DNA of 64,000 nucleotides from Tepidiforma sp. (GTDB lineage Bacteria; Chloroflexota; Dehalococcoidia; Tepidiformales; Tepidiformaceae). Location: positions 505,444 through 569,443 of the forward strand of contig BPIG01000001.1 of the NCBI GenBank assembly GCA_026003995.1, given 5' to 3'. The notes beneath the pieces are model-generated. The model was not told the origin of the DNA and did not search any database. It was given only the letters and a program-made list of their open reading frames with translations. Both the position numbers and the translations under genes were made by a program. Below, piece after piece: positions 1-64,000 of the stretch (the first letter of the stretch is position 1; every line of letters starts with the position of its first letter).

Positions 1-796
1 CGTTGGCAGCGTCGCGGATGGCAGGACTGAACTGGATGACCGGGTCCGGGCCCGCGCCAGTCGCTGCCCAGCTCGCTTCGACGATGTCGCAGATGAGGGC
101 ATCGAGGCGCTCGCCGTGGCTTCGGCCGAGCAGGCGCTGCGTGCTGTCGGGCAGGTCGGCTTCGGTGATGATGCCGGCGCGGATGGCGTCGAGGATGTCG
201 TGGTTCAGGTAGGCGATGGCGTCGGCGGTCTTGACGACCTGGCCTTCGAGGGTGACCGGCACGCCCCAGCCCTCGGCGAAGATGTCTTCGCGGGCTTTCG
301 AGCTCTTTTCGATGGCGTCGAGCACTTCGAAGGTGAGGTTGAGGCCGCGGCCGCCGTTTTCGAGCCGGTCGAGGACGCGGACGGACTGGTAGTTGTGGCG
401 GAAGCCCTCGGGGAGACACTCAGCGAGCGCCTCTTCGCCGGCGTGGCCGAAGGGCCCGTGGCCGATGTCGTGGCCGAGCGCGGCGGCCTCGGCGAGGTCT
501 TCGTTGAGGTTGAGGGCGCGGGCGATCGTCCGGGCAACCTGGGCGACTTCGAGGGTGTGGGTGAGCCGGGTGACGAAGTGGTCCTGCTGGGGCGCGATGA
601 AGACCTGGGTCTTGTGCTTCAGCCGGCGGAAGGCTTTCGTGTGGAGGATGCGGTCGCGGTCGCGCTGGTACTCGGTCCGGAGCGGCGACGGCGCCTCGGG
701 CCGCTTGCGGCCGCGGCTGGTCGCGGTGCGCGCGGCGTAGGGGCTGAGGGAGGCCTCTGCTGCCTCGAGCCGGCGCCGCACCACGTTCAGGTCCAT
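1..796 (-). CDS. dgt: dGTPase-like HD-domain triphosphohydrolase (partial, C-terminus outside window)
   Basis: Not in the supplied ORF track because it runs off the window edge. Reverse complement from ATG at 796 reads MDLNVVRRRLEAAEASLSPYAARTATSRGRKRPEAPSPLRTEYQRDRDRILHTKAFRRLKHKTQVFIAPQQDHFVTRLTHTLEVAQVARTIARALNLNEDLAEAAALGHDIGHGPFGH..., the HD signature of dGTP triphosphohydrolase-like proteins, and stays open to base 1. Listed + ORF 116..811 is its antisense shadow. Confidence 0.85.
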   Translation of the reverse strand, partial: MDLNVVRRRLEAAEASLSPYAARTATSRGRKRPEAPSPLRTEYQRDRDRILHTKAFRRLKHKTQVFIAPQQDHFVTRLTHTLEVAQVARTIARALNLNEDLAEAAALGHDIGHGPFGHAGEEALAECLPEGFRHNYQSVRVLDRLENGGRGLNLTFEVLDAIEKSSKAREDIFAEGWGVPVTLEGQVVKTADAIAYLNHDILDAIRAGIITEADLPDSTQRLLGRSHGERLDALICDIVEASWAATGAGPDPVIQFSPAIRDAAN

Positions 797-889
797 CGAC
801 CCGGATTGTAGTACCGCAGACCGGCTCGGCCGAATGCAGCGCGGCCCCGGCGATGGCGCCAGGGCCGCTGAACGTGCTGCCGGGGGAGG

Positions 890-3196
890 CTAGTGTGCCG
901 GTGCGCGGCCCAGCTTCGCCTCCGCGTTCGCGATGATTTCGCGGGTCTGGTCGATCATGTCCGGGCTCACGCTGACGCTCGTGATTCCCCACTCGACGAG
1001 CTTCTCCGTGACCTCAGGGTAGACGCTCGGCGCCTGCCCGCAGATGGACGCGGTGATGCCGCGGCGGCGCGCCACGGTGACGGCGGTCTGGATCGCCGCC
1101 ATCACGGCCTCGTTCCGCTCGTCGAAGGTGTCCGCGAGGGCTTCGCTGTCGCGGTCGATGCCGAGCACGAGCTGCGTCAGGTCGTTCGACCCGATGGAGA
1201 TGCCGTCGATCCCGACGTCGATGAAGCGGTCGAGGATGATGACGTTCGAGGGAACCTCGACCATCATCCAGAGCTTGAAATCGTCGCCGCGGACGAGGCC
1301 CTGCTCGCTCATCAGCTGCTTGACGCCGCGGAGCTCATCCGGGGTGCGGACGAAGGGGACCATGACGTAGAGGTTCTTGAACTCGCGGCGGACGCCTTTG
1401 ATGGCTTCGAGTTCGAGCTGGAAGATGTCGGGCTCGCGGAGGTAGCGGCTGGCACCGCGGTAGCCGATCATCGGGTTTTCTTCGGCCGGCTCGAACTTCG
1501 CGCCGCCTTCGAGGTTGGCATACTCGTTGGTCTTGAAGTCGGTGAGGCGGTAGACGACGGGCCGGGGATTGAAGGCGCGGCAGAACTCCTTGATGCCTTC
1601 TTCGAGGCGGCGGGTGTACTCCTCGGGGTGCCCTTCCTCGATGAACTGGCGCGGGTGCTTGCCGATCTGGGCGACGATGAACTCGGCGCGGAGGAGGCCG
1701 ACGCCGTCGACGTGCCGCTTCGCGACCACCTCGGCGAGCTCGGGCTCAGCGAGATTGACGTACAGCTTCGTGGTCGTCTTGAGGGAGGCCGACCGCGCGT
1801 AGCGCTCCTTCTGGCGCTCGTACCAGGCGAGCCGGGCCTCGGCGCGGCCGTCGTAAATGCGGCCGGCCGAGCCGTCGACCGTGACTTCGCGGCCGACCTC
1901 GAGCGATGTAGCGCCGGCGACGCCGACGACGCACGGGATGCCGAGTTCGCGGCTGACGATGGCAGCGTGGCAGGTGCGGCCGCCCCGCTCCGTGACGATG
2001 GCGGCGGCGCGCTTCATCGCCGGGACGAAGTCGGGTGTCGTCATCTCGGCAACGAGGACATCGCCCTGCTTGACGATGTCGATTTCGCGCGGGTCGTGGA
2101 CGATGCGGACCGCGCCGACGCCGACGCCGGGCGATGCGGGCTGGCCGGTGAGGAGGACGGGCGCGGTTTCCTCCTCGCCCTCCTCGTCGTGGAACTCGTG
2201 CTTGAGCGTCGTAACGGGGCGGGCCTGGACGAGGTAGAACTGGCCTTTCTCGTAGGCCCATTCGATGTCCTGCGGGGCGCCGTAATGCTCCTCGACGGCG
2301 CGCCCGATGCGGGCGAGCTCACGGATTTCGGCGTCGGTGAGCTTCTGCTGCTCGCGCAGGTGCTCCGGCACGGGCAGCCAGGCGTTCGCCGCTTCGTGGC
2401 TGCCGTCGGCGTCGGGCCGCCGGGCGATCATGCGGTCCTGCGGTGTGACCGTCTTGGAGATGATCTGGAGCGACTCCTTCGCGACCAGGTAGAGGTCGGG
2501 CGAGATTTCGCCGGAGACGATGCCTTCGCCGAGCCCGTAGACGGCTTCGATGGTGATGCGGGTCCGGTCGGAGGTCACCGGCTCGACGGTGAACATCACG
2601 CCGGAGATTTCCGACTGCACCATGCGCTGCACGGGGACGGCGAGGCCGACCTTCGTGTGGTCGTAGCCGGATTCTTCGCGGTAGAAGATGGCGCGGGCTT
2701 CGAAGAGCGAGGCCCAGCAGGCCTGGACGGCCCGGACGACGTTGTCGGCGCCGACGACGTTGAGGAACGTGCTCTGCTGGCCGGCGAAGCTCGCTTCGGG
2801 GAGGTCCTCCGCAGTGGCCGAGCTGCGGACGGCGACGGGGCCTTCGCCGAGTTCGCGGTAGGCGGCGCGGATTTCGTCGGCGATGTGGGCCGGCATCGGC
2901 GCTTCCATGATGCGGCGGCGGATGTTCTCGGCGCGCTCGTTCAGGAGCTTCGTATCGTGCACGTCGAGCCCGAAGAGCTCCTTCCGGATGACCGGCTCGA
3001 GCCCGTTCTGCTGGATGAAGCGGAAGTAGGTATCCGCGGTGACGACGAAGCCGGGCGGGACCGGGATGGAGGCCCGGGTCAACTCACCGAGATTGGCGCC
3101 CTTGCCACCGACGAGGCCGATATCCTCGCGGCCTACCTCGGAGAACCAAACGACGGAACGAGTGACGCTTACCAATCTGTCTATACCTCCGCGCAT
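890..3196 (-). CDS. ppsA: phosphoenolpyruvate synthase (pyruvate, water dikinase)
   Basis: 768-aa ORF. It has the N-terminal ATP-grasp region (VGGKGANLGE), the swivel phosphohistidine motif (GGRTCHAAIVSRELGIPCVVG) and the C-terminal PEP-utilising barrel (GSNDLTQL). An alternative TTG start at 3175 is preceded by GGAGG. Confidence 0.93.
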   Translation of the reverse strand: MRGGIDRLVSVTRSVVWFSEVGREDIGLVGGKGANLGELTRASIPVPPGFVVTADTYFRFIQQNGLEPVIRKELFGLDVHDTKLLNERAENIRRRIMEAPMPAHIADEIRAAYRELGEGPVAVRSSATAEDLPEASFAGQQSTFLNVVGADNVVRAVQACWASLFEARAIFYREESGYDHTKVGLAVPVQRMVQSEISGVMFTVEPVTSDRTRITIEAVYGLGEGIVSGEISPDLYLVAKESLQIISKTVTPQDRMIARRPDADGSHEAANAWLPVPEHLREQQKLTDAEIRELARIGRAVEEHYGAPQDIEWAYEKGQFYLVQARPVTTLKHEFHDEEGEEETAPVLLTGQPASPGVGVGAVRIVHDPREIDIVKQGDVLVAEMTTPDFVPAMKRAAAIVTERGGRTCHAAIVSRELGIPCVVGVAGATSLEVGREVTVDGSAGRIYDGRAEARLAWYERQKERYARSASLKTTTKLYVNLAEPELAEVVAKRHVDGVGLLRAEFIVAQIGKHPRQFIEEGHPEEYTRRLEEGIKEFCRAFNPRPVVYRLTDFKTNEYANLEGGAKFEPAEENPMIGYRGASRYLREPDIFQLELEAIKGVRREFKNLYVMVPFVRTPDELRGVKQLMSEQGLVRGDDFKLWMMVEVPSNVIILDRFIDVGIDGISIGSNDLTQLVLGIDRDSEALADTFDERNEAVMAAIQTAVTVARRRGITASICGQAPSVYPEVTEKLVEWGITSVSVSPDMIDQTREIIANAEAKLGRAPAH

Positions 3197-3299
3197 CGCG
3201 CATAGTGCAGACCGATGGCTTCGGTCGCACGATTATAGGCCGATGGCCGGCGATTGCACGGCCGGCCAATCGGCCGCTTGTGGCTGGCTGGACGGCCGC

Positions 3300-5139
<1,840 letters not shown>

Positions 5140-5274
5140 GGTGAACGATGCTCCTTCCCGGCAGGCATCCCTGCCGCAGGGGGCACGCAGCACCGGCTTT
5201 CGGCACCGGCGGAGCGGTGCGGTCGAGCGGTGGAGTCAGACTGGAGCAAGGGAGAACGGGTGGGGAACCCGTGC

Positions 5275-5413
5275 ACGGGGCGCGCTTTTGTCACCCGGTT
5301 GCCCGGCGTGGTTTGTGCGTCGCCTGCGGCTGTGCAGCCGGGGGGCCATCCGCCGAATGGTTCGATACTGCCCCCGCCTCGTCATCCGCGCGTGGCGCGC
5401 GGACCTGGCGCTT
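5275..5413 (-). ncRNA. glmS ribozyme: glmS ribozyme (GlcN6P-dependent self-cleaving riboswitch) in the glmS leader
   Basis: Minus-strand RNA reads A/GCGCCAGGUCCGCGCGCCACGCGCGGAUGACGAGGCGGGGGCAGUAUCGAACCAUUCGGCGGAUGGCCCCCCGGCUGCACAGCCGCAGGCGACGCACAAACCACGCCGGGCAACCGGGUGACAAAAGCGCGCC. It matches conserved blocks of Bacillus-type glmS ribozymes: the A/GCGCC cleavage site, GACGAGG, UAUCGAA..UUCGGCGGAUGCC..CCCGGCUG, and AAACCA...GGGUGAC...AAAG. The 3' boundary is approximate. Confidence 0.85.
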
Positions 5414-5519
5414 CTGGTTTGCTGCTCCCTGCGTGCCGAGGACGAACCTGATGTTTCGGTTTCCCGTGCACCTCCTGTCGCGGGGGTCGGGTCGAGTGTC
5501 CGGTGAAGCGGGCGGCCCG

Positions 5520-5825
5520 TCAACTTTCGGCGCGGGGGATGCCGGCGAACCCGAGGAAGTCATCCTCCCATTCGAGGACCGCGCGGATGACGCGGGCATC
5601 GACGGGGTAAGGCCGCGCGACGATGCCGCGGCGGTCGAACTCCTCCGCGAGCGCGCTGGCGATGACGTCGAGCGGCGCGGTGTGGAGGCCGAGTTCGCGC
5701 TCGGTTTCGAGGATGAGTTCGATGAGTTCGCCCTGGAGCTGGATGCCCTCGTCCTGGAGCTGCTCCCAGACCCATTCGGCGCACTCGGTGAACAGCTGAC
5801 CCTGGAGACGCCCGGTGAGCGGCAC
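5520..5825 (-). CDS. hypothetical small acidic protein (101 aa)
   Basis: ORF with coding-like composition (not Arg/Pro-rich junk), co-directional with and 28 nt downstream of nfo. No family recognised. Confidence 0.55.
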   Translation of the reverse strand: MPLTGRLQGQLFTECAEWVWEQLQDEGIQLQGELIELILETERELGLHTAPLDVIASALAEEFDRRGIVARPYPVDARVIRAVLEWEDDFLGFAGIPRAES

Positions 5826-5852
5826 GGCGCACGTCCTCGTTTTCGGTTTTCA

Positions 5853-6761
5853 TTAGGCTTCAGCTGCCCGCCGGATACGGTCAAGCGGCGGGAGCTTGGG
5901 TGCCGGCAGGCCCGCCGCCGAGCGGAGGCGCTTGAGCCGCTGCACGTTCTTCCGGTCGGGTCCGTCGCCTTCGAACCCGGGCACCTCGAGCAGGAACGGC
6001 ACCTCGGCGAAGGCAGGGTGGCCGATGATGGTGCGAAAACCTTCCAGCCCAAGGTGGCCTTCGCCGATGTTCTCGTGGCGGTCGCGGAAGGTGCCGATGG
6101 GCAGCTTCGTATCGTTCGCGTGGACCGCGACGAGGCGGCTGAGCCCGAGCTCGCGGTCGAACTCCTCGAGCGCCGCCTCGAGCCCGGCGGGCGTCGCGAT
6201 GTCGTAGCCCATCGCGTAGGCGTGGCAGGTGTCGAGGCAGATGCCGGCGCGCGGCGGGCTGCCCATCGCCCGGATGATGGCGCCGAGCTCGCCGAACTTG
6301 CCGCCGATGCAGTTCCCCTGGCCGGCGTTGTTCTCGAGGATGAGGAGCGCCGGGTTGGCGGGGTCATCCTCGAGGACGGCGGTCAGCATCCCGGCGATGC
6401 GCTCGACCATCGCCCCATCGAAGCCGGCGCCGAGGTGGCTGCCGACGTGGAAGATGGTGCCGACGATGCCCATCCGGCCGGCGCAGCGGTGGTAGGCGAG
6501 GAGGGAGGCATGCGATTTTTCGAGGACTGCCGGGTCCTGGCTGCCAAAGTTCATCAGGTAGACGCCGTGGAAGAAGACCGGCATGGCGGCCGCCTCACGC
6601 ACGCGGTTGAAGCGAGCGACCTGCTCGTCCGTGAGTGCCGGGAGCTTCCACTGCTGGGGGGCGCTGATGAACAGCTGGACGGCCTCGGCGCCGATGGCGC
6701 GCGCCCGTTCGAAGACGAGGTGCGGCCCGCCTGCGCTGGAGACGTGCGCGCCGATTCTCAC
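5853..6761 (-). CDS. nfo: endonuclease IV (deoxyribonuclease IV, AP endonuclease family 2)
   Basis: 302 aa. MRIGAHVS start, metal-ligand motifs HGVYLMN, HVGSH, ILENNAGQG, CLDTCHAYA, VHANDTK and EGHLG are typical of Nfo TIM-barrel AP endonucleases. Confidence 0.9.
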   Translation of the reverse strand: MRIGAHVSSAGGPHLVFERARAIGAEAVQLFISAPQQWKLPALTDEQVARFNRVREAAAMPVFFHGVYLMNFGSQDPAVLEKSHASLLAYHRCAGRMGIVGTIFHVGSHLGAGFDGAMVERIAGMLTAVLEDDPANPALLILENNAGQGNCIGGKFGELGAIIRAMGSPPRAGICLDTCHAYAMGYDIATPAGLEAALEEFDRELGLSRLVAVHANDTKLPIGTFRDRHENIGEGHLGLEGFRTIIGHPAFAEVPFLLEVPGFEGDGPDRKNVQRLKRLRSAAGLPAPKLPPLDRIRRAAEA

Positions 6762-7375
6762 GGGGCGGCCTCCGCGGGGCGGGCGAACCCGGAGATGGCA
6801 GGCAGCGGCCCGACCTTGCCCCGCCGCAGGTCCTCGACTGCGAAGCCGGCGGCCTCGATGCTCTGGAGGGTGTCGCGGTTCGGGTGGCAGCCGCCGCCAA
6901 CGCGGGACCAGAGCGGCGTAATCAGACCGAGCGCGAGGCGGCCGGCCTTCCCGCGGGCATTGACGTGCTCCCAGAAGATCAGCCGGCCGCCGGGCTTCAG
7001 GACGCGGCGAATTTCGCGGAGGGCAGCGGCCGGGTCGGGGATGGTGCAGAGCACGAGCGTGCCGATGACCGTGTCAAAGCTCGCATCGGGGAAGTCGAGC
7101 GCCTGTGCGTCGCCGTCGCGCAGGTCGAGCTCACGGCCCGGCGGACGGTGGCGTTCGGCGCGCTCGCGCATGTAGGGGTCGGGTTCGATGCCGACGTAGT
7201 CGACGTCAGCCGGCAGGTGGGGCCAGTTGGAGCCGACGCCGTAGCCGATTTCGAGCACGCGGCCGGTTGCCTGGCCGGCGAGGCGGGCGCGCAGGCGGCG
7301 CTCCCGGGCGCTCTCGTGCCGGGAAAGCCAGTCCCAGGCGGCGGCGAAACGGCGGTGTCCGGCAGATGACGGCAT
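6758..7375 (-). CDS. class I SAM-dependent methyltransferase (Methyltransf_11-like)
   Basis: 205 aa. SAM motif I VLEIGYGVGSN, acidic DLRDGDAQALDF, post-I LKPGGRLIFWEH. Stop overlaps the nfo start by 4 nt. Confidence 0.8.
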   Translation of the reverse strand: MPSSAGHRRFAAAWDWLSRHESARERRLRARLAGQATGRVLEIGYGVGSNWPHLPADVDYVGIEPDPYMRERAERHRPPGRELDLRDGDAQALDFPDASFDTVIGTLVLCTIPDPAAALREIRRVLKPGGRLIFWEHVNARGKAGRLALGLITPLWSRVGGGCHPNRDTLQSIEAAGFAVEDLRRGKVGPLPAISGFARPAEAAP

Positions 7376-7452
7376 CGGGGGCGTTCCTCGGGTTCGTTGA
7401 CAGGATGGTGCGGCCTCACCAAGATCCCGCGCAACCGGGGAGGGGAGCAGGG

Positions 7453-8655
7453 ATGTTTCCGAACGCGCCGCACACCGGGCTGCCGCTGTCCGGGCTGGTC
7501 GTGCTCGATTGCACGATCTGGCAGCAGGGCACGTACGCGACGGCGATGCTCGCCGACTTCGGGGCTGACGTCATCAAAATCGAAGGCCCGGATGCCCCGG
7601 ACCCGGGCCGCGGCCTGAGCGATGCCTACTTCGAAAGTCACAACCGGAACAAGCGGGGCATCGTGGTCGACCTCAAGCACCCGGACGGCCGGGAGACCGT
7701 GCTGCGGCTGGCGGAGCAGGCGGACGTGTTCGTGCAGAACATGCGGCAGGGTGTGATGGAGCGGCTGGGGCTCGGGTACGACGACCTGCGGGCGCGCAAC
7801 CCCGCCATCATCTACGCGACGGCGAGCGGGTACGGGTCGAAGGGTCCGCACGCCCGCTGGCCGGCGATGGACATCCTCGGCCAGGCGCGCGGCGGGACGA
7901 TGATGATGCAGGGGCCGCCCGACCAGCCGCCGGTGTTCTCGTTCGGCGGGATGGCGGACCAGGTCGGGGCCATTTCGCTGAGTTACGGCATCCTGCTCGC
8001 GCTCATCCACCGGGCGCGGACCGGCGAAGGGCAGCAGGTTGAGGCGTCGCTGCTGGGCGGGCAGGTGATGCTCCAGTCGTTCAACATCACGGGGACGCTG
8101 TTCACCGGGCAGGTGCCGCCGCGGCGGGCGCGGGAGGATGCCGCGCCGCTCTGGAACGTCTACCGCTGCCGCGACGGCGGCTGGATAGCGCTGAGCATGG
8201 CCCAGCTGAGCCGCTGGTGGGCGCCGTTTTGCGAGGCGCTGGGCCGGCCCGACCTGCGCGACGACCCCCGGTTCAACGCCCTCCCGGCCCATATGGAGCA
8301 CCGGGGGGAGCTCATCGCCGAGCTGGACCGCATCTTCGCGGAGCGTGACCAGTGGGAGTGGGTGGAGTACCTCTGCGGGCAGGGGCTGCCGGTCGCCCCG
8401 GTGCAGGACTATGCCCAGCTGATTCGCGACCCGCAGGTGGTGGCGAACGGCTACATCGCGGAGTACGACCACCGCTCCGGGGAGCGCCGCAGGATGGTTG
8501 GGCCCGCGGTCCAGCTTGGCGCGACGCCCGGGTCGATTCGCCGGGGCGCGCCGGAATTCGATGAGCACACCGAAGAGGTGCTGCTCGAGTTCGGGTTCGG
8601 CTGGGACGAAGTCGAACGACTGCGGAGCGCGGGCGCTATCGGGTCGCGCGGCTGA
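7453..8655 (+). CDS. CoA-transferase family III (CaiB/BaiF-type acyl-CoA transferase)
   Basis: Start moved to ATG 7453, which follows GGGGAGGGGAGCAGGG; the 5' part of the listed ORF 7105.. is Arg-rich junk overlapping the divergent gene. LSGLVVLDCTIWQQGTYATAMLADFGADVIKIE... and NRNKRGIVVDLK are typical of family III CoA-transferases. Confidence 0.85.
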   Translation: MFPNAPHTGLPLSGLVVLDCTIWQQGTYATAMLADFGADVIKIEGPDAPDPGRGLSDAYFESHNRNKRGIVVDLKHPDGRETVLRLAEQADVFVQNMRQGVMERLGLGYDDLRARNPAIIYATASGYGSKGPHARWPAMDILGQARGGTMMMQGPPDQPPVFSFGGMADQVGAISLSYGILLALIHRARTGEGQQVEASLLGGQVMLQSFNITGTLFTGQVPPRRAREDAAPLWNVYRCRDGGWIALSMAQLSRWWAPFCEALGRPDLRDDPRFNALPAHMEHRGELIAELDRIFAERDQWEWVEYLCGQGLPVAPVQDYAQLIRDPQVVANGYIAEYDHRSGERRRMVGPAVQLGATPGSIRRGAPEFDEHTEEVLLEFGFGWDEVERLRSAGAIGSRG

Positions 8656-8658
8656 CGG

Positions 8659-8702
8659 TTGACATCCGCCGACCGCTCCTTGAGGATAGGGGGGTACCCT
8701 AT
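8659..8702 (+). promoter_or_regulatory. candidate csoR-copZA promoter (TTGACA) with G/C-tract pseudo-palindromic CsoR-type operator
   Basis: Perfect TTGACA at 8659-8664. ATAGGGGGGTACCCTAT at 8686-8702 has ATAGGG/CCCTAT arms around a GGGTACCC palindrome. It overlaps the expected -10 region and lies 10 nt upstream of the csoR start. Confidence 0.5.
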
Positions 8703-8712
8703 TGGAGGTTCG

Positions 8713-8988
8713 ATGACCCCGGAAGTCCGACGCCAGGCGCTGCGCCGCATCAAGATCATTACCGGGCAGGTGGCTGCGCTCGAGATGCAGCTCCAAGAGG
8801 ACCGCTACTGCATGGACATCCTCGACCTCTCGCTTTCCATCCAGCGCGCCCTCCGGAGCCTGGATGCGCTCGTGCTGGATGGCCATCTCAAGACGCATGT
8901 GGTCGAGATGATGAAAGGCGGCGAGGAAGAGAAGGCGATTGCTGAATTGCAGCGGCTGTACCGGACCCAGGGGCCCAGCGAACCCTGA
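8713..8988 (+). CDS. csoR: CsoR/RcnR-family metal-sensing transcriptional repressor (copper-sensing CsoR type)
   Basis: MTPEVRRQALRRIKIITGQVAALEMQLQEDRYCMDILDLSLSIQRALRSLDALVLDGHLKTHV is the DUF156 helical bundle with C-H-C type ligands (C in YCMDIL, H in LKTH). RBS GGAGG precedes ATG 8713. Sits directly upstream of copZ-copA. Confidence 0.88.
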   Translation: MTPEVRRQALRRIKIITGQVAALEMQLQEDRYCMDILDLSLSIQRALRSLDALVLDGHLKTHVVEMMKGGEEEKAIAELQRLYRTQGPSEP

Positions 8989-9014
8989 CTACAACGAAAA
9001 GAAGGAGCGTCATC

Positions 9015-9224
9015 ATGGCCCAGGTCATCGAACTCAGCATCACGGGGATGACGTGCGACCACTGCGTGAATGCCGTCACGGCAGCCCTGAAGGCCGTTCC
9101 CGGCGTGAGCGACGCGGTCGTCAGCCTCGCCGAGAAGTCGGCGAAGGTCACGGGTGAAGGCCTCGACGCCGCGAAGCTCATCGAAGCGGTCAAAGAAGAG
9201 GGGTACGACGCCGCGGCCCGCTGA
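9015..9224 (+). CDS. copZ: copper chaperone, heavy-metal-associated domain
   Basis: 69 aa with GMTCDHC metal-binding loop and a ferredoxin-like HMA fold pattern. Confidence 0.9.
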   Translation: MAQVIELSITGMTCDHCVNAVTAALKAVPGVSDAVVSLAEKSAKVTGEGLDAAKLIEAVKEEGYDAAAR

Positions 9225-9251
9225 CGGGCCAGCGCTGCAGGAGGCCCGGCC

Positions 9252-11630
9252 ATGGCAACCGGCACGGAGGAACGAGCTGTCACGCTGAGCGTGAGCGGGA
9301 TGACCTGCGCGTCGTGCGTGCGCCGCGTCGAACGGGCGCTCAGCAAAGTCGAAGGCGTCGAAACTGCGAGCGTGAACTTCGCGGCGGAGACCGCCCGGGT
9401 GACGCTCGGCGGGCCCGTCGCCATCGAAGACCTGGTCGCCGCGGTCGAGAAGGCCGGCTACCGGGCCGCGCCGGTGACGGCCGGGGAGCGGCGCGACCTC
9501 TCGGCGGAAGCGCGGGGGAGCCTCATCCGGCTGCTCGCCGCATCGGTGTTCGCCGTCCCGGCCGTCCTCCTCGCGATGGCGATGGACATCGCCGGGCTGC
9601 ATCTGTTCGGCAGCCCCGCGCTGCACGGGTGGGTGGTGCTGGCGCTCGCGACGCCGGTCCAGGCCGGCCTCGGGTGGCGGTTCTACCGGGGCGCGTGGGC
9701 GAGCCTCCGGCAGCTCAACCCGAACATGGACGTGCTCGTGGCGCTTGGCACGTCGGTCGCCTACCTCTACAGCGCCTGGGTGGTGGTGAGCGGGCGGCAC
9801 GACACGCACATGTACTTCGACGTGAGCGTGGCCGTGCTGCTGTTCATCTCGATGGGCAAGTACTTCGAGGAGACCTCGAAAGGGGCCGCTTCACAGGCGA
9901 TCCGGGCGCTGCTCGCGCAGGCCCCCGCGACCGCCGCCGTGCTCCGCGACGGCTCGGAGATCGAGCTGCCGGTCGAGCAGGTCCGCGTTGGCGACCGCAT
10001 CGTGGTTCGCCCCGGCCAGCGGGTGCCGGTCGACGGCGTGGTGGTCGACGGCTCGAGCACCGTCGATGAATCGATGCTGACCGGCGAGTCGGTGCCCGTG
10101 GAGCGGAAGCCGGGTGACCCGGTCATCGGCGGCTCGCTGAACCGGAACGGCATGATGGTCATCGAAGCCACGGCGGTGGGCGCCGATGCCGCGCTGCAGC
10201 GGATGGTGCGGCTCATCGAAGAGGCGCAGGGGTCGAAGGCGCCGGTCGAGCGGCTGGTCGACCGTGTCGCTGCGGTCTTCGTCCCCGTGGTCATCGTGAT
10301 TGCGCTGGCGACGTTCCTCACCTGGGGCTGGGCGGCGGGCGACTGGCACCGGGGGATGACGGCGGCCGTGGCCGTCCTCGTCATCGCCTGCCCGTGCGCG
10401 CTCGGCCTCGCGACGCCGACGGCGATCATGGTCGGCACGGGGCTCGGCGCGAGCCGCGGCATCCTGATCCGGAACGCGGGCGTGCTCGAGCGGACGCGGA
10501 AGCTCGATGTCGTCGTGCTCGACAAGACCGGGACGCTCACGGCCGGGCGGCCGGTGGTCGCGGACGTCGTGCCGGTCGGGACGCTCTCGCGGGACGAGCT
10601 GCTCCGGCTGGCGGCGGCGGCAGAGTCGCCGAGCGAGCACCCCCTGAGCCGCGCGGTGGTCGACGCGGCGGCGGACGCCGGCATCGAACCGCCGGCTGCC
10701 ACACAGTTCGAGGCCGTGACGGCGCGGGGCGTGCAGGCGATGGTCGAGGGGCGCCTGGTGCAGGTTGGCAACCGGGCGATGTTCGAGGAGCTCGGGTTCA
10801 CGCTGGACCCGCTCAGCGCGGCGATCGGCGGCCTGGAAGCGCAGGGACGGACGGTCGCGATTGTGGCAGTCGACGGGACGGTCGCTGGCCTGCTTGGCCT
10901 CTTCGACGAGGTGAAACCAAACGCAGCGCGGGCCGTCGCGGCCCTCCATCGGCTCGGGCTCCGGGTGGTCATGCTGACGGGCGACAATGAGCGCGCGGCG
11001 GCGGCGGTGGCGGCACAGGTGGGCATCCGCGAGTTCACCGCGGGCATGCGTCCGGAGGAGAAGCTCGCCTACGTCCGCGGTCTGCAGGCGCAGGGGCTCG
11101 CGGTGGCGATGGCGGGGGATGGCATCAACGACGCCCCGGCGCTGGCGCAGGCCGATGTCGGGATTGCGATGAGCAACGGCACCGATGTCGCTATCGAAAC
11201 CGGCGACATTACGCTGCTGCATGGCGACGTGGCGAAGATTGCTGAAGCGATCGCGCTGTCGCGGGAAACGCTGACGACCATCAAGCAGAACCTGGCCTGG
11301 GCCTTCGGCTACAACGTGGTGGCTTTGCCGGTCGCGGCGCTCGGGCTGCTCAATCCCCTTTTCGCTGGCGCAGCGATGGCGCTGAGCTCGGTGAGTGTGA
11401 TGGCGAACAGCCTGCGGCTGCGGACGAAGGCGCGGGCGCTGGCGCGCGCCGCCGGGAACGAATACACGGCGCCCGTCGAGGGTGTGCTCCAGGCGAACCG
11501 CGGGCCGGTCATCGCGATGGCGGCGGCGTTCGTCCTGCTCGTCGTGCCGCTCGTCGTGTTCACCGGCATCGACCGGGGCTGGTTCGGGAGCGGGGGCGAC
11601 GCGGGAAGCCACGCGAGCCCGCACCAGTGA
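9252..11630 (+). CDS. copA: copper-translocating P1B-type ATPase
   Basis: 792 aa. N-terminal HMA GMTCASC, TM CPC motif (ACPCALGLATP), phosphorylation site DKTGTLT, SEHPL, and hinge GDGINDAPAL. Confidence 0.95.
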   Translation: MATGTEERAVTLSVSGMTCASCVRRVERALSKVEGVETASVNFAAETARVTLGGPVAIEDLVAAVEKAGYRAAPVTAGERRDLSAEARGSLIRLLAASVFAVPAVLLAMAMDIAGLHLFGSPALHGWVVLALATPVQAGLGWRFYRGAWASLRQLNPNMDVLVALGTSVAYLYSAWVVVSGRHDTHMYFDVSVAVLLFISMGKYFEETSKGAASQAIRALLAQAPATAAVLRDGSEIELPVEQVRVGDRIVVRPGQRVPVDGVVVDGSSTVDESMLTGESVPVERKPGDPVIGGSLNRNGMMVIEATAVGADAALQRMVRLIEEAQGSKAPVERLVDRVAAVFVPVVIVIALATFLTWGWAAGDWHRGMTAAVAVLVIACPCALGLATPTAIMVGTGLGASRGILIRNAGVLERTRKLDVVVLDKTGTLTAGRPVVADVVPVGTLSRDELLRLAAAAESPSEHPLSRAVVDAAADAGIEPPAATQFEAVTARGVQAMVEGRLVQVGNRAMFEELGFTLDPLSAAIGGLEAQGRTVAIVAVDGTVAGLLGLFDEVKPNAARAVAALHRLGLRVVMLTGDNERAAAAVAAQVGIREFTAGMRPEEKLAYVRGLQAQGLAVAMAGDGINDAPALAQADVGIAMSNGTDVAIETGDITLLHGDVAKIAEAIALSRETLTTIKQNLAWAFGYNVVALPVAALGLLNPLFAGAAMALSSVSVMANSLRLRTKARALARAAGNEYTAPVEGVLQANRGPVIAMAAAFVLLVVPLVVFTGIDRGWFGSGGDAGSHASPHQ

Positions 11631-11763
11631 GGTCCGGCGCCGGGAGCCGATTGTAAAATCATCGCAAATGCTATTGACGTGATGAATCGTCTGTCCGGTA
11701 ACATCCGGCTGCGGACACGGCACGGTTCGCAGAAAGGAGCACGATTTCCGTGAATGACCCAGG

Positions 11764-11793
11764 CAGACAGACAGACAGACAGACAGACAGACA
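11764..11793. repeat. perfect tetranucleotide microsatellite (CAGA)7+CA
   Basis: cagacagacagacagacagacagacagaca read directly from the sequence, preceded by an imperfect unit cagg. It is the only simple-sequence repeat of this kind I see in the window. Confidence 0.97.
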
Positions 11794-11871
11794 CGGGTCC
11801 AGCGCTCTCGACTGACCGCCGCCCTTCTCGCCGCCGTCGCCGGGCTGGGGCTTACTGGCCTGGCAGCGGCC

Positions 11872-12153
11872 ATGACGGTCAACACTGATTCGTGGAACTG
11901 CCCCTGGTCTGGGACGACCAACTGGCAGGGCGTCGGCGCTGTCGCAAGTACGGCTGCGTCGTCCTGCGCGGTGGTGACGACCGTCCAGTTGAGCTACCAG
12001 TATGGCGGGAACTGGTACGCGAACTCGTACAAGTACGGCTCGACATACGTGAGCGACAGCACAGGCCTCGCGATCAGCGAGGCGTTCACCCGCCACCAGA
12101 TCGGCGTTGCCGGTTACGGGTGGGGACAGGAGGAGTACACATGGATTCCCTGA
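11872..12153 (+). CDS. small Trp/Tyr/Gly-rich two-Cys protein; the in-frame upstream stretch encodes a start-less Sec signal peptide (see findings)
   Basis: Listed 93-aa ORF. The same frame is open from 11758 and encodes ...RSRLTAALLAAVAGLGLTGLAAA immediately before M1. Upstream GTG 11750 and ATG 11754 are out of frame by one repeat unit. No family recognised. Confidence 0.6.
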   Translation: MTVNTDSWNCPWSGTTNWQGVGAVASTAASSCAVVTTVQLSYQYGGNWYANSYKYGSTYVSDSTGLAISEAFTRHQIGVAGYGWGQEEYTWIP

Positions 12154-12587
12154 CGCGGTGCTTCGCCGACCGGAGCATCATGACCATCGCCGTTTCCGGA
12201 CTGGCTGCTCTCGCGATGGCCTTCGCCGCCGGGACCCTGTCGACCGCCGACGGCCGCGCGACCGATGCCGCCGTGATTCCTGCTGGCGAACGGCACTGGG
12301 TGCTCGAGGGAGCGCCTGCGGAGCAGCAGGGCGCCCTCGCGGACCTCGAGGTGGCGCGGGAGGAGTACGTCGCCGCCATCGAGGCCGAGCGGAAGTGCCT
12401 GACCGACCAGGGCATTTGGGTCTCCGATACCTGGTGGGAAGACAACCAGCTGCGCTACACCTTTGGCGGGGTGCCATCCCGCGAGCAGGCGGCCTCCGTC
12501 TTCGAGGTCTACCGCGCCTGCCATGCGACCTACGCGCGGAACGTCGCGACCGGCTGGGCGATCGGGTCGGCGCCCGCGCAGCCCTAG
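12141..12587 (+). CDS. hypothetical membrane-anchored or secreted protein (148 aa)
   Basis: ATG 12141 is preceded by GGAGGAG and overlaps the previous stop by 13 nt. N-terminal hydrophobic segment MTIAVSGLAALAMAFAAGTL is followed by a soluble domain with 2 Cys. The 5' part of listed ORF 11892.. is out of frame with the real upstream gene. Confidence 0.6.
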   Translation: MDSLTRCFADRSIMTIAVSGLAALAMAFAAGTLSTADGRATDAAVIPAGERHWVLEGAPAEQQGALADLEVAREEYVAAIEAERKCLTDQGIWVSDTWWEDNQLRYTFGGVPSREQAASVFEVYRACHATYARNVATGWAIGSAPAQP

Positions 12588-12689
12588 CCGGGGCGCGACC
12601 GCGAGCGGGGCGGGCCGCCGCCGGGTGCCGACGCACGGCGGCCTGCTCCGCTCACGCCGCGTTCACTGGCCCGCTGATAGACTGAGGAC

Positions 12690-13856
12690 ATGAAGCGTGC
12701 GAACACCCGGCCGGTCCGGGCCGGTACGGTCATCATCGGCGGGGGGAACCCGATCGTCGTCCAGTCGATGTGCGCCACGCGGACGACGGACATCGAGGCG
12801 ACGGCAGCACAGGCGAAGATGCTGCACGAAGCGGGCGCCGGCCTGGTCCGCATCGCGGTCGACAGCGCGAAGGACGTCGCTGCTCTCGCTGAAATTCGCG
12901 CCCGGGTGCCGGAGGCGAACCTCGTCGTCGACCTGCAGGAGAACTACCGGCTCATCACGCAGGTCGCGCCGCACGTCAACAAGGTGCGGTACAACCCGGG
13001 CCACCTCCACCACCACGAAAAGCAGAAGACCGTCCGGGAGAAGGTGGCGTTCATCGCCGAGACGGCGGCCCGCCACGACCTTGCCGTGCGGGTCGGTGTG
13101 AACTGCGGCTCGGTCGACCCGGAGATGGACGCGAAGTTCGAAGGCGCGGACCCGCCGGGCCTCGAGGGCGTCACGGCGATGGTCGAGAGCGCGCTCGAGC
13201 ACTGCGGCATCCTCGACGACCTGGGGTTCGACCGGTACGTCGTCTCGCTGAAGGATTCCGACCCCCGGAAGGTCATCGAGGCGAACGTGCGGTTCGCGGC
13301 GATTCGTCCTGAGGTGCCGCTCCACCTCGGCGTGACGGAGGCGGGGATGCTGCCGGACGGCGCGATCAAGACGCGCATCGCGTTTGAGCAGCTCCTGTCG
13401 CGCGGCATCGGGGACACGATCCGGGTGTCGCTGACGCTGCCGTTCGCGGAGAAGTGGCGCGAAGTGGAGGTCGGGCGGCAGATCATCGCTGATGTCGAGG
13501 CCGGCCGATTCCGGTCGGTTCCGCAATTCCTCGAGGGCGGGCTGAACATCATCAGCTGCCCGAGCTGCAGCCGCGTGGAGAACGAGGCGTTCGTCGACCT
13601 CGCTTTCAAAGTGAAGGAGATGACCGCCTACGCGAAGGAGTACGACATCACCATCGCGGTGATGGGCTGCCGGGTGAACGGCCCGGGCGAGACCGACGAC
13701 GCGGACCTCGGCCTCTGGTGCGCGCCGACGTTCGTCAACCTGAAGAAGGGCGAGCAGGAGCTGGGCGCGTTCCCCTACGACACGGTCCTCGACCGCCTGA
13801 AGGAAGAGCTCGACCGTCTCATCGAGGAGAAGAAGGCGGCCACCTCGAGAACCTGA
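12690..13856 (+). CDS. ispG: 4-hydroxy-3-methylbut-2-en-1-yl diphosphate synthase (MEP pathway)
   Basis: 388 aa. [14 protein letters not shown] start region, TIM-barrel A domain, and C-terminal 4Fe-4S Cys ligands (ISCPSCSR ... GCRVNGPGE). Confidence 0.93.
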
Positions 13857-13892
13857 TGGTTCGGCGGCGCCGGTTCCTGTAAGCTCCGCGCG

Positions 13893-14612
13893 ATGACGAC
13901 GGGCACGGTGACGGCGATTGCGCGCTACCCCGTGAAGTCGATGCGCGGTGAGCAGCTGGAGCGGGCGCGCCTCGGATTCCACGGCATTCCGCTCGACCGG
14001 GCGTTCGCGTTCGTCCAGGACGGCGTGGTCAGCCCGTTTCCGTGGTTCACCGGCCGCGAATGCCCGCAGCTGCTCCAGTGCACCCCCGCAGTCATCGCGG
14101 GTGCGGCCGAGTGGCCATCCGGGCCGTGGCCGAGGGTCGAGGTCACCGTGCCGGGCGGCTCGGTCCTGCCGCTCGAGAGCCCGGAGCTCGCCGGGCTGCT
14201 CGCGTCATGGTCGGGCAGGCAGGTGCGGTTGCACGTCGACTACCGCGGCAGCCAGGACGTCGCGTACGTTTCCCTGATTTCGACGGCGACCATCCGGGCC
14301 ATCGCGCAAGCTGCGGGCGTCCCTGCCGACCACCGGCGCTTCCGCATGAACCTGGTCGTCGACATCGGTGATGAGCCGTTCGCCGAGCTGGCATGGGTGG
14401 GGAGCCAGGTGCGGGTCGGGGGAACGACGCTGGCCGTCCACGAGCCGGACCGGCGCTGCCAGATGATCACGCTGGACCCCGAGACGGGCGAACCGAACCC
14501 CGCGGTGCTGAAGCAGCTGGGCCGGCTCAGCCGGGAGGTCTGCGCCGGCGTGTACTGCTCGGTGCTCGTCCCGGGCGAGGTGCGGGTCGGCGACTCCCTT
14601 TCGCCTGTCTAG
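13893..14612 (+). CDS. MOSC domain-containing protein (YcbX-like, beta-barrel N-terminal + MOSC)
   Basis: YPVKSMRGE N-terminal motif and conserved Cys in PDRRCQMITLDPETG are typical of MOSC sulfur-carrier domains. Confidence 0.8.
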   Translation: MTTGTVTAIARYPVKSMRGEQLERARLGFHGIPLDRAFAFVQDGVVSPFPWFTGRECPQLLQCTPAVIAGAAEWPSGPWPRVEVTVPGGSVLPLESPELAGLLASWSGRQVRLHVDYRGSQDVAYVSLISTATIRAIAQAAGVPADHRRFRMNLVVDIGDEPFAELAWVGSQVRVGGTTLAVHEPDRRCQMITLDPETGEPNPAVLKQLGRLSREVCAGVYCSVLVPGEVRVGDSLSPV

Positions 14613-14695
14613 GGCGCCGAGGCTGCGGCCCTGGGCGGCTTCGAGCGCACAGGAAGCAACAACGAGGCCCGCATCTGCGGGCCTGCGGATGTCGA

Positions 14696-15055
14696 TGGTG
14701 GAGACGCGGGAGAGTCGAACTCCCGGTCCAGTGAAGGTCGGCTCCGGATTGTCCTACAGGCTTTCCCACCGATGAGGGTCTCGCCGGGTGACTGCAGTGG
14801 TGGTCCCCACGTCACCCGGCCAGCCGAGCAATCTTTCGCGGGCGGTATCGGCGTCGGCCCGCGGCAGCCTGGCTTTGGTGACGCCCTACCCCGGCGCTAC
14901 CAGGCCGGGCCCCGGGGAGGACGGCTCCGCACTAAGCGGCGAGAGCGAGTTGGCGAGTGTTGCCGTTTATTTTTGGCCGCCTGATTTACGAGGGTGACAG
15001 CCAACCTCGGCCTGCTATCCGGCTACCTGGCTTCCTGTCGATTCCTTTCGTCCCC
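14696..15055 (-). ncRNA. ssrA: transfer-messenger RNA (tmRNA), one-piece
   Basis: 5' end GGGGACGAAAGGAAUCGACAGG. 3' tRNA-like end GGACCGGGAGUUCGACUCUCCCGCGUCUCCACCA. Tag reading frame AAAAAUAAAC/GGC AAC ACU CGC CAA CUC GCU CUC GCC GCU UAG gives (A)GNTRQLALAA at 14932-14964. Sits immediately downstream of smpB. Confidence 0.93.
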
Positions 15056-15096
15056 GTGATGCCATGAGTATAGCACACCCGTTCGGGGCGGCGCGC

Positions 15097-15552
15097 CTAG
15101 CGGACGGAGCGCTTGAGGGCTTCGGCGGCGGCGCGCTCCTGCTCGCGCTGCTTCACGGCTTCGCGCTTGTCATAACTCTTCCTCCCGCGCCCGACGCCGA
15201 GCTCGACCTTCGCTTTGCCGCGCTTGAAGTACATGGAGAGCGGGATGAGGGTGAGGCCCTTCTGGTCGACCATCTGGGCGATGCGGCGAATCTCCTTCTT
15301 GTGGAGGAGGAGCTTGCGGTCGCGGGTCGGGTCGTGCGCGGCGTAACCGGCGTTCGCATAGGGCGCGATGTGGGCGCCGATGAGCCACGCCTCGCCGTCT
15401 TTGATGCGCGCGTAGGCGCCCTGGAACTGGACCTTGTGGTCGCGCACGGATTTGATTTCGCTCCCGGTCAGGACGATGCCGGCCTCGAACCGGGCGAGGA
15501 TCTCGTAGTCGTGCCGGGCGCGGCGGTTCTGGGCGATGGTGGCGTCGGACAT
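15097..15552 (-). CDS. smpB: SsrA-binding protein
   Basis: 151 aa. IAQNRRARHDYEI, GSEIKS, and a basic C-terminal tail are canonical SmpB. Confidence 0.95.
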   Translation of the reverse strand: MSDATIAQNRRARHDYEILARFEAGIVLTGSEIKSVRDHKVQFQGAYARIKDGEAWLIGAHIAPYANAGYAAHDPTRDRKLLLHKKEIRRIAQMVDQKGLTLIPLSMYFKRGKAKVELGVGRGRKSYDKREAVKQREQERAAAEALKRSVR

Positions 15553-15620
15553 GGCGGAAAGGGAGCGGGCCCATCGCCATCGGATGGGCCCGCAGCTCGT
15601 GGTGCCAGTGTACCGCGGGG

Positions 15621-16940
15621 TCAGTTCCCGCGCAGGAGGTCGATGGCGCGGAAGAGCTGGATGTCGCCCTGCGCGACATAATCGTCGTAGGTCATGGGGA
15701 CTTCGATATCGGGCTTCACGCCGAGCCCCTCGATCTGGTCGCCGCGCGGGGTGAGCCAGCGGCCGACGGAGATGTAGAGCGCGCCGCAGCCCTTCGGGTC
15801 GCCGCAGCTCATCAGCTCCTGCAGCTGGTTGACGGTGCCCTTGCCGAAGCTGCGCGTGCCGATGATGGTCGCCCGGCCGTTGTCGCGGAGCGCAGCGGCG
15901 AAGACCTCGGCGCCGGAGGCGCTGCCCTGGTCCTGCAGGATGACGACCGGGATGTTCGTCAGGATGCCTCCCCGGCGGGCGCTCCAGCTCTGCGTGCGAC
16001 CGTCGGCGTCGACTTCGGACAGGATGACGCCCTGGTTCAGGAATTCGTCGACGACATCGACGGTCGCCTGGAGCAGGCCGCCGGGGTTCCCGCGGACGTC
16101 CACGATGAGGCCTTTGTACCCTTTGCTCTCGACGTCCTTCAGCTTCGTGCGGAGCTCATCGAGCGTCCGGTCGTGGAACTGGGTGATGGCGACGTACGCG
16201 ACGTCGGTGACCTCGTTGCCGTTCCGGTCGACGAGCTTCGTCCCACTTTCGCCGGGGATGACCTCGAGGTTCGGCTCGAGGAAGACGCTCTCGAGCGGGA
16301 TGTTGCCGCGGGTGATGGTGATCGTTTCGATGGTGCCGTCGGTGTGCTTCACCTTGAGCGTGACCTGGGTCCCCGACGGCCCGCGGATGACCTGGACGGC
16401 CTGCGTCTGGGTCCAGCCTTCGGTCGACACGCCGTCGACCTCGAGGATGATGTCGCCGGGGCGGATGCCGGCCTTTTCGGCGGGCGAATCGCGGAACGGC
16501 GCGACGATGGTGATGGCGCCGCCGCGGTCGGAGACGGTGGCGCCGATGCCGTCATAACTGGAGGAGAGATTCAGCGCGCCGGCCTGGAGTTCGGCGGGGG
16601 TGAGGTATTCGGTATGGGAATCGTTGAGGGAGCGGATGATGCCGTCGATGGCCGCCTGGCGGAGCGTTTCAGGGTCGAGAGCCGCCTTGTCGACGTAGCG
16701 CGTCTCGAGCAGGTTGACGATTTCGTCGATGATGGCCGCTCCGACGGTGTCGCGGGAGGCGGCAGCATTGCCGCCCGGCTGCTGGGCAGCGGGGGCCGCG
16801 TCATCCGATATGAGCCCGTGGACCGCCCAGCCGAGCCCGAAGGAGAGCGTGAGCATGCTGAGGAGGAGGAAAACGGCGACTGCTGCGCGGGCGAGCTGTT
16901 CGCCGCCGCCGTGGCGGGCCGTGTCGCGTGGCAGATCCAT
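15621..16940 (-). CDS. ctpA: S41 family carboxy-terminal processing peptidase with PDZ domain
   Basis: N-terminal TM segment, PDZ (SPAEKAGIRPGDIILEVDG), and catalytic region LIVDVRGNPGG...GSASGAEVFA...GTRSFGKG. Confidence 0.9.
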   Translation of the reverse strand: MDLPRDTARHGGGEQLARAAVAVFLLLSMLTLSFGLGWAVHGLISDDAAPAAQQPGGNAAASRDTVGAAIIDEIVNLLETRYVDKAALDPETLRQAAIDGIIRSLNDSHTEYLTPAELQAGALNLSSSYDGIGATVSDRGGAITIVAPFRDSPAEKAGIRPGDIILEVDGVSTEGWTQTQAVQVIRGPSGTQVTLKVKHTDGTIETITITRGNIPLESVFLEPNLEVIPGESGTKLVDRNGNEVTDVAYVAITQFHDRTLDELRTKLKDVESKGYKGLIVDVRGNPGGLLQATVDVVDEFLNQGVILSEVDADGRTQSWSARRGGILTNIPVVILQDQGSASGAEVFAAALRDNGRATIIGTRSFGKGTVNQLQELMSCGDPKGCGALYISVGRWLTPRGDQIEGLGVKPDIEVPMTYDDYVAQGDIQLFRAIDLLRGN

Positions 16941-17363
16941 GAGCGTCCTTTGCGCGGCCGGGCGCGGGGTTGTCCCGAGTGTACAGGCGTAATTCCCGGG
17001 CCTTCAATTTGGCGATTACCGGGGGTTTACGCGGCCGGGTGGAAGGCGCCCGTCCCGGTTCGTATCGATCTTCGCACTATCCATGTTATGTGTGGCGAAG
17101 ACGCCCGGAACGGGCCTCCCGGGGCACCCCGACCGCCCCCGCGGCGCGCTTATGTCTCGGGTTGTCACCGAAGCACCACTCCGGTGTCACGGGGCGCTCG
17201 TTGTTCTGTCACCCGGCGGACCTGAACAATCGGCGCAGCCGCCCGACAACAAAGGCACGAACGGTTTCAAATCGGGGGAACCGCCAGGCCGGGGGCTCTG
17301 CCGGCACCTTTCGCCGGCGCGGCCCGGAGTTCGGGGAAGTGGCAGCAACGGGGGAGAACGAAC

Positions 17364-18140
17364 ATGCAGTGGCCGTCCGCCTACGATGAGCAGCCCGGGG
17401 AAGACCGCCAGGAAACGCCGAACCGGCTGTCGCTGGAAGAACAGCAGCGCCTCGTGATGCAGTACGCCCCGCTGGTGCGCCGGGTCGCCCGGACGCTCCC
17501 GCTCGAGATTCCGGGGCTCCTGGAGTTCGAAGACGCGGTCGGCTACGGCACGTGCGGCCTGGTCGAGGCGGTGCGGCGGTACGATCCCTCGAAGGGGACG
17601 AATTTCCACGCCTACGCCGTCCAGCGCATCCGGGGCGCGATGATTGACGCCTTCCGCCGCATGGACCGCCTCAGCCGGACGATGCGCCAGAAGGCGCGCG
17701 ATGTGCAGCGCGCACAGTCGGAGCTGGAGGTCCTGCTCGGGCGCACGCCGACCGACGCCGAGACCGCGGAGCACATGGGCGTCTCGGTCGAGCAGTACCG
17801 GGAGGCAACCTCACAGTCGCGCTGGGTCACGGTGTCGCTCGACCGGATGCTCGAGCGCGACGACGACGGCGACTCGTTCCCGGCGGCCGAGATGCCGACG
17901 GCGGAGGAGGACCTCGATTTCACGCGGACGTTCGAGGAGAAGGAGCTGTACGAAGACCTCGCCCGGTCGGTCGCCCAGCTTCCCGAACGGGAGCGGCTGG
18001 TCATCAGCCTTTATTATGTCGAGCGATTGACGATGCGGGACATCGCGGCGGTGCTCCAGGTTTCGGAGACGCGCGTGAGCCAGCTGCACGCCCAGGCGGT
18101 GAAGCGGCTGCGGCGCTCGCTCCTGCGCGACGTCGCCTGA
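17364..18140 (+). CDS. RNA polymerase sigma factor, group 3 (FliA/WhiG/SigB-like)
   Basis: 258 aa. Region 2 (YAVQRIRGAMIDAFR), region 3, and region 4 HTH (ERLTMRDIAAVLQVSETRVSQLHAQAVKRLR). RBS GGGGGAG precedes the ATG. Confidence 0.85.
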   Translation: MQWPSAYDEQPGEDRQETPNRLSLEEQQRLVMQYAPLVRRVARTLPLEIPGLLEFEDAVGYGTCGLVEAVRRYDPSKGTNFHAYAVQRIRGAMIDAFRRMDRLSRTMRQKARDVQRAQSELEVLLGRTPTDAETAEHMGVSVEQYREATSQSRWVTVSLDRMLERDDDGDSFPAAEMPTAEEDLDFTRTFEEKELYEDLARSVAQLPERERLVISLYYVERLTMRDIAAVLQVSETRVSQLHAQAVKRLRRSLLRDVA

Positions 18141-18166
18141 CCCTGCCGGGTTCTCCAGAACAGTTC

Positions 18167-18206
18167 CCGCGGCCGGGGCATCACCTGCCCGGCCGCGGTT
18201 CTTTTG
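18167..18206 (+). terminator. rho-independent terminator after the sigma factor gene
   Basis: CCGCGGCCGGG (18167-18177), a 10-nt loop, CCCGGCCGCGG (18188-18198), followed by TTCTTTTG. Confidence 0.75.
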
Positions 18207-18433
18207 TCTCGTGCTCGAGACCGGCGCAGGGTGGCGGGTCGGGTGCGAAACGGTTCCTCCTTCACCGCCCGGACCCCTATTAGACCGGCGCAGCCTGCCG
18301 AAGATAGAGAGTGAGCCCGTGTCGCGCGGTCGATGCCATCGGCCATCGGCGCGCGCGGGAAGCGGCACCGGCTCGAGAACGAAGGACGGCACAGGCGGGC
18401 CAGCGCGCCCGGCGGTGCCCTGGGGGTGATGCA

Positions 18434-19207
18434 ATGGCGGACCGCTTCAATGACGGCTTCCGGAGCCAGGTCGCGTTCGTGACGCACACGCGCGACTACC
18501 GCTCGGCTGATGTGCTCCCGTCGCTGGCGCGCCACGGTTTCACGACGACGGAGCGGCCGCACGACCGCGAGACCGAGCGGCTGCTGGCGCAGTTCGACCC
18601 GGACCTGGTCGTGCTCGCCATCGATCCGCGCCACGATGACGATATCGCGCTCGTCCGGCAGGTGGCGCGCGCCTGCAAGGCGAACATCATCGTCGTCGCG
18701 CCCGGGCCGCATCCGCACGGCCTGAGCCTCGCCCTCGAAGCCGGCGCCGACGTTTGCGTCCGCGACACCGACGGCGCGGAGATGTTCAACGCGCAGCTGG
18801 GGGCGATGCTCCGGCGCCGGACGGCGGCGCAGGCCGAGCCTGAGGAGGACGACGGCCCGAGCACGATTACGGTCCGCGACCTCGTGCTGGACTTCGACCG
18901 CTGCCAGGCCGTCCGCAACGGCGAGACGATCCCGCTCACGCCGACCGAGTTCAAGATCCTCGCTTACCTGGCGAAGAACGCCGGCAAGGTGGTCAGCCCG
19001 GTCGAAATCCTGCGCGCCGTGCAGGATTACACCTACTCTGAGCGCGAAGCGCAGGAGATCGTGAAGGTCTACATCCGCCGGATTCGCCGGAAGGTGGAGC
19101 ACGACCCGGCAGAGCCGAGCTACATCGTCAATGTGCGCGGCTTCGGGTACATGCTCGAGCGGCGGAGCAACCGGCGCGATGCCGCGCGGTCGGTGGAGGC
19201 TGCCTGA
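18434..19207 (+). CDS. OmpR/PhoB-family winged-helix regulator with degenerate (atypical) receiver domain
   Basis: Start moved to ATG 18434 (MADRFNDG). The C-terminal wHTH is clear (LTPTEFKILAYLAKNAGKVVSPVEIL...YIRRIRRKVE...VRGFGYML). The receiver lacks the acidic DD pair (VAFVTHTRD), the T/S (IIVVAPG) and the K (GADVCVRDT). Confidence 0.8.
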   Translation: MADRFNDGFRSQVAFVTHTRDYRSADVLPSLARHGFTTTERPHDRETERLLAQFDPDLVVLAIDPRHDDDIALVRQVARACKANIIVVAPGPHPHGLSLALEAGADVCVRDTDGAEMFNAQLGAMLRRRTAAQAEPEEDDGPSTITVRDLVLDFDRCQAVRNGETIPLTPTEFKILAYLAKNAGKVVSPVEILRAVQDYTYSEREAQEIVKVYIRRIRRKVEHDPAEPSYIVNVRGFGYMLERRSNRRDAARSVEAA

Positions 19208-19242
19208 GCGGCCCGGCAATCCAGCGACCGTCAACGAAACCG

Positions 19243-19272
19243 ACAGCCCCGGCAGGAATCTGCCGGGGCTGT
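19243..19272. terminator. bidirectional stem-loop between convergent regulator and fbaB genes
   Basis: ACAGCCCCGGCAG, GAAT loop, CTGCCGGGGCTGT: a perfect 13-bp stem. T-richer sequence follows on the + side. Confidence 0.6.
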
Positions 19273-19298
19273 TATGTCGTATCCTGGCGTAGAGCCGG

Positions 19299-20399
19299 TC
19301 AGGCGATCGTCACGCCCTCGCAGCGGTAGACGTCCTGGATGGCGTTGAGGAGGGCGATGCCTTCGTTCATCGGCCGCTGGAAGGCCTTCCGGCCGGAGAT
19401 GAGGCCCATGCCGCCCGCGCGCTTGTTGATGACGGCGGTCTTCACGGCCTCTTTCAGGTCGCTTTCGCCGGCGCTGGCGCCGCCCGAGTTGATGAGGCCG
19501 ACGCGACCCATATAGCCGTTCGCAACCTGGTAGCGGGTGAGGTCGATCGGGTGGTCGGTCGTGAGCTTCGTGTACATCCGCTCGTCGAACTTGCCGTAGC
19601 TGCCCTTCTGGTTGAGGGCCCGGTAGCCGCCGTTCTGCTCCGGCAGCTTCTGCTTCACGATATCGGCCTGGATCGTGACGCCGAGGTGGTTCGCCTGGCC
19701 GGTCAGGTCGGCGGAGGTCTCGTGGTTGACGCCGTCGACCTTGAAGCCGGGATTGCGGAGGTAGCACCAGAGGACGGTCGCCATGCCGAGCTCGTGCGCA
19801 TAGGCGAACGCTTCGGAGACTTCGACGATCTGGCGGGCGCTCTCCTCGGACCCGAAGTAGATGGTCGCGCCGACGGCCGCCGCGCCGAGGTTCCACGCCT
19901 CCTTGATGGTGCCGAACATGATCTGGTCGTACTTGTTCGGGTAGGTGAGGAGCTCGTTGTGGTTGATCTTGACGATGAAGGGGATGCGGTGCGCGTACTT
20001 GCGGGCGACGGCGCCGAGCACGCCGAAGGTCGAGGCGACCGCGTTACAGCCGCCTTCGAGCGCGAGGAGGACGATGTTCTCGGGGTCGAAGTAGGCGGGG
20101 TTCTTGGCGAACGACGCGCCGCCGGAGTGCTCGATGCCCTGGTCGACCGGGAGGATGGAGACGTAGCCGGTGCCGGCGAGGCGGCCGTGGCCGAGGATAG
20201 CCTGCAGATTGCGGAGCACCTGCGGGGAGCGGTCGGACTGGGCCCAGACGCGGGTCACGAAATCGGGCCCGGGGAGGTGGAGGCTTGCCGCCGGGATGCC
20301 TTCGCAGCGGTGCTCGAGCAGGGAGGAGGCTTCGTCGCCGAGGATGTCGGCGATGTCACTCAGGGAGAGTTCGCGGGTGGGGCGTTCAGCGAGAACCAT
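19299..20399 (-). CDS. fbaB: class I fructose-bisphosphate aldolase (FbaB/DhnA type)
   Basis: 366 aa, near-colinear by eye with E. coli FbaB: [69 protein letters not shown]. Confidence 0.9.
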
Positions 20400-20493
20400 C
20401 GTTGCGCCTCGATTCGGGATGGGCGGCTCCGCGCCGCCACGGGGATGATACCGCGGCCGCCCCGAGCGGTCGTGGCCCCCTATTCGTTGAGAG

Positions 20494-20542
20494 GATTTCT
20501 TTACCTTCGCTTCGGTTTCGGTGCGGTACGGTGAAAGAAATC
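20494..20542 (+). promoter_or_regulatory. imperfect inverted repeat upstream of the two-component operon
   Basis: GATTTCTTTACC (20494-20505) and GGTGAAAGAAATC (20530-20542) flank a run of NNCGG pentamers (TTCGG TTTCGG TGCGG TACGG). The repeat ends about 25 nt before ATG 20567. Function unknown. Confidence 0.3.
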
Positions 20543-20566
20543 GGCAACGACGAAGGAGGGTCGGCG

Positions 20567-21229
20567 ATGCGCGTGCTGGTCGTCGAGGACGAAGAGGCCA
20601 TCGCGGGAGCGATCGAGCGGGGCCTCGTGAAGCAGGGGTACGACGTCGACGTGGCCCGGGACGGCGCCGAGGCGCTGGAGATGGCCGCGGAGACGAATTA
20701 TGACGTGATCTGCCTCGACCTGAACCTGCCGCGCGTAGATGGCATCGAAGTCTGCCGGCGGCTGCGGGAGGACCGGTTCTCGGGCGGCATCATCATGCTG
20801 ACGGCGCGGAGCTCCATCCGGGAGCGGATCGAGGGGCTCGACCAGGGCGCCGACGACTACCTCGTGAAGCCGTTCGCCTTCAGCGAGCTGGCGGCCCGGA
20901 TCCGGGCGATCACCCGGCGGGAAGGGTCGATGCGCGAGCCCGTCATCGAAACGCGCGGGCTGGAGCTGGACCCGAATACGAACCGCTGCCGGCGGGCGGG
21001 CAAGGAGATCCACCTGACGCCGAAGGAGTTCGCGCTCCTCTACTACCTGGCGCGCAACGAGGGCCGGGCGGTCCCGCAGGAAGAGCTCCTGGAAAACATC
21101 TGGGACGAGCACGCCAACCCCTTCACCCAGACGGTGAAGGTGCACATGAACAACCTGCGCCGCAAACTGAATGAAGGATTCGAGGAACAGCTGATCGAGA
21201 CGATCCGCGGAAAGGGCTACGTCCTCTAG
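20567..21229 (+). CDS. OmpR-family response regulator (canonical receiver)
   Basis: ATG 20567 follows [51 protein letters not shown] and the wHTH are all present. Confidence 0.92.
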
Positions 21230-21230
21230 G

Positions 21231-22478
21231 GTGCGCATGCCGCCGTTCTTCCGGAGCATCCGCTTCCGGCTCACGGTCTGGTACTCCAGCCTGCTGCTGG
21301 TTTTCGGCGTCGCCTTCGTCGTCGCGCTGAACCTCGCCGTGCGGTTCGACCAGCCGCGCGTCTTCGAACTGTCGCGCTCCAATGACGTGGTCTACACGCC
21401 AGTCCGGACCGGCCCAGCGCAGGCGATCGTGGTGCCGATCGAGACCGAAACGTACAGCCTGCGCGAAGTAGAAGACGGCATCTACTCGCACAGCCTCGAC
21501 CGGCTGCAGTACTGGTCGCTCGTTTCGGTGCTGGGCCTCGCGATCGCGTCGGGCATCGGCGGGTATGTCCTTTCCGGCGTCCTGCTCCGGCCGGTGCGGG
21601 ACATCACGGAGGCGGCCTCCGAGATCAGCGCGACGAACCTGAGCCGGCGGATCAACTACCAGGGGCCGCGCGACGAGCTGTGGGCGCTGGCCGACACCTT
21701 CGACTCGATGATCGGGCGGCTGGAAGCCTCGTTCGAACGGCAGCGGCAATTCGTGCAAGACGCCTCGCACGAGCTGAGGACGCCGCTCGCGGCCATTCGA
21801 ACGAACATCGAGGTGACCGAGATGGACCCGGATGCCTCGCTCGAGGAGTACCGCGAGCTCGTCGCGACCATCAAGAGCCAGACGGAGCGGCTGACGCGCC
21901 TGAGCGAAGACCTGCTGCTCCTCACGAACGACGACGGCGCTCGGGTGGAGCGCGAAGAGGTCGACCTGGCCGCGCTGGCTGCCGACGTCATTGCGGAGAT
22001 GCAGCCGCTCGCCGCCCAGCGCGGCGTCGCCCTCCGCCGCGAGGTGCGGGAGCCGGCGGAGGCGGTTGCCAGCCCCGACTTGCTGCACCGGTGCGTCCTG
22101 AACCTCGTCGATAACGCCATCAAGTACTCGGGCGAAGGCTCCACGGTCACCGTCCGCGTCGCGGACTCTGGCAAGGCGGCCCGGGTGGAAGTCGAGGACA
22201 ACGGCCCGGGCATCCCGCCGGAGGCGCTGCCGCACATCTTCGACCGCTTCTACCGGGTGGATAAGGGCCGGAGCAGGCGGGAAGGCGGCACGGGGCTCGG
22301 CCTCGCGATCGTGAAGGAGCTCATCGGGGCGATGGGCGGCAGCGTGGGCGTGCGGTCGGAACCGGGCGCCGGGAGTACGTTCTGGATCGAGCTGCCGAAG
22401 GCGCTGGAACCGTCCGATTCGCCGGCACCGGCTCCGCGGGGCGGTGCGCTCGCGTGGGAGCCGGGACGGCAGGCTTGA
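21231..22478 (+). CDS. sensor histidine kinase (2 TM, HAMP, HisKA, HATPase_c)
   Basis: H-box FVQDASHELRTPLAAI, N-box NLVDNAIKYS, G1 DNGPGI, G2 GGTGLGLAIV. Starts 2 nt after the regulator stop (GTG 21231 or ATG 21237). Confidence 0.92.
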   Translation: MRMPPFFRSIRFRLTVWYSSLLLVFGVAFVVALNLAVRFDQPRVFELSRSNDVVYTPVRTGPAQAIVVPIETETYSLREVEDGIYSHSLDRLQYWSLVSVLGLAIASGIGGYVLSGVLLRPVRDITEAASEISATNLSRRINYQGPRDELWALADTFDSMIGRLEASFERQRQFVQDASHELRTPLAAIRTNIEVTEMDPDASLEEYRELVATIKSQTERLTRLSEDLLLLTNDDGARVEREEVDLAALAADVIAEMQPLAAQRGVALRREVREPAEAVASPDLLHRCVLNLVDNAIKYSGEGSTVTVRVADSGKAARVEVEDNGPGIPPEALPHIFDRFYRVDKGRSRREGGTGLGLAIVKELIGAMGGSVGVRSEPGAGSTFWIELPKALEPSDSPAPAPRGGALAWEPGRQA

Positions 22479-22584
22479 CCGGGCCATCGGCCCTTCGTAG
22501 GGTCGAACGGGGGACCGCCGGTAAGCCACCGTACCGCCCCTCCACGGGAGTCGTGGCCTACTGGAGGCAGGAGGAGATGACGGC

Positions 22585-24507
22585 GTGACGCAGCTACTCG
22601 ATCGGATTGACAGCCCGCGCGACCTCCGTGGGCTCACGTACGACCAGCTCGAGGCGCTGGCCGCCGAGATTCGGCAATTCCTCGTGCAGACGGTCGACGG
22701 CATCGGCGGCGGCGGCCATCTCGCCTCCAACCTCGGCGTCGTCGAACTGACGATCGCACTGCACCGGCTTTTCGATTCGCCGAAGGACAAGATCGTCTGG
22801 GACGTCAGCCATCAGGTGTACGTCCACAAGATCCTCACGGGCCGGAAGGACCGGATGGCGACCATCCGCCAGTTCGGCGGGCTGAGCGGGTTCGCCGACC
22901 GGAAGGAGAGCGAGCACGACGTCTTCGGCGCGGGCCACGCCGGGACCTCGATCTCGGCGGCGGTCGGCATGGCAGTCGCGCGCGACTTCAAGGGCGACGA
23001 CTTCTACGCCATCGCGGTCATCGGCGACGGCGCGATGACGTGCGGCATGGCGCTCGAGGCGATGAACCACGCCGGCCATCTCGGCCTGCACCGGCTCATC
23101 GTCATCCTGAACGACAACGCGATGTCGATCTCGCCGAACGTCGGCGCGCTGAGCCGGAACGTCAACAAGCTGCGCGTCGACCCGCTTTACCGCAACGCCA
23201 AGCGGGAGATCGGTGAACTGGTCGAGCACCTGCCCCTCGGCCGGCAGGTCTGGGAGGGCGCGAAGCGGGTGAAGGCGAGCCTGCGCGACCTGCTCGTGCC
23301 GGCCAGCTTCTGGGAGCAGTTCGGCTTCGAGTATTACGGCCCGATCGACGGCCACGACATCCGGGAGCTCGAAGCGACGCTGCGGGCGATCAAGAAGGTC
23401 GAAGGCAAGCCGGTGCTCCTGCACGTGCTCACAGAGAAGGGGCACGGCGTGCCGGAGGCGGCGGCCGACCCCATCAAGAGCCACAGCGGCACCTACTGGC
23501 TGAAGAAGTCGGACCCTGCGGCGCCGGCACCAAAGCCGACGTACAGCCAGGTGTTCGCGCAGGCGGTGCAGGAGCTCATCGAATCCGACCCGCGGGTGGT
23601 CGCCATCACGGCGGCAATGCTCGAGGGAACGGGTCTCGCACCGGTCCATGCGAAACACCCGGACCGCGTGTTCGATGTGGCCATCGCAGAGCAGCACGCG
23701 GTGACGTTCGCTGCGGGGCTCGCGACCCAGGGCATCCGGCCCATCGCGGCGATCTACAGCACGTTCCTGCAGCGCGGGTATGACTCCGTGGTGCACGACG
23801 TGGTGGTGCAGAACCTGCCGGTCGTGTTCGCGATGGACCGGGCGGGGTTCGTCGGGGACGACGGGAAGACGCACCAGGGCTTCATCGATATCAGCTACCT
23901 GCGCTGCCTGCCGAACATGGTCGTGAGCGCGCCGAAGGACGAGCGGGAGCTGCGCGACCTGCTCTATACCGGGGTCCACCACGAGGGCCCGTTCGCGGTC
24001 CGCTACCCGCGCGGGAGCGGGCCCGGCGCGCCGACGGATTTGCCGATGGAGCGCATCCCGGTCGGGAAAGGGGAGCTGCTCCGGGCCGGCCGCGACATCG
24101 CGCTGGTCGGCTTCGGCGCCCCGGTGACCGAATGCCTCAAGGCGGCGAGCCTGCTCGAGGCCGACGGCATCGACGCAGCGGTCATCAACGCGCGGTTCGC
24201 CAAGCCGCTCGATGCCGAGCTGCTGCTCGAGGCGGCCCGCACGACCGCCGGCATCATCACCGCGGAGGAGAACGTCCGGGCCGGCGGTTTCGGCGACGCG
24301 GTGCTCGAACTGCTCGCCGACCACGGCCTCGCTGACCGGTACCTCGGCGCGCTCGCCATGCCGGACGCGATCGTCGACCACGGGCCGCAGGCGACGATGC
24401 GCCACCTGCACCGGCTCGATGCCGAGGGCATCGCGGCCGCGGCCCGGGAGGCGCTGGCGGTCCGGGGCTGGTCGGCCCCGGCCCCGGCCGACCTCGCCCG
24501 GGCATGA
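22585..24507 (+). CDS. dxs: 1-deoxy-D-xylulose-5-phosphate synthase
   Basis: 640 aa. GGHLASNLGVVELT, GAGHAGTSISAA, ThDP motif GDGAMTCGMALEAMN...LNDN, and transketolase-like pyrimidine and C-terminal domains. GTG start follows GGAGGCAGGAGGAG. Confidence 0.95.
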   Translation: MTQLLDRIDSPRDLRGLTYDQLEALAAEIRQFLVQTVDGIGGGGHLASNLGVVELTIALHRLFDSPKDKIVWDVSHQVYVHKILTGRKDRMATIRQFGGLSGFADRKESEHDVFGAGHAGTSISAAVGMAVARDFKGDDFYAIAVIGDGAMTCGMALEAMNHAGHLGLHRLIVILNDNAMSISPNVGALSRNVNKLRVDPLYRNAKREIGELVEHLPLGRQVWEGAKRVKASLRDLLVPASFWEQFGFEYYGPIDGHDIRELEATLRAIKKVEGKPVLLHVLTEKGHGVPEAAADPIKSHSGTYWLKKSDPAAPAPKPTYSQVFAQAVQELIESDPRVVAITAAMLEGTGLAPVHAKHPDRVFDVAIAEQHAVTFAAGLATQGIRPIAAIYSTFLQRGYDSVVHDVVVQNLPVVFAMDRAGFVGDDGKTHQGFIDISYLRCLPNMVVSAPKDERELRDLLYTGVHHEGPFAVRYPRGSGPGAPTDLPMERIPVGKGELLRAGRDIALVGFGAPVTECLKAASLLEADGIDAAVINARFAKPLDAELLLEAARTTAGIITAEENVRAGGFGDAVLELLADHGLADRYLGALAMPDAIVDHGPQATMRHLHRLDAEGIAAAAREALAVRGWSAPAPADLARA

Positions 24508-25505
24508 GCCTGCCGCCGGAGTTCCAGGGCGGGCTGCCGCTCATCGAAGACGCGCTGCGGCGCGCCCTGGCGGATGGGCCGGCTGATCTGGTCCGCTTGT
24601 CCCGTTATGTCATGGGATGGGAAGACGCCGACGGGCGGGCGGCAGCCGGCGGCGGGAAGCGGCTGCGACCGCTGATGTGCCTCGAGGTCGCGGCTGCGGC
24701 TGGAGCCCAGCCCGAGCAGGCGCTGCCTGGCGCCACCGCTGTCGAGCTGGTCCACAACTTTTCGCTCGTCCACGACGACATCCAGGATGGCGATGCACTC
24801 CGCCACGGCCGGCCGACGGCGTGGCGCATCGTCGGAGAGCCGCAGGCGATCAACCTGGGCAACTTCCTCTACACGCGGGGCCTGCGCCAGCTGGCCGACA
24901 GCCGCCTGCCGGGCGCGCCGCTGGCGCTCGCGATCCTGTTCGAGGCCGTCGAGCGGATGGTCGCGGGGCAATGGGCGGACATCGCCTTCGAAGCCCGCGA
25001 CGACGTGACCGAGCAGGAATACCTTGCGATGGTCGAGGGCAAGACCGGCGCGCTGCTCGGCGCGGCGGCCGGCATCGGGGCGGCACTGGCAGGCGCTCCG
25101 CGTGAGACGGTCGAACGGTTTCGCGCGTGGGGCGAACGGCTCGGGCTGGCGTTCCAGGTCCAGGACGACTACCTCGGCGCGTGGGGCGACGCGGCGGCAA
25201 CTGGGAAGTCGACCTCCAGCGACATCACGCGCCGGAAGAAGACGCTGCCAGTCGTGTTCGCCCTGGCATCCGGCCGGAGCCGCGACGCGCTGCGGACGCT
25301 CTACCGCGATGCGCCGGCTTCTGACGGCGACACGGCGAGGGTGCTCGAGCTGCTTGAGGAAAGCGGCGCCCGGGAGCATACGCGGGCGCTCGCCCGGCGG
25401 TTTTCGGCAGAGGCAGACGCGCTGCTCACGGACATCGCGATCGCTGAGGGCGCTCGGGAGCGGCTCAGGGCGTTCGCCCGCTTCATCGCGGAGCGTGACC
25501 GCTAG
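24504..25505 (+). CDS. polyprenyl diphosphate synthase (FPP/GGPP synthase family)
   Basis: FARM LVHDDIQD and SARM FQVQDDYLG. ATGA overlap with the dxs stop. Confidence 0.88.
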   Translation: MSLPPEFQGGLPLIEDALRRALADGPADLVRLSRYVMGWEDADGRAAAGGGKRLRPLMCLEVAAAAGAQPEQALPGATAVELVHNFSLVHDDIQDGDALRHGRPTAWRIVGEPQAINLGNFLYTRGLRQLADSRLPGAPLALAILFEAVERMVAGQWADIAFEARDDVTEQEYLAMVEGKTGALLGAAAGIGAALAGAPRETVERFRAWGERLGLAFQVQDDYLGAWGDAAATGKSTSSDITRRKKTLPVVFALASGRSRDALRTLYRDAPASDGDTARVLELLEESGAREHTRALARRFSAEADALLTDIAIAEGARERLRAFARFIAERDR

Positions 25506-25558
25506 CCCCTGCCCTGCGACGATCGCCCGGTGACCCGACCGGGGCGCGGAGGCCGGAG

Positions 25559-26143
25559 ATGTTCGAAAACGTGCGCGAAGACATCCGCCAGGCGGTGACG
25601 TGGCACGCGGTGCCACTGGTCCGCCGGTGGCTCGGGCCGCGCGCGGAAGCTGCCGCCAGCATCATCCTCTCGCCCGAGGCGCAGGTCGTGCTCATCTACC
25701 GGCTGCAGGCGTGGCTGCGGCGGCGCGGGATTCCGCTGCTGCCGAACCTGTGCCGCCGGCTGACGATGCTGCTCGCCGGCGTCTCCATAGGCGACCGGGT
25801 GGAAATCGGGCCGGGGCTGCTGCTCAACCACGGCCACGTGGTCATCGACGGGACGACGCGCATCGGGCCGTTCTGCTCCATCGCCCCGTTCGTCACGATC
25901 GGGCTGAACACGGGCGGCCCGGATGTCTCGCTCGATGGGCCGACCATCGGGCGGTTCGTCTTCATCGGGACGGGCGCGAAGATCCTCGGGCCGGTAACGG
26001 TCGGCGACAACGCGCGCATCGGCGCGAACGCGGTGGTCATCTCGGACGTGCCGGCGAACGCGACGGCGGTGGGTGTGCCGGCACGGGTCATCGCGCACGA
26101 ATACCCCCTCGGGCCCGCGAAAACGGAGCGCCCCGGGGGCTGA
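25559..26143 (+). CDS. serine O-acetyltransferase-like hexapeptide-repeat acyltransferase
   Basis: Left-handed beta-helix hexapeptide repeats (IGDRVEIGPG, IGRFVFIGTGAKILGPVTVGDNARIGANAVV) with a CysE-like N-terminal helix (LIYRLQAWLRRRG). Substrate not assignable. Confidence 0.7.
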   Translation: MFENVREDIRQAVTWHAVPLVRRWLGPRAEAAASIILSPEAQVVLIYRLQAWLRRRGIPLLPNLCRRLTMLLAGVSIGDRVEIGPGLLLNHGHVVIDGTTRIGPFCSIAPFVTIGLNTGGPDVSLDGPTIGRFVFIGTGAKILGPVTVGDNARIGANAVVISDVPANATAVGVPARVIAHEYPLGPAKTERPGG

Positions 26144-26188
26144 GCCGCGGGGCGCCGTTCGAATTTCCCGGAAATTCCCGAGGGGCGG

Positions 26189-27640
26189 TCAGTTGATCGG
26201 GAGGCGGGTGTCGCCCATCAGGTACTGGTCGATGCCGCGGGCCGCGGCGCGCCCCTCGGCGATCGCCCAGACGATGAGCGACTGGCCCCGGGTCATATCG
26301 CCGGCGGTGAACACGCCGGGCACCGACGTCATCTTGTTCTCGTCGGCCCAGACGTTGCCGCGTTCGGTGAGCTGGACGCCGAGCTGCTCCAGGAGGCCGC
26401 CTTTCTCGGGGCCGAGGAACCCCATGGCGAGGAGCAGGAGGTCGACCGGCTCCGAGAACTCGCTCCCGGGAATCTCGCGCATGACCTGGCGGCCGTGTTC
26501 GTTGACGAATTCGACCCGCACGGCGTGGAGCGTCGTGAGGCGGCCGTTTTCGCCGGAGAGGCGAGTCGTCATGATGCAGTAGTCACGGGTGCCGCCCTCC
26601 TCGTGGGCCGAGGAGACGCGGTAGATGTTCGGGTAGAGCGGCCAGGGCTGCTCGGGCGGACGGCTGGCCGGCGGCTTCGGGAGGATTTCGTACTGGAGGA
26701 CTTCGCGTGCGCCCTGGCGGAGCGCGGTGCCGAGGCAGTCCGCGCCGGTGTCGCCGCCGCCGAGGATGATGACGCGCTTGTCCTTCGCGCTGATGAATTC
26801 GTCCTCGGGGATCTCGTCGCCGGCGTTCCGGCGGTTCTGCATCGGGAGGTACTGCATGGCGAAGTAGACGCCCTTGAGCTCGCGGCCGGGCACCTGGAGG
26901 TCGCGCGGCTGGGTCGCGCCGCCGGCGAGGCAGATGGCGTCGAACTCCTCGAGCAGTTCCCGGGCGTCGATGTCCTTGCCGACGTTGACGCCCGCGCGGA
27001 AGACGACGCCCTCGGCCTCCATCTGGGCGAGGCGGCGGTCGAGGAAGCGCTTCTCCATCTTGAAATCCGGGATGCCGTAGCGGAGGAGGCCGCCGATGCG
27101 GTCATCCCGTTCGAAGACCGTGACTTCGTGGCCGGCGCGCGCGAGCTGCTGCGCGCAGGCAAGCCCGGCCGGCCCGGAGCCGATGACGGCGACCGTCTTG
27201 CCGGTGCGGTGGGTAGCCGGCTGGGGCTTCACCCAGCCCGCCTGCCACGCATACTCGATGATTTCGAGTTCGACCTGCTTGATAGTGACCGGGTCGTTGT
27301 TGATGCCGAGGACGCAGGCGGTTTCGCACGGGGCCGGGCAGAGGCGGCCGGTGAACTCCGGGAAGTTGTTCGTCGCGTGCAGGCGGTCGATGGCGTCGCG
27401 CCACCGGTCGCGGTACACGAGGTCGTTCCAGTCGGGGATGATGTTGCCGAGCGGGCAGCCCTGGTGGCAGAAGGGGATGCCGCAGTCCATGCAGCGGGCG
27501 GCCTGCGTCTTGAGCTTCTCGAGCGGGAACTCTTCGTAGACTTCGAGCCAGTCGTGGACGCGCTGGTCGACGGGGCGGCGCTTCGGCGTTTCGCGGGAGT
27601 ACTCGAGGAATCCGGTCGGCTTAGCCACGGGCAGCTCCAA
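26189..27640 (-). CDS. gltD: glutamate synthase small (NADPH) subunit
   Basis: KPTGFLEY start, Fe-S Cys cluster CMDCGIPFC...GCPLGN, Rossmann [12 protein letters not shown], second [16 protein letters not shown] 27628 (GGAG 7 nt upstream, GTGGCTAA overlap with the gltB stop) is a likely alternative to the listed TTG 27640. Confidence 0.93.
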
Positions 27641-30600
27641 CGGTCGGGGTGTGCGTGCCCTGCGCGCCGTTCTGCGACTGGTAGCGCTGCTGCTCGAGCA
27701 CGCGGCGGTAGTCGGTCGGCATGACCTTGACGAACTTGCGGGCAGCCGCCGGCCAGTCGGCGAGCAGGCGCTGGGCGACCGTGCTGCCGGTGTACTGGAC
27801 GTGCCGCTCCAGCAGCCCCTTCACGAGGTCGAGGTCTTCCGGCTCTTCGAGCGGTTCGAGGCCGACCATCTCCATGTTGCAGCGGGTGTGGAAGTCGCCA
27901 TCCTCGTCGAGGACGTAGGCGATGCCGCCGCTCATGCCGGCAGCGAAGTTCCGCCCGGTGCGGCCGATGATGACCGCCCGGCCGCCGGTCATGTACTCGC
28001 AGCCGTGGTCGCCGGTGCCTTCGACGACGGCGACCGCGCCGGAGTTGCGGACCATGAACCGCTCGCCCGCGACGCCGCGGAAGAAGGCTGCGCCGCTCGT
28101 CGCACCGTAGAGCGCGACGTTGCCGATGACGATGTTCTCTTCGGGTACGAAGGTCGCGTCCTTCGGCGGGTAGACGATGATTTTGCCGCCGGAGAGGCCC
28201 TTGCCGATGTAGTCGTTGGCGTCGCCTTCGAGGCGGAGGGTGATGCCGGCGGGGAGGAAGGCCCCGAAGCTCTGGCCGGCAGAGCCGTGGAAGGTGATGT
28301 CGATGGTGTCGTCGGGGAGGCCGGTGTGGCCGTACCGCCGGGTCAGTTCACTGCCGAGCATCGTGCCGACGGTGCGGTTCACGTTGCGGATCGGCATATC
28401 GAGCACGACCTTTTCGCCGCGCTCGAGGGCTGGCTGGGCGAGGCGGATGAGCTCGTTGTCGAGCGCCCGTTCGAGGCCGTGGTCCTGGGTCGTAATGCAG
28501 CGCGTCGCAACGCTGGCATCGACCTGCGGCCGGTAGAGGATGGCGCTGAGGTCGAGGCCCTGGGCCTTCCAGTGGTCGACGGCGCGGCGCACATCGAGGA
28601 GGTCCGAGCGGCCGATGATCTCGTCGAGCGAGCGGTAGCCGAGCTGGGCAAGGTACTCCCGCACCTCTTCGGCGATGAATTTGAAGAAGTTGACGACGTG
28701 CTCGGCGCGACCGGCGAACTTCTCGCGCAGGGCGGGATTCTGGGTAGCGATGCCGACCGGGCAGGTGTCGAGGTGGCAGACGCGCATCATGATGCAGCCC
28801 ATCACGACCAGCGGGGCCGTCGCGAAGCCGTACTCCTCGGCGCCGAGGAGCGCGCCGATGATGACGTCGCGCCCGGTTTTCATCTGGCCATCCACCTGGA
28901 CGACGATGCGGTCGCGAAGTTTGTTCATCACCAGCGTCTGCTGGGTCTCGGCGAGGCCGAGCTCCCACGGCAGGCCGGCGTGCTTGATCGAGGTGAGCGG
29001 GCTCGCGCCGGTGCCGCCGTCGTGCCCCGAGATGAGGACGTGGTCGGACTTGGCTTTCGCCACGCCGGCGGCGACCGTGCCGACGCCGACTTCGGCGACG
29101 AGCTTCACGCTGATGCGGGCGCGCGGGTTCGCGTTCTTCAGGTCGTGGATGAGCTGGGCGAGGTCTTCGATGGAGTAGATGTCGTGGTGCGGCGGCGGGC
29201 TGATGAGGCCCACGCCCGGGGTGGCGTGCCGCACCTCGGCGATCCACGGGTAGACCTTGGTGCCGGGCAGCTGGCCGCCTTCGCCGGGCTTCGCGCCCTG
29301 CGCCATCTTGATCTGGATTTCGTCGGCGTTCACGAGGTACTCGCTGGTGACGCCGAAGCGGCCGGATGCGACCTGCTTGATGGCGGACCGGCGGGAGTCG
29401 CCGTTCGGGTCGGGCGTGTAGCGGCGGCGGTCCTCGCCGCCTTCGCCGGTGTTGCTCTTGCCGCCGATGCGGTTCATGGCGATGGCGAGGGTCTCGTGCG
29501 CCTCGGCGCTGATGGAGCCGAACGACATCGCCCCGGTGGCGAACCGCTTGTAGATGTTCTCGGCCGGCTCGACTTCTTCGATCGGGATGGGCGGCCGGTC
29601 GGACTTGAGTTCAAAGAGGCCGCGGAGCGTGGCGAGCCGCTTGCTCTGGTCGTCCACGAGCCGGGTGTATTCGCGGAAGATCTGGTACTGGCCCGTGCGG
29701 GTCGAGTGCTGGAGGCGGAACACCGTCTCCGGGTTGAAGAGGTGGTATTCGCCGTCGCGGCGCCACTGGTACTGGCCGCCCCACGCGAGTTCGCGGAGGC
29801 CGCCGTCGCGGTCGGGGAAGGCCCGCTGATGGTGGGCGAGGACTTCCTGCGCGACCTCGTGGATGCCGATGCCGCCGATGCGGGAGACGGTGTTGGTGAA
29901 GTACTTGTCGATGAAGGCTTCGCTGAGGCCGACGGCCTCGAAGATCTGGGCGCCGCGGTAGCTCTGGATGGTGGAGATGCCCATCTTGGACATCACCTTC
30001 ACGACGCCCTTCTTGATCGCCTTCAGGTAGTTCGCGCGGAGCTTCTCGATGGGGTAGTCGGCGGTGATGTAGCCGTCCTGGCGAACCTGCTCGAGCGAAT
30101 CGAGGGCGAGCCACGGGTTCACCGCGCCGGCGCCGTAGCCGATGAGCAGCGCGAAGTGATGCACCTCGCGCGCGTCGCCGGTTTCGACGATGAGGCCGAC
30201 CTGCGTGCGCTTCTTCTCGCGGACGAGATGGTTGTGGAGGCCGGCGACGGTGAGCAGGGAGGGGATCGGCGCATGTTCGGCATCGACGCCGCGGTCCGAG
30301 AGGATGAGCACCTTCGCGCCGTCATCGATGGCGCGGTCGGCCGCGCGGAACAGTTCCTCCATCGCGGCTTCGAGGCCGGCCGGGCCCGCCTTCGCGGGGA
30401 AGAGCATCGGGAGGACCGTAGCCCGGAGGGCGTGGTCTTTGAGCGACTTGAACTTGGCCAGCTGCTCGTTGTCGATGAACGGATTGTCGAGACTGACGAG
30501 ATGGCAGCTCTCCGGCTCGGGGTCGAGCAGGTTGCCCTCGGGCCCGATGACCGTCTTCACGGAGGTGACGAGCTCTTCGCGGATGGCATCGAGCGGCGGG

Positions 30601-32186
30601 TTCGTGACCTGGGCAAAGAGCTGCTGGAAGTAGTTGTAGAGCGGCTGCGGTCGGTCGCTGAGGACGGCGAGGGGCGTATCGGTGCCCATGGAGCCGACGG
30701 CTTCTTCGCCCTTCTCCGCCATCGGCCCGAGGTGGTACTTCTCGTCCTCGATGGTGTAGCCGTAGGCCATCTGCTGCTGGAGCAGGATGTCGGGCGGCGG
30801 GGGCGGCGGCGTCTCCGTTGCGGGGATATCGTCGATGTGGATGAGGTTGTCCTTCAGCCACTGGGCGTAAGGCCGCTCGTTCGCGAGCTTCATCTTCAGC
30901 TCGGTGTCATCGATGATGCGGCCTTCTTCGAGGCTGACGAGGAACATCTTGCCCGGCTGGAGGCGGCCCTTGAGGAGGACGCGCTCGGGCTCGATCGGGA
31001 GGACGCCGACCTCGGACGCCATGATGACGAGGTCGTCCTTCGTGACGTAGTAGCGGGAAGGCCGGAGGCCGTTGCGGTCGAGCACGGCGCCGATGTTGCG
31101 GCCGTCGGTGAAGGCGACGGAGGCCGGGCCGTCCCACGGCTCCATGAGGCAGGAGTGGTACTCGTAGAAGGCCTTCTTGGCCGGGTCCATGCTCTCGTGC
31201 TCCTGCCACGCCTCGGGGATGAGCATCATCATGGCGTGGGGGAGGCTGCGGCCGGCCATCACCAGCAGCTCGAGCGCTTCGTCGAGGCTGGCGGTGTCGC
31301 TGCCGTGCTCGTTGATGACGGGCAGGATCTTGTGGATGTCGGGGAAGTAGGGCGAAGCGAAGAGCGCTTCGCGCGCCGCCATCCAGTTGCGGTTGCCGCG
31401 CAGGGTGTTGATCTCGCCGTTGTGGGCGATCATCCGGTAGGGGTGGGCCAGCTCCCAGCTCGGGAAGGTATTGGTGCTGAAGCGGGAGTGGAACATGGCG
31501 AGCGCCGAGATGAGGTGGCGGTCGCTGAGGTCGGGGAAGTAGCCGCGCAGCTGGGTGGCGGTGAGCATCCCTTTGTAGACGAGGGTGCGGCAGGAGAGGC
31601 TGGGGAAGTAGAACCATTCCGCGTCGCGGATGCCCCAGCGCTGGATGGCCTTTTCGAAGCGCTTCCGGATGACGTAGAGGCGGCGCTCGAAGGCGTCGTC
31701 GTTTTCGATGCCGGCGCCGCGGCTGATGAAGACCTGCCACATGTCGGGCTCGGCGGCGAGGGCCGTCGCGCCGAGGTCGGCGTTGTTCGTCGGGACCTTC
31801 CGCCACCCGAGGAGGTGCTGGCCTTCTTCTTCGACGATGGCCGCGAAGAGGGCCTTCGCCTGCTCGGTCGCGCGGGGGTCGCGGGAGGCGAAGAAGAGGC
31901 CAGCCCCGTAGTGGCCGGCCTCGGGCAGGCGGATGCCGAGCTGGGCGCACTCGCGACGGAGGAACTCGTGCGGCATCTGGATGAGGATGCCGGCGCCGTC
32001 GCCGGTGTTCGGCTCGCTGCCGGAGGCTCCGCGGTGGTGCAGGTGCTCCAGGGCGGAGAGGGCATCATCGACCAGCTTGTGGGACCGCTGGCCCTTCAGG
32101 TGAACGATGAAGCCGACGCCACAGGCGTCATGTTCCAGCCCTGGACGGTACAGACCCTGCTGCGCAGGCCTCCGGGGTTGCTGCAT
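27621..32186 (-). CDS. gltB: glutamate synthase large subunit
   Basis: Start set to [28 protein letters not shown] (Ntn amidotransferase Cys). Central domain, FMN/3Fe-4S domain and C-terminal GXGXG beta-helix follow. About 1521 aa. Confidence 0.95.
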
Positions 32187-32428
32187 GCTGCGTCCCTCTC
32201 GAAGCGTGTCACCACCCGGCGGGATTGCGAAATGAGGAGAGCCGCGGGCGTCGCCGTGATTTCGGTGCGCCATTTGTGAAATGCTTCGCAATCTCACGCG
32301 AGAAGGTGGGTGAGCTTGAAGTATAACAGGCTGGTCAACCGGCGTCTCAAGTCCCCGGCCCCGCGGGCCGCGGGAATCGTTTCGACGAGCGCGTATAATC
32401 CGGGCACCCTCGCCGCCGGAGCTGCCCG

Positions 32429-33661
32429 ATGACCGACCCGTACTGGACTCCTGACCGCGTCGATGCGCTGGTCAGCGCGCGCGCCCGCATCCTCGGCCCC
32501 CAGGTCTGGGCGGCAGCGACGCCGGACCCGCGCCACCTCATCTCGTTTGCCGGGGGGCTGCCCGATATCCCCTCGCTGCCGGCGGATGAACTGCTGCGGG
32601 CCGCGCATGCTGTGCTCGAATGCGAGCGGAAGGAGGCGCTCGAATACGGCGGGACGTTCGGGCCCGCGCCGCTCCGGGAGGCCATTGCGGAGCGGTGGAC
32701 CCGGCTCGACGGCATCCCGGTGACGAAGGACCACGTCATCATCGCGAGCGGTTCGGCCCACGCGATCGGCATGGTCTGCGAAACGCTGCTGGACCCCGGC
32801 GACGTCGTAATGGTCGAGAGCCCCAACTTCCCCGGCTCGATGCGGACCATCCGGTCGTTCGGTGCGGAGCAGGTCGCCATCCCGCTCGACGCGGACGGGA
32901 TGCGGACGGACATCCTGGAGGCGAAGCTGGCGGAGCTGGCGGCGCAGGGGCGGCGCGCGAAGTTCATCTACTGCATCCCGAACCACCAGAACCCGGCCGG
33001 CTGCACGATGACGCTCGAGCGGCGGCAGCACCTGCTCGAGCTCGCCCGGCGCTACGAAACGTTCATCCTCGAGGATGACGCCTACGGCGAACTCTGGTTC
33101 GAGGAGCCGCCGCCGCCGTCGCTGTTCGCGCTGAGCGGGGGCGAGCACGGCGTGAAGGTCGCGAGCTTCTCGAAGACGATCGCGACGGGCTTGCGGATGG
33201 GCTGGATCCAGGGGCCGCCGGCGCTCATCTCCCGCATCGCGGCGCTGCGGTACGACATGGGGACGAGCCCGTTCCTCGGCCGCGTCATCGCCGAGATGAT
33301 CCGGAACGGCGACCTCGACCGGCACATCGAACGGCTGCGCGGCATCTACCGCCGGAAGCTCGAACGGGTCGAGGCGGCCCTGGCAAAGTACTGCGCGCCG
33401 TACATCAGCTACACCCGTCCGAAGGGCGGGTTCTTCCTGTGGCTGGAGCTCCGGCCGGGCATGAGCTCGCGCGAGGTGCAGCTCGCTGCGAACGAGCGCG
33501 GCGTCATCGTCGGACAGGGGCCGCAGTTCTTCGCCGACGGCCAGGCGACGAACCACTTGCGGCTGGCATTTAGTTATGTCGATATGGAAGAGATCGACGA
33601 GGGCATCCAGCGGCTCGGCGAGGCGATGGCAGACGTCGCAGCCCGCGCGGGTATCAAGTAG
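32429..33661 (+). CDS. PLP-dependent aminotransferase, class I/II (2-aminoadipate/LysN-like fold type I)
   Basis: 410 aa. NHQNPAG, DDAYGEL, PLP-lysine motif [14 protein letters not shown], and LRLAFS near the C-terminus. Confidence 0.85.
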
Positions 33662-33673
33662 GGGCCGCCCGGG

Positions 33674-34507
33674 ATGGACACGGTCTCGATCGGCTCCGTA
33701 ACGATTGCGCCGCTGCTGGATGCGCCGGTGCTGATGAACCCGCGGCATTTCGTGCCGCAGCACGCCGACGCGTTTCTCGAGGAGTTCGGCCACCAGGCCG
33801 ACGAGCGCGGCCTGTTCACGATGGCGATCACCTGCTACCTCGTGCGGTCGGCGGGCAAGACGATGCTCATCGATACGGGCCTCGGCCCGAGGAAACGGCC
33901 GGGCTTTCCGGCCGGCCGGCTCGACGCTGCGCTGCGCGATGCCGGGCTCGCTCCCGCCGACATCGACCTCGTGGTGCACACCCACCTCCACATCGACCAC
34001 GTGGGCTGGAATACGGTGGACGGCGCCGGCGGCGAGCCGGAAGTCTTCTTTCCCCGAGCGGAGTTCGTCATCCAGCGGCAGGAGTGGGACTACTGGATGG
34101 CGCCCGAGCGCCTGGAAGCGCCCGGGAACGAGCACCTGCGAGACTGCGTCGCGCCGCTCCGCCACACGGGCCGCATCCGGTTCGTGGAGGACGAGACGGC
34201 GCTCGATGAGCACCTCGTGTTCGTGCCGACGCCGGGGCACACCCCCGGTCACGTCGCCATCGGGGTCGTCGACGGCAGCGATCGAGGCATCATCATCGGG
34301 GACGCCTCGCACCACCCGGCGCAGCTCATCCACCCGGACTGGTCCCCGGCGTTCGACGTCGACCCCGTGCAGTCGGCCGCGACCCGGGACGCGCTGTTCG
34401 AGCGGGCCATTTCCGAAGGGCTGCTGTGGTTCGCCGGGCACTGGCCCCACCCGGGCATCGGACGGTTGACGCGGCGGGACGGCCGGCGAGTCTTCGAACC
34501 GCTGTGA
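33674..34507 (+). CDS. MBL-fold metallo-hydrolase (lactonase-like)
   Basis: HTHLHIDHVGW (HxHxDH) zinc motif plus downstream TPGHTPGH and GDASHH ligand-like motifs. Confidence 0.85.
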   Translation: MDTVSIGSVTIAPLLDAPVLMNPRHFVPQHADAFLEEFGHQADERGLFTMAITCYLVRSAGKTMLIDTGLGPRKRPGFPAGRLDAALRDAGLAPADIDLVVHTHLHIDHVGWNTVDGAGGEPEVFFPRAEFVIQRQEWDYWMAPERLEAPGNEHLRDCVAPLRHTGRIRFVEDETALDEHLVFVPTPGHTPGHVAIGVVDGSDRGIIIGDASHHPAQLIHPDWSPAFDVDPVQSAATRDALFERAISEGLLWFAGHWPHPGIGRLTRRDGRRVFEPL

Positions 34508-34550
34508 GCTGTCTTGCCGGCGCGGGCCGCGGCCCGGTAGCGTTGCCCTG

Positions 34551-36284
34551 ATGCGACGACTCGCAGCGGGGCTGGCGCTCCTCGTGGTCCTGCTCCCGGT
34601 CGCCCGGGGAAGCATCCCGGCGGCGGCGGATGACCCGGGCGTTCTTTATGTCACATCCACGACGGATGGGCCCGGCACGTGTCCGCACCCGTCGAACTGC
34701 ACCCTCAAAACGGCGATAGCGGTCGTGAACTCCGGGAGCGCGGCGACCACCATCCGCTTCGATGCAGGGGTCTTCCCGGCGGGTTCGGAGACGGTCATCG
34801 CGGTGGGGAGCGCGCCGTTGCCGGCGCTCACCCGGCCGGGGGCCGCGGTCGACGGAGCCGGCGCCGGCGTCGTGCTCCGGGGCGGCTCGGCCAGCCTCTC
34901 GACGCCGCAGGACGGGCTGCGGCTGGCCGGCGCCGGCACGTCGGTACGGGGCCTGACGTTCGAGGGGTTCACTGGCGCGTGCGTCGTGGCGGAAGGGGAT
35001 GGCGCGGGCGTCGGCGGCGCAGCTGGCAACACGTTCCGCGGCTGCGGCGTCGCGGTCCGGGTCAGCGGGGCGGCGGTCTCGGTCTCTGGGAACGAGATTT
35101 CCGGGCCAGCGGAAGGGGAGCGCGCCGGCACGGGGGTCGCGGTGACGGCCAGCGGGTCCGTCATCGGCGGCAGCGGCGCGGCGGCGAACCGGTTCACGCG
35201 GCTCGAGCACGGCGTCAACGTCGCGGGAAGCGCAGGCGGCGTCACCGGCACCCGCATCGAAGGAAATGAGTTCGACGACATCGCAGAGGCATGCCTGGCG
35301 CTCGAGCCGGGGAGCAGTGGCACCCTCGTGTCGTCGAACAGCTTCCGCCGCTGCGGGACGGGCATCTCCGTCGCTGCGGCGAACGACCTTCCCGCGTCGT
35401 CCCGGAACACGTTCCGGGCCAATACGTTCGCCGAGCTGCCCGGGCCGGCTATCGCGGTCGCGGCCGGGGCGAACGGCGGGGTCGGGCACCCATCGATCTC
35501 GCGCGCAACGCCTGCCGGTATCCAGGGGACAGCCTGTCCCGGCTGCGTCGTCGAAATCTACCTCGCTGCGCACACACCCGGGGGCAGCGGCGACTACGGG
35601 ACGGTGCCGCTCGGGCCGCCGGTGGCCGCAAGCGCGTCGGGCCAGTTCTCGGCGTCGCTGCCCGTCAGCCCGGGCCAGTGGATCATCGCGACGGCGACGG
35701 ACGCCGATGGCAATACGAGCGCGTTCGGCGCATCAGCCCGCGTCGGGGCCGGGGCCGTGGTCTGCGGCAACGTCCACCTCCTGCCGGGGTGGAACCACGT
35801 GGCGTACTTCGGCAGCCAGCCGCTGCTGCTGGGCGACGCCTTCCCGTCGTCTGCGAACCCGGCAGTGACGGCGATCTACGAAGCGATCGACGGCACGAGC
35901 GGTTACCGGCGCTGGCTTGCTGCGACGCCCGCCGGGCGGACGCTCGCCGCGCTGGAGCCGGGACGGGAGTACTGGTTCCTCGCGACGACGCCCGTCACGC
36001 TGGAGGGCGGCTTCAGCGTCTCGTTCCCGGTGCCGGCGCCGCTGCAGGCGGGGTGGAACGACGTCGTCTACATCGGCGGCAGCGCCGACCCGCGCGATGC
36101 GTTCGCCTCGCTGGGCGACCGGCTCCTGCAGGTCGCGAAGTGGGACGCAGCGCGGCAGCGGTGGCTGCGGTACGGCGACGGCCGGGCCCCGGCATGGGCG
36201 CTCGAGCTTCCGCACGTCGAGGCGTGCAGCGCGTACCAGGTGCTGATGAGCGAGCCGGCGACGCTGGTGCCGCTTCAGCCGTGA
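34551..36284 (+). CDS. secreted right-handed beta-helix repeat protein with CSLREA-like N-terminal motif and tandem C-terminal GWN domains
   Basis: Signal peptide MRRLAAGLALLVVLLPVARG, then CTLKTAIAVVNSG. Repeated G-x-G/V-rich parallel beta-helix turns follow, with two ~85-aa C-terminal repeats (LLPGWNHVAYFGS... and LQAGWNDVVYIGGS...). Confidence 0.75.
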   Translation: MRRLAAGLALLVVLLPVARGSIPAAADDPGVLYVTSTTDGPGTCPHPSNCTLKTAIAVVNSGSAATTIRFDAGVFPAGSETVIAVGSAPLPALTRPGAAVDGAGAGVVLRGGSASLSTPQDGLRLAGAGTSVRGLTFEGFTGACVVAEGDGAGVGGAAGNTFRGCGVAVRVSGAAVSVSGNEISGPAEGERAGTGVAVTASGSVIGGSGAAANRFTRLEHGVNVAGSAGGVTGTRIEGNEFDDIAEACLALEPGSSGTLVSSNSFRRCGTGISVAAANDLPASSRNTFRANTFAELPGPAIAVAAGANGGVGHPSISRATPAGIQGTACPGCVVEIYLAAHTPGGSGDYGTVPLGPPVAASASGQFSASLPVSPGQWIIATATDADGNTSAFGASARVGAGAVVCGNVHLLPGWNHVAYFGSQPLLLGDAFPSSANPAVTAIYEAIDGTSGYRRWLAATPAGRTLAALEPGREYWFLATTPVTLEGGFSVSFPVPAPLQAGWNDVVYIGGSADPRDAFASLGDRLLQVAKWDAARQRWLRYGDGRAPAWALELPHVEACSAYQVLMSEPATLVPLQP

Positions 36285-36307
36285 GCGCCGGCGTATACTC
36301 CGCGCGC

Positions 36308-37525
36308 ATGAGCATCGACATCCGCCCCTGCGCCGACCGCGATGAACTGCGGGAGTACGCCCGCATCGTCTCGTACGTCTTCGCATCCGAAGAGGGCATG
36401 GACGACGAGCTTTCGGCGACGCAGCCGGAGTGGACGGTGTGCGCGTTCGTCGACGGGAAGATGGCGTCCACGCTCGGGGTGTGGCCGTTCACGGTGCGGC
36501 TCAACGGCTCGCCGGTGCCGGTGGGGGGCGTCACGGCGGTCGGCACCCTGCCGAACTACCGGCGGCGCGGCCTCTTGCGGCGCACGATGCGGCAGGCGCT
36601 CGAGACGATGTACGAGCGGCGCCAGCCGCTCGCGATCCTGTGGGCGAGCATGGCAGCGATTTACCAGCGCTTCGGGTACGGCCTCGCCTCGACCGGCGTG
36701 ACGTACCGGTTCGACCCGCGGCTGGCGGCCCTCGCTGCACCGGCCCGGGACGACGGCGGGCATATCGAGCTCCTCACCCCCGAAGCGGCGTACCCCGTCA
36801 TCAAGCCCCTGTTCATCGCGTGGGCGACGCCCCGGAACCTCGTCATCCACCGGTCGGCGGAGCTGTGGCGCGTGTCGACCTTCCGGCCGCCGAAGAAGGG
36901 CCTCCCGGTGCACGTCGCGGTCTACCGCGACACCGACGGGCAGCCGCAGGGGTATGCGGTCTACTCGGCGCAGGGGGTGGAGCACCGGCCGGACGAAGGT
37001 GAGCAGGAGCTCCGGGTGGCCGAGTTCGTGGCCCTCACGCCGGGGGCCTGGGCGGCGCTGTGGGAGTTCCTGCGGGCGCACGACCTCGCGCGGCGGATCG
37101 AGTGGAAGGGCGTGCCGCCGGACGACCCGGCCCCGGAGCTCCTCCTCGAGCCGCGCGTGCTGAACCGGCAAACGCAGGACGCGATCTGGATGCGGGTGGT
37201 CGATGCGGCCAGCGCGCTGGCGGCGCGGCCGTACGGTGCCGAGGGCCGGCTGGCGATTGGCATCGTCGCCGACCCGGAGTGTCCATGGAACGAAGGCACG
37301 TGGCAGCTCGAATCCTCCGGCAGCCATGCCGAGGCGCGGCGGTTCGACGGCAAACCAGACCTCACGATGCCGCCGGCGGTGCTCGCCTCGCTCCTGGCCG
37401 GTCATCGGAGCGCGACGTTCCACGCGCGGGCGGGCCGGCTCGAAGCAGCCGACGATCGCGCGCTGCGCCTCGCCGATGCGATGTTCCGGACCGAGTACGA
37501 ACCGTTCTGTCCAAACGGGTTCTGA
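36308..37525 (+). CDS. Eis-like GNAT N-acetyltransferase (GNAT + SCP2-like C-terminal domain)
   Basis: Start set to ATG 36308 (MSIDIRPCADRDELREY). Acetyl-CoA motif LPNYRRRGLLRRTM. About 405 aa, typical of the Eis family. The upstream 1 kb of listed ORF 35291.. is an out-of-frame shadow of the beta-helix gene. Confidence 0.8.
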   Translation: MSIDIRPCADRDELREYARIVSYVFASEEGMDDELSATQPEWTVCAFVDGKMASTLGVWPFTVRLNGSPVPVGGVTAVGTLPNYRRRGLLRRTMRQALETMYERRQPLAILWASMAAIYQRFGYGLASTGVTYRFDPRLAALAAPARDDGGHIELLTPEAAYPVIKPLFIAWATPRNLVIHRSAELWRVSTFRPPKKGLPVHVAVYRDTDGQPQGYAVYSAQGVEHRPDEGEQELRVAEFVALTPGAWAALWEFLRAHDLARRIEWKGVPPDDPAPELLLEPRVLNRQTQDAIWMRVVDAASALAARPYGAEGRLAIGIVADPECPWNEGTWQLESSGSHAEARRFDGKPDLTMPPAVLASLLAGHRSATFHARAGRLEAADDRALRLADAMFRTEYEPFCPNGF

Positions 37526-37542
37526 AGTCCGGAGCCGGGCGG

Positions 37543-38127
37543 TCAGCTGCCGCCGGTGCCGACGAGGCCGAGGTAGCGGTCGCGGTCGACCGCACGCGCC
37601 GGCTTGTGCTTCACGTCGTCGGGGCCCATCGCGCGGAGCCAGCAGGCGAACTCGAGCAGGATGCCGTCGGGGTCCTGGAAGTAGAAGGAGCGGATAAAGG
37701 TCCCTTCATGCACTTCGCGCGAGACCTGCCGGGGGCTGTCGTCGTGGTTCAGGATCGGTGTGACGGCGATGCCCTTGGCTTTGATCTTTTCGTAGTACTC
37801 GTCGAACTTCTCCGGCGGGACATCGAAGGCGACGTGGTTCATCGAGCCGTGGGCGGTGGCGAGCTCGCCTTCGCCGGGCATACCGGCCGGGGCGGCGATG
37901 CCGGGCGCGGCCTCCGGCGCGTTCGGGAACCAGAAGAAGGCGAGCGAGTCGCCATTGCCGATGTCGAAGAAGAAGTGCTGGCCCATGTTGTTGGGCAGCT
38001 CGATGGTCTTGATGAGGGGCATGCCGAGGACGTTCGAGTAGAAGTCGACCGTGCGCTCCATATCGCGGCAGACGAGCGCGAGGTGGTTGATGCCGCGGAA
38101 TTCGAATTCGGTGTTCTTGCGTTCCAT
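37543..38127 (-). CDS. VOC (glyoxalase/bleomycin resistance/extradiol dioxygenase) family protein
   Basis: GINHLALVCRDMERTVDFY ... NHVAFDV ... FYFQDPDGILLEF paired beta-alpha-beta-beta-beta modules. Confidence 0.85.
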   Translation of the reverse strand: MERKNTEFEFRGINHLALVCRDMERTVDFYSNVLGMPLIKTIELPNNMGQHFFFDIGNGDSLAFFWFPNAPEAAPGIAAPAGMPGEGELATAHGSMNHVAFDVPPEKFDEYYEKIKAKGIAVTPILNHDDSPRQVSREVHEGTFIRSFYFQDPDGILLEFACWLRAMGPDDVKHKPARAVDRDRYLGLVGTGGS

Positions 38128-38200
38128 GCTGCCTCCCTGCCGCCGGTCCCGGACGGCGTTCCAAAATTTTAGCGCAGCAGGTCAAGCGGCGGCGCCGCGC

Positions 38201-38860
38201 TCACTCGATGTCGGCGCGGCGGCTACCGAAGCGGTCCCAGTGGGTCACCGCGGCGAGCGGCTTCCGCGGGGCGACGCCGAACCGGCCGCGCGGGCGGCCC
38301 ATCGGGACGAGTGCCGCCAGCTCGTACCGGTCGGGGATGGCGAGCAGGGCGCGAACCTCATCCTGGTAGATGCGGATGACGGTCGTCAGCGTCGTGCCGA
38401 TGCCGAGCGCGCGGGCAGCGAGCATGAAGTTCTGGACCGCCGGGTAGACGGAGGCCCACGGCGTACCGACATCGAGCGGGCCTTCGGCATCGTGGAGGGT
38501 CATGCTGATGTTGGGCATGAGGAAGAGGACGATGACGGGCGCTTCGTGGAGGTGCTCGGCGAGGTAGCGGGCCGAGGCGACGGTTCGGCGGTGGCGCTCT
38601 GCCTCGGCGTCGTCGCGGAAGGGCGGCGTGGCGGCGAGCATGGCCGGTTCGTACCGGTCGTAGGCGCGGCGGTAGATGTCGCCGAGGCTGCGGCGGAGCG
38701 CTTCATCGCGGACGACGAGGAACTGCCAGGGCTGGATGTTGCCGCCGCTCGGCGCCTGGCGCGCGGCCCGGAGGCAGGTCAGCACCTCCTCGTCCGTGAT
38801 CGGCTCGTCCGTGAACCGCCGGATGGCGCGGAGCGTCATGATGCCGTCGATCAGGTCCAC
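38201..38860 (-). CDS. nitroreductase-family flavoprotein
   Basis: GTG 38860 follows GGGAGG and lies 13 nt downstream of the preceding stop. VDLIDGIMTLRAIRRFTDEPI...APSGGNIQPWQFLVV is the classic nitroreductase N-terminus. The upstream part of listed ORF ..39304 is junk. Confidence 0.85.
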   Translation of the reverse strand: MDLIDGIMTLRAIRRFTDEPITDEEVLTCLRAARQAPSGGNIQPWQFLVVRDEALRRSLGDIYRRAYDRYEPAMLAATPPFRDDAEAERHRRTVASARYLAEHLHEAPVIVLFLMPNISMTLHDAEGPLDVGTPWASVYPAVQNFMLAARALGIGTTLTTVIRIYQDEVRALLAIPDRYELAALVPMGRPRGRFGVAPRKPLAAVTHWDRFGSRRADIE

Positions 38861-38873
38861 GGGGCCTCCCTGC

Positions 38874-40040
38874 TCAGAGCATGAACGTATCGGTCGGCAG
38901 GCCGAGCATGATGCGGCCGACGACCTCGTAGGTCGGCTGGCCGACCATGACGTGCTGTGTGAGGGTGTGGATGTCGCGGAAGTGGCGCTGGAGGGGGCTC
39001 GCTTCGTAGATGCTCGTGCCGCCGCCGAGGTCGTAGCAGATATCGACCGCGCGGGTGCAGCTCCGCGCTGCGTGGGTGGCGGCGAGCCGGAGCCCGGCCC
39101 GGTCATCGAGCGAGAGCGCCTCGCCGCGCTCTGCTGCGGCCCAGGCGCTGCCGATCGCGTCAGCAAGGAGCGCCCGGCTGCTCCGGAGCAGGGCTTCGGC
39201 CTCGGCGATGCCGGCCTGCGCCGCCGCGCGCTCGGCGAGGACGCGGCGGCTGCCAGTCGGGGTTTTTGCCCCGGCAAGGCTGACGAGTTCGTCGATCGCC
39301 GCACGCGCGATGCCGAGGCCTACCGCCGCGACGCCGAGCGCCAGCAGCCCGTACATCGGGAAGCGGTAGAGCGGGCCTTCGGGCCAGGGCTGGACGCCGC
39401 CGATGCCGGCGGTGTGGCGCTCCGGCACGAACAGGTCCGCGACTTCGTAATCGTGGCTGCCGGTGCCGCGGAGACCCGAGACGTGCCAGGTATCGTGGAT
39501 GACGTAGTCGCCGGCGCGGAAGAACGCCATGCGGAGGTGCGGGTGGCCGCCGGGAAGGGGCTCCGGCGCTCCGCTTTCGTCGACGACGGTGACGCCGCCG
39601 AGGAGCCAGGTGCAGTGGGGCGAACCGCTGCCGTAGGCCCAGCGGCCCGTTACCCGGTAGCCGCCTTCGACCCGCCGGGCAGTCCCCCGCGGCATGAGCA
39701 TGCCGCCGGTGATCGAGCCGGGGTCGCCGTGGATCTCCCGCGCGCCCTCCGGCGGGAGGAGGGCCGCGGTAATGCCGGTGGTGGCGGCGATCATCAGGCA
39801 CCAGCCGGCTGCGCCGTCGCCAGCGGCGACGGTTTCGATCGCCCCGACGAGATCGGCGACGGTGGCCTCGGCGCCGCTGAGTTCGCGCGGCACGAGCATC
39901 CGGAACAGGCCGGCGTCGCGCAGGGCGGCGACGACCGGGGGAGCGAGCCTCCGGTCCCGCTCGGATTCGTCGGCGTAGCGGCGGGCGAGCGGCGCTATCT
40001 CCCGCGCCGCATCGATGAGCGATGACGTGGCGGCCGGCAT
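38874..40040 (-). CDS. acyl-CoA dehydrogenase-fold flavin-dependent monooxygenase (group D, HsaA/DszC-like oxygenase component)
   Basis: ATG 40040 follows GGAGG. AGWCLMIAATTG, GRWAYGSGSPHCTW and VSGLRGTGSHDY resemble HsaA-type oxygenases rather than true acyl-CoA dehydrogenases. This call is inferred from motifs only. Confidence 0.7.
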   Translation of the reverse strand: MPAATSSLIDAAREIAPLARRYADESERDRRLAPPVVAALRDAGLFRMLVPRELSGAEATVADLVGAIETVAAGDGAAGWCLMIAATTGITAALLPPEGAREIHGDPGSITGGMLMPRGTARRVEGGYRVTGRWAYGSGSPHCTWLLGGVTVVDESGAPEPLPGGHPHLRMAFFRAGDYVIHDTWHVSGLRGTGSHDYEVADLFVPERHTAGIGGVQPWPEGPLYRFPMYGLLALGVAAVGLGIARAAIDELVSLAGAKTPTGSRRVLAERAAAQAGIAEAEALLRSSRALLADAIGSAWAAAERGEALSLDDRAGLRLAATHAARSCTRAVDICYDLGGGTSIYEASPLQRHFRDIHTLTQHVMVGQPTYEVVGRIMLGLPTDTFML

Positions 40041-40098
40041 GGCAGCAACCTCCTGCAGGCCGCGAAGCGTAGGCGCCGCGGTGGCGCTTCGCAAGATA

Positions 40099-40248
40099 TC
40101 AGGCAGCCTTCTTCGACCCGAACGGCCAGGGGAAGCGGCACTTCTTCTCGTTCCGTTCTTCGGCGGGGCCGGCGAAGCCCCTGCCGCAGCCCTGGCAGTA
40201 GGCGTAGACGTTCAGGTTTTCGCGGCCGCACCACGGGCACTTCCGCAT
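40099..40248 (-). CDS. 49-aa zinc-ribbon protein (not in ORF track)
   Basis: GGGGGAGAA RBS, then ATG 40248. MRKCPWCGRENLNVYAYCQGCGRGFAGPAEERNEKKCRFPWPFGSKKAA*. It has CxxC(10)CxxC, high GC3, and fills the gap between two co-directional genes. Confidence 0.6.
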   Translation of the reverse strand: MRKCPWCGRENLNVYAYCQGCGRGFAGPAEERNEKKCRFPWPFGSKKAA

Positions 40249-40314
40249 CGTTCTCCCCCTCGGCGAATCCCGGACGAACGCCGGGAACCTTCGTGTGCCG
40301 GGATTGTACCCCGC

Positions 40315-41382
40315 TCAGCGGAAGCGGCGCGCCGCGAGGATGGGCCAGGTATCGACGATTTCGCCACCGCGCCGGACGTAGTACACGTCGTGCAGGTTCA
40401 GCGTGGTGTCGCCGTGGCTCGGGATGAGCTCGATGCGGTCGCCCGGCGCGAGCGCAGCGACACCGTCGCCGACGATGATGGCGTGCTCTTCGCTCAGCCG
40501 GGCGGCGCGGAGCCTGCCGTCGGGCGAGACGGGCGGACCGAACTCGTTGGTCAGTGACTTCATGCCGCAATCGGCCACGGCGTAGCGTTCTTTGACCGAC
40601 GTGATGGTGGTCAGCAGCGTCAGCGCGAAACGGAACTGACCGGGGATGAACGGCTCGTTGTGGAGGTCGTTGAAGACGTAGGTGCCGGCCTGGAGTTCGG
40701 TGACGAACGGCATGGCAGCGGCGATGGGGACGCTGGCGGTGCCGGAGGTCGAGACGATGGCGGGCGCCAGCCCGGCTTCGGCGAGCGCCTCCACGTGCCC
40801 CCAAACGGTGTCCAGCGCCTGGCGGATGAGCGCCTCCCGCGGCCCGGCTTCGGGCTGGCCGTACATGTGGCCCTCGTAGCCCATGATGCCCCGGTAGTCG
40901 ATGCCCTCCTCGAGGAGGAGGCGGGCGAGGCGGACGGTCTCCGCCGGGTCGGCGGTGCCGCAGCGGTGCATGCCGGCGTCGACTTCGATCACAGCGGCAG
41001 CGCGGACGCCGGCTTCGCGGGCGGCGCGGGCGAGCTCGCGGACGTTGAACTCCGATTCGACAGCGATGGTGATATCGACGCCGCGGCGCAGGAGCGCGGT
41101 GAGACGCGCGAGCTTTGGTGCGCCGACGACCTGGTTGGCCATGAGGATCGGACCGAGCCCAGCGTCGGCGAGCACCTCGGCCTCACCGAGCTTGGCGACG
41201 GTGATGCCGATGGCGCCGGCCGCCAACTGCATGCGGGCAACCTGGGGGCACTTCGGCGTCTTGAAATGCGGCCGAAGGCGGACCGGGCTGCCCTCGAGCA
41301 GGCGCTGCATGCTGGCGATGTTGTCTTCGACAGCATCGAGGTCGAGCAGGAGGGCCGGGGTATCGATCTCGTCGAGGTGCAT
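40315..41382 (-). CDS. D-TA family PLP enzyme (alanine racemase N-terminal fold; D-threonine aldolase / D-serine dehydratase-like)
   Basis: 355 aa. [19 protein letters not shown]-lysine region LRPHFKTPK, and a C-terminal beta-barrel with LIPSHGDTT. Confidence 0.78.
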
Positions 41383-41424
41383 GGCGGGGACTGTACGGCG
41401 CAGCGGGCGCGGCCGCCAGCCCGG

Positions 41425-43278
41425 TCAGCCGCTGCGGCCTGCCTCGAGGGCGGCGTACTTCGCCTTGCGGGCTTCCTTCGCCCGGAGCGCCGGGTTGAGC
41501 TCGGCTTTGCGGATGCGGATGGCCTTCGGCGTCACCTCGACCATCTCGTCCGGGGCGATGAGGGTGAGCGCCTGTTCGAGGCTGGGCGGCTGCGGCGGGA
41601 CCAGCTTGACGGCGATGTCGGACGTCGAGCTGCGGATGTTCGTGAGGTGCTTCGCGCGGCAGACGTTCACATCGAGGTCGTTATCGCGGCTGTGGAGGCC
41701 GACGACCATGCCGACGTAGACCTCGTCGCCGGGGCTGATGAAGAGGATGCCGCGCTCCTGGGCGGCGGCGATGCCGTAGGCAAGGGCGGTGCCGGTTTCG
41801 CTGGCGACGAGCGCACCGGAACGGTGCCGGCTGATGTCGCCGGCCCACGGCCGGTAGCCGAGGTACTCGGTGTTCATGATGCCTTCGCCGGCGGTGCCGG
41901 TGACGAACGTATCGCGGAAGCCGATGAGGCCCCGGGTCGGGATGTCGAATTCGAACCGGACGCGGCCGTCCTCGCCGGAGTGCATCCCGACCATCTGCGC
42001 TTTGCGGCCGGAGAGTGCCTCGATGAGGAAGCCGGTGGCGGACTCCGGCGCTTCGATGTAGAGGCGCTCGAACGGCTCTTCGCGGCCGGCGGGCCCATCG
42101 CGGAGGATGACTTCTGGCCGCGTGACGGCGAACTCGTACCCTTCGCGGCGCATCGTCTCGACGAGGATGGCGAGGTGGAGCTCGCCGCGGCCGCTGACGA
42201 TGAACTGGTCGGGAGAATCGCCTTCTTCGACGCGGAGCGCGATGTTCGTCTCGACTTCGCGGAAGAGGCGCTCGCGAAGCTGACGGCTGGTGACGAACTG
42301 GCCTTCGCGGCCGGCGAACGGCGAATCGTTGACGCGGAACGTCATCTTCACGGCCGGCGGCTCGAGCGCGATGGCGGGCAAGGGCCTGGTGACCTCGGGC
42401 GCGGCGAGCGTCTCGCCGATGAGGACGTCCGGCACGCCGGTGACGGCGACGATGTCGCCGGCCTCCGCGGACTCGAGCTCGACGCGGTCGAGGCCGCGGA
42501 AGCCGAAGACTTGCCCAACGCGGAAGTTCGAGACCGCGCCGTCGTGGGCGAAGCGCTGGATCGCCATGCCCGGCCGGACGGCGCCGTCCCGAATCCGTCC
42601 GACGGCGATGCGGCCGCGGTAGCTGTCGTAGAGCAGCGTGGTCACCAGCATCCGGAAGGGGGCGGAGGCGTCGCATTCCGGCGGCGGGATGTGGTCGAGG
42701 ATGGCACGGAAGAGCGGCCCCATGTCGCCGGAGCGGACATCAGGCGAGGTGCCTGCGTAGCCGTCGCGCGCGCTGGCGTAGATGACCGGGAATTCGAGCT
42801 GGTAGTCGTGGGTCGCGAGTTCGAGGAAGAGGTCGGAGGTGAGGTCGAGCACCTCGGCCGGGCGGGCGTTCGGACGGTCGATCTTGTTGATGACGACGAC
42901 GGGGTGGAGGCCGAGCTCGAGGGCCTTGCGCAGGACGAAGCGGGTCTGGGGCATCGGCCCTTCGGCAGCATCGACCACGAGCAGGCAGCCGTCGGCCATG
43001 TTGAGGACGCGCTCCACTTCGCCGCCGAAGTCAGCGTGGCCCGGCGTGTCGATGATGTTGATGCGGACGCCGGCGTGCTCGATGGCGGCGTTCTTCGCCA
43101 TGATCGTGATGCCCTTCTCGCGCTCGAGCGGGTTCGAATCGAGGATCAGCTCGCCGACCTGCTCGTTCTCCCGGAAGACGCGGGATTGTTTGAGCAGCGC
43201 GTCGACGAGGGTCGTCTTCCCGTGGTCGACGTGGGCGATGATGGCGACGTTGCGGATGTCGGCGCGGCGCTCGGGCAT
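41425..43278 (-). CDS. typA: translational GTPase TypA/BipA
   Basis: Start set to [27 protein letters not shown]-motifs DTPGH and NKID. About 617 aa. The upstream 280 codons of the listed ORF are junk opposite clpP. Confidence 0.95.
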
Positions 43279-43395
43279 AGTTCCAGTGTGCGGGAGCGTT
43301 CGAGTCCGGTGAAGCCGAGCCGGGACGCCGCCGCCCCACTTTGCGAAACCGGAGCGCGGGCCGCACACTGGAGGCAGCATGACCGGAGGGCCGCG

Positions 43396-44091
43396 ATGAG
43401 CAGCAGCTATGACCTGATCCAGGAACTCGTCGCCGGGAAGCGGCCGGATGCAGACCTCGTCCGGCCAAAGGACATCATGCCGTTCGTCATCGAGAGCGAC
43501 GGCCGGCGCGAACGGGCCTATGACATCTACTCGCTCCTCCTGAAGGAGCGGATCGTCTTCCTCGGCACGCCGATCGACGCGATGGTGGCGAACCTCGTCG
43601 TCGCGCAGCTCCTCTACCTGGCGCGAGAGGACGACGAGAAGGACATCATGATGTACATCAACTGCCCGGGCGGGAGCGTGACGGCGGGGCTGGCGATTTA
43701 CGACACGATGAACCTGATCCGGCCGAACGTCTCGACGCTGTGCATGGGGCTGGCCGCGAGCATGGGGACGGTCATCCTCTGCTCGGGCGCGAAGGGGAAG
43801 CGGTACGCGCTCCCCCACAGCACGATCCACCTGCACCAGGTGCTCGGCGGCGCGCAGGGCCAGGCGCGGGACATCGAAATCCAGGCGCGGGAGACGCTCC
43901 GGCTCCAGCGGGTGCTCCGCACGATCATCCAGGAGCGGACGGGCCAGCCGATGGAGAAGATCGAGCACGACACGGACCGCGACTTCTGGCTCGACCCGCC
44001 GGCGGCGAAGGAGTACGGGCTCATCGACGAAATCCTGGACCGGCCGCCGAAGGGCGAGGGCAGCCCCAACGGCAAGGTGGCCGCGAACTAG
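43396..44091 (+). CDS. clpP: ATP-dependent Clp protease proteolytic subunit
   Basis: ATG 43396 follows [25 protein letters not shown], catalytic Ser in GLAASMG, His in IHLHQ, Asp in DRDFWL. Only the last 232 codons of listed ORF 40660..44091 are real. Confidence 0.93.
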
Positions 44092-44128
44092 CTCCCCCGC
44101 CGGTCCGAACGACACCAGGTAAACGAAC

Positions 44129-44163
44129 GCGCCCCCGGAAGTTCCCGGGGGCGCTTCTGTTTC
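44129..44163. terminator. bidirectional intrinsic terminator between convergent clpP and sucC
   Basis: GCGCCCCCGG, loop AAGTTC, CCGGGGGCGC, followed by TTCTGTTTC on the + strand. Confidence 0.7.
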
Positions 44164-44179
44164 GGTCGAACCGGGCGCG

Positions 44180-45439
44180 TCAGGCGGCGCCGGCGGCCTC
44201 GACGGCCTTTTTCGCCGCTTCGAACAGGCCGTTGGCGCGGATGAGCGGGAGGCCGGATTCCTTGATGAGCTGCTCGCCCTCGGCGAGGTTGGTGCCGACC
44301 AGCCGCATGACCACCGGCACGTCGATCTTCATCTGGCGGTGCGCCTCGATGACGCCCTGGGCGATGATGTCGACCCGGGCCATTCCGCCGAAGATGTTGA
44401 CGAGGATCGCCTTCACAGCGGGGTCTTCGAGGATGACCTTCATGGCGTTGACGACGCGCTGCGGGTCGTTGACGGTGCCGATATCGAGGAAGTTCGCGGG
44501 TTCGCCGCCGGCGAGCTTGATGGTATCCATGGTCGCCATGGCGAGGCCCGCGCCATTGACGATGCAGCCGATGTTGCCGTCGAGCTTGATGAAGTTCGCG
44601 ACACCGAGCTGCTGCGCCTTCACCTCGAGCGGGTCCTCCTCATCGAGGTCGCGCAGGGCGGCGAGCTCCTTCTGGCGAAAGAGCGCGTTGTCGTCGATGT
44701 TCAGCTTGGCATCGACGGCCACGACACGGCCGTCGGCAGTGAGCGCGAGCGGGTTGATTTCGACGAGACTGGCGTCGGTCGCCATGAGGGTTCGGTGGAG
44801 GCCTTCGACGACCTTGCCGAACTGGTCGGCCTGGTCGCCGCTGAAGCCGAGCCGGGCAGCCAGCGTACGGCCGATGTAGGGCGAGTAGCCGGCGGCCGCG
44901 GGGACGGGCATGCGGACGATCGCCTCCGGGTTGTTGTGGGCGACGACTTCGATCTCCTGGCCCCCCTCGGCGGACGCCATGATGAGGGGACATCCCTGCA
45001 TGCCGTCGATGATGGCGGCGAGGTAGTACTCCTTCGCGATGTCGGTCTGTTCGGCCACGAGGACGTTCTTGACGAGCTTGCCTTCGGGGCCGGTCTGGAT
45101 GGAGACGAGGTGCTTGCCGAGAATGGCGGCGGCGGCCTGCTCGGCCTCTTCGGCGGTATCAGCGAGGCGGACGCCGCCGACGCGGTCGCCGCGAACCTTG
45201 CCGGAGTAGTTCTCCGGGTCGCTGATGAGCTTCTGGTACATGTCGGCGGTTTCGGACTGCGCGACGAGGCGGCCCTTGCCGCGGCCGCCGGCATGAATCT
45301 GCGCCTTCACCACGACCTTGCCGCCGAGTTCCTCGGCAATCTTGCGCGCCTCGGCCGGGGTCGCGGCGACGCGGCCCGCGGTGACCGGCACGCCGTTCTT
45401 CGCGAGAAGGTCGCGCGCCTGGTACTCATGAAGTTTCAT
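44180..45439 (-). CDS. sucC: succinate--CoA ligase (ADP-forming) beta subunit
   Basis: Start set to MKLHEYQARDLLAKNGVPV. AQIHAGGRGKG, DGNIGCIVNGAGLAMATMD, VNIFGG. About 419 aa, with an extra ~31-aa segment after the GGRGKG loop. No sucD follows. Confidence 0.92.
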   Translation of the reverse strand: MKLHEYQARDLLAKNGVPVTAGRVAATPAEARKIAEELGGKVVVKAQIHAGGRGKGRLVAQSETADMYQKLISDPENYSGKVRGDRVGGVRLADTAEEAEQAAAAILGKHLVSIQTGPEGKLVKNVLVAEQTDIAKEYYLAAIIDGMQGCPLIMASAEGGQEIEVVAHNNPEAIVRMPVPAAAGYSPYIGRTLAARLGFSGDQADQFGKVVEGLHRTLMATDASLVEINPLALTADGRVVAVDAKLNIDDNALFRQKELAALRDLDEEDPLEVKAQQLGVANFIKLDGNIGCIVNGAGLAMATMDTIKLAGGEPANFLDIGTVNDPQRVVNAMKVILEDPAVKAILVNIFGGMARVDIIAQGVIEAHRQMKIDVPVVMRLVGTNLAEGEQLIKESGLPLIRANGLFEAAKKAVEAAGAA

Positions 45440-45486
45440 GGGGTGCTCCGGTAGGGATTGCGGAGGAAGCGTACCGCCTCGGGCCG

Positions 45487-46194
45487 CTAGCCGATAGCGC
45501 GGCGGGCGAGGACGACGGTGATGTTGTCGGGGCCGCCAGCATCGTTCGCGAGGCCGATGAGGAGGGACGCGGCGCGCTCGAGGTCCGGCGAGCGCAGGGC
45601 CTCGGCCAGCGCGTCGGCCGGGACGAGGTGGTAGAGCCCGTCGGTCGCGAGCAACACGGCCTCCGGGACGGGCAGGTCGCCGGCGTCCGGTTCGAGCTCG
45701 CCGGCCATGCCGAGGCAGCGGGTGAGGACGTTCGCCAGGCCGGGGTGGCCGCCCGGCTCGGCGGCGAGGTTGTGGTCGCGGGTGACTTGCCGGAAGCCGT
45801 CTGCATGGAGGACGTAGAGGCGGGAATCGCCGACGTGAACCCATCGGAGGGCCGCAGATTCGAGGAGCCCGGCGGTCAGCGTGGTCCCGGCCCCGGGGGT
45901 GCCGAGGCGGGCGGCGGCCTCCCGGAGCCGGCGATTCAACGCCGCCACGCCAGCCGCGAGGTCGCTTGCCTCTCCCGGGCGGTCGATGAGCCAGCGGGCG
46001 AGGTCGTCGACGGCGTAGCGTGCGGCCCAGGCGCCGTTGGGGTGGCCGCCCATGCCATCCGCGACAGCGAGCAGCAGGCCGGCGGAGGTCTCCCGCACGA
46101 TCCAGGCATCCTGGTTTTCAGCCCGGCGTCTGCCGATATCGGTCGCAGCCGCCCAGCGCCAGCCGCGCCACGTGCCCCCGGCGAGTTCGCTCAT
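45487..46194 (-). CDS. PP2C-family Ser/Thr protein phosphatase
   Basis: RRRAENQDA, AVADGMGGH, LLATDGLY, DNITVV motifs. Confidence 0.9.
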   Translation of the reverse strand: MSELAGGTWRGWRWAAATDIGRRRAENQDAWIVRETSAGLLLAVADGMGGHPNGAWAARYAVDDLARWLIDRPGEASDLAAGVAALNRRLREAAARLGTPGAGTTLTAGLLESAALRWVHVGDSRLYVLHADGFRQVTRDHNLAAEPGGHPGLANVLTRCLGMAGELEPDAGDLPVPEAVLLATDGLYHLVPADALAEALRSPDLERAASLLIGLANDAGGPDNITVVLARRAIG

Positions 46195-46208
46195 GCCCGA
46201 CTACGATA

Positions 46209-46239
46209 CTGCCCCGGGCGAGCGTACGCCCCGGGGCAG
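46209..46239 (-). terminator. stem-loop downstream of the 46272..46835 gene
   Basis: CTGCCCCGGG (46209-46218) pairs with CCCGGGGCAG (46230-46239). There is no clear U-tract. Confidence 0.4.
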
Positions 46240-46271
46240 CGGAGCCTTCGCGAAGGCGCGAGACCGGGAGA

Positions 46272-46835
46272 TTACTGGCGGCGCGAGGCGGCCCAGCCCA
46301 TGCCGGCGAAACCGAGCGAGGCGAGGCCGGCCATCGCCACGATCCACCAGGCGCTCGGCGCGTCCGCATGGGCCCGGGACGTGCCGGCGACGGGCGGGCG
46401 CGGGGTCGGCGTCGCGGCCGGCGGCTGGGTCGCGGCGGGGGTCGGGGTGGCGCTCGTCAGCGCGAGGTCGAGCTGGACGAGCTCGTAGTTCCGCCACGAG
46501 CCGGTTTGCGGCGCGGCCCGGCCGCCGACCACGAAAGTGACCTGGGCGCCCGGGGTGCCGCAGCCTGCCTGCGTGGCGGCGCCGGCGACGTCGATGACGT
46601 AGCGGGCTTGGCCGCCCTGCAGGAACACGGTGGCGACACCGCAGCTGGCGTTGCCAACGCGCGCTTCGATGGGCGTGCCGGCGGGCGCCGGCTGCCCGTC
46701 GATGGTGACGCTGCCAGCGAACCGGGACGGCGGCTCGGGCGGGGACTGGGCGAACGCGGTATCGGCCGCGAACGTGCTGCCTGCGAGGAGCGCGGCCACA
46801 ACTGCCGCGCCGGCGAGTCGTTTCAACGGATGCAT
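46272..46835 (-). CDS. secreted protein with Thr/Pro-rich linker and C-terminal TM anchor plus basic tail
   Basis: ATG 46835 follows GGAGGGAG. Signal peptide MHPLKRLAGAAVVAALLAGSTFA, a ~100-aa two-Cys beta-rich domain, TPTPAATQPPAATPTPRPP linker, then WWIVAMAGLASLGFAGMGWAASRRQ*. Confidence 0.7.
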   Translation of the reverse strand: MHPLKRLAGAAVVAALLAGSTFAADTAFAQSPPEPPSRFAGSVTIDGQPAPAGTPIEARVGNASCGVATVFLQGGQARYVIDVAGAATQAGCGTPGAQVTFVVGGRAAPQTGSWRNYELVQLDLALTSATPTPAATQPPAATPTPRPPVAGTSRAHADAPSAWWIVAMAGLASLGFAGMGWAASRRQ

Positions 46836-46966
46836 GCTGCTCCCTCCATCCGGTCGCTGGTTTCGTTGACTCCAACGAGTATGCCGGCCGGGAATGTTCC
46901 GGGGGATGGTTTCGTGGCAGCGCTGTGTAATCTGCGTGTGAAACGTGCAGTTGGGTAAAGGCCGGG

Positions 46967-48253
46967 TCAACCGGCCGGGGCGGGATGGACCGCGGGGATC
47001 AGGTCGGTGCGCAGGTAGGGCTGGAGCACGTGGGGCACGGCGATGCTGCCGTCCGGCTGCTGGTAGTTCTCCATCACGGCGATGACGGTGCGCGGCAGGG
47101 CGAGGCCAGAGGCGTTGAGCATGTGGGGGTGCCGCGGCGCGGCTTCCGGCGCCGGGCGGTAGCGGATGTTGGCGCGGCGCGCCTGGAAATCGAGGCAGTT
47201 GGAGGCGGAGCTGACCTCGAGCCATTCGCCCTGGCCAGGCGCCCACACCTCGAGGTCGAACGTGCGCGAGGCGTTGAAGCCGAGGTCGCCGCTGCAGAGC
47301 GCGACCACGCGGTGGGGGAGCTCGAGCGCGGCCGCGATGTGCTTCGCGCGGCTGACGAGCAGGTCCAGCTCGGCGGCGCTCTGCTCCGGCTCGCAGTAGA
47401 CGAACATCTCGACCTTCTCGAACTGGTGGCCGCGCTTGATGCCGCGCACGTCGCGTCCGGCGCTCATCTTCTCGCGGCGGAAGCAGGGCGTGTGCGCGAC
47501 GAACCGCTGCGGGAGCTGCCCCGGCGGGATGATCTCGTCGCGGTGGTAGTTGACCAGCGCCACCTCGGCCGTCGGGATGAAGTAGAAGTCTTCCTCGGCG
47601 TCGCGGTAGAGGTTGTCGCGGAACTTGGGCAGCTGGCCGGAGGCGAGCAGCGACGCTTCGGAGAGCATGTAGGGCACGTAGGCCTCGGTGAAGCCGGCCG
47701 CGGTGTGCTCATCGAGCATGAACTGGATGAGGGCGCGCTGGAGCCGGGCGAGCGGCCCCTTCAACACGTAGAAGCGCGAGCCGGCCATCCGCGCGCCGCG
47801 TTCGATATCGAGGCCGTCGACGATCGTCCCGAGCTCCCAGTGAGGACGGGGAACGAAATCGAAGGCGCGGGGCTCGCCGATGCTCTCGACGACGACGTTC
47901 GAGGTCTCGTCCGGGCCGCGCGGGACGGCCTCGTCGACGATGTTCGGGACTTCGTAGAGCCGCTGCTGGAGCTCGTCTTCGATGGCGCGGAGCTTCGTTT
48001 CGAGGCGCTGGATTTCATCGCCGACGAGCCGCATCTCGGCGATGCGGACTTCGCGCTCGGCCGGGTCCTTCGCTGCGCCGATGGCTTTGCTCGCCGCGTT
48101 GCGCTTCGCCCGCAGGGATTCGACCTGCTGGAGGAGCTGGCGGCGCTGGTCGTCGAGCTGGAGGATGCGGTCGATATTGACGTCGGCGTTGCGCAGGAGC
48201 ATGTCGCGGCGAACGCGCTCGGCGTTTTCGCGAATGAACTGGATACTCAGCAT
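46967..48253 (-). CDS. serS: seryl-tRNA synthetase
   Basis: Start set to MLSIQFIRENAERVRRD. N-terminal coiled coil, class II motifs (FRRE...RGIKRGHQFEKVE, GSASNC..FQARR). About 428 aa. Confidence 0.95.
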   Translation of the reverse strand: MLSIQFIRENAERVRRDMLLRNADVNIDRILQLDDQRRQLLQQVESLRAKRNAASKAIGAAKDPAEREVRIAEMRLVGDEIQRLETKLRAIEDELQQRLYEVPNIVDEAVPRGPDETSNVVVESIGEPRAFDFVPRPHWELGTIVDGLDIERGARMAGSRFYVLKGPLARLQRALIQFMLDEHTAAGFTEAYVPYMLSEASLLASGQLPKFRDNLYRDAEEDFYFIPTAEVALVNYHRDEIIPPGQLPQRFVAHTPCFRREKMSAGRDVRGIKRGHQFEKVEMFVYCEPEQSAAELDLLVSRAKHIAAALELPHRVVALCSGDLGFNASRTFDLEVWAPGQGEWLEVSSASNCLDFQARRANIRYRPAPEAAPRHPHMLNASGLALPRTVIAVMENYQQPDGSIAVPHVLQPYLRTDLIPAVHPAPAG

Positions 48254-48762
48254 CCGGTCGAGCTCCCCCGGGCCGCGGCTGCCTCGATGGCGCGGAGGCC
48301 GAGGAGGCGGACGTCCTCGGCAACGTGCACGAGCGTACCATCGGGTGCCGGGAGCGCAACCGAAGCGGCGATCTCGTCGTAGGCGACCCAGCGGTGAGGG
48401 CCGTGGGGGATCGGGGCGGTGAAATCGACCTCGACGAGGGCACGGGTGAAGTAGACGTGGTCGATGTGCTGGTGGAAGGGCTGGTCGGGCCGGACGATGT
48501 CTTCGATGAGGATGACCGCCGGGGGCGGGAGGACGAGCGGGCGTTCGACCCGGAGCAGGCCGGGCGGCGGGATGACCTCGACATCCAGCCCCGCTTCTTC
48601 GCGGGCTTCGCGGAGGGCGCCCTGCACCGGGTCTTCGTTCGGTTCGAGGTGTCCGCCGGGCGGCAGCCACATCCGCAGGCCGCGGTGCCAGAGCAGGAGC
48701 GTGCGCTCGCCCGCGACGATGTAGGCGGTGGCCGTGTGGTGGCGCTCGACCGGGCCGGCCAT
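48247..48762 (-). CDS. NUDIX hydrolase
   Basis: Nudix box GGHLEPNEDPVQGALREAREEAGL. Start abuts the lysS stop, and its stop overlaps the serS start by 7 nt. Confidence 0.9.
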   Translation of the reverse strand: MAGPVERHHTATAYIVAGERTLLLWHRGLRMWLPPGGHLEPNEDPVQGALREAREEAGLDVEVIPPPGLLRVERPLVLPPPAVILIEDIVRPDQPFHQHIDHVYFTRALVEVDFTAPIPHGPHRWVAYDEIAASVALPAPDGTLVHVAEDVRLLGLRAIEAAAARGSSTGC

Positions 48763-50277
48763 TCAGTCCTCGATGGAGCGGACCGGCGGGAAGAGGATGA
48801 CCTCGCGGATGGAGGACTGGCCGGTCAGCAGCATGACGAGGCGGTCGATGCCCATCCCGAAGCCGCCGGTGGGCGGCATCCCGTGCTCGAGCGCGAAGAG
48901 GAAGTCTTCGTCGACGAGCTCCACTTCGTCGTCGCCGGCCGCCTTGAGGGCGAGCTGCTGCTCGAAGCGCTGGCGCTGGTCGAGCGGGTCGTTGAGCTCG
49001 GTGTAGGCGTTGCCGCATTCGAAGCCGGCGATGAAGCATTCGAACCGTTCGACGAGCCGGGGATTCCCGGGCTTCCGCTTCGCGAGCGGCGACAGCTCGA
49101 CCGGGTAGTCGAGGAGGAAGGTCGGCTGGATGAGGTTCGGTTCGACGTAGTGGGACATGGCTTCGTCGGCGAGCTTGCCATAGCCCATCTGGTCGGTCAC
49201 CGGGAGGCCGCGGCGGCGCAGCTCGGCGCGGAGGCTGTCGGCGTCGGTGAAGACATCGAGGTCGGGGCCGCCGTGCGCTTTCAGCGCCTCGAAGAACGTC
49301 ATGCGGCGCCACGGCGGCGCGAGGTCGATTTCCTGGCCGCGGAAGGTGATGGTCGTCGTGCCGAGGACCTGCCGCGCCACGGTGCTGATCATCTCCTCGG
49401 TCATCGCGGCAACGTCGTTGTAGTCGGCGTAGGCCTGGTACGACTCCAGCATCGTGAACTCGGGGTTGTGCTTGAAGCTCATCCCTTCGTTGCGGAAGTT
49501 GCGGCCGATCTCGTAGACCCGTTCGAAGCCGCCGACGAGCAGGCGCTTCAGGAAGAGCTCGAGGCTGATGCGCAGGACGCGGGGCTCATCGAGCGCGTTG
49601 AAGTGCGTCACGAACGGGCGGGCTGCGGCGCCGCCTTCGGTCACCTGCAGAATCGGGGTTTCGACCTCCATGAAACCGCGGTCGTCGAGGAAGCGGCGGA
49701 TCGCCGCGACGGTCTTGCTGCGGATTTCGAAGACGCGCCGGGTCTCCTCGTTTGCCATGAGGTCGAGGTAGCGGCGGCGCTGGCGAAGGTCGGGGTCGGC
49801 GAGACCGTGGTACTTCTCGGGCGGCGCGTGGAGCGCCTTGGCGAGCATCGTCCAGGAGCTGGCGGCGACGGTCGGCTGGCCGGTGCGGGTGCGGATGGGT
49901 ACACCGGTGAAGCCGACGAAGTCGCCGAGGTCGACCAGCCGGAGCAGGTCGTAGCCTTCGGTGGCGTTGGCGCGGAGGAGCACCTGCAGCCGGCCGGCGC
50001 CGTCGAGGATGTCGATGAACGTGGCTTTCCCCATGTCGCGGCGGGCCATGACGCGGCCAGCGACGCGGACTTCTACCCCTTCGGCTTCGCTCGCTTCGGG
50101 CGGGAGCGCTTCGACGATGGCGATGACCTCGCGGGAGGTGTGGGTGCGCTCCCAGCGGGGCGGGTAGGGGTCGATGCCGAGCCGGCGCAGCTCTTCGAGC
50201 TTCGCGATGCGCTGCGCGACGAGTTCATCCACGAGCGGCTCCTCCACGGAAACGGGCCGCTGGGGGCGGCCCGTCAC
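48763..50277 (-). CDS. lysS: lysyl-tRNA synthetase, class II
   Basis: 504 aa. OB-fold anticodon domain and class II motifs (FRNEG, GFGMGIDRLVMLL). Confidence 0.95.
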   Translation of the reverse strand: MTGRPQRPVSVEEPLVDELVAQRIAKLEELRRLGIDPYPPRWERTHTSREVIAIVEALPPEASEAEGVEVRVAGRVMARRDMGKATFIDILDGAGRLQVLLRANATEGYDLLRLVDLGDFVGFTGVPIRTRTGQPTVAASSWTMLAKALHAPPEKYHGLADPDLRQRRRYLDLMANEETRRVFEIRSKTVAAIRRFLDDRGFMEVETPILQVTEGGAAARPFVTHFNALDEPRVLRISLELFLKRLLVGGFERVYEIGRNFRNEGMSFKHNPEFTMLESYQAYADYNDVAAMTEEMISTVARQVLGTTTITFRGQEIDLAPPWRRMTFFEALKAHGGPDLDVFTDADSLRAELRRRGLPVTDQMGYGKLADEAMSHYVEPNLIQPTFLLDYPVELSPLAKRKPGNPRLVERFECFIAGFECGNAYTELNDPLDQRQRFEQQLALKAAGDDEVELVDEDFLFALEHGMPPTGGFGMGIDRLVMLLTGQSSIREVILFPPVRSIED

Positions 50278-50312
50278 AAGCTGCGCTTTCGATTGTGCGC
50301 GCGGGGTGCGGC

Positions 50313-50780
50313 TCAGTCGATCTTGAGGACTTTGAGCTTGATGACGCCCTTCGGCACGTTGACGGAAACGACGTCGCCGACGGCTTTGCCCAGGAGGGCC
50401 GTGCCGACCGGCGAATCGTTCGAGATTTTGCCGTTGAGGGGGTCGGCCTCGGGGCCGCCGACGATGCGGTAGGTGCGGACCGTGCCGTCCTGGTCGACTT
50501 CGACGGTGGAGCCGACCATCACGCGGCCGGCGCTGTGGGCGGCTTCTTCGTCGATGATCTTGGCGCGGCGGAGGATGTCCTCGATCTCGAGGATGCGGCC
50601 TTCGACACGGCCCTGCTCGAGCTTGGCGTCGTCGTACTCGGCGTCGGCCTGGCTGGTGCCCTGCTCCTGGGCGTTGTGGATCATTTCCGCCACTTCGCGC
50701 CGCCGAATCCGCAGCTGCTCGAGCTCCTGCTCGAGCTTTGCTTTTCCTTCACGGGTGAGCGGAACGGGCTTTTCCATCAT
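50313..50780 (-). CDS. greA: transcription elongation factor GreA
   Basis: 155 aa. N-terminal coiled coil with acidic tip (DAEYDDAK) and C-terminal FKBP-like domain. Confidence 0.93.
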   Translation of the reverse strand: MMEKPVPLTREGKAKLEQELEQLRIRRREVAEMIHNAQEQGTSQADAEYDDAKLEQGRVEGRILEIEDILRRAKIIDEEAAHSAGRVMVGSTVEVDQDGTVRTYRIVGGPEADPLNGKISNDSPVGTALLGKAVGDVVSVNVPKGVIKLKVLKID

Positions 50781-50898
50781 GTCGTACCCTACGGTTGCCG
50801 CGCGACAACAAATGAACTGAGGCCGCGCGTTGCCTCAGTTCCGCCGAAAGTATACCGACGGCGGAGAAGGCGCGGCAATCGCCGCGACGGGGAGACGC

Positions 50899-52119
50899 AT
50901 GACGAGTGAATCCGGGGAGCCGGGACCGGGCGGGCGCGTCTGGCGGCCGCCGCCGGGCGATGAGGGGCTCGCGGCGCGCGGTGAGACGCCTCCTGCCGAG
51001 CCCGCGGCCGCCCCGCCCGCTGCACCGGCGCCGCCCTCGAGCCGCAGCGGCCCCGGCTGGCTCGCGCTCGCACTCGCGGTCGTCGCGGCGGCGCTCGGCG
51101 GCGGCATCGCCGGCGGGCTGCTCGTGCTCCAGTTCGGGGACGAGGGCGACGGCGCGGGCCAGCCGGGCGGGTCCGCGGGGGCCGTGGTCGAGGTCGACAT
51201 CACCTCGGCGGTAACGGATGCCGTCCAGAAGGCGCGCCCGGCCGTGGTCCGGGTCGAGAGCGCGACGCGGCGGACGTTCGACGTCGGCAGCGGCGTCGTC
51301 ATCAGCGCGGAGGGGTACATCCTGACGAATGCGCACGTGGTGATGGGCACGGACCAGCTGAAGGTCGTGTTCGCTGACGGCTCCGAGCGGCCGGCCGTGC
51401 TCATCGGCCACGACTATCCGTTCAACGACATCGCCGTGCTGCAGGTGGCGCCGGTCGGGCTCACGGTGATGGAGGCAGCCGATTCGGACGCCCTGCAGCC
51501 GGGCGAGACCGTCATCGCCATCGGCAACCCTCTCGGCGAGCTGTACGGGTCGGTGACGGTCGGCGTGGTCAGCGGGCTGAACCGGTCGCGGCTGCTCGAC
51601 GGCGTCCGGCACGACGACATCATCCAGACCGATGCGGCGGTGAACAGCGGGAACAGCGGTGGGGCGCTGGTCAACCTCGCCGGCCAGCTGGTCGGCATCC
51701 CGACGACCATCCTGCGGCAATCGGGGACCGGTCAGCCGGTCGAAGGCGTGGCTTTCGCGATTCCTTCGAACCGCGCGCTCGAGGTCGCGAACCGCATCAT
51801 CGCGGCGCGGGGCCCCATCGCGCGGCCGTCGCTCGAACTGGAGCACATCGACCTGAATGAGGAGGTCGCCGCGCGGCTGCCGGCGCTGGCCGTCAGCTCC
51901 GGGGCCGTCGTACTGACGATCGTACAGGGCGGGGCGGCGGCACAGGCGGGCATCCGGGCCGGGGACGTCATTGTCCAGTTCGGCGATGACGTCATCGACG
52001 CCCGCACGCCGCTCCTGAACGCGCTGGCGGGGCATCAGCCGGGCGAGACGGTCAAAGTTGTCCTCAATCGGAATGGCCGGATAATCGAGGCCGAGGTTCG
52101 CCTTGCGAAACGGTCATAG
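50899..52119 (+). CDS. htrA: HtrA/DegP-family S1C serine protease with PDZ domain
   Basis: TM anchor, catalytic H (ILTNAHVV), D, and S (GNSGGALVN), with a C-terminal PDZ (GIRAGDVIVQFGD). ATG 50830 is an alternative start. Confidence 0.9.
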   Translation: MTSESGEPGPGGRVWRPPPGDEGLAARGETPPAEPAAAPPAAPAPPSSRSGPGWLALALAVVAAALGGGIAGGLLVLQFGDEGDGAGQPGGSAGAVVEVDITSAVTDAVQKARPAVVRVESATRRTFDVGSGVVISAEGYILTNAHVVMGTDQLKVVFADGSERPAVLIGHDYPFNDIAVLQVAPVGLTVMEAADSDALQPGETVIAIGNPLGELYGSVTVGVVSGLNRSRLLDGVRHDDIIQTDAAVNSGNSGGALVNLAGQLVGIPTTILRQSGTGQPVEGVAFAIPSNRALEVANRIIAARGPIARPSLELEHIDLNEEVAARLPALAVSSGAVVLTIVQGGAAAQAGIRAGDVIVQFGDDVIDARTPLLNALAGHQPGETVKVVLNRNGRIIEAEVRLAKRS

Positions 52120-52140
52120 GCATCCGAACGCCCCCGGGGA

Positions 52141-53856
52141 GTGGCTTCGCCGATGATGCGGGGAGGCGGGCGCCTGCCGTGGGGGGCCGGCGGAGCGAGC
52201 CAGCCGCTCGGGGGGCGGGGCGGCCAGCGGCCGCTCGGGCGCATCATCGGGCTCGGGGCGATCCTCGTCGGCATCGCGCTCCTCGGCTGGTTCGCCTTTG
52301 GGCGCATCTGCGGCAGCGACAGCTGTGTCGACGTCTACTGCCCGTCGGACCGGGACATCGCAGCGCCGGAAGGCTACGAGTTCGCCTCGCGCATCTTCGA
52401 GCTGAACCCCAAGGCGACTGCGGTCCAGCCCGGGTTCGACCTGCAGGTCCAGGCGGCGCTCCTGAAACCCGCGGCCGATGGGCGGATGCTCAGCTTCTTC
52501 CGGTACGACGAAGGCGCGCAGCGCTGGGAGCCGGTCGCGCCGGCGGTGCCCGATGCGCAGGGCACCGTGGTTACCGGAACCTTCAAAGATGCGCCGCCGG
52601 TCATCGCCGTGCTGCGCCGGAACACGCCGGCCGGCGAGGTCGTCGCGTACCTGCCGCACAACGCGAATCTCCACCCGCAGGCCGCACCGCACGTGACGAT
52701 CGTGCACCCCATCGACTTCGCGCCTGCGGCCGACGGCGGCGTGGCCGGCGAGCTGAGCCGGACGGTCGCGCGGACGGCGACCTACGAGGTGTACCCCGTC
52801 ATCGCGGCGAATGCGTCGGTGGCAGGGCAGGTCGCAGTGGTCGAGACGCTGCTGGCAGACGCCCGTTCGCGCACGAACCACGTCCAGCAGATCGTCGCGA
52901 AGGCGAACGAGGCCGGCGTGAACGGCATCGACATCGCCTACCTCGACCTCCCGGCGACGCAGCGGACCTCGTTCACGCTGTTCATCGGCGAGCTGGCGGG
53001 GGCGCTGCACGGCCAGGGGAAGAAGCTAACGGTCACGCTCCCTTCGCCCATCAAGACGCAAAACCGCATCGACGAGGGCGCGTACGACTTCCAGGCGATT
53101 GCCGCACAGGCCGACCTCGTGAAGATCGCGCCGTACCGCGACCAGGCCACCTACCGGCTCGTCATGCCGGAGGTGCTCCGCTACCTCGCGGAGCGGGTGC
53201 CGCCTTCGAAGCTCGTGCTGACCGTCTCGCCGTACGCGACGGAGACGGGCGGGGAGACCATCAACCGGCTGACGCTGGTCGACGCGATGAACATCGCCAC
53301 CCGCATCTCGGTGCGCGCGCAGGCGGATGCCATCACGACCAGCACGCAGGTGGACGTGGCAGGGACGAATATCGACCGCGACGAAGGGCTCACCGGGCTG
53401 CGCTGGTATCCCGAAACGGCGACCGTCGCGTTCAGCTACAAGCAGCCGCAGGGCGGCGGCAGCCGGACGATCTACCTCGAGAACGTCTTCAGCATCGGGT
53501 TCAAGCTCGAGCTCATTCCGACGTTCAAGCTGGGCGGCGTGGCAATCGAAGACGCCTCGGAGAACGTGCTGCTCGGCGACATCTGGCCGGCGATCATCCC
53601 GTTCGTCACGAGCGGGCTGCCAACGCTCCAGCAGCCGAACGCTGACGACCTGAAGCCGCGCTGGGCCGTCAGCAGCGGGACCATCGAGGACACCGGCCGC
53701 GGGTCGGCGCGATGGTTCACGCCGTCGGAGCCCGGCACGTACAAGGTCACGCTCACGCTGAGCGACGGCGTCGCGCTGTTCGAGAACTCGGTCGATGTGA
53801 CGGTCCGGGCACGGCCTGCGGCGGGCGCCACACCGTCGCCAACGGCGAGGCCCTGA
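52141..53856 (+). CDS. membrane-anchored glycoside hydrolase family 18-like protein with C-terminal Ig/PKD-like domain
   Basis: N-terminal TM (IIGLGAILVGIALLGWFAF). TIM-barrel-like core with GVNGIDIAYLDL in the position of the GH18 DxxDxDxE strand; the catalytic Glu is not evident. C-terminal TYKVTLTLSDG beta-sandwich. Confidence 0.6.
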   Translation: MASPMMRGGGRLPWGAGGASQPLGGRGGQRPLGRIIGLGAILVGIALLGWFAFGRICGSDSCVDVYCPSDRDIAAPEGYEFASRIFELNPKATAVQPGFDLQVQAALLKPAADGRMLSFFRYDEGAQRWEPVAPAVPDAQGTVVTGTFKDAPPVIAVLRRNTPAGEVVAYLPHNANLHPQAAPHVTIVHPIDFAPAADGGVAGELSRTVARTATYEVYPVIAANASVAGQVAVVETLLADARSRTNHVQQIVAKANEAGVNGIDIAYLDLPATQRTSFTLFIGELAGALHGQGKKLTVTLPSPIKTQNRIDEGAYDFQAIAAQADLVKIAPYRDQATYRLVMPEVLRYLAERVPPSKLVLTVSPYATETGGETINRLTLVDAMNIATRISVRAQADAITTSTQVDVAGTNIDRDEGLTGLRWYPETATVAFSYKQPQGGGSRTIYLENVFSIGFKLELIPTFKLGGVAIEDASENVLLGDIWPAIIPFVTSGLPTLQQPNADDLKPRWAVSSGTIEDTGRGSARWFTPSEPGTYKVTLTLSDGVALFENSVDVTVRARPAAGATPSPTARP

Positions 53857-54416
53857 TGGCCGGGCGCGGGGTGCGCGTGGCGGGCGGAGTCGCCCGCGGG
53901 GTGCCGCTGGTGGAGCCCCGCGGAGTGCGGCTGCGGCCGACCTCCGGGCTGGTGCGCGAGGCCATCTTCAACATCCTCGGGCGCGCGGTGGAGGATGCGC
54001 GCGTGCTCGACCTGTACGCCGGCACGGGCGCGCTCGGCATCGAGGCGCTCAGCCGCGGCGCTGCGCACGCCACGTTCGTCGAAGGCGAAGCCGCCTGCAC
54101 GGAGGCGATCCTCCAGAGCCTCGCGCGGACCGGGCTCGGCGAGCGTGCGACGGTGCTGCGCGGGCGCATCCCGGCCGCGCTCACGCGGCTCGAAGGGCCG
54201 TTCGACCTGATCTTCATGGACCCGCCGTACGACGACCCCGCGAAAGAAGAAGTGCTGGCCGGGCTGGCGCCCCTGCTGGCGCCGGGCGGGCGCGTCGTCT
54301 TCGAGCATGGAAGCCGGTACAATCCGCCGGTGCGCCCCCGAGGGCTCCAGCTCCTCGAGCGGCGCACCTACGGCGATACCGCCGTCGCGCTGTACAGCCA
54401 CCTGGAGGGCGAATGA
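53856..54416 (+). CDS. rsmD: 16S rRNA (guanine966-N2)-methyltransferase
   Basis: RPTSGLVREAIFNIL, DLYAGTGALGIEALSRGA, DPPY. ATG overlaps the previous TGA (TGATG). Confidence 0.88.
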   Translation: MAGRGVRVAGGVARGVPLVEPRGVRLRPTSGLVREAIFNILGRAVEDARVLDLYAGTGALGIEALSRGAAHATFVEGEAACTEAILQSLARTGLGERATVLRGRIPAALTRLEGPFDLIFMDPPYDDPAKEEVLAGLAPLLAPGGRVVFEHGSRYNPPVRPRGLQLLERRTYGDTAVALYSHLEGE

Positions 54417-54895
54417 GGATCGCAGTCTACCCGGGCGGGTTCGACCCGGTGACGAATGGGCATCTCGACCTGATCGTGCGGATGACGCACCTCTTCGACC
54501 GCGTCATCGTGGCCGTCGTGAAGGGCCGCGACAAGGCGACGATGTTCACTTGGGAAGAGCGGATCGCGATGGTGAAGCAGGCGGTCGAGAACCTGCCAAC
54601 GGTCGAGGTCGAAGGGTTCGATGAGATGACCGTCGAATTCGCCAAGCGCAAAGGGGCGGTGGCCATCGTGCGCGGGATCCGGGCGGTGAGCGATTTCGAA
54701 GTCGAATTCGACATGGCGATGATGAACCGGAAGATGGCGCCGCACCTCGAATCGGTGTTCCTGATGGCGAACCAGGAGTTCCTCTACATCAGCGCGAGCC
54801 GGATCCGGGAGGTTTCGCGCCTGGGCTACGATGTCGCAGACCTGGTGCCGCCGCACGTGCGGACCGCGCTGCGGCGGAAGCTCGGACAGGAGTAA
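54413..54895 (+). CDS. coaD: phosphopantetheine adenylyltransferase
   Basis: MRIAVYPGGFDPVTNGHLD (T/HxGH), ISASRIRE. 160 aa. 4-nt overlap with rsmD. Confidence 0.95.
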   Translation: MRIAVYPGGFDPVTNGHLDLIVRMTHLFDRVIVAVVKGRDKATMFTWEERIAMVKQAVENLPTVEVEGFDEMTVEFAKRKGAVAIVRGIRAVSDFEVEFDMAMMNRKMAPHLESVFLMANQEFLYISASRIREVSRLGYDVADLVPPHVRTALRRKLGQE

Positions 54896-54898
54896 CCC

Positions 54899-55435
54899 TT
54901 GAGCCCGGAGGGGGCGCAGCTGGAGTTCCTCGAGCTGATCGACGGGCTCGAACAGCTCGTCCTCGAATCCCGGCGGCTCCCGGTGGGCGGCAACCTGGTG
55001 GTCGACCGGCGGCGGCTGCTGGACCTCATCGACCAGCTTCGCCTGGCGATCCCGGCGGACCTGCGGCAGGCTCAGCAGATTCTCGAGGCGCGGACGCAGA
55101 TCATCGATGATGCCCACCTGAGCGCGCGGAGGACGATGGAGCGCGCCGAGCAGGAGCGCGCGCGGCTCATCGAAGAGCACGCCATCACGCGGGCGGCCGA
55201 GGAGCGGGCGCAGCAGCTGCTCATGGACGCGGAGGCGCGGGCGCGCCAGATCGTCGCCGAGGCTGACGCGACTGCGGCGGCGCACCTGAGCGAAGCGGCA
55301 GAGGCGACCCGCCAGGAGCTCGAGAACCTCAACCGGTATACGCGCGAAGTGCTGCTGCGGCTGGACCGGCTGCTCACCCAGCTCCAGGGATCGGTGCGGG
55401 AAAACCTCGAACAGCTCGACCGCGAGCAAAACTGA
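54899..55435 (+). CDS. hypothetical coiled-coil protein (ATP synthase b / DivIVA-like heptads)
   Basis: 178 aa with a TTG start. Long Ala/Glu/Arg/Gln-rich helical repeats. Co-transcribed position after coaD. Confidence 0.6.
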   Translation: MSPEGAQLEFLELIDGLEQLVLESRRLPVGGNLVVDRRRLLDLIDQLRLAIPADLRQAQQILEARTQIIDDAHLSARRTMERAEQERARLIEEHAITRAAEERAQQLLMDAEARARQIVAEADATAAAHLSEAAEATRQELENLNRYTREVLLRLDRLLTQLQGSVRENLEQLDREQN

Positions 55436-55462
55436 ACGACTGCAGCGGCTCCAGCACGTCAT

Positions 55463-55491
55463 TTCCCGCTTTCACGAGGGCGGGATATAGT
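55463..55491 (+). promoter_or_regulatory. candidate promoter (TTCCCG-17-TATAGT) overlapping a small hairpin
   Basis: TATAGT at 55486-55491 in a locally AT-richer patch. TCCCGC (55464-55469) and GCGGGA (55480-55485) form a stem. Lies 50 nt upstream of ATG 55541. Confidence 0.3.
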
Positions 55492-55540
55492 ACGTGCTAA
55501 GCAACATCACCCGGGTTTCCTGGAGCACCGCCGGAGGAAC

Positions 55541-55801
55541 ATGGACATGGCCGAGTTTTCCGTCATCAAGGATTCGGAAGCTCCGCGGCCTGCACGGCAA
55601 ACTGGCCGCCTTGCAGCCCGCATGCGCGAGTACGAGAAATACGTGGAGCAAGTTCCGCAGGGAAAGGCGGGAAAACTCGTTCCCGCGCGCGGTGAAACGC
55701 CGCGGGCGATCGCGATGCGCATCAGCAGGGCCGCGCGGCGCATCGGCAAGACGGCGAATACGTGGGTCGTGGATGGGGTCGTCTATTTCACTGTCGCCTG
55801 A
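55541..55801 (+). CDS. hypothetical small basic protein (86 aa)
   Basis: GGAGGAAC precedes ATG 55541, and a strong hairpin follows the stop. No family recognised. Confidence 0.55.
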   Translation: MDMAEFSVIKDSEAPRPARQTGRLAARMREYEKYVEQVPQGKAGKLVPARGETPRAIAMRISRAARRIGKTANTWVVDGVVYFTVA

Positions 55802-55840
55802 ATGGCGCTGTTCACGCTGACGCCGGGCCGAACGACACAA

Positions 55841-55874
55841 CGAAGGGGGTTCGTCAATCGACGAACCCCCTTCG
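55841..55874. terminator. bidirectional 15-bp perfect stem-loop between convergent genes
   Basis: CGAAGGGGGTTCGTC, loop AATC, GACGAACCCCCTTCG. Confidence 0.65.
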
Positions 55875-55905
55875 CTCGTGCGCGGCGTTCAGCCTGAGTG
55901 AGCGC

Positions 55906-56565
55906 TCAGCGACGCTCGGCAGTCACCGGTTCGGCATCGCTGGAGACGAGTGCGAATGACGGCGCTTCCCGCCGGGCCGGGCGCGGCGCGGGAGACGGTG
56001 CATCGGCAGGCGCGGGCTCGGCCGACCGCGCAGCAGGCCGGGTAACGATATCCGCCGCTTTCTGGGTGGTATCGACGTTGCCGGAGATGGACGCGCCTTC
56101 TTCGACGACGAGGATGGGGGCGCGGATGGTGCCGGTGACGACGGCGGTCGCGGCGATAGTGAGGCGGCCGGAGCACACGATGTCGCCCTCGAGACGGCCT
56201 TTCACGAGCGCTTCGCGCGCCTGGACGCGCGCGCGGGCGGAAGCATCCTTCTCGAGCGTGAGCGTGCCGCGGCAGATCACTTCGCCGCTGATGGCCCCTT
56301 CGATGCGCAGGTCCTGCTCGGTTTCGAAGCGTCCATCGAACGACGAATGCCGGTCGATGACGCTCTCGCTGCGGACCGGGGCCTCGGCGCGCGGTTCATC
56401 CGGGCGAGACGGCGCCACGCCCGCTCGGGGCGCGATGCCGCGGCTGTAGGCGGCCTCCGGCGCGGATTCGGCGTAGGGGTCATGCTCCGCGGCCGGGCGC
56501 TCGCGGTCGTACCGTGCGACGGTCTCCGGATAGGCGGCGTCGCGGGGATTCTTCTTGATTTGCAT
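55906..56565 (-). CDS. bactofilin (polymer-forming cytoskeletal protein, DUF583)
   Basis: ATG 56565 follows AGGAGGG. Beta-helical core IEGAISGEVICRGTLTLEKDASARARVQAREALVKGRLEGDIVCSGRLTIAATAVVTGTIRAPILVVEEGASISGNV with Pro/Ala-rich termini. Confidence 0.82.
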   Translation of the reverse strand: MQIKKNPRDAAYPETVARYDRERPAAEHDPYAESAPEAAYSRGIAPRAGVAPSRPDEPRAEAPVRSESVIDRHSSFDGRFETEQDLRIEGAISGEVICRGTLTLEKDASARARVQAREALVKGRLEGDIVCSGRLTIAATAVVTGTIRAPILVVEEGASISGNVDTTQKAADIVTRPAARSAEPAPADAPSPAPRPARREAPSFALVSSDAEPVTAERR

Positions 56566-56703
56566 GGGCCCTCCTGGGGCGGCGCGCGATTGCGGGGTGC
56601 GCACAGCCTCCTCGGGGCAACCGTACTGCCCCGGCAACCGAACGTCCACCCGGCAATGTAAATTCCCGGTGATTTTCGAACCTGAACGAAACGCTAAACG
56701 ACG

Positions 56704-59148
56704 TCAGACGACGAGGTTCACGAGCTTACCGGGGACGTAGATCACCTTCCGGGGCGCGCCATCGCCGAGCACTGCGGCGACCCGTTCGAGCCCGCGGGCG
56801 CGTTCGAGGACCAGCGCCTCATCGGCGTCGGCGGGCACGGTCACCCGGTCGCGGAGCTTCCCGTTGACCTGGACGGCGATCTCGACCTCCTCGTCGCGGG
56901 CGAGCTCGGGGTCGGCCTCCGGCCAGCGCTGCTGGTGAATCGAGTACGGCCCGCCGATGCGCTCCCAGAGCTCTTCGGTGATGTGCGGCGCGAGCGGCGC
57001 AGTAAGGAGGAGCGCTGTGCGGATGCCTTCCTCCCAGGCGGCGCGGTCGACGGGGCCGGCCTCGCGGGCGCGCTGGAGCGCCGAGGAGTGCTCCATCAGC
57101 CGGGAGATCATCGTGTTGAAGCGGAAATGCTCGATGTCCTGCGTCGCAGCGAGGATGGTCTTGTGCGTCGCCCGGCGCAGGTCGCGCGCCGCGGGCGAAT
57201 CGGGTGCTTCGATGAGCTGAACCGGGTCGACGACGAGCGACCAGAGGCGGTGGAGCCAGCGGGAGATGCCGGCCATGCCCGTCGGGTTGTACGGGCCGCC
57301 CTGGTCCCACGGTCCGACGAACATGAGCTGGCAGCGGAAGCAGTCGGCGCCCCACTGGGCGACCTGCTCATCCGGGGCGACGACGTTCCCGCGGCTCTTC
57401 GACATGCGGTTGCCGTCGGGGCCCAGGATGACGCCCTGGTTGAAGAGGCGGAGCATCGGTTCGTCGCCTTCGACGAGCCCGAGGTCGCGCGCGGCCTTCC
57501 AGAAGAACCGGGTGTAGAGCAGGTGCATGACCGCGTGCTCGGCGCCGCCGGTGTACTGGTCGACAGGAAGCCATTTGCGGGCCAGCTCGCGTCGGAACGG
57601 CGCCTCGTCGTTGTGCGGGTCGATGTACCGCATCTGATACCAGCTGGAACACATGAACGTGTCCATGGTGTCCGTTTCGCGGCGGGCGGGTTTGCCGTCG
57701 ATGGGACACGGGACGTTCACCCACTCCTCGACCTGCGTGAGCGGCGACTGGCCGGTGGGGTCGAACTTCACGTTCTCGGGCAACAGGACGGGCAGGTCCT
57801 TTTCGGGGACGGGGACGATGCCGTGGTCCGGGCAGTGGATCATCGGGATCGGCGCGCCCCAGTAGCGCTGGCGGGAGATCAGCCAGTCCCGCAGGCGGTA
57901 GGTGACGGTTGCTTCACCGAACCCGCGCTCGGCGGCGTAGGCGGTCACGCGCTGGATGGCTTCTTCTGCCGGCGTGCCGTCGAACGGGCCGGAATTGATC
58001 ATCTTCGTGCCGCGCGTGAAGGCTGCGGTGAGCGGCTTCGTGACGTCGATTTCCGGGTGGTCGAAGACGGGAACGACCGGGAGGCCGTACTTCTGCGCGA
58101 ATTCGAAGTCGCGCTGGTCGTGCGCGGGGACGGCCATGATGGCGCCGGTGCCATAGGTCACGAGCACGTAGTCGGCGATCCAGATGGGGACGCGGCTGCC
58201 GTTGAAGGGGTTGATGGCGTAGGCGCCGGTGAATACGCCGGTCTTTTCGCGCTCGGTGGAGAGGCGCTCGATTTCCGTCTGGCGGCTCGCCTGCACGCGG
58301 TACGCGTCGACCGCGTCGCGGCATTCCGGCGTCGTGATGCGTTCGACCAGCGGGTGTTCGGGGGCGAGCACCATGAAGGTCGCGCCGTAAACCGTGTCCG
58401 GGCGGGTGGTGAATACGCAAAGCGGTTCATCGACGCCGGGCACGTCGACGCGGAACTGGAGCGTCGCGCCCTCGGAGCGGCCGATCCAGTTGGTCTGCAT
58501 CACCTTGATGCGCTCGGGCCAGTCGATGCCGTCGAAGCGGAGGAGTTCTTCGGCGTAGGCGGTGATGCGGAAGAACCACTGGGTCAGGAAGCGGCGTTCG
58601 ACGATATCGTCGGAGCGCTCACAGCGGCCGTCGATGACCTGTTCGTTCGCGAGGACGGTCTGGCAGCCGGGGCACCAGTTGGCTGCGGCTTCCGCGCGAT
58701 AGGCGAGCCCCTTCTCGTAGAACTTGAGGAACCACCACTGCGTCCATTTGTAGTATTCGGGGTCGCTCGTGATGACTTCGCGGTCCCAGTCGAACCCGGC
58801 GCCCATCATGCGAAGCTGGCCGCGCATGCGGTCGATGTTGGCGTAGGTCCATGCCTTCGGGTCGATGCCGCGTTTGATGGCGGCGTTTTCGGCCGGGAGG
58901 CCGAAAGCATCGAAGCCCATGGGGAAGAGGACGTTGTAGCCCTGCATGCGGCGGTAGCGGGCGGCCGCGTCGCTGGGCGCCATGGCGTACCAGTGGCCGG
59001 TGTGGAGGTCGCCCGAGGGGTAGGGGAACATGGTGAGGGCGTACCACTTGGGGCGCGGGTCGTCGTCCGGGGCGTGGTAGAGGCGGTCGGCGAGCCAGCG
59101 CTCGCGCCACTTGGCTTCGATCACGGCGGGGTCGTAGCGGTCGGGCAT
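56704..59148 (-). CDS. leuS: leucyl-tRNA synthetase
   Basis: 814 aa. HTGH (HIGH) motif, CP1 editing domain, KMSKS (RMSKSRGN). Confidence 0.96.
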   Translation of the reverse strand: MPDRYDPAVIEAKWRERWLADRLYHAPDDDPRPKWYALTMFPYPSGDLHTGHWYAMAPSDAAARYRRMQGYNVLFPMGFDAFGLPAENAAIKRGIDPKAWTYANIDRMRGQLRMMGAGFDWDREVITSDPEYYKWTQWWFLKFYEKGLAYRAEAAANWCPGCQTVLANEQVIDGRCERSDDIVERRFLTQWFFRITAYAEELLRFDGIDWPERIKVMQTNWIGRSEGATLQFRVDVPGVDEPLCVFTTRPDTVYGATFMVLAPEHPLVERITTPECRDAVDAYRVQASRQTEIERLSTEREKTGVFTGAYAINPFNGSRVPIWIADYVLVTYGTGAIMAVPAHDQRDFEFAQKYGLPVVPVFDHPEIDVTKPLTAAFTRGTKMINSGPFDGTPAEEAIQRVTAYAAERGFGEATVTYRLRDWLISRQRYWGAPIPMIHCPDHGIVPVPEKDLPVLLPENVKFDPTGQSPLTQVEEWVNVPCPIDGKPARRETDTMDTFMCSSWYQMRYIDPHNDEAPFRRELARKWLPVDQYTGGAEHAVMHLLYTRFFWKAARDLGLVEGDEPMLRLFNQGVILGPDGNRMSKSRGNVVAPDEQVAQWGADCFRCQLMFVGPWDQGGPYNPTGMAGISRWLHRLWSLVVDPVQLIEAPDSPAARDLRRATHKTILAATQDIEHFRFNTMISRLMEHSSALQRAREAGPVDRAAWEEGIRTALLLTAPLAPHITEELWERIGGPYSIHQQRWPEADPELARDEEVEIAVQVNGKLRDRVTVPADADEALVLERARGLERVAAVLGDGAPRKVIYVPGKLVNLVV

Positions 59149-59350
59149 GGACTGCTCCAGGGGGTAGCTCGGTCTTCGCTGCGGAGAGGATTCGGGAAGG
59201 CCCCGCCGGCTAGTGGCCGCGGGGCCGAAGAAGGGTCGCCCGTGCCGTCGGGGTCGGCATGATGCCGCTCATGATACCGGCGGGCCATCGGGAGCGTCAT
59301 CGCACCGGGCGCGAGTCGTCGGGCGGCGAACCTGGGCCGCTCCCGACGAG

Positions 59351-59908
59351 TTAGCCGGGATAGTGGGCAACGAGAAGCGTTTCGAAGTTGCGCTCGCGGG
59401 AGCAAACGGGGCAGGTGAGGTACCACGCGTACATGGCGGCCGGCGGGCGGCCGTACCGCTCGCGGGCCTCATCGCGGAGCCGCCGGGCGGCCTTCGCCAG
59501 CTCGCCCCATGGGGCTTCTACGAGCCGGCTGTAGGCGACGCCGCCGGGGCGAATCACCTCCTTCGAAGCGGGGACCTCGCCCTCGACTTCGAGGAGCAGC
59601 GGCCGGCTGAACGTTCCCTCGCCGATGAGGAGCATCGCATCCTCCGGCACCTCGAACCCGAGGGCGCTGGCGCGTTCGAAGAGCGCGGACCGGGCGGCAT
59701 CGAAGCCGACGGGCACGCCGGCCAGCGCTTTCACTGAGGCGCGCAGGAAGGTGATGTCGGACCAGTCGCTTTCGACGCCGTCCCAGTCGGCCGGGTCGAG
59801 CCGCGGGCAATCGCAGGCTTCGACGGGCAGGGACGCGTCGCCGGCGGCCGAAGGGGCTGCCTGCTTCCGGTCGCCGGGAATGAGGATGCGACGGCGCGGT
59901 TCGGACAT
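59351..59908 (-). CDS. hypothetical protein with CDCP ... TCPVC Cys pairs
   Basis: Start set to MSEPRRR (ATG 59908) to avoid overlap with the upstream glucosidase. Coding-like composition. No family recognised. Confidence 0.5.
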
Positions 59909-59939
59909 AGCGCGAGGATACCAGAGCCCCGGTTGGGGG

Positions 59940-61577
59940 TCAGAAGCCGGCGATGACCCACGCGGCACCGAGCGGCGGCAGTTCGACGGCGCCGCCGCTG
60001 ACTCGCGCGCCGTCGCGGGAGCGGTCGGTGCAGAGCGCGACGCGGCCCGCCTCGAACGGCAGTCTCGCCGTCACAGCGTCGGTGGAGGTGTTGATGGCGA
60101 CGGCCACCGGCGGGGTGTCCGGAGCACGCCGCGTCCAGGTGACGGTGCGGTCGTCGCCGGCGAGGTCGGCCAGGGCGCCGAGCCGGAGCGCGGGGAGGTC
60201 CTTTCGGAGCCAGATGGCGCGGCGGTAGAGCGAGAGCAGGGAGTCCGGGTCGCCGTCCTGTTCGGCGACGTTCGGCGAAACCGGGCCGAACGGCAGCCAC
60301 GGTTCGCCGGTGGTGAATCCGCGCCCTGGCGTCGCGTCCCACTGCATCGGCGTCCGCTCAGGGTCGCGGCCGATGGAGCGGAAGCGGGCCGGGTCCTGCT
60401 GGCGCTCGGGCGGGATGTCGACGTCGGCCATCCCGATCTCTTCGCCGTAGTAGATGAACGGCGTGTTCCGGAGGCCGAGGAGGAGGAGCGCAGCGGCCCG
60501 CGCCCGTTCGGCACCGCGCCCATCATGATTATGTCTCGTCACGAAGCGGGAGCGGTCGTGGTTGTTCAGTGCGAAACATGGCTGGCTGAAGGGCGGCACG
60601 GTCGCTTCGGCGTTTGCGATGATGCGGCGCAGTGTCGGCGCCTCCCACGGGGTGATGACGTGGCCCTGCTCGTGGATGAAGTGAAAGTTGAAGGCGAGGT
60701 GGAGGCCCGGGGCGTCCTGCGTGCCGTAGAAGCGGGCGATCTCCTCCGGGGTGCCGAAGACCTCGCCAACGGCGACGCGGCCAGGATACTCGTCGAACAC
60801 CCGCCTGATGCGCTGCACCTCCGCGAACACGTCGGGGTAGTTGTGGTTGTGAATCCAGATCTGACTGAAGCGCTCGCGATCGCCGGGCCGCCAGTCGGGG
60901 TTGGGCGGGTTATCCGGCAGGTCCGGGTGTTTCAGGATGCGGCCGATGACGTCGATGCGGAAGCCGTCGATGCCGCGTTCGAACCAGAACCTCAGCGTGT
61001 CGAGCATCGCCGCTTCGACCTCGGGGTTCCGCCAGTTGAGGTCGGGCTGTTCTTTGAGGAACGAGTGGAGGTAGTACTGGCCGGTCGCCTCGTCGAAGGT
61101 CCACGCGGGGCCGCCGAAGACGGACCGCCAGTTGTTGGGCGGCGACCCATCGGGCTTCGGGTCGCGCCAGATATACCAGTCGCGCTTCGGGTTCGCGCGC
61201 GAGGAGCGCGATGCGAGGAACCACAGGTGCCGGTCGCTCGTATGGTTCGGCACCCAATCGAGGAGGACGCGGATGCCGCGCTGGTGGCACTCGGCGACCA
61301 GCCGGTCCATCGTTTCGAGGGTGCCGAAGTCGGGGTGGACATCGCAGTAGTCGCTGACGTCGTAGCCGAAGTCGGCCATCGGGGAGGGGAACGTAGGCGA
61401 GAGCCAGATGGCGTCGACGCCGAGGGACCGGGGCGTCCCATCGTTGAGGTAGTCGAGGCGGCGGATGATGCCTTCGAGGTCGCCGATGCCGTCGCCGTTG
61501 GAGTCCTGGAAGCTCCGCGGGTAGACCTGGTAGCAGACGGCCTCGCGCCACCAGTCGCCCGGGGGCGCAGCGGTCAT
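59940..61577 (-). CDS. GH13 alpha-glucosidase / oligo-1,6-glucosidase-type alpha-amylase family enzyme
   Basis: [56 protein letters not shown] catalytic signature regions. Confidence 0.9.
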
Positions 61578-61578
61578 C

Positions 61579-61929
61579 TCAGGCGGCCGCGGCAGCGCGG
61601 ACCTCGGCGAGGAGGTCCGGATGTTCATCGAGGAAGCCGTTGGAGACGGTGACGATGGATTCGAACGGCGCGGCGCCGCTCATGACCCGCTTCAGCCAGG
61701 CTTCGCCGACGATGCGGGCGAGTTCGTCGCGGGCTTCGGAGGTATCCTCGCGGCCGAGCTCCTGGAGGAGGCGGCGGGCGGCAGGCGCGTTGAGCAGGAC
61801 GGCGACCTCGCGGGCCTTCCAGCCGGGGACGGTCACGAGGAAGTTCGCCTGTGAGAAGCCGAGGAATTCCGTATCCGGGCTGGGCCCTTCGTAGCTGATG
61901 GCGCCGGCGGGTTCGGCAGCAACGGCCAT
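61579..61929 (-). CDS. hypothetical protein (116 aa)
   Basis: ORF ending 1 nt before the glucosidase start codon (translational coupling). Coding-like composition. No family recognised. Confidence 0.5.
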
Positions 61930-61947
61930 GCGTGGATTCCCCTCTCG

Positions 61948-63186
61948 TCAGTCGTGCTGCTGCGGCATCGCGATCCGCAGCGCCTCGGGCAGGTCGGCAA
62001 GGAGCTGGGTGCGAACCTGCGTCCGCGTCTGGAGCCCCCAGATGTTGATGAAGCCGACGGCAGCCGACTGGTCGTACGTATCGCCCCGATCATAGGTAGC
62101 GAGTCCGCGGTCGTACAGGGAGCGGGGCGCCTTCCGGCCGACGACGACGGCCCGGCCGCGGTGGAGCCTGACGCGGATGGTGCCGGTGACGTGGCGCTGG
62201 GTGCTGGCGACGTAGGCGGCGAGATCCTGGTGGTGGGCGCTGAACCAGAGGCCGTTGTAAATCAGCTCGGCGTACTCGGTGGCGATGTACTTCTTCAGCT
62301 TCAGCTGCTGCTTCGACAGCGTCATCGCCTCGAGGGCGGCGTGCGCGGTGTGGAGGATGACCGCCGCCGGCGCTTCGTAGATTTCGCGGCTCTTGATGCC
62401 GACGAGGCGGTCCTCGATGTGGTCGATGCGGCCGACGCCGTGGAGGCCGCCGAGGTCGTTGAGGCGCTCGACGAGCGGCACGGGGCCCAGCGCCTCACCG
62501 TTCAGCCGGACCGGGAGGCCCGCTTCGAAGTCGATTTCGAGGTACTCGGGCGTCGCTGGCGCCTCTTCCGGGTCGCGCGTCCATTCGTAGGCTTCGCGCG
62601 GCGGTTCGGTCCACGGGTCTTCGAGAACGCCCGCCTCGGCGCTGCGGCCCCAGAGATTTTCGTCGATGCTGAACGGCCCCTTTTCGCCCCACGGGATGTC
62701 GACGCCATGCTTGCGGAGGTACTCGATCTGGTAGTCGCGGGGCATCGCGTTTTCGCGGGTGGGGGCGACGATCTTGAGGGACGGGTCCAGCGTCTGGATG
62801 CCGACGTCGAAGCGGACCTGGTCGTTGCCTTTGCCGGTGCAGCCGTGGGCGACGGCGACAGCGCCCTCCTCGTGCGCGACATCGACGAGCAGCTTCGCCA
62901 TGAGCGGCCGGGCGAGCGCGGTCGCGAGCGGGTACTGGTCCTGGTAGACGGCGCCGGCAGCGAGCGCGGGGAAGGCGAAGTAGCGGAGGAAGTCCTCGCG
63001 AGCATCGATGACGCGGACTTTGACGGCGCCGGCCGCGAGCCCGCGGGATTCGACCACCGGCTGTTCGCGGCTCTTACCGACGTCGATGTTGAGGGCGATG
63101 ACCTCGTAGCCCTGTTCGACGGTAAGCCACTTGATGGCGGTGGTGGTATCGAGCCCACCGGAGTAGGCGAGGACGAGCTTCGGCAC
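61948..63186 (-). CDS. argG: argininosuccinate synthase
   Basis: GTG 63186 follows GGAAA. KLVLAYSGGLDTT P-loop-like ATP pyrophosphatase motif and a colinear ArgG core. About 412 aa. The upstream part of the listed ORF is Arg-rich junk. Confidence 0.93.
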   Translation of the reverse strand: MPKLVLAYSGGLDTTTAIKWLTVEQGYEVIALNIDVGKSREQPVVESRGLAAGAVKVRVIDAREDFLRYFAFPALAAGAVYQDQYPLATALARPLMAKLLVDVAHEEGAVAVAHGCTGKGNDQVRFDVGIQTLDPSLKIVAPTRENAMPRDYQIEYLRKHGVDIPWGEKGPFSIDENLWGRSAEAGVLEDPWTEPPREAYEWTRDPEEAPATPEYLEIDFEAGLPVRLNGEALGPVPLVERLNDLGGLHGVGRIDHIEDRLVGIKSREIYEAPAAVILHTAHAALEAMTLSKQQLKLKKYIATEYAELIYNGLWFSAHHQDLAAYVASTQRHVTGTIRVRLHRGRAVVVGRKAPRSLYDRGLATYDRGDTYDQSAAVGFINIWGLQTRTQVRTQLLADLPEALRIAMPQQHD

Positions 63187-63257
63187 GCGCGTTTCCTGTC
63201 GGGCGAAGGGTGTGGCTCCAGTATGGCCGGGCGGCGGGCAGGCGCAAACCGCGCCGG

Positions 63258-63614
63258 TCAGTCGCCGAGTTCGCGGCGGGCGGCAGCGACACCGAGGAGC
63301 CAGCCAGCGATCGCGCTGGCCGAGGTCACAGCCGCCATCGCGATGAGCGCCGCGACGGAGAACGCGAGCGGGAGGCGCCCGGCGACAGCGAAGGGGAGGA
63401 GGGCGGCAGCCGCTGCCGCCGCGGCAGCGCCGCCCAGCACGAGGTACGGCCCGCCGTGCCGATGGACGGCGCGCCACCGTTCATCGCTGGAGAGGGTGTA
63501 GGGCGTGCGGATGCCGGCGACGTGCTGCCGCGGCAGCTTGCCGGTCAACCCGCGCCAGCCGACCCAGGCGACGACGATGCCGCCGACGAACACGATGAGA
63601 AACGCGAACCACAT
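63258..63614 (-). CDS. SdpI/YhfL-like small integral membrane protein
   Basis: 118 aa, 3-4 TM segments, GIRTPYTLSSDERW motif resembling the SdpI family loop. Confidence 0.55.
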   Translation of the reverse strand: MWFAFLIVFVGGIVVAWVGWRGLTGKLPRQHVAGIRTPYTLSSDERWRAVHRHGGPYLVLGGAAAAAAAAALLPFAVAGRLPLAFSVAALIAMAAVTSASAIAGWLLGVAAARRELGD

Positions 63615-63623
63615 GGATGAGGC

Positions 63624-64000
63624 CTACTTCGCGCCCGCGCCTTCGACGGCGGCGATGGCGGCTTCCAGGATCTCGGCCGCGCGGTCGACCTCGTCGTCGG
63701 AAACGTTGAGCGGGGGCATGAGGCGGACGGCGTTGGGGCGGACGTTGTTCACGAGCAGGCCGCGCCGGCGCGCCTCATCGACGACCTCGGCAGAGCAATC
63801 GCGGGCGAGGCCCACGGCGAGGAGCATCCCCCGGCCGCGGACGCCGGTGACGAGCGGGTGGCGGTCTTCGATCGCTTGCAGGCGGTCGATGAGCCGCTGC
63901 GACCGCTCCCGGGCGGCCTCGAGAAAGCCCGGGGCCATGACTTCGCGGAGGGTTGCGAGGGCCGCGGCGGCCGCGAGGGCGTTGCCGCCGAACGTGCTGC
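63624..64000 (-). CDS. argD: acetylornithine aminotransferase (class III PLP aminotransferase), C-terminal part; N-terminus outside window
   Basis: ...STFGGNALAAAAALATLREVMAPGFLE...VRGRGMLLAV...LLVNNVRPNAVRLMPPLNV... is a typical ArgD C-terminus, and argG is adjacent. The reading frame is open to the window edge. Confidence 0.82.
   Translation of the reverse strand, partial: STFGGNALAAAAALATLREVMAPGFLEAARERSQRLIDRLQAIEDRHPLVTGVRGRGMLLAVGLARDCSAEVVDEARRRGLLVNNVRPNAVRLMPPLNVSDDEVDRAAEILEAAIAAVEGAGAK

Follow-up and report, generated by a model that had tools for sequence, protein, structure and literature searches.

Does a tetranucleotide repeat at the 5′ end of a small gene in a Tepidiforma genome (Chloroflexota, 69% GC) switch the synthesis of its product on and off? 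The window, which is the whole 64-kb stretch of DNA analysed here, carries a perfect (CAGA)7 tract between two start codons and a signal-peptide coding stretch that neither of them reaches in frame. A preliminary description had read this arrangement as a slipped-strand phase-variation switch captured in its OFF state. We re-read from the sequence all the coordinates claimed for the Shine-Dalgarno site, the starts, the tract, the stops and the third reading frame, and each was correct. Comparison with related sequences lends good support to the proposed switch and to the predicted OFF state of the window allele, and we consider it probable that this is an SSR translational phase-variation (contingency) locus. 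The locus comprises the following features:

11674..11704, plus strand: promoter-like region, inferred from a -35 element TTGACG (11674-11679), a 19-nt spacer and a -10 element TAACAT (11699-11704)
11709..11732, plus strand: GC-rich 5′-UTR hairpin, directly 5′ of the Shine-Dalgarno site and conserved
11733-11740, plus strand: Shine-Dalgarno site AAAGGAGC, read from the sequence
11750..11752, plus strand: GTG start, frame 2, 10 nt downstream of GGAG
11754..11756, plus strand: ATG start, frame 0, 14 nt downstream of GGAG, found in clade A only
11764..11791, plus strand: perfect (CAGA)7 tetranucleotide tract, read from the sequence
11794..11871, plus strand: signal-peptide coding stretch RVQRSRLTAALLAAVAGLGLTGLAAA, frame 1, without a start codon of its own in the 7-unit allele
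11872..12153, plus strand: mature domain of 93 codons plus stop, a predicted all-β sandwich of an orphan family
12141..12587, plus strand: partner gene of 148 aa with its own GGAGGAG Shine-Dalgarno, overlapping the first gene by 13 nt

The tract is flanked by an imperfect CAGG unit on its 5′ side and by CA on its 3′ side, and it begins 8-14 nt past the start codons, ahead of the signal-peptide stretch. Translation from GTG 11750 would give VNDPGRQTDRQTDRHGSSALD, a 21-aa peptide that ends at the TGA at 11813-11815. The ATG 11754 frame reads MTQADRQTDRQTDTG... and ends at the TGA at 11886-11888, yielding an ORF of 44 aa (11754..11888). Immediately after a TGA at 11755-11757, the third frame opens at 11758, and its earliest ATG, GTG or TTG is the ATG at 11872; it encodes PRQTDRQTDRQTRVQRSRLTAALLAAVAGLGLTGLAAA/MTVNTDSW... 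and runs into the ORF at 11872..12153. The frame relations follow a simple rule: 5 or 8 units (2 mod 3) place GTG 11750 in frame with the signal peptide, 6 or 9 units (0 mod 3) place ATG 11754 in frame, and 7 units (1 mod 3), as in the window, place neither. We checked the frames in all alleles and found that a start codon moves into and out of frame with an intact ORF. A gene on the minus strand across the tract was considered and rejected; the long minus-strand ORFs overlap copA and are taken as spurious in a genome of such high GC content.

No perfect microsatellite in the window exceeds the 28 nt of (CAGA)7; the runner-up has 12 nt, and homopolymers of ≥7 nt are absent throughout the 64 kb. 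A 16-nt (CAGA)4 probe, searched for with up to one mismatch, had 0 matches in 100 dinucleotide-preserving shuffles. The locus thus contains a perfect SSR in the 5′ coding region that is far above chance length and whose unit is not a multiple of 3 nt. The repeat is free of stops in all three plus-strand frames and encodes a cyclic RQTD peptide; because this peptide is hydrophilic and has no net charge, the length of the tract leaves the signal-peptide n-region undisturbed. No other long repeat tract was found in the window, and this locus is the only one known. When we scanned genome contigs with (CAGA)5, none of the at least 120 matches listed had the leader or the gene, a result that is uninformative about other Tepidiforma loci. 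The (CAGA)5 matches that we inspected in one MAG labelled ‘Dehalococcoidia’ (CAXXBX01) lie in non-coding, microsatellite-rich DNA of 38-42% GC and resemble eukaryotic contamination.

The repeat tract is preceded by the promoter-like elements, the hairpin and the Shine-Dalgarno site. The TTGACR / 19 nt / TAnnnT layout is found in lineages A, B, C and G, clade A being that of the window. Our promoter and terminator consensus scanner reported no promoter at the locus; it accepts spacers of 16-18 nt only, and the spacer here has 19 nt. The sequence around the leader GGACACGGCACGGTTCGCGG has diverged between clades A, B, C and G, but the leader itself is near-invariant in them. The hairpin stem comprises 8+2 bp (RNAalifold, five lineages), and a G>A change at 11731 that is private to the window converts a U.G pair of the hairpin to U-A. 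An Rfam search gave one spurious lncRNA match only, and a scan of metagenome contigs with the conserved leader matched two contigs. The Shine-Dalgarno core (A/G)AAGGAG is conserved across the lineages in which the DNA was read, with the variant GGAAAGG in lineage G.

The tract is not invariant among relatives, a comparison that the preliminary description had proposed. In 10 other public contigs of the same locus in clade A, the consensus assemblies contain 5, 6, 7, 8 or 9 CAGA units. Five units are present in L021, where GTG is in frame and the NCBI annotation is a 131-aa protein (WP_297675673.1). Six units place ATG in frame in L004, L005 and protein P0007, for which gene callers give a 131-aa precursor. 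Eight units place GTG in frame in L001 (the complete genome CP042829.1) and L002 with a precursor of 135 aa, and nine units place ATG in frame in L019. The ON alleles therefore yield precursors of 131-135 aa, and the 7-unit alleles of the window, L003, L022 and L023 have neither start in frame. It had been predicted from the window allele that six units would fuse the ATG, and eight units the GTG, to the signal peptide, and that seven units would be the only class left unfused. Both fusions exist in nature, and our frame computation agrees with the third prediction in every 7-unit sequence.

These tract lengths change far faster than their flanks, and they do so by whole units. The 6-unit L004 and L005 and the 7-unit L022 and L023, which are four independent samples, show 0 mismatches in 2220 and 1575 bp and one 4-nt gap, and the 8-unit L002 differs from the 9-unit L019 by 3 mismatches per 1861 bp and a single 4-nt gap. 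A tree of the flanks of 10 sequences requires at least four to five independent changes in tract length. Repeats are prone to miscounting, several of the loci lie on low-coverage metagenome contigs, and L007 of the sister clade B has further indels, including a split copA; it differs from L008 of the same clade by 5 mismatches in 6.3 kb, one repeat unit and a 39-nt indel elsewhere. Sequencing or assembly errors are nevertheless a hardly credible source of the differences in repeat number, since a tract of 20-36 nt fits easily inside one read, the changes consist exclusively of whole 4-nt units, and the tract is the sole indel over 1.5-4 kb in most pairwise alignments. The flanks also agree between independent assemblies, and the counts recur in independent samples: 6 units are found in both JGI and Logan contigs, 7 units in ENA, Logan and JGI contigs as well as the window, and 8 units in one complete genome and one MAG.

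The alleles suggest a mechanism in which slipped-strand mispairing at replication would add or remove 4-nt units, each step shifting the signal peptide and the mature domain to the next reading frame. With 5 or 8 units the precursor would be translated from GTG 11750 and with 6 or 9 units from ATG 11754, and both starts would be used, the two probably giving different levels of expression. With 7 units only the 21- and 44-aa peptides would be made, and no exported protein. Switching would be reversible within a clone and of adaptive value, and its rates may be modest, as judged from the 5-9 units of the tract, which are few compared with most H. influenzae tracts.

This mechanism places the tract inside the coding region. 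Alternatively, the tract could lie in the 5′ UTR, with translation starting at ATG 11872 or non-canonically, for example at CTG 11812, and the repeats at most tuning mRNA or translation efficiency. Even the 8-unit allele of CP042829.1 appears as a 93-aa ORF in the NCBI annotation, the first mature residue is Met in clades A and D, and the ATG-frame ORF of 44 aa terminates 14 nt beyond ATG 11872, making termination-reinitiation conceivable. However, no Shine-Dalgarno site precedes ATG 11872, and its Met gives way to Thr in clades B and C as well as in most of the distant homologues (P0014, P0015 and P0017), or to Asn (P0016). A strong, conserved Shine-Dalgarno site with a start at a spacing of 7-11 nt lies 5′ of the tract in lineages A-F; the start at the GTG position is kept, with a spacer of 7 nt in D and of 9-11 nt in the other five. 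In every lineage, furthermore, a canonical signal peptide is encoded between the tract and 11872 in frame with the mature domain, in spite of differing sequences. By inspection of the sequences, this is a Sec-type signal peptide: its n-region is basic, ~15-20 residues form the hydrophobic core, and the residues at -3/-1 are small (A-x-A). It is present in all full-length homologues. Over this short stretch of 26 codons, GC3 is 0.77 in frame 1 and 0.85 in frame 2. The AlphaFold model has a disordered N-terminus, with the first strand of the folded domain beginning at residue 37, just ahead of the predicted cleavage site, and an all-β sandwich with a pLDDT >90 for the mature domain. The two invariant Cys residues of the mature domain fit with an exported protein. 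A tract confined to the 5′ UTR is thus distinctly improbable: ATG 11872 is the first codon past the predicted cleavage site and not the real start, and the 93-residue protein would be exported. Annotation of this gene suffers from a systematic problem, in which gene callers shorten or overlook it according to its repeat class.

Outside clade A, the position of the tract is occupied by repeats of more than one type. Sister clade B, a related species, has (ACAG)4, (ACAG)5 and (ACAG)8 at the equivalent position. It has GTGAAGGG where clade A has ATG 11754 and so has a single start, owing to which one third of its repeat classes are ON. The combination of GTG 11750 and ATG 11754 behind one Shine-Dalgarno site, a dual start of the licA type, is found in clade A only. 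The two starts of the preliminary description are both present in the window's clade, but they are not of equal age: the GTG is ancestral and ATG 11754 is specific to clade A. In lineages D, E and F we observe poly-G (G7, G9, G10, G12) at the homologous position of the signal-peptide n-region. This poly-G is frame-setting and polymorphic (G9, G10 and G12 occur with an identical partner protein), its lengths coming from short-read assemblies and being less reliable than the tetranucleotide counts; L147 begins within the signal peptide and hence carries no information on the G tract. All the consensus alleles seen in clades B, C, E and F are OFF, which could alternatively mean a relaxed need for the protein or an unrecognised route of initiation, and in lineage F the gene is mostly deleted in 8 of 9 contigs.

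Such losses are what would be seen if the repeat were a neutrally unstable microsatellite in a dispensable gene, with OFF alleles as the first step toward loss. The OFF-only clades and the deletions in lineage F fit this explanation, as does the ON:OFF ratio of 7:4 in clade A, which matches the ~2:1 expected by chance, and no function is assigned to the protein. Selection on the mature domain argues against it. The domain is intact at 93 codons in all nine sequences compared, with dN/dS of 0.06-0.2, and low values are also obtained between OFF alleles only (0.13 for B vs B, 0.07 for B vs C and 0.06 for E vs F). None of the OFF alleles contains a secondary disabling mutation. Synonymous divergence between lineages exceeds dS of 1, and clades A and B have kept perfect tracts across this saturated divergence; a perfect repeat that survives dS >1 suggests that it is not neutral. 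Two repeat classes also occupy one codon position in different lineages, and the second start of clade A halves the number of OFF classes. We consider neutral instability unlikely on these grounds. A pseudogene or decaying gene was likewise rejected on the dN/dS values and the nine intact domains, the exception being the deletion variant of lineage F.

The coexistence of purifying selection with many out-of-frame consensus alleles could also be explained by recoding, in which programmed ribosomal frameshifting or transcriptional slippage restores the frame and the ‘OFF’ alleles are still expressed. The lineages with poly-G could in principle slip during transcription. The CAGA repeat, however, is not a homopolymeric substrate for slippage, and we found no known slippery heptamer or stimulatory structure, Rfam being empty apart from the spurious match. 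The offset needed also varies between +1 and -1 by allele, and a fixed recoding signal cannot serve both. Recoding is therefore very improbable.

The product of the gene belongs to no described protein family in Pfam, NCBIfam, PADLOC, PDB or BFVD. A search of 1.84 billion representative proteins gave only 7 matches at E≤0.001, which make up the query's own cluster (P0002). Pfam had no match for the first gene and only a sub-threshold DUF6162 match for the partner, NCBIfam returned noise only, PADLOC had no match, and PDB sequence profiles gave no significant match (E≥0.06). The best Foldseek matches (E of 0.018 in PDB and 0.002 in BFVD, TM ~0.4-0.47) are all generic Ig/FnIII-like sandwiches. 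The partner has an N-terminal transmembrane helix and a conserved domain with 2 Cys, and its structure model is of low confidence (pLDDT 58). The two genes are conserved together in all seven lineages, and the partner is kept even where the first gene is deleted.

A broader reading is that this is an ancient Tepidiforma contingency locus in which mutability itself has been under selection and the type of tract has turned over at one codon position, from CAGA to poly-G and possibly to a CA/TA run. We hold this to be a tentative reading, somewhat short of an even chance. It draws on the presence of a hypermutable tract at the same codon position of an orphan gene in nearly every lineage, on the gain of a second start in clade A, which raised the ON fraction, and on the repeated silencing or deletion of the gene while the membrane-anchored partner is always kept. 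If true, it would be in keeping with a secreted or surface factor on which selection fluctuates in hot-spring populations. Candidate roles would be a phage receptor, a component associated with the S-layer, or a secreted toxin whose immunity protein is constitutively kept. No phase-variable system would then have been documented before this one in Chloroflexota or in a free-living thermophile.

A natural allelic series with predicted ON and OFF classes is already present in public metagenomes for one hot-spring member of the Chloroflexota. If switching is adaptive, it would represent bet-hedging by localised hypermutation in free-living thermophilic communities. Cultured Tepidiforma strains, a two-gene operon and a 28-nt switch offer a tractable handle, and the locus could reveal a fluctuating pressure such as phage, predation or metal stress together with the role of the orphan protein.

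Phase variation driven by repeats has been documented nearly exclusively in host-adapted pathogens and commensals (PMC11868660, PMC3711429). We found no description of it in the literature for Tepidiforma or any Chloroflexota, in line with the preliminary description, which was not aware of it in high-GC, Chloroflexota-like genomes of the thermophile type; the host is indeed a member of this phylum. The likeness to lic1A drawn in the preliminary description also holds, as H. influenzae licA, with its (CAAT)n tetranucleotide tract, can be initiated in either of two frames out of three (PMC2212159) and two starts are present here. Like licA, the Tepidiforma locus has a tetranucleotide tract a short way into the ORF, starts in two of three frames that leave one third of the repeat classes OFF, and a number of units that varies between isolates or sequences. 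It differs from licA in its range of 5-9 units, compared with 6-33 in the isolates tabulated (PMC2212159), and in its host, a free-living, monoderm, thermophilic Chloroflexota instead of a host-adapted Gram-negative. Whereas licA encodes a cytoplasmic choline kinase, the product here is a small predicted secreted protein with the repeat in its signal-peptide n-region, and the Tepidiforma locus is known from sequence alone.

The repeat of lgtC is GACA, and hydrophilic N-terminal tetrapeptide repeats without net charge are typical of such genes; the H. influenzae tracts mostly have 8-38 units, with a few of 5-6 (PMC2651432). CAGA is a cyclic permutation of GACA, and the two loci share a 5′-terminal tract within the ORF that encodes a hydrophilic tetrapeptide repeat whose net charge is zero. 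They differ in that lgtC, with 8-38 units, encodes a glycosyltransferase, and the genes share no sequence homology. The frame-setting G7-G12 tracts in the 5′ coding region of lineages D, E and F resemble the poly-G/C tracts of Campylobacter, Neisseria and Helicobacter. In those genera many poly-G/C loci per genome form a phasome, whereas a single locus is known here. In Mycoplasma, a poly-A frameshift in the N-terminal or signal region of a surface lipoprotein reportedly switches the exported protein ON and OFF (ref. 50 in PMC3711429). That case is similar in having a hypermutable tract in the region coding for the N-terminus of an exported protein, here a predicted one, and differs in its poly-A tract, its lipoprotein product and its host-associated, wall-less bacterium. 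The mechanism itself is of the known licA/lgtC type; what is new is the host, a free-living thermophilic Chloroflexota, along with the orphan pair of genes and the turnover in the type of repeat.

The switch region of the first gene comprises the following elements:

11674-11704, + strand: promoter-like -35 TTGACG and -10 TAACAT with an unusual 19-nt spacer (by sequence)
11709-11732, + strand: 5′ leader GGACACGGCACGGTTCGCGG, a hairpin directly 5′ of the Shine-Dalgarno site (conservation and folding)
11733-11740, + strand: Shine-Dalgarno site AAAGGAGC (sequence reading)
11750, + strand: GTG start, in a different frame from ATG 11754 and 10 nt from the Shine-Dalgarno site
11754, + strand: ATG start, in a different frame from GTG 11750 and 14 nt from the Shine-Dalgarno site
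11764-11791, + strand: perfect (CAGA)7 tract (sequence reading)

The GTG frame runs for 21 codons to TGA 11813-11815 and the ATG frame for 44 codons to TGA 11886-11888. The third frame, open from 11758 onwards, has its first ATG, GTG or TTG only at 11872 and codes for ...RVQRSRLTAALLAAVAGLGLTGLAAA/MTVNTDSW..., continuing into the listed ORF 11872..12153. Reading the window thus bore out the ribosome-binding site, starts, tract, stops and third frame of the preliminary description. At 28 nt, (CAGA)7 is the longest perfect microsatellite of the 64-kb window, where the runner-up measures 12 nt and no homopolymer of ≥7 occurs. Since a (CAGA)4 probe also had 0 matches in 100 shuffles, the tract is no chance feature. 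Its coding strand holds a stop codon in none of its frames, and the RQTD repeat that it encodes has a net charge of zero.

We gathered the locus from public assemblies (contigs numbered with L) by searching for exact copies of the gene products, by looking up the downstream partner and by a DNA pattern search. In the window's own clade (lineage A) tract length proved variable, and each length sets which start is in frame (ON) with the signal peptide.

CAGA repeat-number alleles in lineage A
5 units: L021; GTG 11750 in frame with the signal peptide
6 units: L004, L005 and homologous protein P0007; ATG 11754 in frame
7 units: window, L003, L022, L023; neither start in frame
8 units: L001 (complete genome), L002; GTG 11750 in frame
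9 units: L019; ATG 11754 in frame

The predicted frame logic, with six units reaching the ATG, eight the GTG and seven neither, is exact, and such alleles occur naturally; the window is the 7-unit, OFF-class allele. For 5-unit and 6-unit alleles, gene callers and NCBI output 131-aa precursors. The 8-unit allele of CP042829.1 (L001 2875-3282), with GTG in frame, encodes a signal-peptide-bearing precursor of 135 aa and is annotated as a 93-aa ORF lacking that peptide (WP_158068125.1). Repeat class drives mis-annotation of the first gene. The 93-aa ORF is present identically in CP042829.1 (a 2.75-Mb complete genome), one MAG and one JGI contig.

Comparison of the flanks separates changes in the tract from general divergence. 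Contigs with 6 units (L004, L005) and 7 units (L022, L023), from four independent samples, show no mismatch over 2220 and 1575 bp; their sole gap is the 4 nt in the tract. The 8-unit L002 and 9-unit L019 differ by 3 substitutions in 1861 bp and one unit. A flank tree of ten sequences, with about 5% variable sites, requires at least 4-5 independent changes in length. Most pairwise alignments, spanning 1.5-4 kb, contain no indel other than the tract. These comparisons show that the tract undergoes localised hypermutation; an assembly artefact is ruled out for practical purposes by the identical flanks and by the tract being mostly the only indel. The natural 5-9-unit alleles on near-identical flanks support the earlier proposal of a slipped-strand phase-variation switch in its OFF state.

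We found that phmmer against 1.84 billion representative proteins gave 7 matches at E≤0.001, all in the query's own cluster (represented by protein P0002). Every full-length relative has the signal peptide that had been proposed from the window, with a basic n-region, a hydrophobic core and an A-x-A directly preceding a conserved (M/T)(T/S)(V/F)N(T/S)DSW. Met 11872 is replaced by Thr in clades B and C and in the majority of distant members, and by Asn in the homologue P0016; we therefore reject ATG 11872 as the ancestral start. In the AlphaFold model, residues 37-131 form a confident all-β domain (pLDDT above 90) after a disordered N-terminus. Foldseek returned only generic Ig/FnIII-like or CBM-like sandwiches (TM about 0.4), PDB sequence profiles gave no match, and the first protein had none in Pfam, NCBIfam or PADLOC. 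The 148-aa partner has a sub-threshold DUF6162 as its sole family match, and its poor model (pLDDT 58) contains a transmembrane helix plus a helical and a small β domain.

Each of the nine mature domains compared has exactly 93 codons and is free of stops, and Nei-Gojobori dN/dS is 0.06-0.2 across all pairs at dS >1 between lineages, including lineages seen only OFF (B vs B 0.13; B vs C 0.07; E vs F 0.06), which excludes a pseudogene. The first gene is a real, selected gene for a predicted exported protein, and the constraint in OFF-only lineages means that OFF states must last only briefly on an evolutionary scale. That a perfect repeat outlasts saturated synonymous divergence implies either selection in favour of the tract or its continual renewal by slippage.

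Repeat tracts differ among the lineages.

Tract and start state by lineage
A (window clade): window, L001-L005, L019, L021-L023; (CAGA)5-9; ON or OFF by repeat class
B (sister clade, about 80% aa identity): L007, L008, L024, L025; (ACAG)4, 5, 8, 8; single GTG, all out of frame
C: L006; interrupted tract; TTG out of frame
D: L009; G7; ATG in frame
E: L158-L160; G7; ATG out of frame, G6 would be ON
F: L150, L148-L149, L151-L156; G12, G9, G10; out of frame or gene deleted
G: L026; (CA)5(TA)4 run; start state ambiguous

The clade B tract lies where clade A has its own, behind a GTG whose spacer is likewise 10 nt, and 5 substitutions in 6.3 kb plus one repeat unit separate L007 from L008. L007 also has a copA split into ORFs of 495 and 297 aa (FWPU01003028.1, L007 416-2800) and, between the two small genes, a 39-nt indel relative to L008 (about 3303-3330); either real decay or metagenome assembly error could account for both. 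Lineages E and F were located via the partner protein. In D, E and F the CAGA tract is absent, and a poly-G run lies in the n-region codons where clade A has it (L009 3032-3038, G7; L158 about 867-873, G7; L150 about 484-495, G12); these counts come from short-read assemblies and are less trustworthy than tetranucleotide counts. Gene callers called no gene at the locus in lineage E because the ATG is out of frame. In L026 (200-252, homologue P0013) the conserved leader is followed by an out-of-frame GTG, a CACACGCACACACACATATATAT run placed ahead of the signal peptide, and ATG 250; the database protein there (147 aa) is a leader read-through. Altogether, two, possibly three, repeat classes occupy one position of the same gene. 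Five CAXXBX01 contigs labelled 'MAG: Dehalococcoidia bacterium' (L029, L079, L096, L102, L110) are non-coding, 38-42% GC and full of CAGA, CATA and CA microsatellites; they look more like eukaryotic contamination of a MAG bin than bacterial contingency loci.

All lineage F contigs encode an identical partner. The first gene is intact in L150 (G12, out of frame) and mostly lost in the other 8 of 9, through an internal deletion that leaves the 5′ end with the tract and the last ~12 codons (G9 in L148, L149, L151-L153, L155 and L156; G10 in L154). In lineage F the switched gene is thus polymorphic for presence and absence, whereas every contig retains the partner. Alleles found outside clades A and D are OFF in excess. 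The alleles sampled are few, come from consensus assemblies and were gathered by mixed and partly biased routes, so that ON:OFF frequencies mean little. The deletion beside an unchanged partner and the many OFF consensus alleles would fit an often disadvantageous product, which we speculate could be a phage receptor, a component of the surface, or a toxin with its immunity partner retained.

Gene order is conserved as csoR-copZ-copA / first gene / 148-aa gene / ispG / MOSC, with the pair directly upstream of ispG in every case. Copper genes adjoin it in both configurations: lineages A-D have csoR-copZ-copA there, and lineage E a cupredoxin-like protein (window 9252-11630; upstream in L001, L004 and L009; L158 1-717). 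Together with invariant Cys, His and Asp residues in the mature protein, this is only suggestive of a possible link to copper. The first and partner genes overlap by 13 nt. The partner has a separate GGAGGAG Shine-Dalgarno site and is probably expressed whether the switch is ON or OFF.

Upstream of the tract three elements are conserved. The TTGACR / 19 nt / TAnnnT arrangement keeps the same spacing in lineages A, B, C and G; a standard promoter scanner missed this 19-nt-spacer element. The leader GGACACGGCACGGTTCGCGG is nearly invariant in the window and its equivalents in L001, L006, L007 and L026 although neighbouring sequence has diverged, and a window-private G>A at 11731 turns a U.G pair of its hairpin into U-A. 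This hairpin may be a 5′-terminal stabilising stem-loop or a regulatory site. Lineages D-F have other GC-rich sequences there which, by eye only, appear foldable. The third element is the Shine-Dalgarno site; between the tract and ATG 11872 there is no promoter-like or ribosome-binding-site-like sequence.

Classical slipped-strand translational phase variation, predicted from consensus assemblies, is the best-supported explanation. With one CAGA unit gained or lost, the frame of the signal peptide and mature domain would shift by one step against the starts. The ancestral start is the GTG, to which clade A added an ATG (GTGAATGACC vs GTGAAGGGAAC in clade B), lifting the ON classes from 1/3 to 2/3. 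Two ON levels are plausible given the Shine-Dalgarno distances of 10 and 14 nt and the differing codon strength.

The locus combines a long tract in the 5′ coding region whose unit is not divisible by 3, whole-unit polymorphism faster than that of its flanks, and an intact ORF toggled in and out of frame. H. influenzae licA has the same logic: close to the 5′ end of its ORF lies a tetranucleotide tract, and two of the three frames have initiation codons (PMC2212159). The repeat unit is shared with lgtC. The net-neutral RQTD repeat matches the H. influenzae tetranucleotide tracts, including GACA, which encode repeats without net charge (PMC2651432); 5-9 CAGA units are short beside most tabulated Haemophilus tracts. 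For these reasons we would class the locus by its sequence-level features as a contingency locus of known mechanism rather than a new one. Tepidiforma is a thermophilic, monoderm member of the Chloroflexota with peptidoglycan and an S-layer (PMC10284905), and our literature searches turned up no account of phase variation driven by repeats in Tepidiforma or Chloroflexota. What is new relative to the known systems is the host, the orphan gene pair and the way repeat classes have turned over at a single position. Natural alleles already document this as a solid case of a contingency locus in a free-living thermophilic member of the Chloroflexota.
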